This document shows, piece by piece, positions 1-64,000 of a stretch of DNA of 64,000 bases. The DNA lies in NCBI GenBank assembly GCA_965112735.1, contig OZ218955.1, positions 744,001 to 808,000 on the forward strand. Reading direction: 5' to 3'. The notes under the pieces are model-generated. The model saw only the letters and a program-made list of their open reading frames with translations. It did no database searches and was not told the DNA's origin. Origin of the DNA: Phaeosaccion multiseriatum (lineage: Eukaryota; Protista; Ochrophyta, other classes). The translations under genes were made by a program, and so were the position numbers. Within the stretch, counting starts at the first letter, position 1. The number at the start of each line of letters is the position of its first letter.

Positions 1-3000
1 AAGCGGAGGAGGACACGCTGCAGGCCGAGGCCCACTTTGAGAAGACGCTGCACGGATTGTTCGAACAGCTAGACCTGAACCGGGATGGAGTGCTGTCCCC
101 TGCAGAGGTGCGATGGGCAAACCTTAACACTTCTTTGTGCACGTTTACGACTGGACTGGTGGTGCAGTCCGTCTTCCTGTCTACCTGTCTGTCTCTCGAG
201 AGGAGGGACAGTCCATCACATTGGAGTAGTAACGATGGACTTCTGCGTTACGACTGCGTTTACAACAGCCCCCACCCCTCGAACATCGCTGCTGCTGCCA
301 CCACTCTTCTTCTGTCACTTATCCTACTACCCCTCACCACCAATGGAAACACCCCTCTCGCTCTTCCGCTCATACACGCACCCCACCCCTGCCCACGGAG
401 AAGGTCCGGGAGAGCTTCCGTCGCCTCGGCCTGCCATGCGGCAAAGTGCACATGGAGGCACTCTTCGGCGAGGGCTTCTTCGAGGGGGGTATTGGTAGTA
501 CGTCGCCGCCAAGCCTGATCCGCTTGGAGGACTTCGTAAAGCATGCCATGGGGAGGAGAGATCGCCTCATGGCCGTGTGGGAAGGTGAGCACATAAGGAG
601 GAAGAAGCACAGCTAGCAGCCCCCAAAACCTATGCGTACCCACTCTCTCTCTCTCACACACACACTGGGCTCGCGTCGAGGTCGATCGAACAGAAGACGG
701 GTGTTAGGTCTGAGAAGGAGGGGAGGAGATGGAACCGCTTTGAGAAGGAGAGGAGGGTGTGGTTCCACAGCCAGAGCCGTCCACATGAAAGCAACTGTGG
801 CTGTGTCTGCATGAGAGGAATTGTGTACCTCCGGCTACTCGCTGCTGGTATAGGGCAGTTTTCGCGTTACCTTGGTTTGGCTTAGGTTGCCTTGTGAGGT
901 CGATGCAGGTGCAAGCAATGGTGAAGCGTGTCAGAGCGCAGAAGTACGATGGGTGAGGTCGCTCTGTCTCTAATCTGCATCTCCTATGCCGCCCCACCTT
1001 CGACCTACCTATCCGCTTTTCTCCCTACCTACCTACCTACCTACCTACGTGCCCTCTTTCTTTATGGTATATCTCGTGTCGGGTCTATCTGTTTGTGTCT
1101 CTCTGCCCCCCCAGAGCTGGATAGCAACAACGACGGCCTCGTGTTTGTGGACGATATCCAAAGGGCTCTGCGCCGCCTTGACATTAAGGCATCAGACGCA
1201 CAGGTGCAGTGCATGTAATGAAAGGAGGGAGTACTTTGGTCTGGTTATGGACGAGCGACGGGGGCAGGGTGTGTGTGAGCGTGAAGGGAGGAGTGTGTGG
1301 GTATGTGCCGTTACGAACCTACTCGTGGAGAATCCGTCGCTGGAGCTCTCCACTCCTCCTTTGTCCCTTACGTGTGTGTGCGCGCGTGCGTGTGTGTGTG
1401 CGTGTGTGCATTCCGTTGCGTTCCGTTGCATTCCGTTCCCGTAGGTGCTGAAGCTGATGCGCCGCTCGGGGGACGGGGGCGGGCATATGGGCCTGGAGGA
1501 CTTCACGCGTCTCATGCTCCTCGCCCCAGGCCAGACTGTCGCAGAGCACTTCGATGCGTACCTGGCTGGGGCGGAGTTCGGAGAGGGAACAGGTACGTAC
1601 CTGTCTTACGTAACAGAGCAGAGTCAGAGTCATCACAAGCACATGGGTAGAGAGTCTCAGTCGCTAAGAGTCACACACAACAAGGAAGGCAAGAGGGCAA
1701 GAGGGGCCGTTTCGCAGTTTCGTTTTGTGTGGTGGTGGTGTTGCGTGGTTGCGTGAGGGGGGAGGGAGAGACCGGCAGGGAGCGAGGGGAGGCACCCCAG
1801 CGGCATCATGCCCCTGAGAAGCACCACCTCACGCTCACTCACTCACTCTCACTCACTCACTCTCACTCACTCACTCACTCACTCACTCACTCTCACTCTC
1901 TCCCTCACCCACTCACTCACTCACCCACTCATTCTCACTCACTCACTCACTTCCTCCCTCAGGTCCCGTGACGGACGACTTCGAAGATCTGAACGAGGAA
2001 CTCATTACCCTTCTGGCGGGGTGTGCCGCAGGGGGCATCTCACGCACCAGCACCGCCCCCCTCGACCGCCTCAAGGTGTGCGCATGCTGTTGCACTTGCA
2101 GTTGCAGTTGCAGTTGCAGTTTCAGCTTCAAGTTTAGGTGACCCATATCAAAAAGTTTTCTGTTGGGTCAGCAGCTCGACCTGTCATTCTCTTTACTGCA
2201 GTTCCCTCACTCACACTCAAACTCAAACTGGACCTGTAAAACAACAGGTGCAGCTGCAGGCTTCGAGAATCTCCAGACGCATGAGCATCCCCGCGGGCCT
2301 CAGAGCGCTGTACGCAGATGGAGGCATACGGGGCCTGTGGACATCCAACGGGGTCAACTGTTGCAAGGTGAGTAAGCTCATTGGAGGCCAGCAGTGGGTT
2401 GGATTGTGTTGATATCGACAGTATCGACACTGATGAATCGTCCAAGGATGTATTGTTTAGAGAGAGTGAGAGAGAGAACGAGAGTAGACCCTACTCAAAC
2501 CAGCTTTGTGTTTTGGACTCAAAACTCAAACTCAAACTGCGGCAATATTGATATTCAACACAGGTAATGCCCGAGACGGCATGTCGGTTCCTGGCCTTTG
2601 ACGCCTTCAAGGTCCTCATCTGCAACGACTTGAACGACGTGCAGCCCAGTGAGCGCTTCCTCGCCGGCTCCTTGGCAGGATTCACGGCCCAAACCCTCAT
2701 CTACCCACTAGAGATCGTCAAGACGCGCCTCGCAGTGGCCAAAGTGGGCGATTATAGAGGCGTGGGGGACTGTCTGAAGCGGCTGCTGAAGGAGGGAGGC
2801 ACTCGTGCGCTCTATAGGGGGCTGGGGCCGTCACTCATCGGGATTGTGCCATACTCTGGGGTGGATTTGGGACTCTTCTACACACTCAAGGTACTGTAGG
2901 CACACATGTGGGGTGTTATGGTGTGGTGCGGTACGTTAGTCTCTATGGGAAGAGTTCTGTTCGTCACGTGTGTGTGTGTGTGTGTGTATGCGTCCACCAC

Positions 3001-3612
3001 AAGCGAATGAGGCATGTCGTATCGTAGCAAATATAATGTGTGAGTTAAATGCCAGTTGTTCATTCGCCCCTCCCTCCCTCCCTTTGTATCACCAATCCTC
3101 CCAGGACCAATGGTTAAAGGCCAACCCCTGTGCAGAAGAAGGCCCCGGAGTCCTCACCCTCGTTGGCTTTGGGGCCATTTCATCAAGTGTTGGTCAAGTC
3201 ACGGCCTACCCCTTACAGCTGGTGAGGACAAAGCTGCAGGCAGATACCGCTGTTCCGCGGCGCTATGAGGGCATGGTGGATTGCTTTCGACAAACAATCC
3301 AGACCGATGGTCTTCGCGGTCTGTATCGAGGCCTCGCGGTCAATTTCCTTAAAGCCTTGCCCGCCATTACTGGTAAGTTGATGTTTGTTCTGTATCACCA
3401 ACTACTGTGCTGTGCTGTCCCTTTTAGTTGTGTTTTGTCGCTATCTATTTTTATTATATTGCAACCATCTTCATCAAACTTGAACATAAAATCTTACGTA
3501 CCTTGCTTTTGATTTGTTGTTGCTTGTTGTCGCAGTTTCTTACGTCGTTTTTGAAAAGAGCAAGTTCCTGCTGACGCAGCGATTCGGCAAGCGCCAAGCC
3601 TCCGCCTGTTGA
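1..3612 (+). CDS. Ca2+-binding mitochondrial carrier (SCaMC/SLC25A23-25-like ATP-Mg/Pi carrier), 5' end outside window
   Basis: GT-AG exons 1-107, 404-584, 1115-1203, 1445-1592, 1963-2075, 2248-2367, 2564-2890, 3105-3372, 3536-3612 join into one reading. EF-hand loops DLNRDGVLSPAE and DSNNDGLVFVDD are followed by three carrier signatures PLDRLK, PLEIVKTR, PLQLVRTK with GLW/ALYRG/GLYRG. Ends ...RQASAC-TGA at 3612. Confidence 0.92.
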
Positions 3613-3630
3613 TGCAGCAAGACAAGCGGA

Positions 3631-3955
3631 GAGGCCAGCGGACAGGCAAGCAGAGTGGCAAGCAGACAGGCAATTAGAGAGGCCAGCGGACAGGCAAGCA
3701 GAGTGGCAAGCAGACAGGCAATTAGAGAGGCCAGCGGACAGGCAAGCAGAGTGGCAAGCAGACAGGCAATTAGAGAGGCCAGCGGACAGGCAAGCAGAGT
3801 GGCAAGCAGACAGGCAATTAGAGAGGCCAGCGGACAGGCAAGCAGAGTGGCAAGCAGACAGGCAATTAGAGAGGCCAGCGGACAGGCAAGCACAGAGGCA
3901 AGCAGAGAGGCAAGCGGACAGGCAAGCAGACAGGCAATTAGAGAGGCCAGCGGAG
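3631..3955. repeat. 48-bp tandem minisatellite (about 6-7 copies) built from four related 12-bp subunits
   Basis: Unit GAGGCCAGCGGA-CAGGCAAGCAGA-GTGGCAAGCAGA-CAGGCAATTAGA starts at 3631, 3679, 3727, 3775, 3823, 3871, immediately after the carrier stop codon. Confidence 0.95.
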
Positions 3956-4789
3956 AGGCTCCGGTCCTCCTCTGGCGGTGCTCTTGCGGGCGGCAGCGCT
4001 ATGTAACGACGTGGAAAGAGAGCGCGCGAGAGAGAGACTTCCACTGCCAAGCATGGCGAGGCTTGTCTCCCTTCGTGAGGTGGGGCCCCACCTGGGGCAG
4101 TGAGGGAGGATATGCGGGGCGCACTCATTCGCTGAACCGCTGCGAGGAGGGGGGGGGGGGGGCGGTTTGAAGGCTTCGAGAACAATGCGTAAATCACCGC
4201 GTAACTACTTGGCCGCACATGCAGGTGGAGAAGGGGGGCATGTGGGGGGAAGGAAGCATGCTGGCAGGAGCGTATGGGAAGCCCCGGATGCACTTCAGGG
4301 ACCTCAGACGGCGGCAAACCCCGGGGAGGGGAGGAGTCTGGTCGTGGAGGGCGAGGGCATGCCCCACTATTCTGCTCCTCGCCATAGGACTCCACTTTTT
4401 CCGTGTCCTGTTTCTGGGCCGTCGTAGGACCCGAGAAGGGCGCGGACGGTGTTCGGCGGCGGGGGGGGGGTGAGGTCCACCCCAAGGCTTGACTCTTCTT
4501 CCCCGGGTGGGCGGGGAGGGGTGGTGGGGGCTACAGATGTAACGTCTTGATCGGGTGATGGACATTTTAAGCCGCAGCAGAAGCAGGATCAGCTGAAGAT
4601 GAAGAAAGAGCAGCAGTTGATGAAACAGCAGCAGCAGCAGCAGCAGGAGAAAGAGGAGCACTTGGGTGATACAGCAGCAGCAGGAGGATCAGCAGTTGGT
4701 GATATAGCAGCAGCTGTCTTGGCGGCTTCTCTCTCGTGCTGTCGGTGGAAGGTGGCGCTGTGAGTGAGCAGGCGTGTAAGCAGGCCCAT

Positions 4790-4950
4790 TGGACTGTATG
4801 TAGATGGACCAAACCGATAAGACTGGTATGGCCCACAAGCAGAGGACTGGTATTAGACCAGACCCGGAAGACTGGTATGGACCACCCAAAGGACTGGATA
4901 TAGACACCAGGCCCATAGGACTGGTATGGCCCACATCCATAGGACTGCAG
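4790..4950. repeat. Degenerate GGACTGGTATG/GACCA short-repeat cluster
   Basis: GACTG(G)TAT-like words at about 4792, 4821, 4845, 4870, 4892, 4919; GACTGGTATGGCCCACA occurs twice exactly. Confidence 0.7.
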
Positions 4951-5329
4951 GAAGCAGGAACGTTCCTACCTGTATCCGGTACTCTGCGCTTTGAAGGGGT
5001 ACTTTGAGGGGGAAGGGCACTCCCTTCGGTGCATTGCGTTGAATGTACATAGACCTTGAGAGAGATACGCCAATCAATCAGCGCTTGTGCAGTGGTGGTG
5101 TAGCGTCTCTTGTATTTGCTGGTTACGTCAACCTGAGTGGGTGCTTCGCGCTTAAAGGCCTACTTACTGAGCAAAGCAACGACGTCTCTGCTTGAGGGGG
5201 TGGATGGGTGGGTGGGCGCAGTGTGATGCCGGAAGGGCATAGCACTCTGCGATACATGTCAATCTACGATTATCTACAAAGGTTGGCACTTAGGTATTTA
5301 TCTATATACGACAGGCCCCATTCCGAATT

Positions 5330-6529
5330 TCAGAAGAAGCCGCCTTCCCCATCGGTCTCTCCCGCGGCAAAGAAGTGCTGCTTCTTCTTTCTTCCCGGGC
5401 CTGCGAATCGCGGGGCGGGCGGACAGAGCATCTCCTCGTGATGATGTCCTTGTGCTTGTGCCTCTCTCTCCTTCATCACTCGTCGAATGTCTTGTACTTG
5501 CTCTGGCATGTGCTCCTCCTGCTGCGCCTCCTCCACCGGCTCTTGTTCCTCGTAGATGTGCCCCTCTTGTGACTGCTGCTGAGGCTCTCGCTGCTCCTCC
5601 CACCGGCCATCTTGAGGCAACGCTGATGATGATGGGTATCGAGGCTGGGGCCGGTGGTGGTGGTGGTGGTGGTGGTGGTGGTGGTTCTGAAACCGTAGCA
5701 GAGGAGGAGGGCTCGGAGACGCGCTTCTCGTACCATCGTCCGACTGGGCGGGAAAGAAGGACAACATGCCGCCGACCCCCAGTATGCCGGCGTCGCGGTC
5801 ATCTCGATTGTCGCTGTCACCATCACCACCATCTTTGTCGTCGTCCGTCGTGCTGTCCTCGTCCTCGCTGCTGCACTCACTGGTGCACGTGCCCGCAGAA
5901 TCCATCACGTCTTCCGCGGTTGTCTTATCCACGTCGTCGATGTCGATGCTCAGGATCCTCCTGCCAGTGGGCCGGCGGGGAGCCTGGGGGGGGGTGACTC
6001 TTGCGCATTGAACGCCAGGATGAGGGTGGTGGTGGTGGTGGTGGTGGTGGTGGTGGTGGGGGTGGGGGTGGTTGTGGTGCTGCTGCTGATGCTGATGCTG
6101 ATGCTGGTGGCTCATCTGGCTGCTGACATGAGGGACAGGGCTCCGCACAGCCTTGCCCCTTGAAGCTGCATACATCGCCTGGGCATGCGTGAGGGGACCG
6201 TTGGCCTGGAACCTTGCTCTCTTGAGCGGGCTTCCCCCACCCCGTGTCGCTTCCTGCTCCCTACATAGGCGCCTGCTCCTTGGTGGCGTGAAGGGAGAGC
6301 CACCATCACTTGTAGTATCATAGCTTGAGCAGCTCGTGGTGTCGCTTGTATCGTAGCCCATGCTCTTGAGTTCAGCACTACGCCACATTTCTCCTCCTTT
6401 AGACCGCCGATTGCAAGGCTCCTCTCCCTTGCTCGTCTCGTGGTGCGGTACGCGCTGTGGTTGTGGTAGGGTCAAGATGCATCCCTCGACCCCCACGACT
6501 GCAAAGCTCCCCCCCTGTCCTCCTGTCAT
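5330..6529 (-). CDS. Intronless disordered protein, CPPAPR/FF family copy A (SMR/SIAMESE-like motifs)
   Basis: 399-aa ATG-started ORF with poly-His and acidic tracts. Shares ordered motifs (DTSDTTSCSS, TPPR, KRAR, ILSIDI, LCPPAPR, FF) with the ORFs at 15909-16469 and 17920-18654. Confidence 0.65.
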   Translation of the reverse strand: MTGGQGGSFAVVGVEGCILTLPQPQRVPHHETSKGEEPCNRRSKGGEMWRSAELKSMGYDTSDTTSCSSYDTTSDGGSPFTPPRSRRLCREQEATRGGGSPLKRARFQANGPLTHAQAMYAASRGKAVRSPVPHVSSQMSHQHQHQHQQQHHNHPHPHHHHHHHHHHHPHPGVQCARVTPPQAPRRPTGRRILSIDIDDVDKTTAEDVMDSAGTCTSECSSEDEDSTTDDDKDGGDGDSDNRDDRDAGILGVGGMLSFFPAQSDDGTRSASPSPPPLLRFQNHHHHHHHHHHRPQPRYPSSSALPQDGRWEEQREPQQQSQEGHIYEEQEPVEEAQQEEHMPEQVQDIRRVMKEREAQAQGHHHEEMLCPPAPRFAGPGRKKKQHFFAAGETDGEGGFF

Positions 6530-7734
6530 GGCCTCTCTGACCCCCCTGTGTTCCTACTCTCTGACCCTAGTTCGGCCGCTTTCTGTGCTCTAGGTTGCTG
6601 CCCCTGTCGGGGTGCCTCCTCAGTATCCTTCCCTCCGTCTCCTACAGACGAACGCACCTAACAATTGTGTGCTGATACTAAGCGATGTACTGGAAAGGAC
6701 GTCTGCCAAAACTGGGAAGGTAGTGCTGAGCCACCTTAGAAGGCGTTGTCAAGATGCTCTAGTGGTGGCTCTAGCACGTGGGGCAGGTGGCCTGGCAAAC
6801 GTTCTGAGAATGCCTGACCGTTTTTTTTGTAACCGTCGAGTTCTCCCAAAGAGCAACCAGCAAAAACCCCATAAACAGCAGCTCACAGTTTTTTTGTTTT
6901 TTATGTGCTTGGGCAGGGGATGGGCAGTACGATGTATAAGCTAATCACAAACGGACCGTACGGACCGAAAAGCAACTTGCTTCTCTGCCACCGACCGCCC
7001 TTGGTAGGGCCAACCTTGTGTCGCCACACACCCCGTACGCCTACCCAGTGCTTCTTGAAGCTTCGGACATTGCCCTACAGCCCTACAGCTCGGCGACGTT
7101 GCGTGCGGTCCTCCCATTTCGTGGCCTACAACTGTATTCAGCCGTCGTGGAGCATATACAAGCTTTGGGAGTGCATGCAAGTGGTCGAATATTGTGACAA
7201 AAGAACAGGTACTGTCACTTCTCTAGCGTACAGGTCCAATCTGTGCCCACTTTGCACACTTCCCATCGAGCGAAACACAGAATCGAGAAGTGGTGTTCGC
7301 AAGCCAAACTGGAATTTTTCGTGTCTCGCATTGGCAGAAAAGGGCGAGGAAGGGGGGAGGTAGACAGCTCCTTCTCTGCGAGTGATGGCCTGTTCCTTCT
7401 CTTCCATCTGTGTCACTCCCTGCGAAGTGTTCGGGCCTGTCTCTCCCTCGCTTCGCAGATTTTGCATATCCAGCGGCGGGACCTAGGTTCTAGGTACACG
7501 GTGTCGCAGCTGCCGCAAATCAGGGCCTTCCCGTCGTGCTTCAGCTGACAGTGAGGCTGTGTCACCACCGCGAGCATGCAGACACGGTAGGCTGACCGCA
7601 GTCGACGACCAACTGAGCGGCCAAGTACTTTCCATACGTCTCCTCGTCCATCGCCACCCCTACCCTCCTGCATCCTCTACACTCTGCCTCTACCTCTCCC
7701 TCTCTCTGCCCCCCCCTCCCTCCCTCTCCCTCCC

Positions 7735-10700
7735 TCACGAGAAGGTAAAAGGCACCGTAATCACCGTGTCCTCCCCATTCGCGCTGACTGGGTACTCCGC
7801 AGCCCTCAACTCCTCGTCGAGCACCTCAAGGGCTTGCTCCTTACGGTCCAGAGGGAAGTTTCCTTCGTCCTTTTGGTCGGGGTCGTTGGGGCAATCCACC
7901 ATGGTGTTGCTTTGGGCACGCACGTCCGTCACGCTGCCATCTGACCCAGAGATCTGCAGAGGGATGAGGAGGGGGTCAGGGGCGAAGAGGAGGAGGAGGA
8001 GCAGCAGCAGGAGGAGGAGGAGGAGGAGGACCAAGTAACGAACTCCTCAATCTATGGTGTACCATCTATTATCTAGATAAAGACCATAAACGCCTTTTCT
8101 CATCTTTACGATAGCAGGCCCAGTCACCCAACCCCCACCTCCAAACTCAAACTTACATAGACCTTGACGGTGAGAACCCCCATGACTCGTGGCAGGGACT
8201 GGAGGCCCAGCACGGCCCTTCCCATGGACTCATTGAGAGGCGTCAGGGCCTCGTCTGCCGTCAGCCCGCCTGTGAAGTAAGGCTCCGGCTCGGTGAACCA
8301 CCTGGGGCAGTCACAGATGGCACCACGTGGCACCGACAGGGTGGGACGGGGGGGTGGTGGGGAGGGTTTGATTGAGACTCATTATATTCGCAAACGATTC
8401 ACTTCCCCTTGTCTTCCCTGCGCCGCCGCTCTGACACCCCCTCGCGGACACGCACTTGGGACTAACCCCTCCCCTCCCTCCCTTGGGACTAAGTCCACCC
8501 CCCCTCCCCCCCTGGGACACTTGTACGCACCCGTGCAGAACAAGGCGCCCCTTCCGCGGATCCTTGGTGCCCTGTGTGTGTGTGTGTGTGTGTGCATATG
8601 TGTGTTTGTGTGTGCATGTGTGTGTGTGTGCATGTGTGTGTGTGTGTGTGCATGTGTGTGTTTGTGTGTGCATGTGTGTGTGTATGTGTATGTGTGTGTA
8701 TGTGTATGTGTGTGTGTGTATGTGTATGTGTGTGTGTGTGTGTGTGTGCGTGTGTGTGTGTTTGTGTGTGGATGTGTGTGTGTGCGTGTGTGTGTGTTTG
8801 TGTGTGTTTGTGTGTGCATGTGTGTGTGTGTGTTTGTGTGTGTGTGCATGTGTGTGTGTGTGTTTGTGTGTGCATGTGTGTGTGTGTGTGTATGTGCGGG
8901 CTGAGAAGATGCGCCAAAACACACAACGGTACGCTGATACAGCCTCTCACAACCCCTCTCTTGCCTTGCCCCCCCCCCCCTGACCCATTCACTGACTTAA
9001 CGACTCATTCACTGACTTATGCCCTCCCATTACCTACCTCGACTTTCTCGACGTAATGAGGGATTCGCGGATCGAAGAGCGTTAGGCGGTTGAAGTGAGG
9101 CTCAATCTGAGGCAGACAAGTGGGTTAGGGCGGGGGATAGAAGGAGATGAGGGGAGATGAGGGGAGGAGAGAGGAGGAGGGGAAGAGAGGAGAGGAGGGG
9201 GAGGGGAGTGGAGGAGAAAAGATAAGAGGGGAGGAAGGAGAGGAGAGGAGTCCCTCTTGTGTCACACCATGCCATGTCTCAAAAAGACAAGCTCATATGC
9301 GCACGAAACTGTCTGTGGTCCCCAACGCCTCTACACTTAACACCCCACCAGACCCACCCCACCACCCCATCACCCGTCAACCTTCCCCCCTTCCCCCCCC
9401 CTTCCCCGTTCCCCTCTCCCTTCCCCTCCTCCTCCCCCTTTCCTACTTTCTAACCCTACCCAGATACCCACCCACCCATCCAGCCGTGGTCTACCCCACA
9501 CCCCATCACAATCCCTCAACCCACCCACCCACCCACCCACCCCACCCACCCAATCACACACCCACTCACCCACCCACCCCACCCACCCAATCACACACCC
9601 ACCCACCCACCCACCCACCCCACCTAACCACCCACCCACTCACCCACCCACCCACTCACTCACCCACTCACCCACCCACCCACACGCATACACACCCACA
9701 CACCCACCCAATCACCCGCCCCCCCCCACACACACACCCAGCCACCCCTGTCCGGCAATCGTACCTTATCGATCAAGTGCCTCTCCTCCAGGCCGAGGCC
9801 GTGCTGAAAGGACTGCCAGTAGGACGTGGTGTGAGGCTTGTATACGCAGGTTTGTCCTCCCGTGAAGCCGCGGCCGTCCCAGTCAGTGAGCGATAGCACA
9901 AAGGCCCAAGGCCCTGTGTGGGATGGGATGGGATCGGATCGGATTAGGTGATCAATGATATGTGGGTGGGATCGATTCACAGGCAGTGGGTGATGGCAGT
10001 ACATGGGTGAGTGGGTGAACATGACGCTGAAAAGAGAAGAGACACAGACAGAGAGAGGTACGGAAAAGGCACGCGTGACGATGGAGAAATCGGCAGTAGC
10101 TACTGCAGCCCAAAGAGGAGACAGGAGAGGAGCACTCCAGTGTATCACCCACTGCAGTATCACCAACTGCTGCTGCTGCTGCTGCTGCTGCTGCCGCTGC
10201 CGCAGCTGCCTCTGCTGCTGCTTCTTGACGACGACCACGACTACCCTCCCTGCTCTGCTCTACCGTCTGCCACTCCCCTTGATGCCCTTACCATGCCAAG
10301 AGTCCGTGTGCACTCTCTGCTCGCACCCGTCGGTGTAGCACGATAGCCACGGAGGACTGATGCTGCGGCAGCCCAGAGAGGCTTGGCCGAAGTCGCACAG
10401 GGCGTCCACTAGGGTCTGAGGGGAGGAGAGAGACACAGAGAGAGAGAGAGAGGTAGGGGAGGGAGAAGTGGTCGTGTGTGCGTGTGTGTGCGTGTGTGTG
10501 CGTGGTCGTGTGTGTGTGCCTGTGTGCTTGGCCTGTGCTTGTGGGCGCGTGTGTGCGAGCCCCTCCCCATCCTCTGCCATCCCTTCCTCTCCCTCCCTCA
10601 CCTTGAAGTCCTCGGGTCCGAAGTACTGCTCTGCCGGGGTGCGCAACAGCGTGTACTGGTCGGGTACGTGCCAATGGTCCCACACGAACCTTACCAAACC

Positions 10701-12713
10701 AATACAGGAGGGGGGGGGCGAGTGGGATAGAGGGGGTTAGAGTGAGGTAACGCAAGGGAGGCACAGGCGCACTGTTGGGCATGGAGTTGTCGGCTTCTTT
10801 ACTTCGAAGCATATGGTAGTCGCTGCAGAAGGTCACGCCTCCTTCTTGTTCTCCCCTCCTCCTCCTCCTCCTCCTCCTCCTCCTCCCTTGTTATTCTTTT
10901 CCATACATCGTCCTTCTTTCTTCCCTCCCTCCATCCGTTCGTTCTTCTCTCCCTCTGCCCTTCCACGTTCAGAGGCAGATGGCAGGGGCTTCTCACCTTT
11001 CGCTGTGTCCCTCGCGGGGATCGCGAAACTTGTCCATGAAAGTGCCTCGAAGGGCACTGAAGAGTGGCGTTTCAAGCGTTTCAACCGTTTCAAGGGGAAC
11101 AAGAGAGATTGTGTTCAAAGGAAGGGGGTGAAGGGAGCATACAGAGCGTGTTTAGGCTGGTCCACTTATTTACTCACTCACTCACCCACTCACTGACTCC
11201 CTCCCCCCCTCCCTGACTCACTCTGCGAAGTCCGGCTGCAGGAAGTTGTCAAGCACGTGTATGTGGTCGGGTTGGCTCTCCAGGATCGCCGCACCTGTGA
11301 TAAGCTCGTCCGTTGAGCCGTCTTTGGCCAGCATATCGGTGGGACTAGGAGGGAGGGAGTGTGCGTGGGTCCGTGTGTGTGCATGTGAAGGGAGTTGGAA
11401 CGATTCGGGGTGGTGGGGGGGGGGTTGAGGTCATCGAATGGGACAAGGGATAAGGGGCTTCCCAATGGAATCCCTCCCGCCACCTCAGGCTCTTGCTCTT
11501 CGTGAGCAGCATGCGTAAGTGTACACGTCAGTACACGTAAGGCCCACATCAGCATACACGTGACGATGGCACGGACCTGTAGTTGGGCTCTGCAAAGTAC
11601 TTGGCGATTTCCTCTTGGCTGAAGTCCTCTCCGCCGTCACCACCCTCGCTGGCGTCAGCCCCCCCTTCCGCTTCGTCGGGATCTACTGCGCGGGGTGAAG
11701 TAGTCACGGAGAAGGAAGCAAGGATTTGAGTTTGCGCACACACACATACACACACGCGCGCGCGCCTTTGAGCCGGTTTTCGCCTTCGCTTCTCTCTTTC
11801 TCACACAAGCGCGAGCAACTGAAAGGCAGACAGCACGTGCACTTGAACAGAAAGACAGCGGCGGGCGGCACACACACACACACACACACCCCGCCTTCCT
11901 CCCGGTACTAATATGAACATTATGCACTCCACACACTCACTCACGCCCTCATGCATTCGCGCACGCACCTCCATCGACGACGTTGTCATCCGGCTCAAAC
12001 TCATCGAGGTCATCGAGCCCCTCGAGCTCTGCTTGCACGTCCTCGAGGCCGAGGGACGCCAAGTCCTCCTCGTTCACCTCGATCACCTCAACGCCAGCAC
12101 CACCTTCAACACCGGCGAAGCTGTCTTCCTCCTCCTCTTCCTCTTCCTCCTCGTTCTCGCCCTCCTTGTCCTCCTCCTCCTGCTCCTCCCTCTTCCCCTC
12201 GTGGCCCTCCTCTAGCATATCCACTGCATGTACAGCATAGTTCGAGGGTGGGAGGGAGGGAAGGATCATGAGCACAGCGACACTATTGTAGGCGCAGAGT
12301 CGGGGGGGGAGGGGGAGAGGGAAATTGGTCCTCACGCACTCACCTTCAACCTCCTCCTTGTCTTCGCTCCCCTCCTGCCCGGCCTTTGACAAGTGCAGAG
12401 ATGGGGACTTTCCTTGGTCACTCCTATACCACCCGCTACCACCAACGCCGCCGTTCCGGCTTCTAACTCTCTTGCTCGGCGGTGGTCCGCCGCTCCCTGT
12501 AGGATTATGTAAGGCGAAAGGGCCCCTCTTCACCTCCGCCCATCTTCTCATCCGTTGCCCTCGCTGATTTCGCGGAGGGTTACTGTGCGCACGGCCATCA
12601 TAGCGAGGAAGTCGTAGAGAAGAAGAGGCCGCAGGTTGCGGCACGAAAGCCTCTATTTGGGGTAATACGACGAGCAGGCCCACCAGCGTGCTGGTTGTTG
12701 CGGTTGGTCTCAT
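7735..12713 (-). CDS. Plastid-targeted 2OG-Fe(II) oxygenase-like conserved algal protein with acidic N-terminal region
   Basis: About 12 exons. N-terminus MRPTATTSTLVGLLVVLPQIEA-FVP (signal + ASAFAP-like), then a D/E-rich tract, then HIHVLDNFL, FRDPREGHSER-FVWDHWHVPDQYTLLRTPA, PPWLSCYTDGCEQRVHTDSWHG-PWAFVLSLT, FTGGQT, FNRLTLFDPRIPHYV, GRLVLHG-WF. HxD...H triad plus a downstream R fits the 2OG-Fe(II) fold. Ends VPFTFS-TGA. Confidence 0.8.
8573..8895. repeat. Interrupted (GT)n microsatellite in intron
   Basis: About 320 bp of GT with GCAT/GTAT/GTTT interruptions. Confidence 0.95.
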
Positions 12714-13025
12714 GATACGTGCAGCCCCGGCCAACCCTTCTCGGCGTGAAGGGAGGGAAGGAGGTTAAGAATAAGAAGGATATTCACCTGAGTGGCCAGG
12801 TAAATGCTGTGTAATAAACAAAAAACAAAGGTTTTAAATGAGCTCGGGCGGACACACTGAAGCACCAACTGCTCCATCTGTTGTCCCTTCCACACAATCT
12901 TGATCCAATCGGCTCTTTCGGCTCCTTCCTCCCCCCTCTTTCAATCTCCCGCCTTCTATTTTCTCCCTTCTCGTCGTCAATCCTCAGTAGAAGGCTTGTC
13001 GAGCCCAGCTCAAAACTCAGCAGCA
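12714..13025. promoter_or_regulatory. Putative bidirectional promoter region
   Basis: About 310 bp between the divergent ATGs of two plastid-targeted genes, with an A/T-rich core near 12770-12840. Inferred from geometry only. Confidence 0.5.
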
Positions 13026-15021
13026 ATGTCGGCGGTATCGCTGACATGCTCTAGCCTATTGATGCTCACCTCTGTTGCCACCGCTTGGGTAGTCAGTCCA
13101 TGTGCACTTTCTCGGCCCTTCGCACCACCACCTCCTCCACCACCAGCAGCAGCAGCAGCGACAGCAGCAGCAGGAGGAGGAGGTGCACGGTGTAAGATGG
13201 GCTGGACGAGGGCGCACGTTCGTCGGCGCGCAACGGAAGGGCGAGGAGAAGGCGAGGAGATGGGGGACGAGCTCCCTCAACGGGAGGAGCGACCCAAGAA
13301 GGGCAAAGAGGTTCACCGAGATGCGAGTGGAATACCTGTTGAGCCAGTCTACGCTCCTCGTATCAGCGCCTATAAGGCTCCGAACAGCAAGGCGACGAAG
13401 AGGATCCGCGCACAAGGGCAGAACAGACTGGAAGGCATTTCCAATCCCGCCAAGCTCAAAGTGGGTCGTGTGTGTGTGTGGGGGGGGGGGGGGGGGGGGG
13501 GTGGTGTGGGGGGGGGGGGTGGGTGGGTGGGTGGGGGAAAAGGGGGGAGGTACATGTGTTGCACTTGGGGAGGGGAGGAGAGGAGACAAGAGACACTACA
13601 CTACGAAGTGGGCCCAGGTTGTGGATGTCGTAATGCATTCACGACGGGCTTAGTGTATTCACAAGTGGCCACTGTGATCCATCTGCCATCAGCTTTCGAG
13701 GAGGGAAGGGGCGGGGCGGAGGGAACAGGGGTATCCTATGTATTGGCCCGCTTACATCAATCGTCGATGCTCCCCCCTCCCCCTCTCTCTCTGTCCCTCT
13801 CTCCCCTCCCCACCCTCCTTCCCCTCTGTTTCTCTCTCTCTCCTCTCTCTCTGTCTCTCTCTGTTGTGTGTGTGTGTTCTGTCTGTCTCTGTCTCTCTCG
13901 TCCCTCTCTCTCTCTCTCCCTCTCCCTCCCTCCCTCTCCCCCCACGACCGCCGCAGGTGATGGGGGGTTCCGTGAAAGGAAGGAGACTTGAGTCTCCTGA
14001 CGTGTACCTTCGCCCCATGATGGGCCGTGTGAAGGAAGCACTCTTCTCGACCCTCACAACCTTTGAGGTGTTTCGTCCCGGCCGCTCTCCTCGCTTTCTG
14101 GACCTGTTTGCAGGCTCCGGAGGTGTGGGTATTGAGGCGCTCTCCCGGGGGGCGGACCACGCCACCTTTGTGGACTTTGCTCAGGACTGTTGTGATACGG
14201 CGGAGAGGAACGTTGCCATTTGCGGTTTCGCGCCGGAGCAGGGGAGGTCTGTGTGTGCAGATGTGCTTGAGGTGATGCGGTGAGTAACTGCGGTGGGTAA
14301 GGTGAGATAGTGTAGGCAGTCAGTCAGTCAATCAGTCATTCAGTCAGTCAGTCAGTCAGTCGGTCATTGAGTGTCAGTCAGTCACTCAGTCACTCAGTCA
14401 ATCAGTCAGTTCAAAGCACACCACACAGATTTTTGCTCGTTCGTTCGTTGGTTCAGTATCGAGGGAAACAACCACCAGGTCGGGTGAATTGGGTGTGCCC
14501 CCAAGACAGGTCTGGAGGGAAGAGAAGAGCCTTGCTTCTTTCTCTTGCGCAACCCCTTTGCTGCCATGCCATACCCACCGATTGATTGCCTTACTCACTG
14601 CCTCCCTCACCCCTCTTCTTTCCACCCTCTCTCCTTCCTCACTCCCCTCCCTCCCTCCCTCCCTCACAGGAACCCCTCTCGCTTCCAGCTGGACACGGGA
14701 GTGCCTTTCGACGTCGTAACCGCCACCCCTCCTTACCAAGAGATTGTGTACAGCGAGCTCATCGACGCCATAATGCACAGCCCCTTGGTGGGCGAGGACA
14801 CCATAGTGGTGATTGAGTACCCGGTCGAGCTGGGCTGTCTCCCTCATCTGCTCGGGGAGGGTAGGATGGTGGGTCTCCGGAACCGCAAGTACGGGCGGAC
14901 GGTGGTGGCGGTGTATATCGTGCGGCCGTCAGGGAGTATCGATCTCGCTGACTCACGCCCGGAGGAGTTCATATCCCTCAAGAAGGTTAAGGGCGGACGG
15001 CCTGCGCAAAAGGGCTACTGA
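13026..15021 (+). CDS. rsmD: RsmD-like 16S rRNA m2G966 methyltransferase, probably plastid-targeted
   Basis: Exons about 13026-13460, 13958-14279, 14670-15021. Motifs GGSVKGRRL, LRPMMGRVKEALFS, SAM-binding LDLFAGSGGVGIEALSRGA, TPPY (DPPY-like), RKYGRT. N-terminus MSAVSLTCSSLLMLTSVATA-WVV is signal + ASAFAP-like. Confidence 0.9.
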
Positions 15022-15908
15022 ATTAATTTATCGCTATACTGAATTGCTTGAGCCATCTCAATGTCCATGGCCACCAACTATTGACAAAATAGAATAACTT
15101 TGATGACCTGGGTCTGTTGTACAATGTATTGTCTTCTTACCTCATAAGGTGTTCAATTCTAAAAATGCTCTTCGGGTCCAGTGGATGTGCTCCATCCTTC
15201 CTCCCTGCCTCCGACACACTTAAAATAAAGATTCAAACTGTGTATGCTGCGTACATCGTCAGAGCTATGCCTGAGCCTCCACCCACACCGCCCCCATACA
15301 AGAAACCGATTCTTACAGGGGAGGCGCGCGGACATGTACAACGCATGTGCCCGGAAAGCTGAGCTCCTACTCCTAAGATCCTCCTACGATGGCGAGGGTT
15401 CTTGACCAGACGGAGTCTCCTAGTGACCGGCCTTCGAGTGTCATCCATGGGGCACGGCCGTGAGAGGAGCATGCCTTCCTTCTCGTTCGTTGGGTTGCTG
15501 CTCGCCCGCCCGCCTGGTAAGGCCTTTCATCGCCCAGCAATGTAGGCGGCGTGTAGGTGCGTGGGTGCTGGTCAGCAGCAGTCAGGCCAGGCCAGGGCAT
15601 ACGGGTTACCCTGTGTGTGTGCGTGTGTGCAGGAAGTTTGTCGCCTGCCGCATTCCGCCGTGACAGCCCACTGGCAATAACGCTTCCACGCGCCGCCAGC
15701 TCCACGCTGATGGGGCTTCTCTTGTTGTGCCCTGCGTCAGTCGAAGCCTCGCAGCAGGTGTGTGTGGTCGGACGAATCGATCGGTCTCTCGGTCGCCGCG
15801 CACAAGGGCAGTCAAGGAGGGTATGCCAGGCAGGTGGCCTCTCCGCCGCCATCGGAAGTGGTGTCCTCCCGCCTCAAGGCCAGCTTTCCGTCCCGAAGCA
15901 CATCACCT

Positions 15909-16469
15909 TCATCCGTCTTCGTCGTCCTCCATCTCGTCCGTGTCCCAGCCCTCTCCCTCGCCACTTGTGCTCTCGCCGAAGAAGCTCATACGGTTGAAGG
16001 AGGAGCGGGGCGGGGCTGGGCACACCATGCCACACTCTCCTGCGGGGCACTCTGGTGGCACGGGTGGGCTGGGCGTCGCAGATCGATCATCAGCAAGCCG
16101 AGCGTCGCCCTCTACCAACGCGCTTCTGGTACTGTTGGCGGCTGAGATGTTGAGAGACAGAGCCCGGTACACGAGCCTCTGTCCCCCTCTCGTTCCTTCT
16201 CCTCCACGGTCGGTAGCCTCAGGTACAGCAGCAGGAGTAGGTGGCGGAGTGACCAATGCTGTGGCCCTTGTTGGTGTCGGTAGGCATGCTCCATCCTGAC
16301 ATGGCAGCTCTGTTGGGAGGTACTCCTGGATCCTCGCTCGCTTTGTCTGGCGCTGCTTGCATGCGTTGGCGCTGTCATCCACCTCTGGAGTCAGAACGAA
16401 GCGAGGAGGAGTGTGCAAGTATACAGCTCTGGGGGTCTCTGCTCTTTTCATCGACATGCTGATGGCCAT
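15909..16469 (-). CDS. Intronless disordered protein, CPPAPR/FF family copy B
   Basis: 186-aa ORF, clear paralog of 17920-18654 (KRARIQEY, QDGA, LSL.I, EGD.RLADDRS.TP, ECG.VCPAPPR, M.FFGES.SGE..GW, TDEME). Confidence 0.65.
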   Translation of the reverse strand: MAISMSMKRAETPRAVYLHTPPRFVLTPEVDDSANACKQRQTKRARIQEYLPTELPCQDGACLPTPTRATALVTPPPTPAAVPEATDRGGEGTRGGQRLVYRALSLNISAANSTRSALVEGDARLADDRSATPSPPVPPECPAGECGMVCPAPPRSSFNRMSFFGESTSGEGEGWDTDEMEDDEDG

Positions 16470-16845
16470 GATCCAACAAGCAGTCCTTGTAGCTCATGTG
16501 GATTGGGTGGCCTCTTTTCTTTTGGAGGGTGTGATATCCGTCGGCCTGCATCTGGTGAATGCTCCGTTGCAAAGCTAAAGAGTCGGCAGAGATTGCTACG
16601 CAGCTATAGAGGCGGTGGATCATATGTTCGTGCGTATTGGCCGGTCTTTTACGCGAGCCGTCGGGTGCAACGAATAAAACGTTTCAGAAATTGCACCACC
16701 CAGCAGGAAGGATTCTCCGATCCGTTTCCTTCGGGGCCTTTTTTTTTTTAATTGTGCGCACGCGCGGTGGAACGTGGCACGTTCTTGCGGGGCCTTCATT
16801 TGAGGGTGTAGGTAGCAGATGATGCGTGGGCTGGAGGGAGTGCAC

Positions 16846-17022
16846 GAGTGAGTGAGTGAGTGAGTGAGTGAGTGAGTGAGTGAGTGAGTGTGTGAATGTG
16901 TGAGAGTGCGGATGAGTGGGTGAGTGGGTGAGTGAGTGGGTGAATGCGTGAATGGGTGCGTGCGTGAGTGCGTGTGCGCGTGCGTGGGTGCATGAATGAG
17001 TGAGTGAGGGAGTGAGTGAGTG
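16846..17022. repeat. (GAGT)n/(GCGT)n microsatellite
   Basis: Direct reading. Confidence 0.9.
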
Positions 17023-17919
17023 GGGAGAGGAGGAAGAGCATCATCACGCCCTGTGCTGGACTGTGCCTCTCACACTCTGTGTCAAGAAGCCGCCCTGCCC
17101 TCTTTGTGTTTTGTGGTCCGAGCGTTACTGGCGTGAAGAAGTAAGGAAGGGGAGGAAAAAATATCGCTCCAAGTAGCTGGGCTGATTGAAGTGTTTGCGT
17201 CCCAAACTGTACATATTGTCCTTTTATTTGTCCTCTTCATCGCCTTTCCTATTCACTGTACTACCTACGCGCTTGCTCTGCGCGAAACTCTTCACATGTG
17301 TGTGTGTGTGTGTGTGTGCGTGAGTGCCATTCTGACCGCCTTCTCTGCCTACTTTTTACGTACACACTGACGCATGCGTGGAGTAATGGAGTCTTGTAAT
17401 GGAGTCTCCCCCATACAAGACGCAAAGTTCTCTCCGTACCCGGGGCCGAGCGGAGGAGTGAAGCTAAACTAAAGCTAAACACTCCGCTGGCTTGCTTGCC
17501 CTGCCTCCGAGTGATCAACCTCCAAGGCTGTCACCGGGGCCGAGCGCGGGGGGCAGCCCCCCCTTTTCGCCGCTCATCGTGTAGCGATGTGTGTGGGCGC
17601 GGGGGTGCGTGGGTGCGGGTCAGCAGCAGCATCCAGTCTAGCCCGGCGAGTGGTTCGAGGTGCAGTGCTGAAGTGTCCGCCCCTTGCACAAGAAGCAGGG
17701 GAGTACGCGTGCCGTGGTGGGGCCGTCGACAGGCTACTCCTGCTGCTCCTGCTGCTGCTGCTGCTACTGCTGCCGCCGTGTTGAAGCTTCTCTTGCGGCT
17801 CATCACGGGTGTCGGTTGGTCGGGCCACGCCCACTCCACTGCCATCGGCACGGCACGGTCCGGCGTCGTCTCCTGCTGCACCACCAGCAGGGTCATCTCC
17901 TTGCGCACCAGCACCAACC

Positions 17920-18654
17920 TCAAGGCCTGCTCTCCGTCCAGGTGAGGTCGCGGTCCTCCCCGCCCTCCATCTCATCCGTCCTGATGGCCCAGCCCCCTTC
18001 CTCGCCACTGGCGCTCTCGCCGAAGAACGTCATGCCTTGGCTGGAGGAGCAGCGGGGCGGGGCAGGGCACAACACGCTGCCACACTCCACCATCGGGGCG
18101 GAATTCCTTCTCCTCCCATGGGCCGGGAGTGTGGAGTGTTTCCCCTGGTACTGCTCTCCTCCCACTTGGCCGAAGGGGGGGCATGCTGGTGGCGTAGTAG
18201 ATCGATCATCAGCAAGCCGACCATCCCCTTCGGCCAAGGCGGTCGTCCCTGTGTTGTTGGCACTGAAGATATCCAGGGACAGCGACCGGTGCAAACGCCT
18301 TCTCCGTCCACAACTCGCGGTCCCTCCCTCACCGCCAGTGGCATCAGCAGGCACGGCCGCAGGAGGAAGAGGAGGACTGACCGTCGCCCTTGTTGCCCAG
18401 GCTCCGTCCTGTGGCTGCACTGATGGGAAGTCAATGTCGTATTCTTGGATCCTTGCTCTCTTGGACCGCGGCGGCGCACAATCACTTTGAGGTGGGAGGC
18501 GGCCGTGGCCGTTGCCATTGCAGTAGTAGGGGAGTGTGTCGCAGGTACTGCCACTGCTTGTGCAGCTACCTGTGTCACTATCGTGCCCTGACTCCTGCAA
18601 CACCTTTCTACAGAGGCTCATCTGTTTGGGCCAGCGTTGCCTCATCAGATTCAT
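17920..18654 (-). CDS. Intronless disordered protein, CPPAPR/FF family copy C
   Basis: First ATG at 18654 (MNLMRQ...). Paralog of copy B at protein and nucleotide level (GATCGATCATCAGCAAGCCGA shared) and shares HDSDTGSCTSS with copy A. Confidence 0.65.
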   Translation of the reverse strand: MNLMRQRWPKQMSLCRKVLQESGHDSDTGSCTSSGSTCDTLPYYCNGNGHGRLPPQSDCAPPRSKRARIQEYDIDFPSVQPQDGAWATRATVSPPLPPAAVPADATGGEGGTASCGRRRRLHRSLSLDIFSANNTGTTALAEGDGRLADDRSTTPPACPPFGQVGGEQYQGKHSTLPAHGRRRNSAPMVECGSVLCPAPPRCSSSQGMTFFGESASGEEGGWAIRTDEMEGGEDRDLTWTESRP

Positions 18655-18967
18655 TTGGCCTCGCTCGCGGGCCTTTTTTGGGGCTGGCTTCTTTCCACTC
18701 GTGCAGAGCACAGAGCAGGAGGAGAAGAAGAAAAAGCAACCACCCCCCCTCTTGCTGTATAGGTGCAACTGCTCAAAGGAAGTAGTAAAAGGAGCTGGCT
18801 TTTCTCGTGTTGGAGTTGCTGTGAATTCATTCGCACAACCTTGTCAGCAGGGCACAAGATCCCTCTGGCGGCAATTTGCCTCGTGACGAGGTGAGAAAAC
18901 GGCAAAACCGTTTTCCGAAAACGGCCAAAAATCGTCCTCCCTTTTTTCGCGACCCTGCTTCCTGCTT

Positions 18968-19530
18968 CTGGCCGGCTGGCGATCACTCACTCACTCACTC
19001 ACTCCCTCACTTCCTCACTCCCTCCCTCACTCACTCACTCACTCACTCACTCCCTCACTCCCTCACTCACTCACTCACTCCCTCACTCACTCACTCACTC
19101 TCACACCCTTTTCCCCATCGTCCACATTCTCGATAGCGCGCTATCGGGCCCCGGCGATAGCGGATAGCGTGCCGGCTGGCGGATAGCACGCCCCAACAAC
19201 CCCCCCCCCCCCCCAACAGCCGGCTGGCGCCGGCGATAGCGGATAGCGCGATAGCGGATAGCGTGCCAGCTGGCGCCGGCGATAGCGGATAGCGCGCCGG
19301 CTGGCGCCGGCGATAGCGGATAGCGCGCCGGCTGGCGCCGGCGATAGCGGATAGCGGATAGTGTATCAGGGGTCGATCACTCACTCACTCACTCACTCAC
19401 TCACTCACTCACTCACTCACTCACTCACTCACTCCCTCACTCCCTCACTCACTCACTCACTCACTCACTCACTCACTCACGCACCCACGCACTCACTCCC
19501 TCACTCACTCTCTCACTCACTCACTCCCTC
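18968..19530. repeat. GC-rich 31-bp GATAGC repeat array embedded between two (TCAC)n tracts
   Basis: Unit GCCGGCTGGCGCCGGCGATAGCGGATAGCGC repeated at about 19150-19360; perfect palindrome CGATAGCGCGCTATCG at 19131-19146; CGATCAC-(TCAC)n flanks at about 18980 and 19374. Confidence 0.9.
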
Positions 19531-19830
19531 ACTATACGGCACACGGAGCCGCGACTGACGCCTAGTTAATCATTTTTTTGGACCGCTTACGGCACTTCAG
19601 AGTCTTACACTCACATGGAGATCGTAAGAGAAATGAATGATCCAACTACCAGAGCCAATACAAGTCATCCAAACATGGGGCAACTGTGCTTCAAAGGTAA
19701 TATATATACATAATAATAATATATATATATATATGTATATATATAATGTACGTTTTGTATGTTATGTACGTGTGTGAGTGTGCCTATCCTTGTGGAGCAA
19801 TGAACTCGTCCACCACTCTCGTCCTCCTTT

Positions 19831-22708
<2,878 letters not shown>

Positions 22709-23146
22709 CGAGTACGAATAGGGTCGCAAAAGAGAAAAGAAACTAAAGGGAAGTTAGCATCGTCTCTGCCGCCGCCACCAGCTCATTCCACTCTTATGTC
22801 AAGCTATCTTCGAAATGAGAGATGAGTGAAAGAGAAGAGGAAGAATTGGGAAAAAGGAAAATTAGCAGAAAATTATTAGTTTTGCGTGAAACAGCCAGAC
22901 GTGTTGTATCGCCGTCGCCAAGTCTCAAAACTCTGCTTCTTTCTTCCTATTAAAGTTCCTTCTTTCTGGTGGGCCCCAACTTGTGGGCCCCTTCCCTCCT
23001 TTTTCCTTTTTGTTGTTGTTGTGTGTATTAGAGCTTATGGGCTCAGTATTGGCGCGCTTGAGGTGTATGTGTGTAAGCTGACAAACTCGACCTACTATCC
23101 TCAGACAAACTGTTCATCCGATCGAAGACTCTGATCGCTGACTCTG

Positions 23147-23535
23147 TCAGCGCCTGCGGGCAAGGTCCTCCTCAGCGGCGTTCTGGAGAGCACGGATACT
23201 CGCAGACACCAGCCTGGGGTAGCCACGCAGGGAGGGAGAGCAGGGGGGGAGGGAGGGAGGGGCAGGGGGTGAAGCAGAGGGAGGGAGCGGAAGGGGGAGG
23301 GAGGGAGGGAGGAAGGAAGGAAGGGAGGGACCTCATGATAAAAAATGGGCTGAGTCGCTTCGGTCCTCTTGGCGAGGCGAGGCACAGACCCTGAATGCCG
23401 CCACGCTCAAGTGGCGGAATGTAGGGCTGTTCGACATGACCTATCGGACACACTCGATAATTGTACATTACCTGCGCAGATGGTTAACGTCCTTCTTCAG
23501 AGTTTTTGGAGGCCCACTGGCAGTCGATATATCCC

Positions 23536-23605
<70 letters not shown>

Positions 23606-24408
23606 GCATCGCCCAAAAGTATGTCAGTGCACGCAGCTAGGTAACAAAGGCAACCACAGCATTAAACTGAAACTGAAACTATCCTATCCCCCGGGGCCTA
23701 CCTTGTCCCAGCATGGCGAGCACGTCCCCGGCGGAGTTGGCCACATTCTCCACAAGGACCTGCACACACAGCACACACACGCACACGTACACACACACAC
23801 AGCAGGGAGATATAAGCTGCAGTCAAAGGGGGAAAGCAGTAGGAGAGTAGAGGGAGGAGGAGGAGGAGGACCTCCAGGTACATGACAGTTACACCTCAGT
23901 TACGTAACGGTACGTACCATGACCTTGTCCTCCATGATGGTCTGCATGGCCTGCCTCTCATTGGCGAGGTCTTCGCAGCGCCGCCGCATCTCCTCTTCTT
24001 GTCCTCCACCTCCACTGCTGCCCAGATGGCTGCTGCTGCTGCCATCTGTAACTCTGCTACCACCACCACTCCCCCCACCACTGCTCCTGGCCATGTCGCC
24101 ACCGAACCTGTCATCGACGCCGTCACTGCCCTTCTTCTCCTCCTCCTCCACCTCCTCCTCCTCTCTCCTTCGAAGCTCGCCCCTCAGACGGTCGTTTTCT
24201 TCCTGCAACTGTTGCACCAGAGACGACAGCAAGGCGCTCCCCTCCCCGCCCCCCTCTTGCTGCTGTATCACCAACTGCTGCACTGCCGCCGCCTCCGGGT
24301 CTGTTGTTTGACTGTGTGCATCGAGAGCATTCACCAAATGTCCGCTCTCCCTGTGTGTGTCCAAGCGATACGGGCAAGCAAGCAAGCCACAAGAGAACAC
24401 AAACACAT

Positions 24409-24441
<33 letters not shown>

Positions 24442-24866
24442 CATATACATCAGGAGGAAGAGGAGGAGGAGCAAGGTTGGTGCTCGGCCAACCACAAAAG
24501 GAAATTTGGGCAAGTCGCAAGCAGGCACGTACACACACACACACACACGCACACACGCACACACGCACACACGCACACACGCATACACCCACTCGCGTGC
24601 TTTTTTCCAATGCAATCTCCCCCACTTCCGTCTCCATCTGTATGTCTTACCTGACCGCTTCAACAGCGGCGGTGTTTGAGTTTGCGCTTGCCTCGCCGTT
24701 GCCACTTCCAATGCTGCCGCTGCGAAAGTCACGACTACTCCGCTGCTGGGCATCCGCCCCACCCCCTCCACCTCCCCCTCCCATGTGTAGGTTATGCAGC
24801 CTTCCCTGGATCTCCGTTTGGACCAGCCTCTCCAGCTTCTCTCGAAGCAAGTAGTCCATCGATGTC

Positions 24867-24901
<35 letters not shown>

Positions 24902-27263
24902 ATGGGCAGAAGAAGAGTGTTCATGCAGGAAGATGGAGAGGGAGGGAGGGGGGAAGGGAGGGAGAGACAGAGAGGAGAGAGAAAGCGAGAGGGAGGGGGG
25001 TGAGTTGAGAGGGACATGAAAGGGACAAGAAAGAGACAGCCAGAGCGATTGGACGAGGTCTACTTCACTGAAACCGAAGAAACTGAAACTGATTCCTTAC
25101 CTTCTCTGCCTGCACGCCCTCGAGTTTGTTTCCGAGGCGGGCTACTTCCCCCTGCGCCACCGCAAGGGCAGCGGCCATCTCCTTGATCTTGTCCAGGGCG
25201 GAGAGAAGCTGGTGCTCCTGGTGGTGATCCAGTTGCTGCCCCTGTTGCTGCCCCTGTTGGTGATACGTGCTACTGGGGCCGTCCAGATGGCTCGTCGCTG
25301 TGGTGGATAGAGGCATATAGGGGGTTTGGAGTATGAGAAAGAGATCGGGGCGAGGGCGAGGGCGAGAGAGAGTGTGTGCGTGTGTGTGTGTGTGTGTGTG
25401 TGCGTGTGTCTTTCGACGGGACCTCCAAAACTAACATGTGCGGATGACGGCTACTTCTCCTCCCGCCTCCCCCACCCGACCCGACCCTTCCGGAGCGAAG
25501 GACAGGTCGTCGCCAACTGCGACGGTTGCTCCGCTGCTGTTGGTGCTATTGGTGCTATTGAGGTAGTCGCCAGCTGGGGCTCCGCTGCTGCTGGTACTGT
25601 TGAGGTAGTAGGAAGAGGTGTCGATGAGCTTGGCAGAGCCGATGCCCCCACCCCCGCCCTGAGTGGATGACGAGCGCTCGTGGCCTGGACGAGGATGAGG
25701 AGGAGGAGGAGGACGAGGAGAAGGAGGAGGAGGAGGAGGAGGAGGAGGAGGAGGAGGAGGAGGAGGAGGAGGAGGAGGAGGAGGAGGAGGAGGAGGAGGA
25801 GGAGGAGGAGGAGGAGGAGGAGGAGAGGAGAGGTGGGAAGGGGAGGGGAGGGGAGGGGAGGGGAGGGGAGGGAGAGGATACGAGAAGGGGAGATTAGAAT
25901 AGAGGGCAGAAGGAGGGCGCATGTGAGGCAACGCGGGCCCATCTTCCTTTCCCTCTTTCGCAGTGTGGGCATCGGCGGTTTGTGTCTAGAGCTTGTCACG
26001 GGACACTCGCAACAGGCAACAGTACACACGCACGCACGGCCGCACACACACACACACATACATATTCACACACACAAACATGCCCACCCACACATTCACA
26101 CACACATGCACCCTCTCTCTCTCTCTCTCACACACACGCACACATACACACGTACCCGCTGTGTGCCTCCCGTCCCAGCCCAGCGCCTCCAACAAATTTT
26201 GCTGCGATGACCCTGCAGCAGGCCGCACTCCCCCCCACCCTCCTCCTCCTCTTCCTCCTCCTCCTCCTCCTCCTCCTCCTCCTCCTCCTCCTCCTCCTCC
26301 TCCTCCTCCTCCTCCTTCTGTTGCTCCTGCTCCTGTATCACCAACTCCTACCCCGCCCCCCCCATCCCCCGCGGCATTGTGCTCCAACACGGCTGCCTTG
26401 ATGTGTATGAGCTGGGCCGTCTTCTCGTCGAGCTTCTCCTCGAGGTCCTTTTGGTGCTCGTCGTAACCGTCGAGTTCGTCCTTCAAGGAGTGGGGATTGA
26501 GGGGGGGGGGGGGGTGGAGGGGTAGAGAGAGAAGAGAGAGAGAGGGAGTGAAGTGTGAGTGTGTGTGTGTGAGAGAGAGAGGAGAGAGAGACAGAGGTAT
26601 CCAACCAAAAGTGAGGGGGGAGGGAAGGGTTGTGGTTGGTGGGAGTGGAAGCCTGGGTGGGGCCTTACTGACTCATGAATCACTGACTTACGACTCACTG
26701 ACTTATTACCTGCAAGGCGACGATCATCTCGTCCCTCTCGTTGAGCCTCTGAGTGAGCGCAATCATAATGTCGCGCTGCTTCAGGAGCAGTTGCTTGTAT
26801 CTGACGGGGCGGGGGATGGCAGTGCATGGGGGGGAAGGGACAGGGAGAGGGATGGCAGTGGACGGGGGGGCGCGGGAGCAACGCAAACACAGTCGGCAGT
26901 ATCGTTGACATCAGATCAGAATTGCGGAGGAGACGTGGTCTTGATTGCAGGTAACACACACGCACACGTACACGCACACGCACATACACGCAAGCACACA
27001 CACACACACACCGCAGTATGCACTCAATCAAATCTGCCCTCTCTCTCTCTCGGAGCTTCCCCTGGCCCACCCTGCCCCATCCCCTCATGGACCCGCCACA
27101 TAGACCCACCTGTCCACCTGGGCCTTCTCCTCTTCGATGGTCTCTCTCTCCACCTCGAGGGAGGCCAAGCGCTGTTCGTAGTCTCTGCGCATAACCTCGT
27201 GCTGCTCGCTGGAGAGGGAGAGAGGGTGAGGGAGGGAGAGGGAGAGGAAGAGATGGAAAAAAT

Positions 27264-27294
<31 letters not shown>

Positions 27295-30200
27295 AAGAGG
27301 GAGAGAGGGAGAGACGGAGAGGGAGATAGGGAGGGGGAGAGAGAAAGAGAGAGAGCGAGAGAGGGGAGGAAGAGGGGGAGCGAGAGAGGGAGCGGGAGAG
27401 AGGGAGAGAGGGAGAGGGAAAGAGGGAAAGAGGGAAAGAGGGAGAGAGGGAGCGGGAGAGAGGGAGAGAGGGAAAGAGGCAGCGGGAGAGAGGGAAAGAG
27501 GAAGAGGCAGAGAGACAAGAGGGTCCGGCCGTGCGTGTTTGAGACGTTGTGTGTGTACGTCAAAGAAGTACGCATGCCTAACTTACGTGAGGTCGGCATG
27601 GAGATCCGCCTGCTGTGTGAGGCCCCCGCGCTGATCGCCTCGGATGACCTGGCCCAGAGAAAGGGGGGGGGGGTTGGATAGCAGTAGATGGCGGTATATG
27701 GCAGTAGATGGTAGTGAATGGCAATGGGTTCCGGAGGTTGTGGACGGTAGGTTACGGGTTGGAGATTGGTGTCAGACGAGGGGATAGGGCAAGGCGAGTG
27801 AGCATATGTAAGAGCTTACGTAGCATGAATGAATAACATGCGTTATGTACATACGTATGTACGTACGTACGTACGTACCTGGTTGGTGAGGGAGGCGATG
27901 CGCTCCTCCAAGAAGCGCTTCTCCTCCTTCTCGCGCATAAACTCCAGGCTGCGGGCCTGTACAAGAGGGGAGGACAAGTTTGTGGGACGATCGATCCGTG
28001 AGTGGTGGCGTTATGCTGACAGCAAAGACGACTGAAAACTGCCACTTGAATCAATCAAGGTTGCAAACTCCGATTGGACCGACAAGCTCCACTGACAAGC
28101 CCAAACTGAACAACCAACTGACCAACCACCTGACCAACTCACTGACCTCTAGTGCCCGAATGGCCTCCATCTTGTCCGCCTCGGCCCTCCTCCTCTCCTC
28201 CTCGAGCTGCAGCAACTGGCGCTTGTCCACCACGTTACGGCTCTTCTCGTCGAGCTCTGCTCTCAGGCGCTTCAGCTCACGCTCGTACTTGCGCAGTAGA
28301 GACTGATCCATGTCGTTATGACATACGAGGAGGAGGATGAGCAGGAAGAGAAGAAGAAGAAGAAGGAGGAGGAGGAGGAGGAGGAGGAGGAGGAGGAGGA
28401 GGAGGAGGAGGAGGAGGAGGCAGGTCAGGAAGGCAGTGGACGGTTCATTTGATCAGGTTTTGGTGGTGGAGGGGGGGGGGGAACGGCGGGGGGTGGCAAT
28501 GGTCAATCAACGGAGGGGGTGGGGATGGGAGGGTGCTCATATTCAACTAACGTTAACTTCAGGTGACGTTGGGCTGCTTCCCTTCCCGTCTCTCCCCTGT
28601 CCTCCCCTCCCATTCCCCTCTCCCGCCCCGCGAAAGCACTGTTCCACTTGGCACTGACCTTCTGATCAAGGTCCTCGTTGATGACGGGCTCGTTCTTAAT
28701 GTTCTTGGCTCTGTTGGCGAACTTGACCGTTGAGAGCGTCTCCACCATGCTCTCTAGGGCGGGGCTGATCATTGCCATCATCGTGGTCTTGCAGTTGCCA
28801 CCCAGGCTATCATTCAGAGGGGAGGGGAGGGAGGGAGGGAGGGAGGGAGGGAGGGAAAGAGGGAGGGAGGGAGGGAGGGAGGGAGGGAAAGAGGGAGGGA
28901 GGGAGGGAGGGAGGGAGGGAGGGAGGGAGGGAGGGAGGGAGGGAGGGAGGGAGGGAGGGAGGGGAGGGGAGGGGAGGTAAGGGAGGGAAGGGGGGGCGCA
29001 AAGGGATGGAAGGGTGAGCTCACGTCACAGCCTGGCGACGACCACCCGCAGTGAAAACCTCCGAATGCCAAATGTGCCCTGCTGGGTTTGGTGTGGGTTT
29101 GGCGCCAGCAGTAGCAGCAGCAGCCTTTATCCTGTAACCTCATCGCTTCATGTCACCCCTGAGTTTCAGTTTCACCCTCCCTCTTCCCTAACCCTAGCTC
29201 CACACCCACATGCTTCTACATACATGCGCCGCCTTCCCTCCCCATATGCCTCTACATACTCTCCCATATGCCTCTACATACTCTCCCATATGCCTCTACC
29301 TGTCCTCGAGTATGCGAGTGAGCTTGCTGTTTCGATAAGGGATGTGTTGTCTGCCCCGTGCGTCCGTGAGCGCCGCAATGACATTGCCCAGGGCAGACAA
29401 GCTCTGATTGATCTGTGAGGGGTGTGTGTTGGTGATTTCGTGCGCAAGATGGATGTACAAGTACGTATGCATTACGTATGTATGAGGAGGAGGAGGAAGA
29501 ACAAGAAGAAGAAGAAGAAGAAGAAGAAGAAGAAGAAGAAGAAGAAGAAGAAGAAGAGGAGGAGGAGGAGGAGGAGGAGGAAAGGTGCTCTATCACTAGC
29601 ACCACCCATTGCCATCCATTGCCATCCACTGCCATCCACTGCCATCCCTTACCTTCTTGCTCTCCTCGAGGCGCTGTCCCGTTGCCCCCGATAGCCTCAC
29701 TCTCTCGGACCCCGCCAAATCGACCAAGTTCAGCTTGCCTACCTGGGAGGGGGGGAAGGAGAGAGGGAGGGGGGGAGAGGGAGGGAGACAGAGACGAGGA
29801 GAGAGTATTAGATGGGAGAGGGAGAGGGAGGGGGGGGAGAGAGAGGGAGAGGGAGGCGGGGAAGAGAGAGAGGGAGACCAGCCCTCCACTCCCTGCCCTC
29901 TGCTCTGTGATGCCCGCTTCCTCTCTCCCCTCCCCCCTCGCCCCTCTCCCCTCCTCTCTCTCCGCTCTGCCGCCATCCTCTCTCCTCTGTTCTGCAGTGC
30001 ACTACTCGCCTTGAAGGTGTGCCTTAAGCAATTCGACATCATATGGGCAGCCTCCTGCCTCTTCATCCCCTGCGCAAGTAAGTTGCAGATCCAGTTTCAG
30101 TGTCAGTTTCAGAGTCAGTTGAGTGAAAGGGGGTCAGTTTCTGTTTCAGCTGCGCAAGTCCTACACAAGTGCATGTACGCATACAGAAGTACACGGATAC

Positions 30201-30395
30201 TTGCGTAAGGACGTACGTACGTACATACCTTCTGATTCAGCTTGGCCATGAAGGCCTCTTCCGAGATGTCATTCCCCTGCTCGTCGACGTAGTAAGACTC
30301 GCTCTGCAGGAGGGGAGGGGGGTTGGGAAGATGGCAGCCAATGGGCCAATGAAAATGAAGTGCGAATCCCCCCCCCTCCCTCCCCCTCTCTCTCT

Positions 30396-30427
<32 letters not shown>

Positions 30428-30925
30428 GATTGTGTTCGGTGGCGGGGCCTGGCCTCCCTCCGTAGTAACGCCACATTCTGAAACTGACACTGAAACAACT
30501 CACGCCGCAAAACCCACCTTCTCAACGATGATGATGAAGACGGCGTGGCTCCTGCTGCTGATCTCATTCATCTTTGTAGAGCCTGTTGCTCTCAGGAGGG
30601 CGCCTCTCTCCATAAGGCCGTAGATCTCCTGCGGTGACCGAACGATCCACTCGCTCAGGCCCTGGGGGAAGGAGGAGAAGCACGAGGAGGAGGAGGAGGA
30701 GGAGGAGGAGGAGGAGGAGAAGAAGGAGAAGGGTGAGGGGGAGAGAGGAAGAGAGTGGAGGAGGAGGAGAAGGAGAAGGAGAAGGGTGAGGGGGAGAGAG
30801 GAAGAGAGTGGAGAGGAGGAGCAGGAGGAGGAAAATGAGGAGGAGGATGCTGTGGAGGGAGGGAGGGAGGGGGGATAGACGGACAGACAAGATAGCTTGG
30901 AGGGAGGGAGTGACAGATGATAGAC

Positions 30926-30956
<31 letters not shown>

Positions 30957-33109
30957 CAGATGGATAGATAGACAGATCGACAGAAAGATAGATAGATGGA
31001 TTGATAGACAGATACATACACAGATGGCCTTGAGCTTGACCTCCTCACCTCCACGAAGACCCCCCTCTTCTTGTCCTCCCTGATGGAGAGGTGTCCCCTC
31101 TCGGGCTTGAGCAGGTCAGAGATTTGCTCGTTGTAGATCTGCAGATACGAGCCTCGCACAAGGAAGCGCATCTTGGGGGACGCGTGTCTGTGCAAGGGGC
31201 AGGGGGGGGAGGAGGCAGAGGAGAGGAGAAGGGGAGGGGAGGGGAGGGGAGGGGAGGGGAGGGGAGAGGAGGGGGAGGGGGAGGAGAGGAGAGGAGAAGG
31301 GGAGGGGAGAGGAGGGGGAGGCAGAGGAGAGGAGAGGAGAAGGGGAGGGGAGAGGAGGGGAGGGGAGAGGAGGGGGGGATGGGGCAGGATGAGAGGGGTG
31401 AGACACACCGGGAGAGAAAAGACAAAGGGGAAGGAGGGGAGGGGGGGAGAGGGATAGAGGGGAGGGAGTGTGTGTGAGAGAGAGAGACAGGGAGGTACCT
31501 TTGAATGTAACCGAAGATTTGCTCAATGGCCCTGGGGATGATGCCTCGGAGCTCGTCCGTGCCGCCGCTGAGGGTGGAGCCCTCCATCGTAAAGGTCTTG
31601 CCTGTTGGGGGTTGGAGGAGGGTGGGGGTGAGGTTCATGTCAGAGTCAGAGCCAGGGTCAAGTTGAGGTCAGAATAAGGGTCAAGTTGAGGTCAGAATAA
31701 GGGTCAAGTATTGTTATCAAAGACTAAGGAAGAGAGGAAAAGAAGGATACCTCTGTTCCACATACCCATCCTATTAAGTCAATAACTAATTCCACATACC
31801 TCCCCCCCCCTCAATCTAGCGCGCTCGCTCTCTCTCTTCGTCTCTCTCTCTCTCCGCTCATCCCACTCCCCTTCTCCTCTGCCCTCTCTCTCCCACCCCC
31901 CTCCCCCTCCACCCCCACGCACCTGTGCCCGTCTGCCCGTACGCAAAGACCGTAGCATTGTATCCCTCAAGCGAGCTGTCAACAACCTCACGAGCCGTCG
32001 TGTCGTACACCTTGTACGTGAGTGGTGTCAGGACAGTGAGAGAGTGAGTGAGTGAGTGGGTGCGTGAGTGAGCCTTCCTTCCTTCCTTCCTTCCTTCCTT
32101 CCATCCATCCTTCCTCCCTTCCTTTCCTTCCTCCCTGTCTTCCTCCTTCCTTCCATTCTTCCTTCCTCCCTTCCTCCTTCCTTCCTTCCTTCCTTCCTGA
32201 CTGACTCACCTTGCTCTGGCAGGCCGAAGGAGCGTACACGTGATCGAAAGTGAACACATGCATGCTGTAGGGAGTGCCTGACGCGGACACATTACCCTCC
32301 TGAGGGATGGCAGTGGATGGGGAGGGGAGGGGAGGGGACGAGAGAGGAGGGAGAGAGGGAGTGAGTGGGTGCGTGCGTGCGTGCGTGTACCATCATCCAT
32401 AGCCATACCATTGCACCCGTGATAAACCAAACAACAGCAGCGTCAGCTCCCGCGTCTCCTGTCAGTCCCAGCTTCAATTCATTCATCTCGACCAAGATAT
32501 CGACCAGATCGACAAAAAGTCGACACGTACCTCGTCCAAGACGGCCTTGAGGTTCTCGCTAATGGTAATGACGGTTTCGTCTCTATCCACAGACACAATG
32601 TTCTGGAAGGGCCGCTCGCCGCTGAGCTCTCGGGGGAGGGGAGGCCGTACCCTTAGCACCACCTTGAAAGTGAGAGGGGGGAGTGAGAGGGGGGGGGGGG
32701 AGGAGGGCATGAGGTGGCAGTAGAGGGGAGGGGCATGAGATGAGATGGCACGAGAGAGAGAGAGAGAGAGAGAGGGGAGTGCCTTTTAGCGCACAAGGCG
32801 ATGTTCAGGGCAAGTGTGTGTGTGTGCTAAAGCGATGTCCAGGGCGACGGGGCGACAAGCCTCTTGGCCGTCGCTATGGTCGCTTCGTTTCGGCCGTTGC
32901 TTTGCTGCTTCGCTCTGCCTTGCCACCGTACGCAGGACTTGTTGTGACCCACCTTGAAGTTTTTGTTGGCCTTGTCAACGGCGCCGCCCGCCCCGCCATT
33001 GGAGGTGACCACGGCCCTACTCTTGGCCGAAGGTGGCCGTACCTTTGGGCTGGGACTGGCTCTCGCTCCTCCTCCTCCTGCGAGGGGTGGGGGGGGAAGC
33101 GACTGGTAG

Positions 33110-33147
<38 letters not shown>

Positions 33148-33303
33148 ATGATAGGTGGGCCTTGAGCTTCCGCTTCCGGTACTTCCGAAGCTCGTCCTGT
33201 TGCTTCCTCCTCCTTCACCCCCTCCACTACCGCTGCCTAATGAAAGCCTCCCAGAGCCTTGCCGAGGAGAGTGTGAGCCATGCTGTTGCTGCTGGTGCTG
33301 TTG

Positions 33304-33348
<45 letters not shown>

Positions 33349-33501
33349 GTGCAGCCCCCCTACCGGACTGCTACTGTACCCACCCCTCTGCTGACCAGCG
33401 ACGGCGCCAAAGACGCCCACCCCTGCTCCTCCTCCTCCTCCTCCTCCCGCTCCCCTCCTTTGCCCGAGGAAGTCATCGTCGCTGCTGTCAACGTATTCCA
33501 T
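23147..33501 (-). CDS. Kinesin motor protein (N-terminal motor, long coiled-coil tail)
   Basis: More than 20 exons: [32 protein letters not shown] (P-loop), [28 protein letters not shown] (switch I), [11 protein letters not shown] (switch II), [30 protein letters not shown]. Stalk [16 protein letters not shown] and [22 protein letters not shown]. Ends [25 protein letters not shown]. One GC-AG intron (29743-30009). Confidence 0.93.
25715..25825. repeat. (GAG)n microsatellite, intronic
   Basis: Direct reading. Similar tracts at 21109-21173, 28360-28420, 29484-29580. Confidence 0.95.
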
Positions 33502-33912
33502 TCTCGCGTATGTCTGCAACAACCACTTAGGCGGGTTTGTTCGTGTACATCACACCGTACCGAGAAAAAAGAGGTGTCTCCTAATTCGTTAAGCGCCGCT
33601 TTTGTGTCTGAGGAAGACGGGCCCAGAAATGGCGGTAGCCCCCGCTCCCCCAAGAATATGTCCTAATCGCCGCCCACTTCTCTTTATATCCTTTGTATTA
33701 CTTTGCAACGACCTCCCAACTGTTGCTACGATTCTGGCGACGACGAATTTAGGCCACCAACGTGTGGGGCTGTTGGTCCATATCATAAATGGACACGGCG
33801 ACACCTCAGTAGCTCCCGGGCAGCTACACTTGGCCAACCCCCTCTGCAACTGGTACGTTGTGATGACGGACAGCGTGACCTCAACGAAAGATAGAGGGCA
33901 CGTCTAAACAGG

Positions 33913-35348
33913 ATGGAGGAAGGAAGCCCCCAGCTTGGAACCTGGAACTATCTCGACGGGCGATGGGTGAACAACACTCGCCGGAGGAGCGGAGCTGGCT
34001 CTCCCCCCCCCCCTCTTGAGCGCGGGGATGCGGCCTCCATCATCGCCAGTGATCTCGTCCAAGCGGGAGAAGAGGAGATGGCGAGCAGGTTGTCGATTTC
34101 GAGCATTGCCAGTGGTAGTAGTACTTGCAGTACGGAGCGGGAGGAGCTGCACAAACGGAAGCGGAGTCTGCACAACTCATCTCAGGAGGAAGGAGTCGAG
34201 GCTGAAAGCGATGGGGAGGAGGGATCGCCACCAGCGTCAGGACGGGACGAATTGTTGGGGGAGAGCACGCGTGGCAGGGGAGTACGAAGAGGGAGACAAT
34301 GGCAGTCAAAGGCAGCTTTAGCAGCCGCGGCAGCAGCTGCAGGAGCAGCAAGAGGAGGAGGAGGAGGAGGAGGAGGAGGAGGAGGAGGAGGAGGAGGAGG
34401 AGGAGGAGGAGGTGGAGGAGGAGGAGGAGGAGGAGGAGGAGGAGGAGGAGGAGGAGCAGCAGCCGGAGGGGGGGGGGGAGGAGGAGCAGCAGCAGGAGCT
34501 GAAATGCGGGACGTGGGTGTTACAGGCGGTGCAGCAGCAGCATTAGAAGCAGTAACAGGAGGAGGAGGAGAAGGGGGTGGTGGTGGTGGAGGAGAGGGGG
34601 GGGGGAGAGGAAGAGGAAGAGGAGAAGGAGGAGGGGAGGGAGGCGAAGAGATGCGCAGCAAATCTCGGCGCAGCACCAAGGGGGGTAGTAGCCCCAGTCG
34701 AGCCGCAGTACAGTCTCGTATTGAGGAGCAGATGCGAGCGGCGCGGCTGCTGCTGGACGAGGACGATGAGGACGACGAAGAGGAGGAAGAAGAGGGCGAG
34801 GGCCTCGGGGGGGGGCAAGGAAGAGGAGGAGGAGGAGGAGGAGGAGGAGGAGGAGGGGGAGGGGGAGGTGGCGGTGGTGGTGGTGGTGGAGGAGACACGA
34901 TGGACACGAGTGTCGGAGGGGAAGGACCGTCGGTCGGGGCGGGCGGCGCTGGTACATACGGTGGAAATAGTACGAGTACAGGTGCCGCTGTGCCTCCGCT
35001 CGGAAACCTGTCTTCTTCTTTCTCAACACGCGCCCCCACCATGGCAGTGGCCCCTCCCCATCAGCAGGGCCAGGATAAGTACAGTAAGGCAACGGAGGTC
35101 CTCCAAGGAGCGGATTTTGTCTCGCTGTATCGGGTAGAAAGGCAGCTAGGGGTGGGGGCCAGCAGCGTCGTCTATCTGGTGAAGGAACTGTCTACGGGAC
35201 AAGACTTCGCGGCCAAGGTCATTGACTTACGGGCGTTCAAGGTGAGTAGTTGGGGTGGTGTTGGTGCTGGTGTTGGTGTTGGTGATACAGCAGGAGGAGG
35301 AACGTATGGCGCTGTGCAAGCAACACTTGAAAACTAATTCGTCATGTT

Positions 35349-35406
<58 letters not shown>

Positions 35407-36489
35407 CCTTGTTGTTACCGTTACTGTTGGTTGGTGTGGTTGGTGTAGATGCACGAGAGCTTTACCTTGGCACGTGTCCATCGCGAGATGGACATCATGA
35501 AGGCGCTCCACCATCCCAATATTGTCGAGCTCCACCAGAGCTTCGAGACAGAGGCACAGCTCATCTTGGTGCTGGAGCTGGTCCAAGGGGAGGAGCTTTT
35601 CGACTCCATCCTCTGCAAGGGGGGCTACGGGGAAGAGGAGGCCAGGCCCATCTTCGTGCAGGTTAGAGGCGTATGGGCTTATGTGGATATATGGGCATAC
35701 GGGTGTAGGCATGCATATGGTAGGAGGCATGTACGCAGACAGGCATATGAGCAGGCAGGCTCCATGCGCTTCTACTTGACGCTTTGGTGACGGTGACGAC
35801 CCCTCCCTTCTCTTTTGCTTCGCCCACCTCGGTGACAGCGGATGAATTGCACAAGCTTGACTACCAAAACCGCAAGTTTACTCACTCTCTCACTCTCTCC
35901 CCATCTCTATGTGTTTGCGTGTGTGCGTTTGTCTTTCTCTCTTTCTCTCTTCTCTCTCTCTCTCTCTCTGTGTGTGTGTGACCCCGAATTTGCGACGCCA
36001 CACCAGATCGCCGCCGCTCTGCAATATCTGCACAGCGTCAACATCGTCCACAGAGACGTCAAGCCCGAAAACGTCATGGTCATGAAGCACTTTCTGCCTC
36101 AGGAGGAGCAGTTTCAGGGCACCGGGATGGAGGGTTTCCGATCAGTAACGGTGGCGAAGCTGCTGGACTTTGGCCTGTCCAAGAAGATCGGGGGCATGGA
36201 GGCCTCCACGGCAAAGACGTTCGTGGGAACGGTACGTAATATTACGGCAGACGGGTGGGGAGAGTTCGTACATACATCTCACATACACGCACGCTCCCAA
36301 CTTCCCCCCCTGCCCTCCCTCACCCCCCCCCCCTCCCCCTTCCACTGCCATCCCTCAGCCGTGCTACTTGGCGCCTGAGGTGCAGGCCAATGCCCGCCGG
36401 ACTTCGCCTCCCGTGCATTACGGGGTCGAGGTGGACTGTTGGAGCCTCGGCGCCCTTCTCTACGGTGAGTGTTGTTTCTCTCTCTCTGT

Positions 36490-36538
<49 letters not shown>

Positions 36539-37440
36539 CCTCACTCTTTCCCTCGTCCTCTCTCTCTGTCCCTCGCTCTCTCTCTCCCCGCAAGCTCCTC
36601 TCCATGTGAACCTCGCTGGTGCCCCCGTTACACAAACGCATCCCACCCTCCCGTGCGTATTCACTGTCCAACCCCCTTCGATACAAATGCTGCATTTATT
36701 GTATGTTGTCCCCTCTTCTTCCTCCTCCTCCTCCTCCTCCTCCTCCTCCTCCTCCTCCCCACCCCACCTCCCTCTCCCGCCGTCTCAGTCATGCTCTTGG
36801 CTCGATTCCCCGAGTTCGACTGCGAAGGCGAAGGGGGGGGTAGCATGCAGCACGTAAGCCTGGTTGGGCCTCTGTGGGCCCCCAAGAGTGAGGCCTGCAA
36901 AGATCTGATCCGAGGCCTCATGCGCTTCAACCCGGCAGAGAGGATGACCACCGCCCAGGCCCTGCAGCACCCCTGGGTCACCCAAGGGGGTATGTTAACA
37001 ACCCATGGGGGTGGTGTGTTGACCCAGGGGGGTATGTTGTCGGGTGGGAGAGGAAGCCAGGGCCCCCCGGGGAGCAGCAGTATGGGCAGTCCTGACAACG
37101 GGTACACCCATTCAACGGAGCCCATTGTACAGGAGGTGAAGACACCGACTGTTGACGGGCGCAAGGGCATGGTCATGGGCAGCGCCAGGCCCTTCCCTGC
37201 AGGAGGCGTGTCAGGAGGGGGCGACGCCAGTGTTGATCGCATGGAGCAGCACCAGTTTGGGCAGCTGCAGCAGGCTTTTGGACGGAAACAGCAGTCCTTT
37301 GGGCAGCAGCAGCAGCAGCAGTTTGGGCCGCAGCAGCAGCAGTCATATGGTCAGGATAAGGGAGGGCAGGAGGCCCAGAGCAATGTTTTCGTCATGGAAA
37401 TAGACTCGGAGGAGGAGCGGAGGAAGGAGCAGTTGGTGAT

Positions 37441-37473
<33 letters not shown>

Positions 37474-38687
37474 GCAGCGCAAGCGCACACATCCAGAGGG
37501 AGGTGAAGAGCCTGAGCTACCATCAGGGCTTTCACACGCCACTGCTGTGCCACCAACTGATACTGTTGCTACTGCTGCTGCTGGTGCTGCTGTTGGTGGT
37601 GGTGGTGGTGGTGGTGGTGGTACCGGCGGTCGTCCACACCCGAGCACAAGCGTAAACACCAGCAACACCAACACCAACAGCAACACCAACAGCGACACCA
37701 ACAGCAACAACACCAGCAACACAGCTAACCCAAGCAGTGCCTCCAGCCCGAGCACGACTTTGAAGCTGACCCCTCTCCTCCAACTGCACCGCAACATCGC
37801 CTCCGTCATGGAGCGTGCCGTGGACGCCATGGTGGACAGTCCGGCGGCGGCGTCTGCTCTCCGTCGAGCGGCTCAGCTGTGCGGTCAGAACCTTGCAGAC
37901 AGCGCCGTGCTGCTCAAGAAGGTGCAGCACACAGCCACGTCCGTGCTCGATATATTCCCAGACCTGCGATGTGAGTGAGACAGAAAGTCGAAGTCAGTCA
38001 GTCAGTGAGCCAGTATGTGAGTCAGTTCGTCGGTCAGCCCCATACCCCCCTCCCCGTCCCGACCCTTCTCTCTGTCCCCCGGCATCCCATCTAACCAACT
38101 CACCCACCCATCCACCCACCCACCCACCCACCCACCAACCCAATACACGGAACCACACGGCGGCTCTAAATATAAAGTGGCGGTGGAGGAGAGAGAACCG
38201 GACCTAGCGAGGGAGTTCTTCCACGCTGTGCAGGGGTGGCTCCGTGACTTATGCACATCTGTGGCGGGGCTGCAGAGCACCAACAGGGCAAGCACAGCGC
38301 AGATACACCGACTCATGGAGCAGTCGGTGGGTCTCGGCGTCGGTGACGGTGACGCTTTCAGCGTGGGGAACAGTCCGGAGCCGCTCCGAATCGGCCCAGG
38401 GGGAGAGGGGGAGGGCGAGGGAGAAAGAGGAGGAGGGGAAGCAGCAGCAGCAGCAGCAGCAGCAGCTGCTGCAGCAAGAGGTGGTGGTGGTGGAGGAGGA
38501 GGAGGAGGAGGAGGAGGAGCAGGCTCTTCCCTGCGACCCTCTGGCCAGCCACCCCCCGGCACAGTGGAGGCGAGCGTGTTCGCCGTGACACAAAGCGACG
38601 CGCTTCGCCTCAGCGTCCTCACCGGGGTGGAGCCTGAGCTGTTTGGGAGGCTTACGCAAGACATGTACCCTGGGGGACAGGCGGCCG

Positions 38688-38742
<55 letters not shown>

Positions 38743-40371
38743 ACAGAGGAAGAGCAGCAGCAGCAGCAGCGGTAGCGCCCCCCCTTGGGGCCAGCATCGC
38801 GTTGACAGTGGCGGTTCCACCATTTCTGTCGACTTTGACCTTGGTCGGAGGAGCGGCAGCAGTGGATCGGCAGGCAGCGGCAGCGGCAGCGGCGGTAGGG
38901 TGGAGAGTGGGCGGGAGAGTGAGTCGGGGAGGGGCGGTTCGGCGTTAACAGGAGATCAGGTTATTAATCTTCTCTTTACGCTACCCCGACCGGTGCCGAC
39001 AACCCCTGCAGCAGAGGGTGCAGGAGGGATGGACAGCTCATTTGAGCGCCTTGGGAGGGGTGGTTTGGGTTTGGACCCCTTAGCCCCTTCTCCTCTCGAA
39101 ACGACTCTATCCGGGGCCGCAGCGGGATCCTCGCTCGGAGAGGAGCAGATATCGGCTTCTGCACAAGCAGCAAGGGCAGCAGCAAGGGCAGCAGCAGCAG
39201 CAGCAGCAGCAGCACCGGGGGCAGCAACAGGGGAAGCAGTTGGTGATATAGGGACAGGGGGGGCGGTGGAGCTTCACCAATCGCTCTTGAGTCTGACGGT
39301 TAGTGGCGACGCTCAAGCTGCTGGGAGGGGGGCTCGTGTGTCGTCAATACCGCAGACGGGAGAACCCTATGCCCTCCGCGGAATGAGTGTGGAGGGTCAG
39401 GGTCAGGGGACTCAGGTGGGTCAGGGTCAGGGTCAGGGCCAGGATTCGCAGGGGAGTGAGATGCAGTTGGCCGTCTCACCCCAGCTCCAGGGGGGCGAGG
39501 AAATGATCCGACGGCGCTTGAGAGATGACCTCACTTACGCTCTTCGTCAGCTGCAGGAGGTAAGAGGAGACAAGGAGGAGGAGGAGGAGGAGGAGGATGG
39601 CAGTGGACGGGGAGGAGGGGGAGAAGCAGAGAGAGCCCCCCTGACGACGGCGAATCAATCAATTTATCCAATCCCCCCATCAACTAACAAACCAACCAAC
39701 CAATCAACCATCCAACCAACCATCCATCCATCCATCCATCCATCCATCCATCCATCCATCCATCCATCCATCCATCCATCCACTGCCATCCACCGTCCCT
39801 AATGCCCCAAATCATGCTAAGGTGGACTCGGTGCTGAGCCAACTCGCGCTCCTATGGGCCAACACGGAGATCATCTTCGATGTGCTGTTGAGGAAGGGGG
39901 TGCTCGTGGAGAAGTTTGTGGAGTTCACCCACAACCCCAAGCTGCTGGAGAGGTTCGAGGAGCGCATGAAGGTAACGAGTGTGTAACTGTAGAGCGTTGT
40001 AACTGTAGAGCGTGTATCGCCACAAAAATCACAGATCGACTTGAGCGAGGTTACTGTACCTACTTGCCTTTCTATCTGTCTGCCTACCGCCTACCTGCCT
40101 ACCGCCTACCTGCCTACCTACCTGCCTTCCTACCTGCATGCCTGGCGCTGACAACACACACACCCTTCCCTCCTCCTCCACCTCTCCCCTGCTGCCTCTC
40201 CTTCTGCCTCCTGTCTTCTCCCCTCCCCTCCTGTGCTTTGCCTCCTCTAACCCTCCCGACCATGCCCTACGTCCACCTTCACCTTCACCCCTGACCCCCC
40301 GACAATGACAGGAGTACCAGCACTACTGGGAAAGCCTCCGGCACATCACCACGGAGTATGTAACTTCGTGA
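33913..40371 (+). CDS. Ser/Thr protein kinase, CAMK group, with long low-complexity regions and helical C-terminal domain
   Basis: Exons about 33913-35241, 35449-35661, 36007-36231, 36359-36464, 36790-37970, 38178-39559, 39822-39971, 40312-40371. Motifs [77 protein letters not shown]. Confidence 0.9.
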
Positions 40372-40670
40372 TTGCGCTGAGTAGGGTAGGACAGGACAAG
40401 GCTGGTCAGGGCAAGAGAGGTCAGGGCCTGTCAGAGCGGAGGGGGGGCGTGCCGTCGCGGTTGGGGTGTGTGAATAGACAAGTGGACAAGATGATTGTTT
40501 GTGCTGCTTCGACTCTTCATGCTCGAAGTTGTAGTCGAAGTAGAAGGAAGGAAAGAAGAAGGAAGAATGAAGAATGAATGAGCCGCATAACATCGGAATC
40601 TGTGAGTAGACACGTTAGTTCTTCGTTTTTCCTTTTCCTTTTTCTTTCGTTCTTGTCTTGCTTGTCGCTC

Positions 40671-41769
40671 ATGCTTCCAGCCGCACAGGTGGGTGTGGTG
40701 GTAGGGGATGGAGGGTATTGCTCTCACAGCATCTCCTTGTCTCTTGTACATTGGTAGACTTCGATGATGGGTGAGGAGTTGATTCCCCCCTTCCTCTGTT
40801 TAATCATCCTCTGTTTAATCTCTGCACAAAGGACGAGGCCGGTCGTACACCGCTTTATCTGGCCGCGTGCAAAGGAGATGCAGCGGGTGTGGCGGCTCTT
40901 CTTGGCTCACCCGACCTGGACCCTAACGAGTGCGACGCACACGGCCGAACCGCCTTGCACGTGGCCTCGGAGGGGGGGCACACGAAGGTAGCGCTGCTGC
41001 TGGCCCGCCACAGCCGCACGAGGGTGGGTACCGAGGACGCATTTGGACGAGTGGCGCTGCATTGGGCCGCGCACAGACTCGACTTGGACTTGGCCTCCGC
41101 TTTGCTACAGAGAGACCAGGTGGGGGTAACGGTGCTTCTTGTTGGCACAGTCTATGAGGAGAGGGTGGGGCCTCTCACGGGTGTAGTGCTTGCTGCTTCT
41201 AACGGCTTGTCTTCCGCCTCCTCCCCCTCCTCCCCCTCCTCCTCCTCCTCCCCCTCCTCCTCCCCCCTCCCCCCTTCCCTCCTTCCTTCCTCTCCCCTGT
41301 GCAAGAAGACGTCGGTCGGTGCCAAGGTAATAAGCAAAGGCGGCTATTGACTCGCATCGCACCTTCCCGGCATGCACACGCATCATGCCACCCATGAACC
41401 TTTTTTTTGTATGCTTGCGTTTGCTGTTTTCCCTGTTCCTGCCCAACCCTACTCTTGCTCTTGCTCTTTTCTTGCCCTGCCCCGACAAGAGGAAGAGAGG
41501 AACCTCCAACACCCCCCCCCCCCCCCCCCCCACACTCTTGCTCTTGCTCTTGCTCCTCTCTTACCCTGCCCAGACGACAGGAGGAGAGACCCCCCTCATG
41601 TGGGCGGTCTGTGCGACAGGCAGCGACTCCGACAAGGTGGGCATGCTCCAGCTCCTCATAGACAAGGCAAGTGGCGTATGGGCAGGCACGTGGAAAGGCG
41701 TATGGACCAGGCAGGCGATGACTTCGTCACACTTCCATTGCTCGCTGACTTGGCCCCCCGCTTTTCTCT

Positions 41770-41843
<74 letters not shown>

Positions 41844-42313
41844 CACATACATTAATCTCTAAACCGCTCCCTCGCTAACTCCCCCAACCACTTCATCCCT
41901 CACTCCCTCACTCCCTCACACTCTCACGCTGTGCTCAGGGCTCGGATCTGCGTGCTGTCAACGAAACAGGCTTGACCGCGATTCAGCTGGCCCCCGCCGG
42001 CAATGCCAAAGTGGACAAGGTGCGACCCCATGGCGGGACTTTGAGCTGAGCGGCCAAGTGAAGTGAAGGGACATGAAGACAGGAGCGTCCTCACTGCCCT
42101 GTGGCCTTCTCCTCCTTCTCGACAGCTCAGCGCACGGCTGCGAATATGTCGTTCATACTTCCACGCATTGCAGCTCTTTCTCTCCCTCCCTCCCCACGTC
42201 TCTAACCTCCTCCTCATCCTCCTCTCTGCCTTACTGCAGGCGCTCTCTGCGGCAATGGCGGCCCTCCGTGCCAAGGAGGAGGCGGAGGAGGCCGAAGAAG
42301 AAGCGCTGAGAAT

Positions 42314-42351
<38 letters not shown>

Positions 42352-42400
42352 CAGGAGGAGGAGGAGGGGGAGCAGCCGCAGCACCAGCAGCACCAGCACT

Positions 42401-42435
<35 letters not shown>

Positions 42436-42542
42436 GAGGAGGAGGAGCCACTAAAAAGGGGGCACTGAACTCTGGCGGGCTAAAGATGGGGGGGGGCACC
42501 AAGCCAAAGAAGCTCAAGATTACACTCAAGAAGAAGGCCTGA
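40671..42542 (+). CDS. Ankyrin-repeat protein (about 5 repeats) with Ala-rich/basic tail
   Basis: GRTPLYLAA, GRTALHVAS, GRVALHWAA, GETPLMWAV, GLTAIQLA. Exons about 40832-41118, 41574-41666, 41939-42019, 42240-42542. The start (MLPAAQ at 40671) is tentative. GC donor at 41667. Confidence 0.78.
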
Positions 42543-43700
42543 ATCACATCACGAATGAGCGCACGCCTAAGCCACCGAATCATTTGTGGGGCTCGTGGGG
42601 TGTAACCACCTCTACCAAGTACTTCTAGTAAGTACATGAATGGATGGCACGGCGCCAAGATGTGGGGGAGCCAAAAGCAGCAGCAGTACAAGGACTGTCG
42701 GACTGTCGGAGAACGCTTCAGCGACAAAGGCGCTCCTCGTCCTGTCCCACCACTGGTAACACTTGGGAGGCGACCGTCGAGGGGGGGGGGGGGATACCCA
42801 TTGCGGTGTACTTCCATCTTCAATCACCCTTTTGATTTCCAATCGAGGCGCCACACGACGCGGGCGAGAGTCAAGGTCGTATGCCACGGCGCCAAAGTGA
42901 CTGACGCCCATGAGTGGGTAGGCAGCTGTGTACCTGTCCGACGCTAGTGAAGCGAGGGAGGCGAGTCAAGGAAGCGACGACAACGGCAGGCACCAACGCC
43001 TTTCTGCTTGCCTGCCCGCTGGCCTGCCCATATGCCTGGTGCTCCTTTGGACTGGCTGGGAGGGGAATGAGGAGCCAGCTTGTTGGAGTGTGGACGTGAA
43101 GCAGCGCTGGAAGGCGAGGGATGAGCGGACTGAGAGGACTCATGCTACTGCACACACCGGACTTACTTATCCACAAGCAGGATGACAGAAAAGTGGGGCT
43201 AGATGGATACCCATTTCAGGGTAGTGAAGGACGAGAGAGACGAATGGGGTAAATGGGGTGCGTATTAAGTGTTTCTATTAAGACTACTTAAAACGCTAGG
43301 CTACAAATGCGTATGTGTACCCGTCCGAGAGTACACACACACACGAAGAGAAAGAGCGCCCCGGGATGGGGAATGCTTATGTACTGTTGGGGAGGGAGGA
43401 GCCCCTGCCCATATTTAATCCCTGTCTTCTTCCTCCTCTTTTATCTCATCTGTGTCCTATTCTACTGTATGTCTTAAGTGCTGTGCCGCTGCAGATAAGC
43501 GGGGCTCACGCTGACTCTTTCCATCCAAACAGTAGCGCACCACGCACGCACGCACGCACACGCAGAACCTTCCCTGTAGGATATATAAATGGGGCCGCAC
43601 CAACCGCCATTCGTGTCTTTTCCCTCTCCTCTTAACACACACCACATACCACGCCTGAATCGCCTTTCGCTGACTTAGTTCAGCATAGTGCTCCACTGAC

Positions 43701-45961
43701 TTAGTCCAGAAGAGTGGTCTTGACGATGAGGCCCGTCACCACGTAAGGATCCATGTTGGAGGAGGGCCTCCTGTCCTCAAAGTACCCCTTGCCATCCTTC
43801 TCCGCCGTTCGGGGGATGCGAATGGAGGCCCCTCGGTTGGCGACGCCGTACGAAAAGGCGTCCATCGAGGCGGTCTCGTGCTTGCCCGTCAGCCTGCGCT
43901 CGTTGCCCTCTCCGTAGGCGTCAATGTGCTCCTGGTGCTTCTTTCCGAGCTTCTCAATGGCCTCGATGATCTTGGCGTATCCGCCGTCCTCGCGCATAGC
44001 CTTGGTGGAAAAGTTGGTATGGCACCCTATGGGGGAGGGGGGGGGGGGGAGAGGAATTGGACACAGAGTAGAGATGGAGCGGTGGGGGGTGACGGCGGTT
44101 AGTTGCGGAGGATACGCCAGTCGTTTGTCACAAAAACGCCAGTCGTTCTCCTCCTCCCTTTCTCTTTCTTCTTTTTATTGACGGTTCCTTTCCTTTCTCT
44201 TCCTTCCTTCTCACTCACCTGCTCCGTTCCAGTCTCCCTCAATGGGCTTGGGGTCCAGGGACACAATCACTCCGAAGAGCTCGCACACACGGTACAAGAG
44301 GTAGCGAGACATCCACACCTCGTCCGCGCCGGCGATACCGACCGAGGGACCAATCTGGTACTCCCACTGACCGGGCATCACCTCTCCATTGACTCCCGAG
44401 ATCTGAAGGCCGGCGAAGAGGCAGGCCTTGTAGTGTGCCTCCATGATGTGTCGGCCGAAGGAGTTCTCCGTTCCGGCGGAGCAGTAGTACGGTCCCTGCT
44501 CACCGGGGTAGCCTCCCTTGGGCCAGCCTGTGGATGGAGGAGGAGGAGGAGGAGGAGGGAGCAGGGTAACATCAGTGAAAGTCCATTTGGGCCAGTACGC
44601 CACACATATGCACCAACGTGGTCCTCTCCTCTCCGGCCGTTCCTCTGGCACATCCCCATCATCCACCCACTCCACCGACTCCACTCACTCACCGAAGGGC
44701 GTCTTGCCGTCGGCCTCGAAGAGGGTGTACTCCTGCTCAATGCCCCACCAGCACTCCTGGTCCTCCACCTTGGCCATGGCCTCGGCACAGGCCACACGCG
44801 TGTTGTTGTCAATGGCGGTGCCATCGGGCTTGTAGCAGTCGCAGATGACGAGGAGGTTTTCTCCGCCACGGAAAGGGTCGGGGTAGTAGGCCTGGGGGCG
44901 GAGAATCACCTCCGAGTCATCTCCGGGGGCCTGGCCGGTGGAAGAGCCGTCGAAGTTCCACTCGGGGCTGTGGACGGTGGTGTGGTGTGGCGTGATGTGA
45001 TGTGATGCATACATGGAAATGGTGGGTTGAGTTGGAGGATATTGCATTGGAGGGGGGCAGGCGAGTGACAGAGAGATCGGGCGGGGTAGGGTGGTGTGTG
45101 CGTGTGTGTCGCGAGCTAAACAGTTACACCTCCCCTCTCCTCACACATCTCTTCCGCTCTCTTTCATCTCTTTGACCTCCTCCCAAACCCCTCTCCCCAG
45201 TATGTGAGTAAAGGGTATGAGGGACGGAAGTATTTGGTGTAAAAATTGTTCAGAGGGGAGGCCCAGCTCAGGAGCCCAAAAGGAGGGAGCCCCATCACCA
45301 GCAACGCCCCCTCCCCACCCCCCCCCCCCTCCCAAAAAAAAAAACCCGCATTACTACGCAGCCCATCGCCCACACCCAGTGCAGCCCTCTCCTCCTACGA
45401 TCATGCGTACTCCTCTCGGTTAGCACATGCGGGGCAATTCTATACGGTCTCCATGACACGCTCATGACAAAGAAAGGTCTGGCGCTCACTTTGAAACTCA
45501 TCACTTACAGGTCAGACGGCTTGGAGGGCTTCTTCACCAGGGTGCGAGTCTTGGAGCGCATGTCCTGGCCGGAGCCGCCAATCTGATCCGTGCAAATTGG
45601 GACGGGCGAGAGCAAGGTGAGGGAAGGGTTGGGTTAGGGAGGGCGAGAGGAGCCGAAAAACATTCTTGCATCGCTCAGCAACGCAAGGAACCAGCCCAAG
45701 ACTCAGCCCCTACTACACTGCGAACCATCTCATCCATGCATTCTACCACTCGGTTCCTCCCAGGTCGGCCCCACCAGCCGAAAGGAGGCTACAAACATGA
45801 GCTTTCTTTTCTTTTCGGGCTCGTATGAGTGGATCCTTTCGCAGCCTCATACTCACCCAAATGTACTCCGCCATGTACTTCCCCTTCTGGTCCAGGTCGA
45901 GGAAGCGACCAAGCACGGCATCGCTGAGGGCGGTCTGCTGAGTGAAGACAGGGTTGGACAT
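43701..45961 (-). CDS. GLN1: Glutamine synthetase type II (eukaryotic), no obvious targeting peptide
   Basis: Five exons: [118 protein letters not shown]. Confidence 0.97.
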
Positions 45962-46478
45962 GGTGGAGCTGTAACAAAGGATATATGGGTAATGGTCGAA
46001 TCTGGGGCCAAAGCCACGCCACACGATTTCCCAGGGGGGCGGGATGGCAGCTCATGGCGGCCGCTCAGGATACATGTATTCGACGACCCCCCCAAATCCA
46101 AAAAATTTAGAAATTAAGAAAGGGGGGGGGGGCTTTTAAGGCCGCTAGGCCGCTCGACAACCTTCGCCTATCTCTAGGCCGCTCACTTTTCAGTCCTAGG
46201 CAGCCTCCCGGTGGAGGGGGGGGGGTGGGTGGCTGGATGGGGCCGCCCAGTCCAGCCAGTGGAAGCAGCACGTGTGCAGGCATGAACACCTCGCAGGGCA
46301 GGCGAGGCGGAAAGAGACAACACGATCTTTTCCCTTGGTAGCTAGCTAGTCTTTTCAAAAAACAAAACAAAAACAGGGAAGGCCTTTTTCAAATGGGTCT
46401 ACGACTTCTGCAACTGCGCTGCATGACGAGCGACTGCCCTGTGCTACCTATGCCCCTGTCCTGCCATCTGTGATATGT

Positions 46479-47017
46479 CTATGACCTATGCACAACCCTA
46501 CTGGTGGGGGAGGGCAGGCCCGAGGCCCGAGGTGTGGGCAGCTTCCTTGCCCTACTTGGGCTCGGCAGCAGGACGGGGCTGCTCAAGCGGGCCAGGTTGG
46601 GAGGCGAAACGGCAGGCGAGTCCACCGTCATTGGCTCCTGACCCCCCTTCCCCTCCTGGCCCTGCTGCCCCTCGGGCTCCCACCTCTCCCACCGCCCCTT
46701 GTTCTGCTGCTTCTGCTGCTGCTCAGACTGCTGGGGCGAGAGAGGCAAGGTCGTGGAGGCCTGTCTCTCCCCCTTGGCCTGCTCCTCTCCCAGCACACCC
46801 ACCGCCTCCTCCCTCCGTTCTCCTCCACTCAGCGGGCCGGGAGCCGCTCCGCTGGGTGCTGCTGATGCTGCTGCTCCTGCTGCATCGTCTGCAGATTGGG
46901 CCTCTGCCCCTGGTGCTTCGTCATGGCCCACGGATGACGCCGCCAGCGAGCCTTCCGACGGGGTGTAGTATGGCGTTGTCTCTCCACTCCTGTCCGCACC
47001 TCCTCCTCCTCCTCCTC

Positions 47018-47048
<31 letters not shown>

Positions 47049-50000
47049 CTTTGCTGCCTCGACTGCATGACCTGAGCCAGCCCTAGCTCTGGCTCCAACA
47101 GGAGGCGCAGCATTTGCATTGGCGGCAGCACTTGCAGAACTTGCAGCAGCCGAGGCCCTTGAGTCTCTCCGGCGGCGTTCAGTACGCCCCCGCGCCACCT
47201 GGGAACACAACAACCATAACGACAATAACAGCAGCAACAGCAAAGAGGCCGTATCCATTTCGCAAGAAGAGTGTGAGAGAAGGAGGAACAGGCGGATAGG
47301 AGCGGGACGTACAAGATTCACGTGCTTCATTTCAAGTCTGGAGCGAGGAGACACATGACAAGGTATATAGCACCCTTCAGTCTCCCCCTCCCTCCTCCTC
47401 CTCCTCCTCCTCCTCCTCCTCCTCCTCGTCCTCCTCCTCCTCCACCTCCCCATCCACTGCCACGTTCCTCTCTCAACTCACTCAAAACTTACCATCATCT
47501 CCCTCTGAGCCTCCAGCTCCATCTTATCCACGGCCTGGTCCCAACAATTCCGCTTCGGCCGCCCCTGCCCCCCTGCGTCACCCGTGCCCGTACAGACGTG
47601 CAACGGCTCCTCCGGCAAGTGCGCAAGATGTGCAAGTTGACTCCGAAGCATCTTCAGACCCTCTCGCACGCGCTCGGCCTCTTCCGTTGCCTTTCTCTGT
47701 CGTGCAAGCTCAATCTCGTCCGAAGAAGTCCTGTTGTTTCCGCTGCTAGACGCACTGATACTGCCACTGCCTTGCTTGGCAGTACGAGCAGGCTCCGTAT
47801 CACCAACAGCATCATCTCCAGAGTTGGGACAAGATTTGTCGCCGTCCAGTCCCAAGTCCATTTCGTCTGCAGATCCGACGACTGGCACGGCACGGTCCAA
47901 ACCAGTGTCGTCCTTCTTCCCCTCCTTCTCCTCCGCCTTCCCCTCTGCCTCCTGCACCTTGAGCCACGCTTGATGCCCCACGTCTTTCCACTTGCTGCTG
48001 CTACGCCTCCTGAGCGAAGCCCCCCCTTCGCGTCTTTCGAGCGATCTATCATCACCTTCACTGCCGCTGACGCCGCCACCACCACCAGCAACACCAGTTG
48101 GTGATACTGATGATACAGCAGCTGCTGCGTCCACCCGCTCCTGCTGCACCTCCTCCTTCCTGTGGGAAGAAGTCGCAGCGTCGTCGTCAACGGCAATCGC
48201 AGGCTTCAATGCATTGCATGTGCCAATGCCAGTGCCAGTGTCACTGCGGTTGCTGCCCTTCCCAACAGGGGCGCCTGAACCAACCCGAGGCCGATGACTC
48301 CTCGGGGATGCGCCTGTTTCGCCGCCCTCCTCGTCGCTTGACACATCCTCTGCATTCAGCGCCTGCTTCACCTCCGCCTGAAGCCTCTTGGTCAGCTCGT
48401 GAAGCTTCACCCCGCGCTGCACGGCGTCGATCCCTTCCCTCTTCTTCAGGAAGCGGATGAGCTTCATGGCCTCTCCCCGATGCCAAATGGACCCCTCGAG
48501 CAACCCTCTCAGCCCTCCATACACTGACTCCACCTCCGTGCCTTTGCCCCCCCCTGCAAGACCCTCGTACCGTCGCACCACCTCACGCAGCGCCTCGCAA
48601 CTTGACGACACGGTAGCCTTCTTTTTGCTCCCCAGACCCTCTCCAAGCGAGACCCATGCCCCCGTCGCGCAGCTGCCGCCGTCCCCCCCTCCTTCGCCCT
48701 CCTCGCGTCCCCCTGTTCCTTTGTCCATCAACAGAAACACCACACTCATCGCCGAGGCTTTGGTAGCGGGCTCGCTGCTCGCCAGCGCCTTCTCCAGCAG
48801 TGCGGACACCATTGCATTGCTCTCCTCGCAAGACAGACCCCCCTCCCCAGCTGCAGTACTCGACGGGGGGTCTACGCCCCTCTGTTGGACGTACGCATCT
48901 GTGGCACCCACCGCCGCTAGCAAGGCAGCCTTGTTTACGTCCTTCAGCATGCCAGCCAGTAGAGGAGCGCTCACAGCCACACCGTCTCCACTACTGCTGC
49001 GCCCTCCGCCCCGCAAGAGAAGTTGCTTGACTTCTTCGTACGCTGCCAGACGCACCTTCCACGATCGGCTCTTTACTCGCGCTTCCAAGGGACCATCAGC
49101 ATCGACCCCGTCTCCTGCCTCTATTTGGGTATCACTTTGCCCATTCACCGCCGATGATAGAGCGCTTTGGTCTTGGTCCTTTACACCTGGTGAAGCCTCG
49201 TCTAATACCGTTCCGCCCCTCTTGGCTCCTCCTATTGGTCGATCTTCAATGGCAGGAACCTCTTCGGCCTGCACCACCACCTGACCTTGCCAGGCAGCGG
49301 CAGCCGCGTCAGCGTCCTCGGCCTCGTCGAGCAAGCTGCCCAGCTTGTTCTTGGAGCACACCCACCCGTCCTCCCGGCCCCCATACGCCACCCTCAACCA
49401 CTTGTCCTTGGTCTCCAGCACCCTCACCCAATCGCCCTTTGAGACCACTGCCAGCTCCATAGCGAAGGCGTCTGCCTCATCGCGAGCCTTCAGCGCCCCC
49501 CTTGCCCGCATGTATCTGAAGCCGTCTGAGGCCTTGGGCCCAACTCCTTCTTCCACAGGCTGCTCCTCCGCTCCCATGCTTTCCGTTCCTCCTCCCACAG
49601 GCTGCTCGTCCACTCCTATGCTCCCTCCTCCGCCTCCCCCCACAGGCTGCTCGTCTGCTCCCATCCTCTCTGCTCCTCCTCCTACCGGCTGCTCCTCCAC
49701 CCCCATGTCGCCAGCACCTCCTCCCACAGGCTGCTCGACCATTCCCATGCCCCCCATTCCCCCTCCGCCTTTGCCTCCTATTGGTCGATCTTCAATGGCA
49801 GGAACCTCTTCGGCCTGCACCACCACCTGACCTTGCCAGGCAGTGGCAGCCGCGTCAGCGTCCTCGGCCTCGTCGAGCAAGCTGCCCAGCTTGTTCTTGG
49901 AACACACCCACCCGTCCTCTCGGCCCCCATACGCCACCCTCAACCACTTGTCCTTGGTCTCCAGCACCCTCACCCAATCGCCCTTTGAGACCACTGCCAG

Positions 50001-53000
50001 CTCCATAGCGAAGGCGTCTGCCTCATCGCGAGCCTTCAGCGCCCCCCTTGCCCGCATGTATCTGAAGCCGTCTGAGGCCTTGGGCCCAACTCCTTCTTCC
50101 ACAGGCTGCTCCTCCGCTCCCATGCTTTCCGTTCCTCCTCCCCCAGGCTGCTCGTCCACTCCTATGCTCCCTCCTCCGCCTCCCCCCACAGGCTGCTCGT
50201 CTGCTCCCATCCTCCCTGCTCCTCCTCCTACCGGCTGCTCCTCCACCCCCATGCTGCCAGCACCTCCTCCCACAGGCTGCTCGGCCATTCCCATGCCCCC
50301 CCCTCCCCCTCCGCCTTTGCCTCCTATTGGTCGATCTTCAATGGCAGGAAGCTCTTCGGCCTGCACCACCACCTGACCTTGCCAGGCAGCGGCAGCCGCG
50401 TCAGCGTCCTCGGCCTCGTCGAGCAAGCTGCCCAGCTTGTTCTTGGAGCACACCCACCCGTCCTCCCGGCCCCCATACGCCACCCTCAACCACTTGTCCT
50501 TGGTCTCCAGCACCCTCACCCAATCGCCCTTTGAGACCACTGCCAGCTCCATAGCGAAGGCGTCTGCCTCATCGCGAGCTTTCAAGGCCCCCCTTGCCCG
50601 CATGTATCTGAAGCCGTCTGAGGCCATGGGTCCGAGGGCCGCTTCATCCCCCGTGGCATTCGCTGGCCCACTGGCTCCACTCCTTGCCCCCACCGGCTGC
50701 TCCTCCACTCCCATACTCCCTCCTCCTCCGCCTCCCACAGGCGGCTCGTCCATTCCCACCCTTCCAGCTGCTCCTCCTCCTCCCATCGGTTGCTCCTCAA
50801 CTCCCACGTTATCTCCTCCTCCTCCTCCTCCTCCTCCCATGCTGCCAGCCCCTCCTCCCACCTGCTGCTCCTCCATTCCCATACCCCCTCCTCCTCCTCC
50901 TCCTCCCACAGGCTGCTCGGCCACTCCTACATCCTCTACTCCCATACCCCCCCCTCCTCCTCCGCCTTTCCCTCCTATTGGTCGATCTTCAATGGCAGGA
51001 ACCTCTTCGGCCTGGACCACCACCTGACCTTGCCAGGCCGTGGCAGCAGCGTCAGCGTCCTCGGCCTCGTCGAGCAAGCTGCCCAGCTTGTTCTTGGAGC
51101 ACACCCACCCGTCCTCCCGGCCCCCATACGCCACCCTCAACCACTTGTCCTTGGTCTCCAGCACCCTCACCCAATCGCCCTTTGAGACCACTGCCAGCTC
51201 CATAGCGAAGGCGTCTGCCTCATCGCGAGCTTTCAAGGCCCCCCTTGTCCGCATATATCTGAAGCCGTCTGAGGCCATGGGTCCGAGGGCCGCTTCATCC
51301 CCCGTGGCACTCGCTGGCCCACTGGCTCCACTCCTTGCCCCCACCGGCTGCTCCTCCACTCCCATACTCCCTCCTCCTCCGCCTCCCACAGGCTGCCCGG
51401 CTACTCCCCTGCTCCCGGCCCCTCCTCCCACCGATTGCTCCTCCATTCCCATGCCCCCTGCTCCTCCTCCTCCCACTCGTTGCTCACTCACTCCCATGCT
51501 GCCTGCTCCTCCTCCCACAGGTTGCTCGTCCATCCCAACATGAGGACTGTTGGGTGCGTCCGTTGCCTGACCTTGCCAGGCCGTGGCAGCCGCGTCAGCG
51601 TCCTCGGCCTCGTCAAGTAGACTTCCCAGCTTGTTCTTAGAACACACCCACCCGTCCTCCCGGCCCCCATACGCCACCCTCAACCACTTGTCGTTGGTCT
51701 CCAGCACCCTCATCCAGTCACCTTTCTTCACCACTGTCAGCTCCATGCCGAAGGCGTCTGCTTCATCGCGAGCCTTAAGCGCCCCCCTTGCTCGTACGTA
51801 TCTGAAGCCGTCAGAAGCCGCAGGCCCAACGGGTGCTACTGTATCACCAACTCCGATGGCTGCCGGCGGACCTCCGGCAGTGGCCACTGCAGCAGCAGCC
51901 GGAAACCCTCCCTCGGCGGAAGAAAGTGGGGCAGTCGCAGAAGGACCCCCCATGCCACTTCCCCCACCGCCTCCCACCCTCTGCTCGTCTATGCCATCAG
52001 CTGCCATAGAGGCGGGTTGCTTCGTAGTCTGCCTCACCCATGCCGCCGCCGCCTCCTCCCCATCCTCTGCATCAGTCAGCAGTCGGCCGCGCTTGTTGCC
52101 AGTGAGCACCCAGCCCTTGTCCTCCTTTCCCTCCTGCACATCAGGGGCGAAGTGCACGTACTTGACGTATACCCAGTCGCCATTTGTTTCCAGTACCTGC
52201 ACGTACTCATTCCTACCCACCGTGCCCATTTCGTAGCCTTCGGCCTCGTCCCTGACCTTGAGGTTTCCAGAGGCCTGCATGTATCTGAAACCGTCAGAAG
52301 CGAAGCCCCCTACAGGGCCAGAGGATGCGAAGCTCTGCTGCTGCTGCGGTTGCTGTTGCTGCTGCGTCGCTGTATCACCAACTGCTGCTCTTGTGCCTAC
52401 CTTGTGAGCGTTACCCATGCTCGGGGCTTCCGCGGCGAGAGCGGCAGCAGCAGTCACCAAATCCTCTGCCGCTTGCTGCCACATGGCGGCTGCAACAGCA
52501 GAGTCTGGGAGAAGCTCCACCAGATTGCCATTTCGATTGGAGATTTTGGTCCAGCCGTCCTCCAGCCCCCCCTGCGAGACCTGGACGTACTCCCCGTTGT
52601 TCTGCAGGACCTTCAGTACGTCGCCTGGGCTCGCCACTCTGATCTCAACGCCTGTGAAGTCGGGCTCCTCCCTAATCTTCACGCCCGTACTGACGACCCT
52701 CATGTAGGTACTACCGTAGTCCACAGGCCCGGCTGCCATACCACCAACTGCTGGGGCTGCTGCCGGTACTGCTTGGTACTGCTGCTGTTGCTGCGGTGGT
52801 GGTGGTGGTGGTGGTGGGTCGGAAGCCGCCACGCCACCCCTCCCAGTACCCCTCTTCTTTGAGGTTGCTGCTACTGCTGCCTCTGCTGCCTGCTGCCACT
52901 GCATGGCCGCTGCTTGGACATCATGGGGGGCCACATTCTCCACCAGGTTCCCGACACGATTGGAGATTTTGGTCCAGCCATCCTCCAGCCCCCCCTGCGA

Positions 53001-55133
53001 GACCTGGACGTACTCCCCGTTGTTCTGCAGGACCTTCAGTACGTCGCCTGGGCTCACTACTCTGATCTCAACGCCTGTGAAGTCGGGCTCCTCCCTAATC
53101 TTCACGCCCGTACTGACGACCCTCATGTAGGTACTACCGTAGTCCACAGGCCCGGCTGCCATACCACCAACTGCTGGGGCTGCAGCCGGTACTGCTTGGT
53201 ACTGCTGCTGTTGCTGCTGCTGCGGTGGTGGTGGTGGTGGGTCGGAAGCCGCCACCCCACCCCTCCCAGTACCCCTCTTCTTTGAGGTTGCTGCTACTGC
53301 TGCCTCTGCCGCCTGCTGCCACTGCATGGCCGCTGCTTGGACATCATGGGGGGCCACATTCTCCACCAGATTCCCGACACGATTGGAGATTTTGGTCCAG
53401 CCGTCCTCCAGCCCCCCCTGCGTAATCTTGACGTACTCCCCGTTGTTCTGCAGGACCTTCAGTACGTCGCCTGGGCTCACTACTCTGATCTCAACGCCTG
53501 TGAAGTCGGGCTCCTCCCTTATCTTCACGCCCGTACTCACTACTCTCATGTAGGAGCTATTATAGTCGACAGGTCCCGTTGGTGGACCACCAACTGCTGG
53601 TGGTGCTTGGTACTGCTGCTGCTGCTGCTGCTGCTGTGGTGGTGGTTGTGGGGTGGCAGCCGTCACACCACCCCTCCCGCTACCCCTCTTCTTTGGCAGT
53701 GCAGCTACTGCCGCGTCTGCCGCCTGCTGCCACTGTCTGGCTGCTGCTGGAACATCATGGGGGGGCACCTCTTCCATCAGATTCCCGACACGATTGGAGA
53801 TTTTGGTCCAGCCGTCCTCCAGCCCCCCCTGCGAGACCTGGACGTACTCCCCGTTGTTCTGCAGCACTTTCACGATGTCTCCCTGCTCGATGGTTCGTAT
53901 CTCTACCCCAATGAAGTCGGGCTCCTCTCTAATCTTCACACCTGTGCTGACTGCAACCATGTACGCACTGTTCAGATCAACAGCAACAGCTGGCTGAGCC
54001 GGAGGTACCCCTCCCGCCACTGCAGGGGCAGCAGCAGAAGCAGACTGAGACGGAGGCGCAAGACCATTATTGACAGGGGGCGGTGCGTGTGTAGTCTGAA
54101 AGCCAGCGCTCCCATCCGCGGGCACAAGTATCTCGTGGGGAAGCATCGATGGCGCATTTGCCAGCCAAGCTTCTCTCCGCCCATCCCACAGCACACGTAG
54201 AAAGTCGCCTCTCCGACCCAGGATGGAAAACGGCAGGTTGCTTTGGACTGTGCTGATGACCTGCGGTTCAAGGAAAGGGGGAAGAGAGAGGGTGAAGGGG
54301 GGGAGGCGAAGGTCAAGTATGGTTTCGTCAGCAGATGGACGGAGCAGCACAAGAGAAGGAGAGGGCTTCTCCCTCTGTTGGCCTACAGGCGAAGAGAGAC
54401 TCCTTCGCGCCAGCCACAACCACCACCCCCCCTTAGTCTCCCACAACTTGCCTTGACACCACCGGACGTACCTCTCCAAACGCTGCATCTGGGGAAGCTC
54501 TCAGGTTCAGAGCGACACCCTGTGGCAGCTGCGGGTGTGCCCGATACTCCACCGCCTCGATGAATTTGAGTATCTGTGTGGCTCCGGCCCTGCTTAGCAT
54601 CCACACGCTCGGCTGTGAGGGGTGGAGGACCCTCAACCAGAGTTCGTTCTGTTCTACCACTTCGAACACCAACCCTTCCTCTGCTACAAACACTTCCACT
54701 TCGGAAGCGTCACCAAGTGGGGCGCTGCGCTTACGCAAGGAGCAGCCGAGGGGCAGGCCATCGCTGAGGGTGGCGAGGGTGGGGACGAAAGGGTGGAGGA
54801 GCGGAGTGTCCACACCAGGAGCCACCGTCAACATCCAGCCTTGGACAGTGGAGCTACTTGTGCCGGGGGCAGCAGCCGGGTCTGTGACTGCGTGTTTGAT
54901 GAAGATCCAGTCTCCCTGGATGGCTTTTTGAGGTGTGGGGGAAGGGGTTGGGTCGAGGGGAGGTGGGTGGGAGAGGGGAGCAAGGGAGGGAAGGAAGTGA
55001 CAAAAGAGCGAGAAAGAGAGGGGGGGTTCAAAGGGGTACCAGTGGGAAAGGAAAGAGCCTCGTAGTCAGAACTAAGTTCAAGGCTCCTTCTCAGCCCTAT
55101 GCACACACAGACACAGACACGCATGCACACAAA

Positions 55134-55168
<35 letters not shown>

Positions 55169-55532
55169 CTGTGACGTACACCAGCTCTCCGTAGCCGACC
55201 TCGGCCAACTTTGCCCCCGAAGTATCCGGGGAGGCCCGAATGGCAAGCCTCGCCCCCACTGTCTGGACGTAGGGATCCACCTCATAGAAGGAGGGGAACT
55301 CTGCGGGGACGAGACAAGACGCGTCCGCCCACCCTGTTGCTCCTCCTCCTGAGATGGTGAGGAAGACCCAGCCCTCGGCCTTGGCAGAGGCGCTTGCAGT
55401 TTGACCAGGAAGAAGCTGCTGACCTGTGGACTGCGGCGGCCCTCCCTCAGCCCCAGGGTAGCTCGTCTGGAGGATGACTCCCCCACCACCCATACAGGGG
55501 GCGGGAGTCACCCCCAAGGCTTGGAGCACCAT
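46479..55532 (-). CDS. Giant protein: about 13 bacterial-type SH3 (SH3_3/SH3b-like) repeats + EQPVGG linker repeats + XMAP215-type TOG domain + coiled-coil/disordered tail
   Basis: Exons about 55532-55169, 54925-54471, 54260-47492 (6.8 kb), 47198-46479. Repeats such as VKIREEPDFTGVEIRVVSPGDVLKVLQNNGEYVQVSQGGLEDGW and LKARDEADAFAMELAVVSKGDWVRVLETKDKWLRVAYGGREDGWV. TOG at about 48360-49095 (LEARVKSRSWKVRLAAYEEV...KDVN...). Start codon is uncertain. Confidence 0.82.
49284..53960 (-). repeat. Coding tandem repeats within the giant exon
   Basis: Type-A SH3 unit at about 423-bp period (4 copies, about 52500-53960). Type-C unit at about 546-650-bp period (5 copies, about 49280-51810). Domain cores are near-identical at nucleotide level. 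Confidence 0.92.
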
Positions 55533-56479
55533 GTGAGAAGTAAGAAGCCTATTCAACCTATTCAAAGAGCTTTTCTCTGGGACCAGCCTGATCCAAAGAG
55601 GGGACGGAACGCAGAAGAGAGGGGGGAGAGAAGTCATGAGAGGGAAGCAGAGAGCGCGAGGAGAGCGTGGGGAGAGGAGAGGAGGGCCGGGAGGGAAAAA
55701 AAGACACAAATGCCAACGACAAAAAAATTAGGTGGACAATAAGGAGAGTGCACAAGAAGGGTCAGCCTTCAAAACTACTGTACACTCTGGGCGTAGAGTA
55801 TAGCACCTGGAGGAGGAAGCACAGCGGCACAGGGGGAATGATGTGTGCGGCAAAAGGACAAAGCCCCCCAACTGGAAAAGTCGAAATCAACAGCCTCGAT
55901 TTTTAAATCCGACTCGATTTTTAAATCCGACGCGAGCGGGTAGGGTCTGAACCCCACCCAACCCAGGCGGCTCAGGGGAAGGCAGCAGCGTCGGGCGTGT
56001 ACCACCTGTACTACGCGTTGAATCCCTTGGTTCGACTTCTCTCTCTCGACTCTCTCTCTACAATCGACTCGACAGAACGATGGTATCCTCAGCCTAAGCC
56101 CACAACTTCCCCGCGGCCGCTGACGTCACAAGTTGTCAACTTGACCTGCCAGCCAACTGTGACACTCCACCGACACGCCGCTGACACGCGCAAGCCACTC
56201 CCCGTGCCTGGCTGGGCGGCCGTGATGGGTGATGGAGCGCGAGAATAGCTAGGGTCGGCTCTTGGATCGACGCTTCGTTGCCCCCCCCCCCCTGTTCTCC
56301 ACTATCGCCTCCTCCCGGACTCCTGCGGAGTCGTCTCTTCCCGAAGCCCTGCCTGCCAAGGGTACAATCCCCCGCACGACGAAACGAAGCGTATAGTAGC
56401 GGGCAGACTCCGAGCCGAGACTCTGAAGAGGCCGTAGCTCCACCTCCATCCACCGCAACGGCTGGCTGAGGCCTCCCGA

Positions 56480-56575
56480 CTCACCGCCTCATCATGTCAC
56501 GGCCTCACCGCCTCACCATCTCACCGCCTCACTGCCTCACAGCCTCACTGCCTCACAGCCTCACCACCTCACCGC
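56480..56575. repeat. 8-bp CCTCAC(C/T/A)G tandem repeat
   Basis: Direct reading. Confidence 0.85.
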
Positions 56576-56903
56576 TGCCCGTCCGAGCTCCGAGCTGCGA
56601 GCTTTCGAGCTCAACAGTTGGATTCTACTTGACGCGACTCGAGGAAGGGAGGACAAGAGGATAAGAGTACAAGAGGAGCACTGCACGGCAGGCCCAGAGG
56701 AGTGCAGACGGCCGCTGACAGCCGCCACAGCAACGGACTTGGACCGCTCCAGCGGAGGTCTGAGAATCTGAAACTGCACGGACCCCGGCCGGCCCCTGCT
56801 CTCCGCCTCTGCTCCCCGCACGCATACAGGCAGACAGGCAGGCAGGCAGGCAGGCACACACGCACGCACGCACGCATGCACGCACACACACTCGCAGGTC
56901 ACC

Positions 56904-58563
56904 TTACGAGGCCTCCACCTCCACCTCTGCCCTCTTCTTGTCTTTTCCCTTCCACGTCCACATGCCTCTGCTCTCCTCCCACGACGGAGTGGTGCCGTCT
57001 GCTGCCGTCGCTGCGGCCGCCCCCGCGGGGCCTCCCCCGGTGGGTAGGGGCTGTGTGAGAGCAAGTACGTCCATCATGTCTCCGACATATGCCAAGGCAC
57101 GCCGCTTCTCCTCGAAGGTCACGGCGGGGGCGCGATAGGCCAACGAGTAGTCGCCGTAGACGCCTGAGGGAGTTGGTGATACAGAGGAAGGGGAGGGGGG
57201 GGGAGGGAAGGAGGGGGGAGGGGGTGGTGGGCCGCAAAGTCAAGAGAGCGCTCCAATAATTAAGACAAGCAAGTGACGTCTCTACGTGCCTACAAACTCC
57301 TACGTACCCTCTGTGCCGTTCGCTCCCCCGTGGTAGGCAGGCTCTCCCCCTCCTCCCCCTCCTCCTCCTCCTCCTCCTCCTCCTCCTCCTCCTCCTCCTC
57401 GCCCCTTGTTCCTATTGCGGGCTCCATCCCCTCTCCAAAAGGTGGAGCCTACGATATGTCCCCCGTCCTTGTGGAAGTCAGGAGAGTACTCCACGTGATG
57501 GTAGAGCTTGTCCCCCGGGGTGGCCACGGGGATGTTGTTGCGCTTTAAGCGGTTGGTTTGCACCTGACCGTGTGTGAGTGTGTGAGTGTGTATGTGTGTG
57601 TGTATGTATGTGTGTGTGTTTCATGCGTGTTTCAACTTGTGTGAGTAGAGAACGGAGGACCGGCACCACCCCGAGTCGGAGGCAAGGCACAGAACCATTC
57701 GATATCGATCTTATGGTCCTCGAAACAGGAGAAACAAGAACAACTGGAACTGGAACTGAACCTGCCCCTTCCCCCTTGTGTGAGCAGGTAGGTACTCACT
57801 CACCTTCTTCTTCTGCCCAAAGGCCTGTTCCAGTGTGGCCTCCGGCGACTGATTGTAGCGCACGAGCTCCCCTGACTTCGGGTTGACAGGGTTGAACTTG
57901 CGGTCAATCTGGTGGATAGAGGCGGTGGGCGAGGGTGCAGGGGGGGTAAGGTAGTCAGTCCACATAGTCCACATAGTCCACACAATCCACACTGTCCGCA
58001 GCCTTCCTCTCCCGTCCACTGCCATCTGCCCCCGGCCCACTCACACACAGGCCCTTCTCTGGGATATCGTATCCACTCCTGTTGCTGAACTCCGGCACCG
58101 GTCGGAGCCCCTCCGGTCTATCCTTCGGGACGGGCTTGGCCCCTACCCGCCGAAGGCCCTGTACACGCGGGTAGGCATCTCCCTTCGTGTGGGGACCAAG
58201 GATGCGCCGGCAGGGGCGGAACTGCCATTCATCGGAAGGCTGCTGCTGTGGGTATTTCAAGCGGCCTTTATCACCGGGTGCGAGGAAGGGTTCCCGTTCC
58301 CTGGTGATGCCACCAGCAGTGAGTGAGTGGGTGGATGGAGTGGAGTGGAGTGAGTTGAGGGAGGGAGTGAGGGAGTGCTTGAGCTGAATGAAGGAGAGAG
58401 GGAGTGAGGGAATGAGTGAGTGCGGTAGTGAGTGAGTTTCCTTAGAGTTGAGGGAACTAGTGGGCGAGCGGGAAGGCGCAAGTCGGGATGGAGAGGAGAA
58501 ATACCACAGGGAGAGGAGGGGCAAAGGGCCAAGGGGCTTTCGATTCCAGAGATTCGATTGCAT
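56904..58563 (-). CDS. SPATS1/SASRP1-like (cilia/centrosome-associated) protein
   Basis: Five exons starting MQSNLWNRKPLGPLPLLSLW-EREPFL. RNNIPVATPGDKLYHHVEYSPDFHKDG resembles the conserved RNGIP..PGD..Y..PE.S..FHK block of SPATS1 (recalled, not searched), followed by TFEEKRR. Confidence 0.65.
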
Positions 58564-59194
58564 GCTTGTTATGGAGTCCAATCATGAATGCTCCTTTTTT
58601 CCCTGGGATAGCACTGGTCGCTGGTTCTCGACTCGCCTCGCTCGAAGGTGAGCTTGCGATTTATGTATTTCTTTTGCTTACCCTGAATAGGTCTCATTCT
58701 GCGATGGGAAACCCCGACCATCCAGGCTGTTCACATCGTGCGACCCCTGCACAAGATCTGATACGAGGAAATTCAGGGAGAGGGGGGGGAGAAGGAGGGG
58801 GTGAGTCAATCCTCCTCCACTACATTTTTGTACTAGAGAAGGAGTGGAGTAGGGCGGACAAAGTGGCGACATCTTCTCCCTTGGGGTTAGCGGCGATGCT
58901 TGAGTCGAAGAGCGACAGCCATCGGGAAATAAATATAGCAAGGGGTCACTTCTTGCAGCTTCATCACAAAGACGAGACGTCTTCCCCAGCCTTTTTCGGC
59001 CAATTTCGGCCTCCTACTCGACCCTCGTGACACTTACGTCTCCTTCCCATCTTCTTGGACCTCAATGGCTCAGTCATGATAGCCCGGTTCGCCTTTATAA
59101 AGCAAAGCTGGTGCCTGGCCTTTTGAACGTTACAGAAATTCTTTTTTGTTGGCTTTTTTTCAAAGCTCCAGCTGTACTAAGAGGAGCTGCTGCC

Positions 59195-61409
<2,215 letters not shown>

Positions 61410-61869
61410 GATGGGGTCATGGTTGGGGGTTTTGGTTGGCGTTGACCTACTACATCCAGGTCGCAGAACGGGTTGGGCGCTAAGGTCCGATTGAACGTCG
61501 CCTCATCGCCTCAGGCTTTTTCCGCAGCGGCGGACTTCTTCGCATCACAGACTGCTCTGCCTGGACTTCCTGATGGGCGCAATCGATCCCACCTTGGGCA
61601 AGCAGAGGGGGGTACCGCACCGCACCGCCACAGGAGAGAAGGGCGTCATACAGCGTACAAGATGACGGAACGGATGCACTTGGACGTACTGCCTTGTCGC
61701 TTCTGCGTCGCAGCGCAAAGGGTTCTCCACATTGTGGGGTTGCCGAGTTGTCATGCACACAAAGGCCCTCCGTCTCGGTCCTCGCCAGCAGCATTGAGCC
61801 GCCATGACCACAAATGTGAGTGCGTACATGAGATTGTTCGTGCGTGCGTTTGTGCGTGTGTGTTGTGTG

Positions 61870-61909
<40 letters not shown>

Positions 61910-62435
61910 GCGTTTGTGCGTGCGTGAGATTTCCCCCCCTCCCCCCCCGGCGTCCGCCCTTAGCCTCCCTCCTTCCCTCTGTCGTCCTTGCGTCCCATTA
62001 CCGCGAACACCCCCCCCCCACCACAACCTTTCAGGTCTGGCTTGGCCGTTTCAGTCCCATCCGACGGCGGGATCGCATGTGACGACGTGACGGTTTCCGC
62101 GTGCAGTTTGAGAACGCGATGAATTTAGGCTTGCACCACCTAAAAATGTTCTCTGCGGAGTACCCAGTGCAGCACATGTCTACAGTGAGGCTAAGAAGAG
62201 ACACTCCGTAGTCGTCGTGCGGGCCCTGATGTGTGTGTGTTATACCACAGAGCCACAGTTCGCTGCCACCGTAATTGATATATTCAACTCAAATTTCAAA
62301 TAACACCTCCAGTACGGCATATGATCAAAAGGCCGGGGGGGAAGGGCTTCGCTTTGCGTCGAAGAAGGGCCTGCTCTGTTACCCCCTGGTACTCTCCAGA
62401 GGGAGAGCGGGGAGGAAGACGAGAGTATTAAGAGC

Positions 62436-63976
62436 ATGGAGCCGACGATATCCCTCGAGGTAAATTCTCTTTTCTGTAAGACACCGTGGTGTATCTCATG
62501 GTCGCAGAAAGACGTGATTCCTGGGCGAGTTATCTTGCGATGCCTCTTCCTCTTTCCTCTGGGAGCATGATACTAACCTTCGACTGCCGAAGCGAATCAC
62601 TTCCCTCTTTTACCCTTCTCATAGTTTCTCTGTCACTCGTTCCTCACCCTTCCACCTTACCCCAGGCGCAGCGACTCCACGAGGCCTTCGTGAAAAACAA
62701 AGACTTCTCAACAGTGAGCGCGCTGGTCAGGAAGCTCATCGCCAAACGAGGCAAGGCAAGCTTGGATCATCCTATTGAGAAAGAAGGCTGTACCCCTATT
62801 ATCTGGGCTGCGGCCTATGGTCGGCTAGATGTCGTGAACCTTATACTGCATGAAGGAGCCTCTTTCAGCACCAGAGGACCGTACGGGGGCACGCCATTGG
62901 CATTGGCGAGCGGCAAGGGACACGATCAGATGGTGAGGCGGCTGTTGGACTTCGGAGCCGCCGTTGACCAACCCACTGTCGATGGGACGACACCTCTGTG
63001 TCTGGCCGCCGAGAGAGGGTATTCGACAAGTGTGCGGCACCTCCTCTCGGCGAATGCCGATGTCGATGCAGCCGGGAGCACGGGGTTCACTCCGATATGG
63101 GTCGCTTCTCAGAATGGGCACAACTCCGTTGTAGCGCAGCTCATTTCAGCCCGAGCGGATGTGAACAAGGCAGACCCTCTCGGAAGGACTCCGCTCATGC
63201 AGGCGTCGAAGAATGGACACGGGAGAGTGGTACAGCAGCTTATCACGGCCCACGCCAAGATCGAAAAGGCTCACATCGATGGCTTCACCCCGCTTTATTG
63301 TGCTTCGCAAGAGGGGCATTGTTCTGTCGTGCAGCAGCTTCTCGATCAACATGCCCGTGTGAATGTCAGGGACAATACCGGTGGCACTCCCCTCATGATT
63401 GCGGTTGCCAGAAGACGATTGGCCGTTGTGAAGTTGCTCCTGTCAGCAAAGGCGGATGTAGACCTGTCTGGCCCTGATGGTTGGACTCCTCTTCACCTCG
63501 CAGCTCAAGACGGGTATGATGCCATTGTGAAGCTCTTGATCTCGGCGGGAGCAAACATGGAGAGAAGGGGCAACAGGGGCGATTCACCCCTCCACCTAGC
63601 GGCGCAGAATGGGCACGAGGCAGTCGTCGCTCGTCTCATCTCTGCGGGATCTTCCATCGATACCAAGAGATGCGACGGTTTCACGCCTCTGCTTATCGCC
63701 ATTTATGTCAACCAGCATGGCACTGCGCGGCAGCTCCTCTCGGCCGATGCCTCAGTGGACATGGCCTTAGCAGAGGGAGGGCGGAATCAGTTGGGCTTCG
63801 AGATCGAGCAGCGACTCAGAGACGCAGCAGCAGCCTTCTTCCGATCTCAAAGCGCACTGGACCTGATGCGAAGGACTGATCCGACCTTCGGCAAGGAGAG
63901 GGGGATGCCGCCGCTGAAGAGGCCTTGGAGTGTCGGGAGCGAGGCGTGGGAGAGCATGGCGGAGGAGATGAGCTGA
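62436..63976 (+). CDS. Ankyrin-repeat protein (10 repeats)
   Basis: Exon 1 MEPTISLE (62436-62459, GTAAAT donor); exon 2 62666-63976 with ten G.TP/SP-L..AA repeats at 33-aa period. Confidence 0.9.
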
Positions 63977-64000
63977 AGCCGAGGGCTTTCTTTGGGCGAG

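Follow-up and report, generated by a model that had tools for sequence, protein, structure and literature searches.

Three minus-strand open reading frames of an ochrophyte alga share a collinear set of short motifs that partly resembles plant SIAMESE-related proteins

We analysed a window of 64,000 nucleotides from Phaeosaccion multiseriatum (contig OZ218955.1). The first-pass annotation had placed three minus-strand open reading frames (ORFs) here, and all of them are present where it placed them, with the motifs it quoted in the order it gave:

5330..6529, minus strand: ORF A, 399 aa, 44.5 kDa, pI 6.2; apparently the divergent, expanded member of the family
15909..16469, minus strand: ORF B, 186 aa, 19.9 kDa, pI 4.75; the most compact of the three
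17920..18654, minus strand: ORF C, 244 aa counted from the ATG, 26.1 kDa; tandem paralog of ORF B

ORF C lies 1.45 kb upstream of ORF B on the minus strand. The proposed frame ranks best of six by codon-usage score in all three ORFs, and in-frame stops are found 8 (A), 8 (B) and 63 (C) codons before the ATGs. The open frame of ORF C extends past its ATG to a TTG at 18768, but the intervening segment scores as non-coding by codon usage. In ORF A two runs are rich in His, one stretch is acidic (S/T/D) and one helix is rich in Q/E; its conserved part begins near Met48.

The uninterrupted frames and the upstream in-frame stops indicate, from the DNA sequence, that A, B and C are probably single-exon genes, as had been proposed. 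They might instead belong to larger spliced genes, as exons or as wrongly delimited segments, in which case the picture of small intronless genes would be wrong. Neighbouring genes of this genome do contain introns, in both B and C the stop codon is followed within a few bases by a GT, and nothing in either of them corresponds to the first 47 residues of A. The region had indeed been described as intron-rich, a description that holds for the one gene checked, an RsmD-like neighbour with a Pfam match divided between two ORFs (the database search used the first ORF of this gene alone). Against the spliced-gene reading stand the upstream stops, the non-coding score of the region upstream of the ATG of C, B-C conservation that stops at the stop codon, the location of all shared motifs within the ORFs, and the absence from all three of an intron-associated 12-mer that is abundant in the window. 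We consider this reading very unlikely.

All three ORFs share KRAR[FI]Q, V[TS]PP, R.LS[IL][DN]I and [LV]CP[PA][AP]PR followed by FF and then G[WF]; two further shared motifs, [ED]GD..DDR and RS[AT][ST]P, extend the list given in the first-pass annotation. The individual instances are as follows:

6323..6358, minus strand: acidic Ser/Thr patch GYDTSDTTSCSS of A, with no counterpart in ORF B
18556-18588, minus strand: GHDSDTGSCTS, the ORF C counterpart of this acidic patch
6278-6289, minus strand: TPPR of A, full-consensus S/T-P-x-K/R site beside KRARFQ
6221-6232, minus strand: SPLK of A, full-consensus S/T-P-x-K/R site beside KRARFQ
6206..6223, minus strand: KRARFQ of A, basic nuclear-import-like motif
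16401-16412, minus strand: TPPR of B
16326..16343, minus strand: KRARIQ of B, within KRARIQEY, which is the same in B and C
18445..18462, minus strand: KRARIQ of C, within KRARIQEY
5987-5998, minus strand: VTPP of A, just upstream of RILSIDI
5939..5959, minus strand: RILSIDI of A (context GRRILSIDIDD), R-x-L-S-hydrophobic-D/N motif
16242-16253, minus strand: VTPP of B
16146..16166, minus strand: RALSLNI of B, fitting the RxL cyclin-docking expression
18370-18381, minus strand: VSPP of C
18268..18288, minus strand: RSLSLDI of C, after RRRRLH, fitting the RxL expression
5795-5824, minus strand: acidic block DGDSDNRDDR of A
from 5714 (entry 5714..5824), minus strand: RSASPSPP of A, an S/T-P site shared with B and C
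16071..16112, minus strand: EGDARLADDRSATP of B, acidic block running into a T-P site
18190..18231, minus strand: EGDGRLADDRSTTP, the C counterpart of this acidic block and T-P site
5333..5428, minus strand: C-terminal module of A, LCPPAPR - RKKK - FF - x10 - GFF-stop
15945..16025, minus strand: C-terminal module of B, VCPAPPR - x7 - FF - x9 - GW, then acidic tail TDEMEDDED
17989..18072, minus strand: C-terminal module of C, LCPAPPR - x8 - FF - x9 - GW, then acidic tail TDEMEGGED

The C-terminal end of ORF A reads CPPAPRFAGPGRKKKQHFFAAGETDGEGGFF-stop. ORF C has APPR at the place of the TPPR of A and B, and holds no full-consensus CDK site. The RxL cyclin-docking regular expression is matched by B and C and failed by A. 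In a six-frame translation of the window (128 k residues), both CP[PA][AP]PR and CP..PR.{3,15}FF occur in ORFs A, B and C only, and KR.R[FILV]Q is found once outside them. RxL, S/T-P and K-R-x-R are short motifs, common in disordered sequence, and the functions assigned to them here are putative.

ORFs B and C are a genuine pair of tandem paralogs under purifying selection. Their products are 45% identical (BLASTP E 4e-23), differences between them at codon positions 1, 2 and 3 number 44, 48 and 78, and dN/dS, at a dS of about 1, is 0.33 (bootstrap 0.21-0.51); a dN/dS near 1 is what the first-pass annotation had named as telling against its proposal. At the DNA level the two are similar only within the ORF and for about 40 bp past the stop of B, and their flanks align at microsatellites only; an apparent upstream similarity was rejected as homology, being a (GAGT)n/(TCAC)n microsatellite. 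No further copy was detected in the window by tblastn, and a candidate fourth family copy, suggested by RSLSLDI at 20757, was dismissed as a paralog since it sits in a low-complexity (TCAC)n-type repeat. Conceivably, the three ORFs are duplicates devoid of function, unexpressed or in decay, as the lack of homologs elsewhere, the low-complexity content of A and the loss from B of the last ten or so codons still present in C might suggest. The frames of B and C have, however, stayed intact over the divergence given above and under that constraint, and identity between them is concentrated in discrete motif blocks, so that we regard decay as highly improbable.

The relationship of ORF A to this pair is less direct. 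Conventional methods recover nothing significant: BLASTP returns single short segments (E 0.004-0.16), HMMER scores A below noise, and hhalign gives P 0.044. Because these three tools fail on A, its membership was assessed with a custom collinear-motif chain statistic devised for this analysis, on which that membership rests. Against the B/C profile, A reaches z 4.2-4.8, with 0 of 500 shuffles attaining its score at both thresholds; among 32 natural controls, stop-free segments from the window, none reached the chain score of A at T=20 and four did so at the looser threshold. The proposed three-paralog family is clear for B and C and, by the custom chain test only, statistically supported for A, which would be a distant, much-expanded relative. 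An unrelated A would reduce the family to B and C; the common motif order would then have come about in proline-, serine- and arginine-rich sequence through convergence or by chance. The silence of the three standard tools speaks for this reading, as do pairwise chain tests that reach z 1.4-3.2 and the four natural controls that equal A at the looser threshold. It has to contend, beyond the profile chain result, with seven to nine motifs in the same order and exactly at the positions conserved between B and C, with the near absence of CP..PR.{3,15}FF and KRAR[FI]Q from the rest of the window, and with the location of A less than 10 kb from B on the same strand. On balance we judge it unlikely that A is unrelated.

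All three proteins look disordered in structure prediction, in line with what had been proposed. AF2 models of B with C average pLDDT 50.8 and contain no secondary structure, and the model of A averages 45, with two short helices only, although these predictions were built on one or two sequences, a depth at which low confidence is expected anyway. Disorder-promoting residues make up 66% of the composition.

Searches for homologs were uniformly negative. Neither Pfam, scanned at E up to 10, nor a PDB sequence search returned a match for A, B or C, and the former likewise gave none to the CDI domain (PF02234) of the ICK/KRP and Cip/Kip inhibitors. A word search of 5.8 billion proteins with B+C and with A identified no relatives, and an exhaustive HMMER scan with the B/C profile, covering 1.84 billion representatives, yielded no relative at E 0.001 or better; the one hit it gave (E 4e-4) is to a bacterial repeat protein, matched over seven stretches, and was rejected as spurious. 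In metagenome contigs, the KRARIQEY and M[TS]FFGE patterns produced 137 pattern matches, of which 0 were confirmed, and an ESM Atlas feature search was uninformative (top score 0.82, to unnamed fungal clusters). The first-pass annotation had held that a lack of conserved homologs would count against it; none was found, but no close relative of this alga is represented in the databases searched, so missing homologs are weak evidence. Its assignment of the DNA to a non-plant alga agrees with the best matches of a neighbouring gene, which point to an ochrophyte stramenopile. E2F and MSA promoter elements are absent upstream of the ORFs.

The first-pass annotation had likened the three ORFs to the SIAMESE/SMR (SIM/SMR) CDK inhibitors of plants, and its sketch of the SMR motifs proved broadly right when set against real SMR sequences. 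In SMRs, motif A (C.TP....[KR]IP) is needed for CDKA;1 binding, mutation of motifs B and C matters little, and motif C is of the EIERFF type and lies near the C-terminus (PMC10904545). In the real sequences, motif A takes the form C-x-T-P, 3-8 residues, [KR]-[IVL]-P. The corresponding expression TP.{3,8}[KR][IVL]P has 0 matches in A, B and C, which contain bare T-P/S-P sites only (in ORF B, TPSPPVPPE). Motif B is CPPAPRKP, with variants CPPPPRK and CPAPPRKR. Each of the three ORFs contains the core of this motif, CP[PA][AP]PR, after L or V, as in many SMRs, and both the CPPAPR of A and the CPAPPR of B and C are found in real SMRs, such as GmSMR8/9; the K/R-P that follows it in SMRs is absent, the residues there being F, S and C. 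The motif C expression [DE][ILVM][DE]x[FL]F has no match in the three proteins, in which FF lies 7-11 residues past CPxxPR with acidic residues after it and not before.

Similarity at the level of whole sequences is equally limited. Comparison with real SMRs by hhalign aligns 10 columns, motif B alone (probability 5.9%, P 0.0064), BLASTP gives E 1.4, and seven real SMRs compared by the collinear chain test give no significant score (z 0-2.5). We also applied a core syntax drawn from SMRs (acidic - TP - 8 to 20 residues - CPxxP[RKS] - 3 to 40 - aromatic pair), which is matched by 10 of 15 SMR loci versus 3 of 85 chance CPPAPRKPR loci and, in the window, by ORF B alone, although the observed motif frequencies lead one to expect about two chance matches per proteome. 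Spacing from T-P or S-P to CPxxPR is SMR-like in B only; in C the two lie about 40 residues apart, and in A about 95. The GRRILSIDID of A resembles the moss SMR N-terminal GRRRLSLDSW (score 29, 0 of 2000 shuffles), a pair chosen after the fact, the comparison covering three 10-residue motifs of PpSMR1-10 (PMC7389639 supplement 7).

Taken as architecture, the three ORFs recall SMRs in encoding short-motif proteins, by prediction disordered and probably intronless, in which a hydrophobic residue precedes the CPxxPR core, an acidic stretch and T-P stand before that core and an aromatic FF after it, and a motif of R-x-L type and a basic one of nuclear-import type are also present. SMRs follow their CPxxPR-type motif with a basic cluster and an aromatic pair, and in A a basic cluster likewise lies between core and FF. 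The three differ from SMRs in lacking C.TP....[KR]IP, K-P after CPxxPR and E-x-E before FF, and in carrying the R-x-L and import motifs N-terminal of the core, whereas in SMRs these lie on its C-terminal side, even though moss SMRs have an N-terminal RRRLSLD. They also differ in size (20-44 kDa, with A and C exceeding the SMR range of 8-19 kDa and B borderline), in showing no profile-level similarity, and in their stramenopile host, SMRs being known only from land plants.

The three ORFs could, by ancient homology or convergence, be stramenopile counterparts of SIAMESE/SMR inhibitors that would bind cyclin through R-x-L and CDK/cyclin through a T-P...CPxxPR...FF core and block kinase activity. 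Such a reading would account for the authentic core variants with similar surroundings in both sets of proteins, the core syntax of B, the moss-like stretch of A and the predicted disorder and probable single exons, and would fill a role that is vacant in the group, since homology has revealed no CDK inhibitor in diatoms (PMC2872877). It is at odds with the absence of motif A, given its requirement for CDKA;1 binding, and of the residues flanking motifs B and C, with the sizes of A and C, the T-P spacing outside B and the hhalign, chain and BLASTP results, and with the chance expectation for the core syntax, the exhaustive HMMER scan and the lack of E2F/MSA sites. We hold it to be quite unlikely. 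Membership in the SIM/SMR family is not supported: only the six-residue CPxxPR core and the FF match; the resemblance appears too thin to name the three proteins SIAMESE-type inhibitors, and a CDK-inhibitor role is best treated as a lead.

Other known systems offer partial parallels. Like ICK/KRP and Cip/Kip proteins, A, B and C are small to medium-sized, disordered by prediction and presumably nuclear, with RxL-type cyclin docking motifs, but they lack the CDI domain or any other Pfam match. Yeast Sic1 and Far1 are fast-evolving, disordered, lineage-specific CDK inhibitors or substrates that conserve only docking motifs, S/T-P clusters and import signals, and whose relatives escape homology searches beyond a narrow clade; the likeness is an analogy of architecture, and we claim no sequence relation. 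As in orphan gene families, there is no detectable homolog among billions of database proteins, duplication is local and in tandem, and complexity is low; unlike in such families, the duplicates are old and constrained and have a defined motif grammar, which argues for an established function and not for a recent de novo ORF.

The reading that we favour, while considering it about evenly balanced between right and wrong, is that A, B and C are genuine protein-coding genes whose products form a disordered-protein family, restricted to the ochrophyte lineage or too fast-evolving to be recognised outside it, that acts by motif-based, phosphorylation-controlled nuclear docking. No common fold would unite the family; its members would instead share about nine short linear motifs, collinear and with variable linkers between them: the acidic Ser/Thr patch, S/T-P sites (some full S/T-P-x-K/R), R-x-L-S-hydrophobic-D/N after basic residues, the acidic block leading into RS[AT][ST]P, and a C-terminal hydrophobic-CPxxPR followed by FF and then G[WF]. 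The KRAR motif would most likely serve as a nuclear import signal, and the proteins most likely act in the nucleus, where a proline-directed kinase such as CDK may phosphorylate the S/T-P sites, R-x-L may be recognised by a cyclin or else by a basophilic kinase that phosphorylates its Ser, and the CPxxPR-FF module may hold a putative partner. Paralogy, purifying selection on B and C, motif presence and order, predicted disorder and the lack of detectable relatives are observed or computed; that the proteins are nuclear, dock kinases or have any connection with the cell cycle is what we infer.

CDK inhibitors evolve so fast that homology has revealed none in diatoms or, likewise, in red algae (PMC11231608); for the stramenopile cell-cycle brake these ORFs contribute three concrete candidates with a defined motif grammar. 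There is a small chance, in our estimate, that they are the long-missing ochrophyte CDK inhibitors of SIAMESE-like type, docking cyclin via R-x-L-S-L-D and cyclin-CDK via acidic-TP...CPxxPR...FF; in that case the core grammar would predate land plants by far, or have been convergently reinvented in a secondary alga. Binding to cyclin-CDK would extend SIAMESE motif logic past land plants or demonstrate convergence, whereas a lack of binding would leave an old, constrained, lineage-restricted, motif-only family, useful for annotation and otherwise ordinary.

Compared by eye, the APC/C D-box, PIP box, PP1 RVxF, B56 LxxIxE and Atg8-interacting motifs do not fit. The R-x-L-S-hydrophobic-D motif may possibly be a SUMO-interaction or basophilic-kinase motif.

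The three minus-strand ORFs proposed in the first-pass annotation were recovered at the following positions, and the full set of short motifs it had described for them was found, in unchanged order.

5330-6529, minus strand: ORF A, 399 aa
15909-16469, minus strand: ORF B, 186 aa
17920-18654, minus strand: ORF C, 244 aa counted from the ATG

Two additional blocks, [ED]GD..DDR and RS[AT][ST]P, are common to all three ORFs. When all 64 kb of the window were translated in six frames, the patterns CP[PA][AP]PR and CP..PR.{3,15}FF were confined to A, B and C, and KR.R[FILV]Q occurred once outside them. No fourth copy was detected in the window by tblastn, and a further candidate, RSLSLDI at 20757, was rejected because it is located in a simple repeat. 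In A and B an in-frame stop precedes the ATG by 8 codons, and in C by 63; the stretch from TTG to ATG upstream of C is non-coding by codon-usage score. The same score ranked the proposed frame as the best of six for all three ORFs, with small margins between frames and a small training set. That A, B and C are exons with misplaced boundaries is, on these observations, very unlikely. Separately, the 12-mer GTTGGTGATACA was found at 19 sites in the window with one mismatch allowed (e.g. 3391-3402, 19852-19863, 20041-20052, 20964-20975, 24264-24275, 35278-35289 and 57172-57183), versus 0.17 expected from shuffles, and none of the 19 falls inside the ORFs.

The B and C proteins share 45% identity (E 4e-23), clustered in short blocks with indels between them. 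On a codon alignment of 169 codons, we estimated dS at 0.99 and dN at 0.33, with differences at codon positions 1, 2 and 3 numbering 44, 48 and 78. The resulting dN/dS is 0.33 (bootstrap range 0.21-0.51), and the pair thus does not show the ratio near 1 that the first-pass annotation had held would speak against its proposal; that these are ORFs without function appears highly improbable. DNA similarity is limited to the ORF and ~40 bp past the B stop, where 15872-15911 can still be aligned to the terminal codons of C at 17918-17960 (..GGACGGA[A/G]AGC.GGCCTTGAGG), indicating that a premature stop or a frameshift has cost B about ten codons at its end; TDEME..ED is the final protein block kept in both. 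Upstream similarity between B and C was rejected as real homology, being (GAGT)n/(TCAC)n microsatellite and nothing more. Both stops are followed, about 300 nt on, by a 34-nt block (15548-15581 and 17596-17629, 88% identical), possibly a 3' UTR element common to both genes or merely CA/C-rich low-complexity sequence. Lying 0.5 kb upstream of C, a 31-bp tandem repeat (19123-19356; unit GCGATAGCGGATAGCGCGCCGGCTGGCGCCG, 3.5 copies, 97% identity, preceded by degenerate copies) has a (TCAC)n microsatellite on either side.

Standard tools were negative or marginal on A: BLASTP against B and C returned short collinear segments (E 0.004-0.16), hhalign a single segment (P 0.044), and in HMMER A scored below its own shuffles. 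We therefore built a profile from the columns that B and C have in common and scored how well ungapped segments of A could be chained along it in collinear order, taking the best chain. The score of A was 166 with the threshold set to 16 and 128 with it set to 20, versus 89-95 and 38-47 for shuffles (z 4.2-4.8), and none of 500 shuffles attained it, whether the whole sequence or 25-residue windows were shuffled. Natural stop-free stretches of the window attained it in 0/32 cases at the stricter threshold and, after length scaling, in 4/32 at the looser one. The chain comprises KRARFQ, VTPPQAP, RILSIDI..., DGDSDNRDDR, PSPPP, CPPAPR and F..GE..GEGG, and its segments coincide exactly with the blocks conserved between B and C. 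On this custom statistic, A is taken to be a distant paralog of B and C, enlarged by His-rich, acidic and Q/E-rich insertions; that it is unrelated to them is unlikely.

Searches for relatives of A, B and C yielded no Pfam domain at E up to 10, no word-search hit with either the B+C or the A query, and no match in metagenome contigs, the PDB or the ESM Atlas. Run exhaustively over 1.84 billion representatives, HMMER revealed no genuine relative, its single match being a bacterial repeat protein judged spurious. The conserved homologs that the initial proposal called for are hence missing from the databases searched, but these lack close relatives of the host and the proteins are disordered and fast-evolving, so that their absence is weak evidence. 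Between A and B lies a neighboring gene:

13738-15021, plus strand: RsmD-type RNA methyltransferase gene (PF03602), its Pfam match spread across two ORFs, with at least one intron, containing a (CAGT)n microsatellite at 14317-14410

With its first ORF as query, the best matches were Phaeothamnion (69%), Ectocarpus (73%, a partial match), Chrysophaeum, an ochromonad and Triparma, and identity to Phaeothamnion, Ectocarpus and other ochrophytes ranged over 52-73%, which places the host genome among the ochrophyte stramenopiles.

The plant SIAMESE/SIAMESE-RELATED (SIM/SMR) CDK inhibitors, to which the ORFs had been likened, are proteins of 8-19 kDa, known from land plants and absent from Chlamydomonas and Ostreococcus; their motif C is EIERFF, and binding to CDKA;1 requires their motif A, mutation of motif B or C mattering little (PMC10904545). 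Their core runs C.TP....[KR]IP, 2-8 residues, CPPAPRKP (with variants CPPPPRK and CPAPPRKR), a basic cluster and one or two aromatic pairs (sequences in PMC7389639, supplement 7). Scanning metagenome contigs with a back-translated CPPAPRKPR pattern retrieved plant SMR genes at 15 loci: one dicot SMR (L002, L058, L076, L086, L097, L115 and L117), further SMRs (L059/L075/L084, L001, L046 and L088), a 158-aa non-seed-plant type (L072) and a moss-type fragment truncated by the contig end (L118). Seven distinct SMRs were aligned.

The core syntax, written as an expression (acidic, TP, 8-20 residues, CPxxP[RKS], 3-40 residues, aromatic pair) was matched at 10/15 SMR loci versus 3/85 chance CPPAPRKPR loci and, among the ORFs, by B alone. 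A presents CPPAPR, a basic cluster, FF and, ~10 residues on, a second aromatic pair in SMR-like order, and its GRRILSIDID scored 29 against moss GRRRLSLDSW in a post hoc, uncorrected 10-mer test (0/2000 shuffles). However, CP..PR has a background rate of ~1.6e-5 per residue and the remaining syntax a conditional chance of 3.5%, so about two chance matches are expected per proteome, and we regard the match as a lead rather than evidence of kinship. Regular expressions for SMR motifs A and C found nothing in the three ORFs; hhalign of the algal C-terminal halves against the SMR alignment aligned only ten columns around CPxxPR (probability 5.9%, P 0.0064); and chain tests of the algal profile against each of the seven SMRs gave z 0-2.5. 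By BLASTP, the A tail matched a moss SMR fragment at CPPAPR (6/6) and nowhere else, and B matched L072 at E 1.4. No E2F or MSA elements were found upstream of A, B or C. We consider it distinctly unlikely that these are SIAMESE-like CDK inhibitors.

AlphaFold2 modeling of B, with C as alignment, gave a mean pLDDT of 50.8 and no secondary structure, and A modeled by itself gave pLDDT 45 with helices solely at residues 115-123 and 343-360; disorder-promoting residues make up about two thirds of the composition. KRAR[IF]Q is a basic motif of K-R-x-R type, and S/T-P-x-K/R is fitted by TPPR and SPLK, both next to it in A, and by TPPR and TPTR in B. An RxL cyclin-docking regular expression is matched by B and C and not by A. 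We hold with about even confidence that A, B and C form a lineage-restricted family of nuclear, disordered docking proteins that would work through short motifs under control by phosphorylation. Among kinases, a cyclin-CDK would be the likeliest partner, and the CPxxPR-FF-G[WF] module at the C-terminus is a putative partner-binding element. Orphan disordered families made of short motifs are already familiar; this family, for which the searches above turned up no relatives, is new. Homology has yielded no CDK inhibitor for diatoms (PMC2872877) or red algae (PMC11231608), the inhibitor role counts as vacant in stramenopiles, and the three proteins matter as easily tested candidates for it. Their R-x-L-S-hydrophobic-D/N motif might just as well serve as a site for a basophilic kinase or as a strand resembling a SUMO-interaction motif. 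Moss SMRs (PpSMR1-10) carry N-terminal GRRRLSLDSW and SL[ST]LD[VLM]S (PMC7389639, supplement 7), which fall outside the usual SMR motif description and resemble the algal R.LS[IL][DN]I (5939-5968 and 18262-18294).

Follow-up and report, generated by a model that had tools for sequence, protein, structure and literature searches.

TOG domains are core tubulin-handling modules of eukaryotes and are found in few architectures, namely those of XMAP215, CLASP, Crescerin/TOGARAM and CEP104. Proteins of the XMAP215/Dis1 family carry an array of two to five TOG domains at the N-terminus, CLASPs combine CLASP-type TOG domains with SxIP motifs and a CLIP-ID domain, and the ciliary-tip proteins CEP104 and Crescerin/TOGARAM are precedents for TOG proteins that act at flagellar tips and for TOG domains joined to other, unrelated modules, beta-rich ones among them. 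SH3_3 domains, in turn, are known mainly from cell-wall-binding proteins. Those of bacteria occur in an extracytoplasmic setting, with a signal peptide and a partner hydrolase, and may form long arrays, as in the autolysin of Clostridium perfringens with its ten SH3b domains (PMC8470621). Here we describe a gene of a stramenopile alga that joins an SH3b array to a TOG domain.

Gene model

The gene, with all the features given below, lies on the minus strand of the window, by which we mean the whole 64-kb stretch of DNA that was analysed. Its core is exon 3 (47493-54260, about 6.8 kb), a run of 2256 codons without a stop that takes in the second half of a degenerate SH3 repeat (R4), ten strong SH3b units spaced by low-complexity linkers and then the TOG domain and its acidic tail. 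Since the SH3b array and the TOG domain share this one uninterrupted exon, their fusion is independent of splicing. The ten strong units are likewise all contained in one open reading frame (ORF; 47478-54488, 2336 codons), whose mechanical start at 54488 was rejected because the first 76 codons fall in putative intron 2.

Upstream, putative exon 1 (55167-55532) is an open frame of 122 codons from an ATG at 55532 to a donor that reads GGT/GTGTGT, or alternatively CAG/GTGTGT, in the DNA (the slash marks the splice boundary). It contains a degenerate SH3 repeat recognized by eye (R1, about 55308-55478) and the first half of a second, R2, which is cut at the exon end and continues (Trp-Ile-Phe-Ile-Lys ... 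Gly-Trp) beyond putative intron 1 (54916-55166, about 251 nt), in whose region a (CA)n microsatellite lies at 55102-55168. Putative exon 2 (54472-54915, 148 codons, acceptor cag/GGA, donor GAG/GTACGT) carries the second half of R2, the whole of the degenerate R3 and an R4 cut after its first half; it is separated from exon 3 by putative intron 2 (54261-54471, 211 nt), with its donor GTACGT, a pyrimidine tract and the acceptor ccgcag/GTC. Because two degenerate repeats are split by introns in this way, the exons are tied into one gene.

Downstream, putative intron 3 (47199-47492, 294 nt) would hold both the stop codon of the ORF and a (GAG)n microsatellite; its donor, ATG/GTAAGT, stands four codons ahead of that stop, and a T-rich tract and an in-frame acceptor, cccag/GTG, are also present. 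Putative exon 4 (46479-47198, 239 codons and a stop) is Ala/Gly/Ser-rich, with a GC content by codon position that is not clearly coding-like, and it matched no Pfam family; its assignment is uncertain. The profile searches were run exon by exon on translations made separately, and no Rfam match was found within the window. The outer ends proposed by an earlier sequence-only reading of this DNA, 46479 and 55532, fit the four-exon model, in which exons 1, 2 and 4 are putative.

The SH3b array

The ten strong units, each of about 85-90 residues, comprise four of type A (starting at ORF residues 173, 310, 451 and 592), one intermediate, B0 (residue 731), and five of type B (residues 892, 1073, 1290, 1472 and 1654). 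Units A1-A4 (52446-53972, with A1 at 53703-53972, A2 at 53292-53561, A3 at 52869-53138 and A4 at 52446-52715) have Pro/Gln-rich linkers, a KKRGxGRGG motif occurring in three, and TRF reports a 423-nt period in 3.4 copies for their region. B0 (52029-52298) is distinguished by a 9-residue insertion in the barrel. Units B1-B5 (49260-51815, at 51546-51815, 51003-51272, 50352-50621, 49806-50075 and 49260-49529) have acidic, Gly-rich linkers in which 16 short repeats resemble EQPVGGG. When an HMM was trained on the ten units, it recovered exactly those ten, with 130-137 bits for type A, 112 for B0 and 149-152 for type B, and it found no further strong copy anywhere in the 64-kb window.

Pfam SH3_3 (PF08239, gathering cut-off 27 bits) scores 202.1 bits on the ORF (E 1e-60, 11 stretches); as single units B5 and A3 reach 31.0 and 28.1 bits, above the cut-off, and B0 24.6 bits, below it. 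Three to four degenerate repeats lie in the putative upstream exons, the fourth (exon 1) being seen by eye only. Their traces are sub-threshold: residues 95-121 of exon 1 match SH3_3 profile positions 2-28 only (24.1 bits), residues 68-105 of exon 2 match SH3_4 (19.7 bits), and the first 39 residues of exon 3 match SH3_3 positions 15-50 (20.1 bits). The sequence-only reading had counted about ten well-preserved and at least three degenerate repeats of SH3_3/SH3b nature; the ten are recovered by the unit HMM, and the degenerate ones are present as these sub-threshold SH3_3/SH3_4 matches of 19.7-24.1 bits.

Structure prediction of a single repeat bears out the assignment to SH3b. The AlphaFold model of B5 (pLDDT 85.7) is a beta barrel of seven strands with a C-terminal helix, and in an exhaustive VIA-align search bacterial and phage SH3b domains fill most of the top rows (Z 9.6-7.8), among them 3pvq (Z 9.6), 4krt (Z 9.2, rmsd 1.5 over 65 residues), 2evr (Z 8.2), 6bim (Z 7.9) and 9ovi (Z 7.8), with the eukaryotic SH3 domain 7csp at rank 3 (Z 8.4). 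The Atlas gave TM values of 0.67-0.75 to SH3_3 clusters, an ESM Atlas feature search with two A units returned generic SH3_3 clusters only, and a PDB sequence search with the SH3-unit profile found nothing significant. Each unit is also extended by a conserved element of its own, made up of Asn-x-x-Gly-x-Leu and a helix bearing a Trp. In all, the array counts about 14 modules of SH3b fold, with a short Trp-bearing helix behind each and disordered linkers between them.

In Pfam family, fold and tandem arrangement it resembles the bacterial and phage arrays (the autolysin, the phiSM101 endolysin 4krt and the NlpC/P60 proteins 3pvq and 6bim), but it differs from them in the extension borne by every unit, in its long eukaryote-style low-complexity linkers, in its fusion to a cytoskeletal domain, in the introns within repeats and in having no hydrolase domain and no predicted signal peptide. 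A second reading is that the protein is secreted or displayed at the surface and that its array binds the bacterial cell wall of prey or associated bacteria. Trichomonas, with its laterally acquired NlpC/P60 enzymes that bear SH3b domains, offers the model for such a protein, and the best Foldseek match of the unit model is indeed the SH3b domain of T. vaginalis NlpC1; the usual cell-wall-binding role of SH3_3 domains points the same way, and since the gene's 5' end is only putative, an exon encoding a signal peptide could be missed. On the other hand, a hydrophobicity scan of exons 1 and 3 found no signal-like or membrane-like stretch, nor does the in-frame sequence upstream of exon 1 hold a hydrophobic signal-like segment, in agreement with the earlier claim that there is no signal peptide. 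The predicted protein, of about 2,500-2,800 residues, is thus without a signal-like or membrane-like segment, and Pfam finds no hydrolase domain in the ORF. The array shares its exon with a TOG domain, whose only ligand, to our knowledge, is cytosolic tubulin; the poly-Gln, poly-Pro and poly-Gly linkers are typical of intracellular disordered regions; introns split the repeats; and a scan of bacterial and archaeal genomes gave no bacterial relative near enough to suggest recent transfer. We regard the secreted reading as very unlikely.

Repeat copies differ from one another at a dN/dS of 0.06-0.2, dS reaching 0.68, so that the array is under purifying selection. The same comparison weighs against an artefact of assembly or annotation, or a decaying pseudogene, in which an expanded tandem repeat would stand beside a duplicated fragment of an XMAP215 gene. 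Such an origin would agree with the resemblance of the TOG domain to the TOG1 domain found at the N-terminus in canonical XMAP215-like genes (P0001-P0003) and with the absence of the locus from the sequencing runs on record as RNA; moreover, B2-B5 are 97-99% identical in DNA and the short-read unitigs break within the array, which leaves the copy number provisional. However, an exon of 2256 codons that no stop interrupts in DNA of 60% GC, an excess of synonymous over non-synonymous changes per site of 5- to 15-fold between copies, and SH3 repeats split cleanly over two predicted introns speak against such an origin. The locus is present in four short-read contig sets, all from one sample, and unitigs of the four runs (4/4) span 47450-49257 unbroken, linking the TOG region to the tail of the last repeat. 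An artefact is, in our view, hardly credible.

The TOG domain and the tail

The TOG domain (48339-49094, ORF residues 1799-2050) is defined by Pfam PF21041 (XMAP215_CLASP_TOG), by its match to Stu2/Alp14 TOG1 and by a predicted model, with HEAT repeats A-C (48723-49094) well supported and D-F weakly so. PF21041 (gathering cut-off 27.1 bits) scores 54.8 bits on the whole ORF and 61.7 bits on the piece alone in a single match (ORF residues 1799-1922) that covers only profile positions 5-123 of 230; no second match was found in the 286 residues downstream or in putative exon 4. The TOG1 domains of Stu2 and Alp14 are the only significant PDB sequence matches (E 5e-5). W1810-K1811 in HEAT A align with Stu2 W23-K24, D1850-x-N1852 in HEAT B aligns with residues of Stu2 TOG1, and T1909-K1910 align with the Thr-Lys of Stu2 HEAT C; R2004 sits at the predicted HEAT-E loop, a possible counterpart of Stu2 R200, which contacts alpha-tubulin, but at low model confidence and outside any significant alignment. 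The residues kept in HEAT A-C lie in the loops that face beta-tubulin, which is contacted in TOG domains by the exposed Trp and Lys of the HEAT-A loop and the Lys of the HEAT-C loop. Tubulin contacts by the Trp and Lys of HEAT A and by the Arg of HEAT E are described in PMC4142611.

The model has 12 helices, with pLDDT of about 90 in HEAT A-C, 68-79 in D and below 50 after model residue 190. In VIA-align its residues 13-262 superpose on Alp14 TOG1 (chain 14-240; Z 14.5, 198 residues, rmsd 5.2), followed by Stu2 TOG1 (Z 13.4, 190 residues, rmsd 4.8), although Z values of about 13-14 are not rare among helical repeats. TOG domains fill the first eight places among the structural matches, TOG1 leading. 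The domain is nearest to Stu2/Alp14 TOG1, of the XMAP215 TOG1 type that the sequence-only reading had proposed from the order of the motifs, and the loop residues of HEAT A-C named above are kept. The motifs listed there are all present and map to the six predicted intra-HEAT loops when the secondary structure of the model is set against ORF numbering, but two of them, GLGSKK and HRGEAMKL from the second half of the domain, lie in loops for which neither hhalign nor a shuffle test lends support.

This uneven conservation raises the thought that the TOG part is a relic, serving as a generic helical-repeat binding module or spacer in a multivalent SH3b scaffold of some non-microtubule process. 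The Pfam, hhalign and BLAST alignments all end after HEAT C; for the second half (HEAT D-F) hhalign found no significant similarity and the shuffle test gave z values of -0.7 and +1.2; and Gly/Glu-rich insertions separate HEAT B from C and C from D. Since the D-F half, on the alpha-tubulin side, combines this lack of significant similarity with pLDDT below 50, full tubulin binding is not assured, and CLASP2 TOG1 and some other TOG-like domains indeed do not bind tubulin (PMC6035287). Against a relic speak the solvent-exposed Trp-Lys of HEAT A and Thr-Lys of HEAT C, for whose survival there would be no structural reason, as well as the 12 rightly spaced predicted helices, the superposition of the full model on TOG1 and the basic residues predicted to lie in the loops of HEAT D, E and F. 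On balance we consider a relic unlikely, though worth keeping in mind.

Beyond the TOG domain, whose region has a pI of 6.3, the low-complexity tail of exon 3 (47493-48338) is acidic overall (pI 5.1), and its charge profile shows small basic patches (+4 and +5); it matches no Pfam family and includes a heptad-like stretch (about 47616-47723), a coiled coil by eye only. Putative exon 4 has a pI of 9.5, rising to 11.7 in its Ser/Pro-rich last 60 residues, where an Sx[IL]P-type motif (SGLP) is found at 46512-46523; being short and set in Ser/Pro-rich sequence, it may have arisen by chance. The protein as a whole is acidic (pI 4.8), and exon 3 shows no clear counterpart of the strongly basic lattice-binding linker typical of XMAP215 proteins, which also have a dimerization or partner domain at the C-terminus.

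Compared with the XMAP215/Dis1/Stu2/Alp14 group (TOG1 structures 4ffb and 6mze/6mzf), which supplies the best sequence and structure match, the TOG region thus shares the HEAT-A Trp-Lys, HEAT-B Asp-x-Asn and HEAT-C Thr-Lys, and, as in the yeast members, a low-complexity region with a possible coiled coil follows. It differs in that a single TOG domain, with a strongly diverged second HEAT triad, stands about 2,000 residues into the protein, behind an SH3b array, where the family has at least two at the N-terminus. The likeness to CLASP lies in a TOG head combined with a basic Ser/Pro-rich stretch bearing an Sx[IL]P motif, and the working logic may be similar; nevertheless, the domain is nearer to XMAP215 TOG1 (Z 14.5) than to CLASP TOGs (Z 12.2), no CLIP-ID domain is present, and the lone SxLP lies in putative exon 4. 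The ciliary-tip TOG proteins are matched in structure as well (5lph Z 10.0, 5dn7 Z 11.1), more weakly than XMAP215 TOG1, and their jelly-roll, zinc-finger or four-TOG array is absent.

Relatives of this architecture were sought widely. Protein word-index searches with the TOG region and one SH3 unit (proteins of 1285-4088 aa) found nothing, and exhaustive phmmer with the TOG region, run on 1.8 billion representatives, yielded just two weak matches (35% and 34% identity). P0001 was rejected because it is an ordinary gene's N-terminal TOG1, from a metagenome contig of 952 nt, with non-coding DNA upstream and no SH3 repeats, and P0002 because it is a two-TOG protein, also without SH3 repeats; a word-index search seeded with P0002 added just one further canonical TOG protein. 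Contig scans of metagenomes and of bacterial and archaeal genomes found no relative, and an ESM Atlas feature search with an SH3-plus-TOG piece returned nothing. The word, phmmer and contig searches thus yielded no orthologue and no protein of this architecture. A literature search found no paper combining 'bacterial SH3' with 'TOG domain', and that on SH3b or PF08239 in eukaryotes found only secreted hydrolases. The combination, which the sequence-only reading had not recognized either, was found in no searched database or paper, and the gene seems confined to one lineage.

A candidate microtubule-end scaffold

That the protein is a microtubule-associated scaffold, as proposed earlier, can reasonably be inferred; of the two sites suggested with that proposal, the flagellar apparatus and phagosomes, the findings neither favour nor disfavour either. 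The explanation that we prefer, and hold with moderate confidence, is a selected, lineage-specific nuclear gene for a cytosolic tubulin or microtubule-end scaffold that is anchored, or made multivalent, by its SH3b array. The TOG domain would bind the alpha/beta-tubulin dimer or the microtubule end, and the array would hold this tubulin-binding head at a cell structure or partner, its modules, being in the cytosol, presumably binding a peptide or protein ligand in place of peptidoglycan. The tail may aid pairing through its heptad-like stretch or, if exon 4 is real, tip targeting through its SxLP-bearing basic Ser/Pro-rich end. In CLASP2, one TOG domain brought to microtubule tips suffices to suppress catastrophes (PMC6035287).

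One can go further and suppose that the SH3b modules have been re-used intracellularly as binders of peptide motifs in the Pro/Gln-rich or Gly-rich linkers of the protein itself or in partners, so that the array self-associates into a multivalent meshwork or condensate in which the TOG heads concentrate tubulin, organizing or nucleating microtubules at a stramenopile-specific site such as the flagellar roots or some other organizing centre. We think this bolder scheme decidedly unlikely; if true, it would be a new way of building a microtubule-organizing scaffold out of a bacterial cell-wall-binding fold. For the anchored scaffold that we prefer, a TOG1-type head on a long array of bacterial-type SH3 barrels would extend the list of TOG architectures, and it would be a clear case of the SH3b fold acting inside a eukaryotic cell and not on bacterial walls.

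A bacterial-type SH3b array ahead of a TOG domain

On the minus strand, a mechanical open reading frame (ORF) of 2336 codons (54488 to 47478) carries both folds that the sequence-only reading had claimed to be fused in one protein, and both attributions proved correct far beyond chance: the Pfam model of the bacterial SH3 domain, SH3_3 (PF08239), matched 11 stretches with an E value of 1e-60, and the XMAP215/Dis1/CLASP TOG model (PF21041) gave one match, scoring 54.8 bits (cut-off 27.1), at ORF residues 1799-1922. Ten well-kept SH3b units of about 85-90 residues each were recognized in this ORF, namely four of type A (A1-A4, starting at ORF residues 173, 310, 451 and 592), an intermediate unit B0 with a nine-residue insertion (731), and five of type B (B1-B5, at 892, 1073, 1290, 1472 and 1654). 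Identity between the two types is about 35%. Seventeen columns are invariant over all ten units; among them are a Lys-x-Arg in strand one, a Gly-Trp in the final SH3 strand and, outside the Pfam model, a segment Asn-x-x-Gly-x-Leu and the Trp of a helix. Scored singly against SH3_3, B5 (31.0 bits) and A3 (28.1 bits) exceeded the cut-off of 27 and B0 reached 24.6 bits. A profile HMM of the ten units found the same ten at 112-152 bits each, and no further strong copy in the 64-kb window.

The linkers are of low complexity throughout the array, Pro/Gln-rich among the type-A units and acidic and Gly-rich among those of type B, where short EQPVGGG-like repeats occur 16 times. The linkers after A1-A3 (52800-53700, minus strand) also hold three copies of KKRGxGRGG, a basic patch of RGG-type or nuclear-localization-like appearance in an otherwise acidic protein.

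The structure of B5, modelled with the ten units as the alignment (pLDDT 85.7), consists of seven strands followed by a helix. The best Foldseek matches were the SH3b of a Trichomonas NlpC/P60 protein, an SH3-like domain of Bacillus anthracis and a Clostridium phage endolysin, with TM scores by target of up to 0.77 and weak E values (about 5e-3), as expected for a domain of only 70 residues. In an exhaustive VIA-align comparison with 48,161 chains, 3pvq (Z 9.6) and 4krt (Z 9.2; rmsd 1.5 Å over 65 residues) came first, with 2evr (8.2), 6bim (7.9) and 9ovi (7.8) among the further top rows; bacterial-type SH3b chains make up most of the top, a eukaryotic SH3 (7csp, Z 8.4) stands third, and nearly all of the best 50 rows are SH3 or SH3-like domains. 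Furthermore, the ESM Atlas shape search returned almost exclusively bacterial SH3_3 clusters (TM 0.67-0.75). Failure of the repeats to model as SH3 barrels, which would have refuted the sequence-only reading, was thus not observed.

Gene model and evidence for a working gene

A donor (GAG|GTACGT, 54472/54471) and an acceptor (ccgcag|GTC, 54261/54260) can be read from the DNA, and the ORF's initial 76 codons are therefore predicted to be intron, leaving an exon 3 of 2256 codons (54260-47493). Upstream on the minus strand lie a putative exon 2 (54915-54472, 148 codons) and a putative exon 1 (55532-55167, 122 codons), both with degenerate SH3 repeats, and a (CA)n microsatellite (55102-55168) falls within the predicted intron between them. 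The introns interrupt the repeats consistently: in the SH3_3 profile, exon 1 ends with a match to positions 2-28 (24.1 bits) and exon 3 opens with one to positions 15-50 (20.1 bits), and a whole repeat, matching SH3_4 at 19.7 bits, lies within exon 2. Through these split repeats, the predicted exons 1-3 are linked as parts of a single gene.

At the 3' side, a donor (ATG|GTAAGT) four codons ahead of the ORF stop is followed by a T-rich tract and an in-frame acceptor 294 nt downstream, the predicted intron 3 containing a (GAG)n run (47382-47449). The possible exon 4 (47198-46479, 239 codons) is uncertain, since it matched no Pfam family and its GC content over the three codon positions lacks a clear coding pattern; its end is exactly the 46479 at which the gene had previously been closed. 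With it, the four-exon model totals 2765 residues; the searches took each exon individually. This putative exon closes with 60 Ser/Pro-rich, basic residues (pI 11.7), among which is SGLP, of the Sx[IL]P type (46512-46523, minus strand). EB1-binding tip-localization signals share this basic Ser/Pro-rich context, in which such a motif could also arise by chance.

Minus-strand genes flank the locus on both sides. Directly downstream lies an intron-containing gene for type II glutamine synthetase (44200-45965), whose typical N-terminus begins near 45965 and whose exon piece 44214-44498 matches Gln-synt_C (26.5 bits); on the 5' side, an open frame at 56905-57200, with a stop near 56905, represents the 3' end of another gene and leaves about 1.4 kb for the promoter and any missed 5' exon. 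An 18-nt tandem repeat of 2.3 copies occurs upstream, at 55895-55935. The many plus-strand ORFs of 100-290 codons that overlap the gene (47322-54200), rich in Pro/Ser/Leu and with the period of the SH3b array, were rejected as mirror images of GC-rich repeats.

Might the locus be an assembly artefact or a pseudogene? It is absent from every run on record as RNA, and the short-read unitigs (four runs, one sample) break within the SH3b array, so that the number of near-identical B units is beyond the reach of these reads. They are unbroken over 47450-49257, that is, the tail, the TOG domain and the end of the last SH3b unit. Exon 3 has zero stops, and the differences between unit copies are mostly synonymous (dS and dN 0.68 and 0.13 for A1 versus A2, 0.54 and 0.11 for B1 versus B2, 0.12 and 0.01 for B2 versus B5); the repeat units are under purifying selection. 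The stop-free exon, the synonymous bias and the unbroken unitigs all speak for a working gene, and we consider an artefact or pseudogene hardly credible.

The two halves of the TOG domain

The TOG piece scored alone reached 61.7 bits against PF21041, and its only significant solved relatives by sequence were the TOG1 domains of Alp14 and Stu2 (E 5e-5 to 1e-4). Tubulin contacts of TOG domains include a Trp and a Lys of HEAT A and Arg200 of HEAT E (PMC4142611). In the first, beta-tubulin-facing half (HEAT A-C), W1810-K1811 aligns with Stu2 W23-K24, D1850-x-N1852 with the Asp-Ser-Asn of Stu2 HEAT B and T1909-K1910 with the Thr-Lys of Stu2 HEAT C. Twelve helices are present in a model built from four aligned sequences, with pLDDT about 90 for HEAT A-C, 68-79 for D and below 50 beyond. 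The model superposes over its full length on TOG1 of Alp14 (Z 14.5) and Stu2 (Z 13.4), and its best eight chains are all TOG domains, with importins ranked below.

For the second, alpha-tubulin half (HEAT D-F), Pfam, BLAST and hhalign alignments all end after HEAT C, and shuffle tests against the second halves of two canonical TOG1 domains gave z values of -0.7 and +1.2. The loop residues and later motifs that had been read as TOG1-like therefore fared unevenly: those of the beta-tubulin half are kept, so that this half is no generic HEAT repeat lacking TOG loop residues, and those of the second half fall, by model helix boundaries set against ORF numbering, in predicted intra-HEAT loops (K1955-K1957 in D, R2004 in E, R2025/K2028 in F) with no statistical support. 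This leaves some room, perhaps a modest share of the likelihood, for a relic TOG that now serves as a generic helical module.

Novelty and proposed role

No orthologue was found by word-index search among proteins of similar length with the TOG region or one SH3 unit, by scanning metagenomes (twice) and prokaryote genomes (once), or by ESM Atlas feature search with an SH3-plus-TOG piece. Exhaustive phmmer against 1.8 billion representatives likewise gave no orthologue and only two matches, of 35% and 34% identity; each is an ordinary TOG1 domain at an N-terminus, and SH3 repeats are absent from both. The nearest public TOG sequences, a contig of JGI metagenome 3300045300 (952 nt), with non-coding DNA upstream of TOG1 and no SH3 repeats, and a Logan contig of SRR30413545 (3492 nt), are N-terminal TOG1 domains of ordinary XMAP215-like genes, probably from eukaryotes. 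Our literature search found no paper joining 'bacterial SH3' and 'TOG domain'. SH3b-TOG is, as far as these searches reach, a new domain architecture made from two known domains, and is apparently confined to one lineage.

What literature we found on eukaryotic SH3b concerns secreted hydrolases. No signal-like or membrane-like segments were seen in the SH3b-TOG protein, and we give a secreted protein that binds bacteria only a slim chance. A classical polymerase role is opposed by the single TOG, the acidity of the protein (pI 4.8) and the lack of a basic lattice-binding linker in exon 3. Most likely, in our view, is anchored or multivalent binding of tubulin or microtubule ends: the TOG head would bind a tubulin dimer or microtubule end, the SH3b array with its flexible linkers would anchor it to a partner or provide multivalency, and the tail may contribute pairing, and also tip targeting should exon 4 prove real. 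In CLASP2, a single TOG (TOG2) acts once brought to microtubule tips (PMC6035287). The architecture and the two folds of the original proposal are confirmed and its interpretation is supported in part, and the function that we infer is readily testable.
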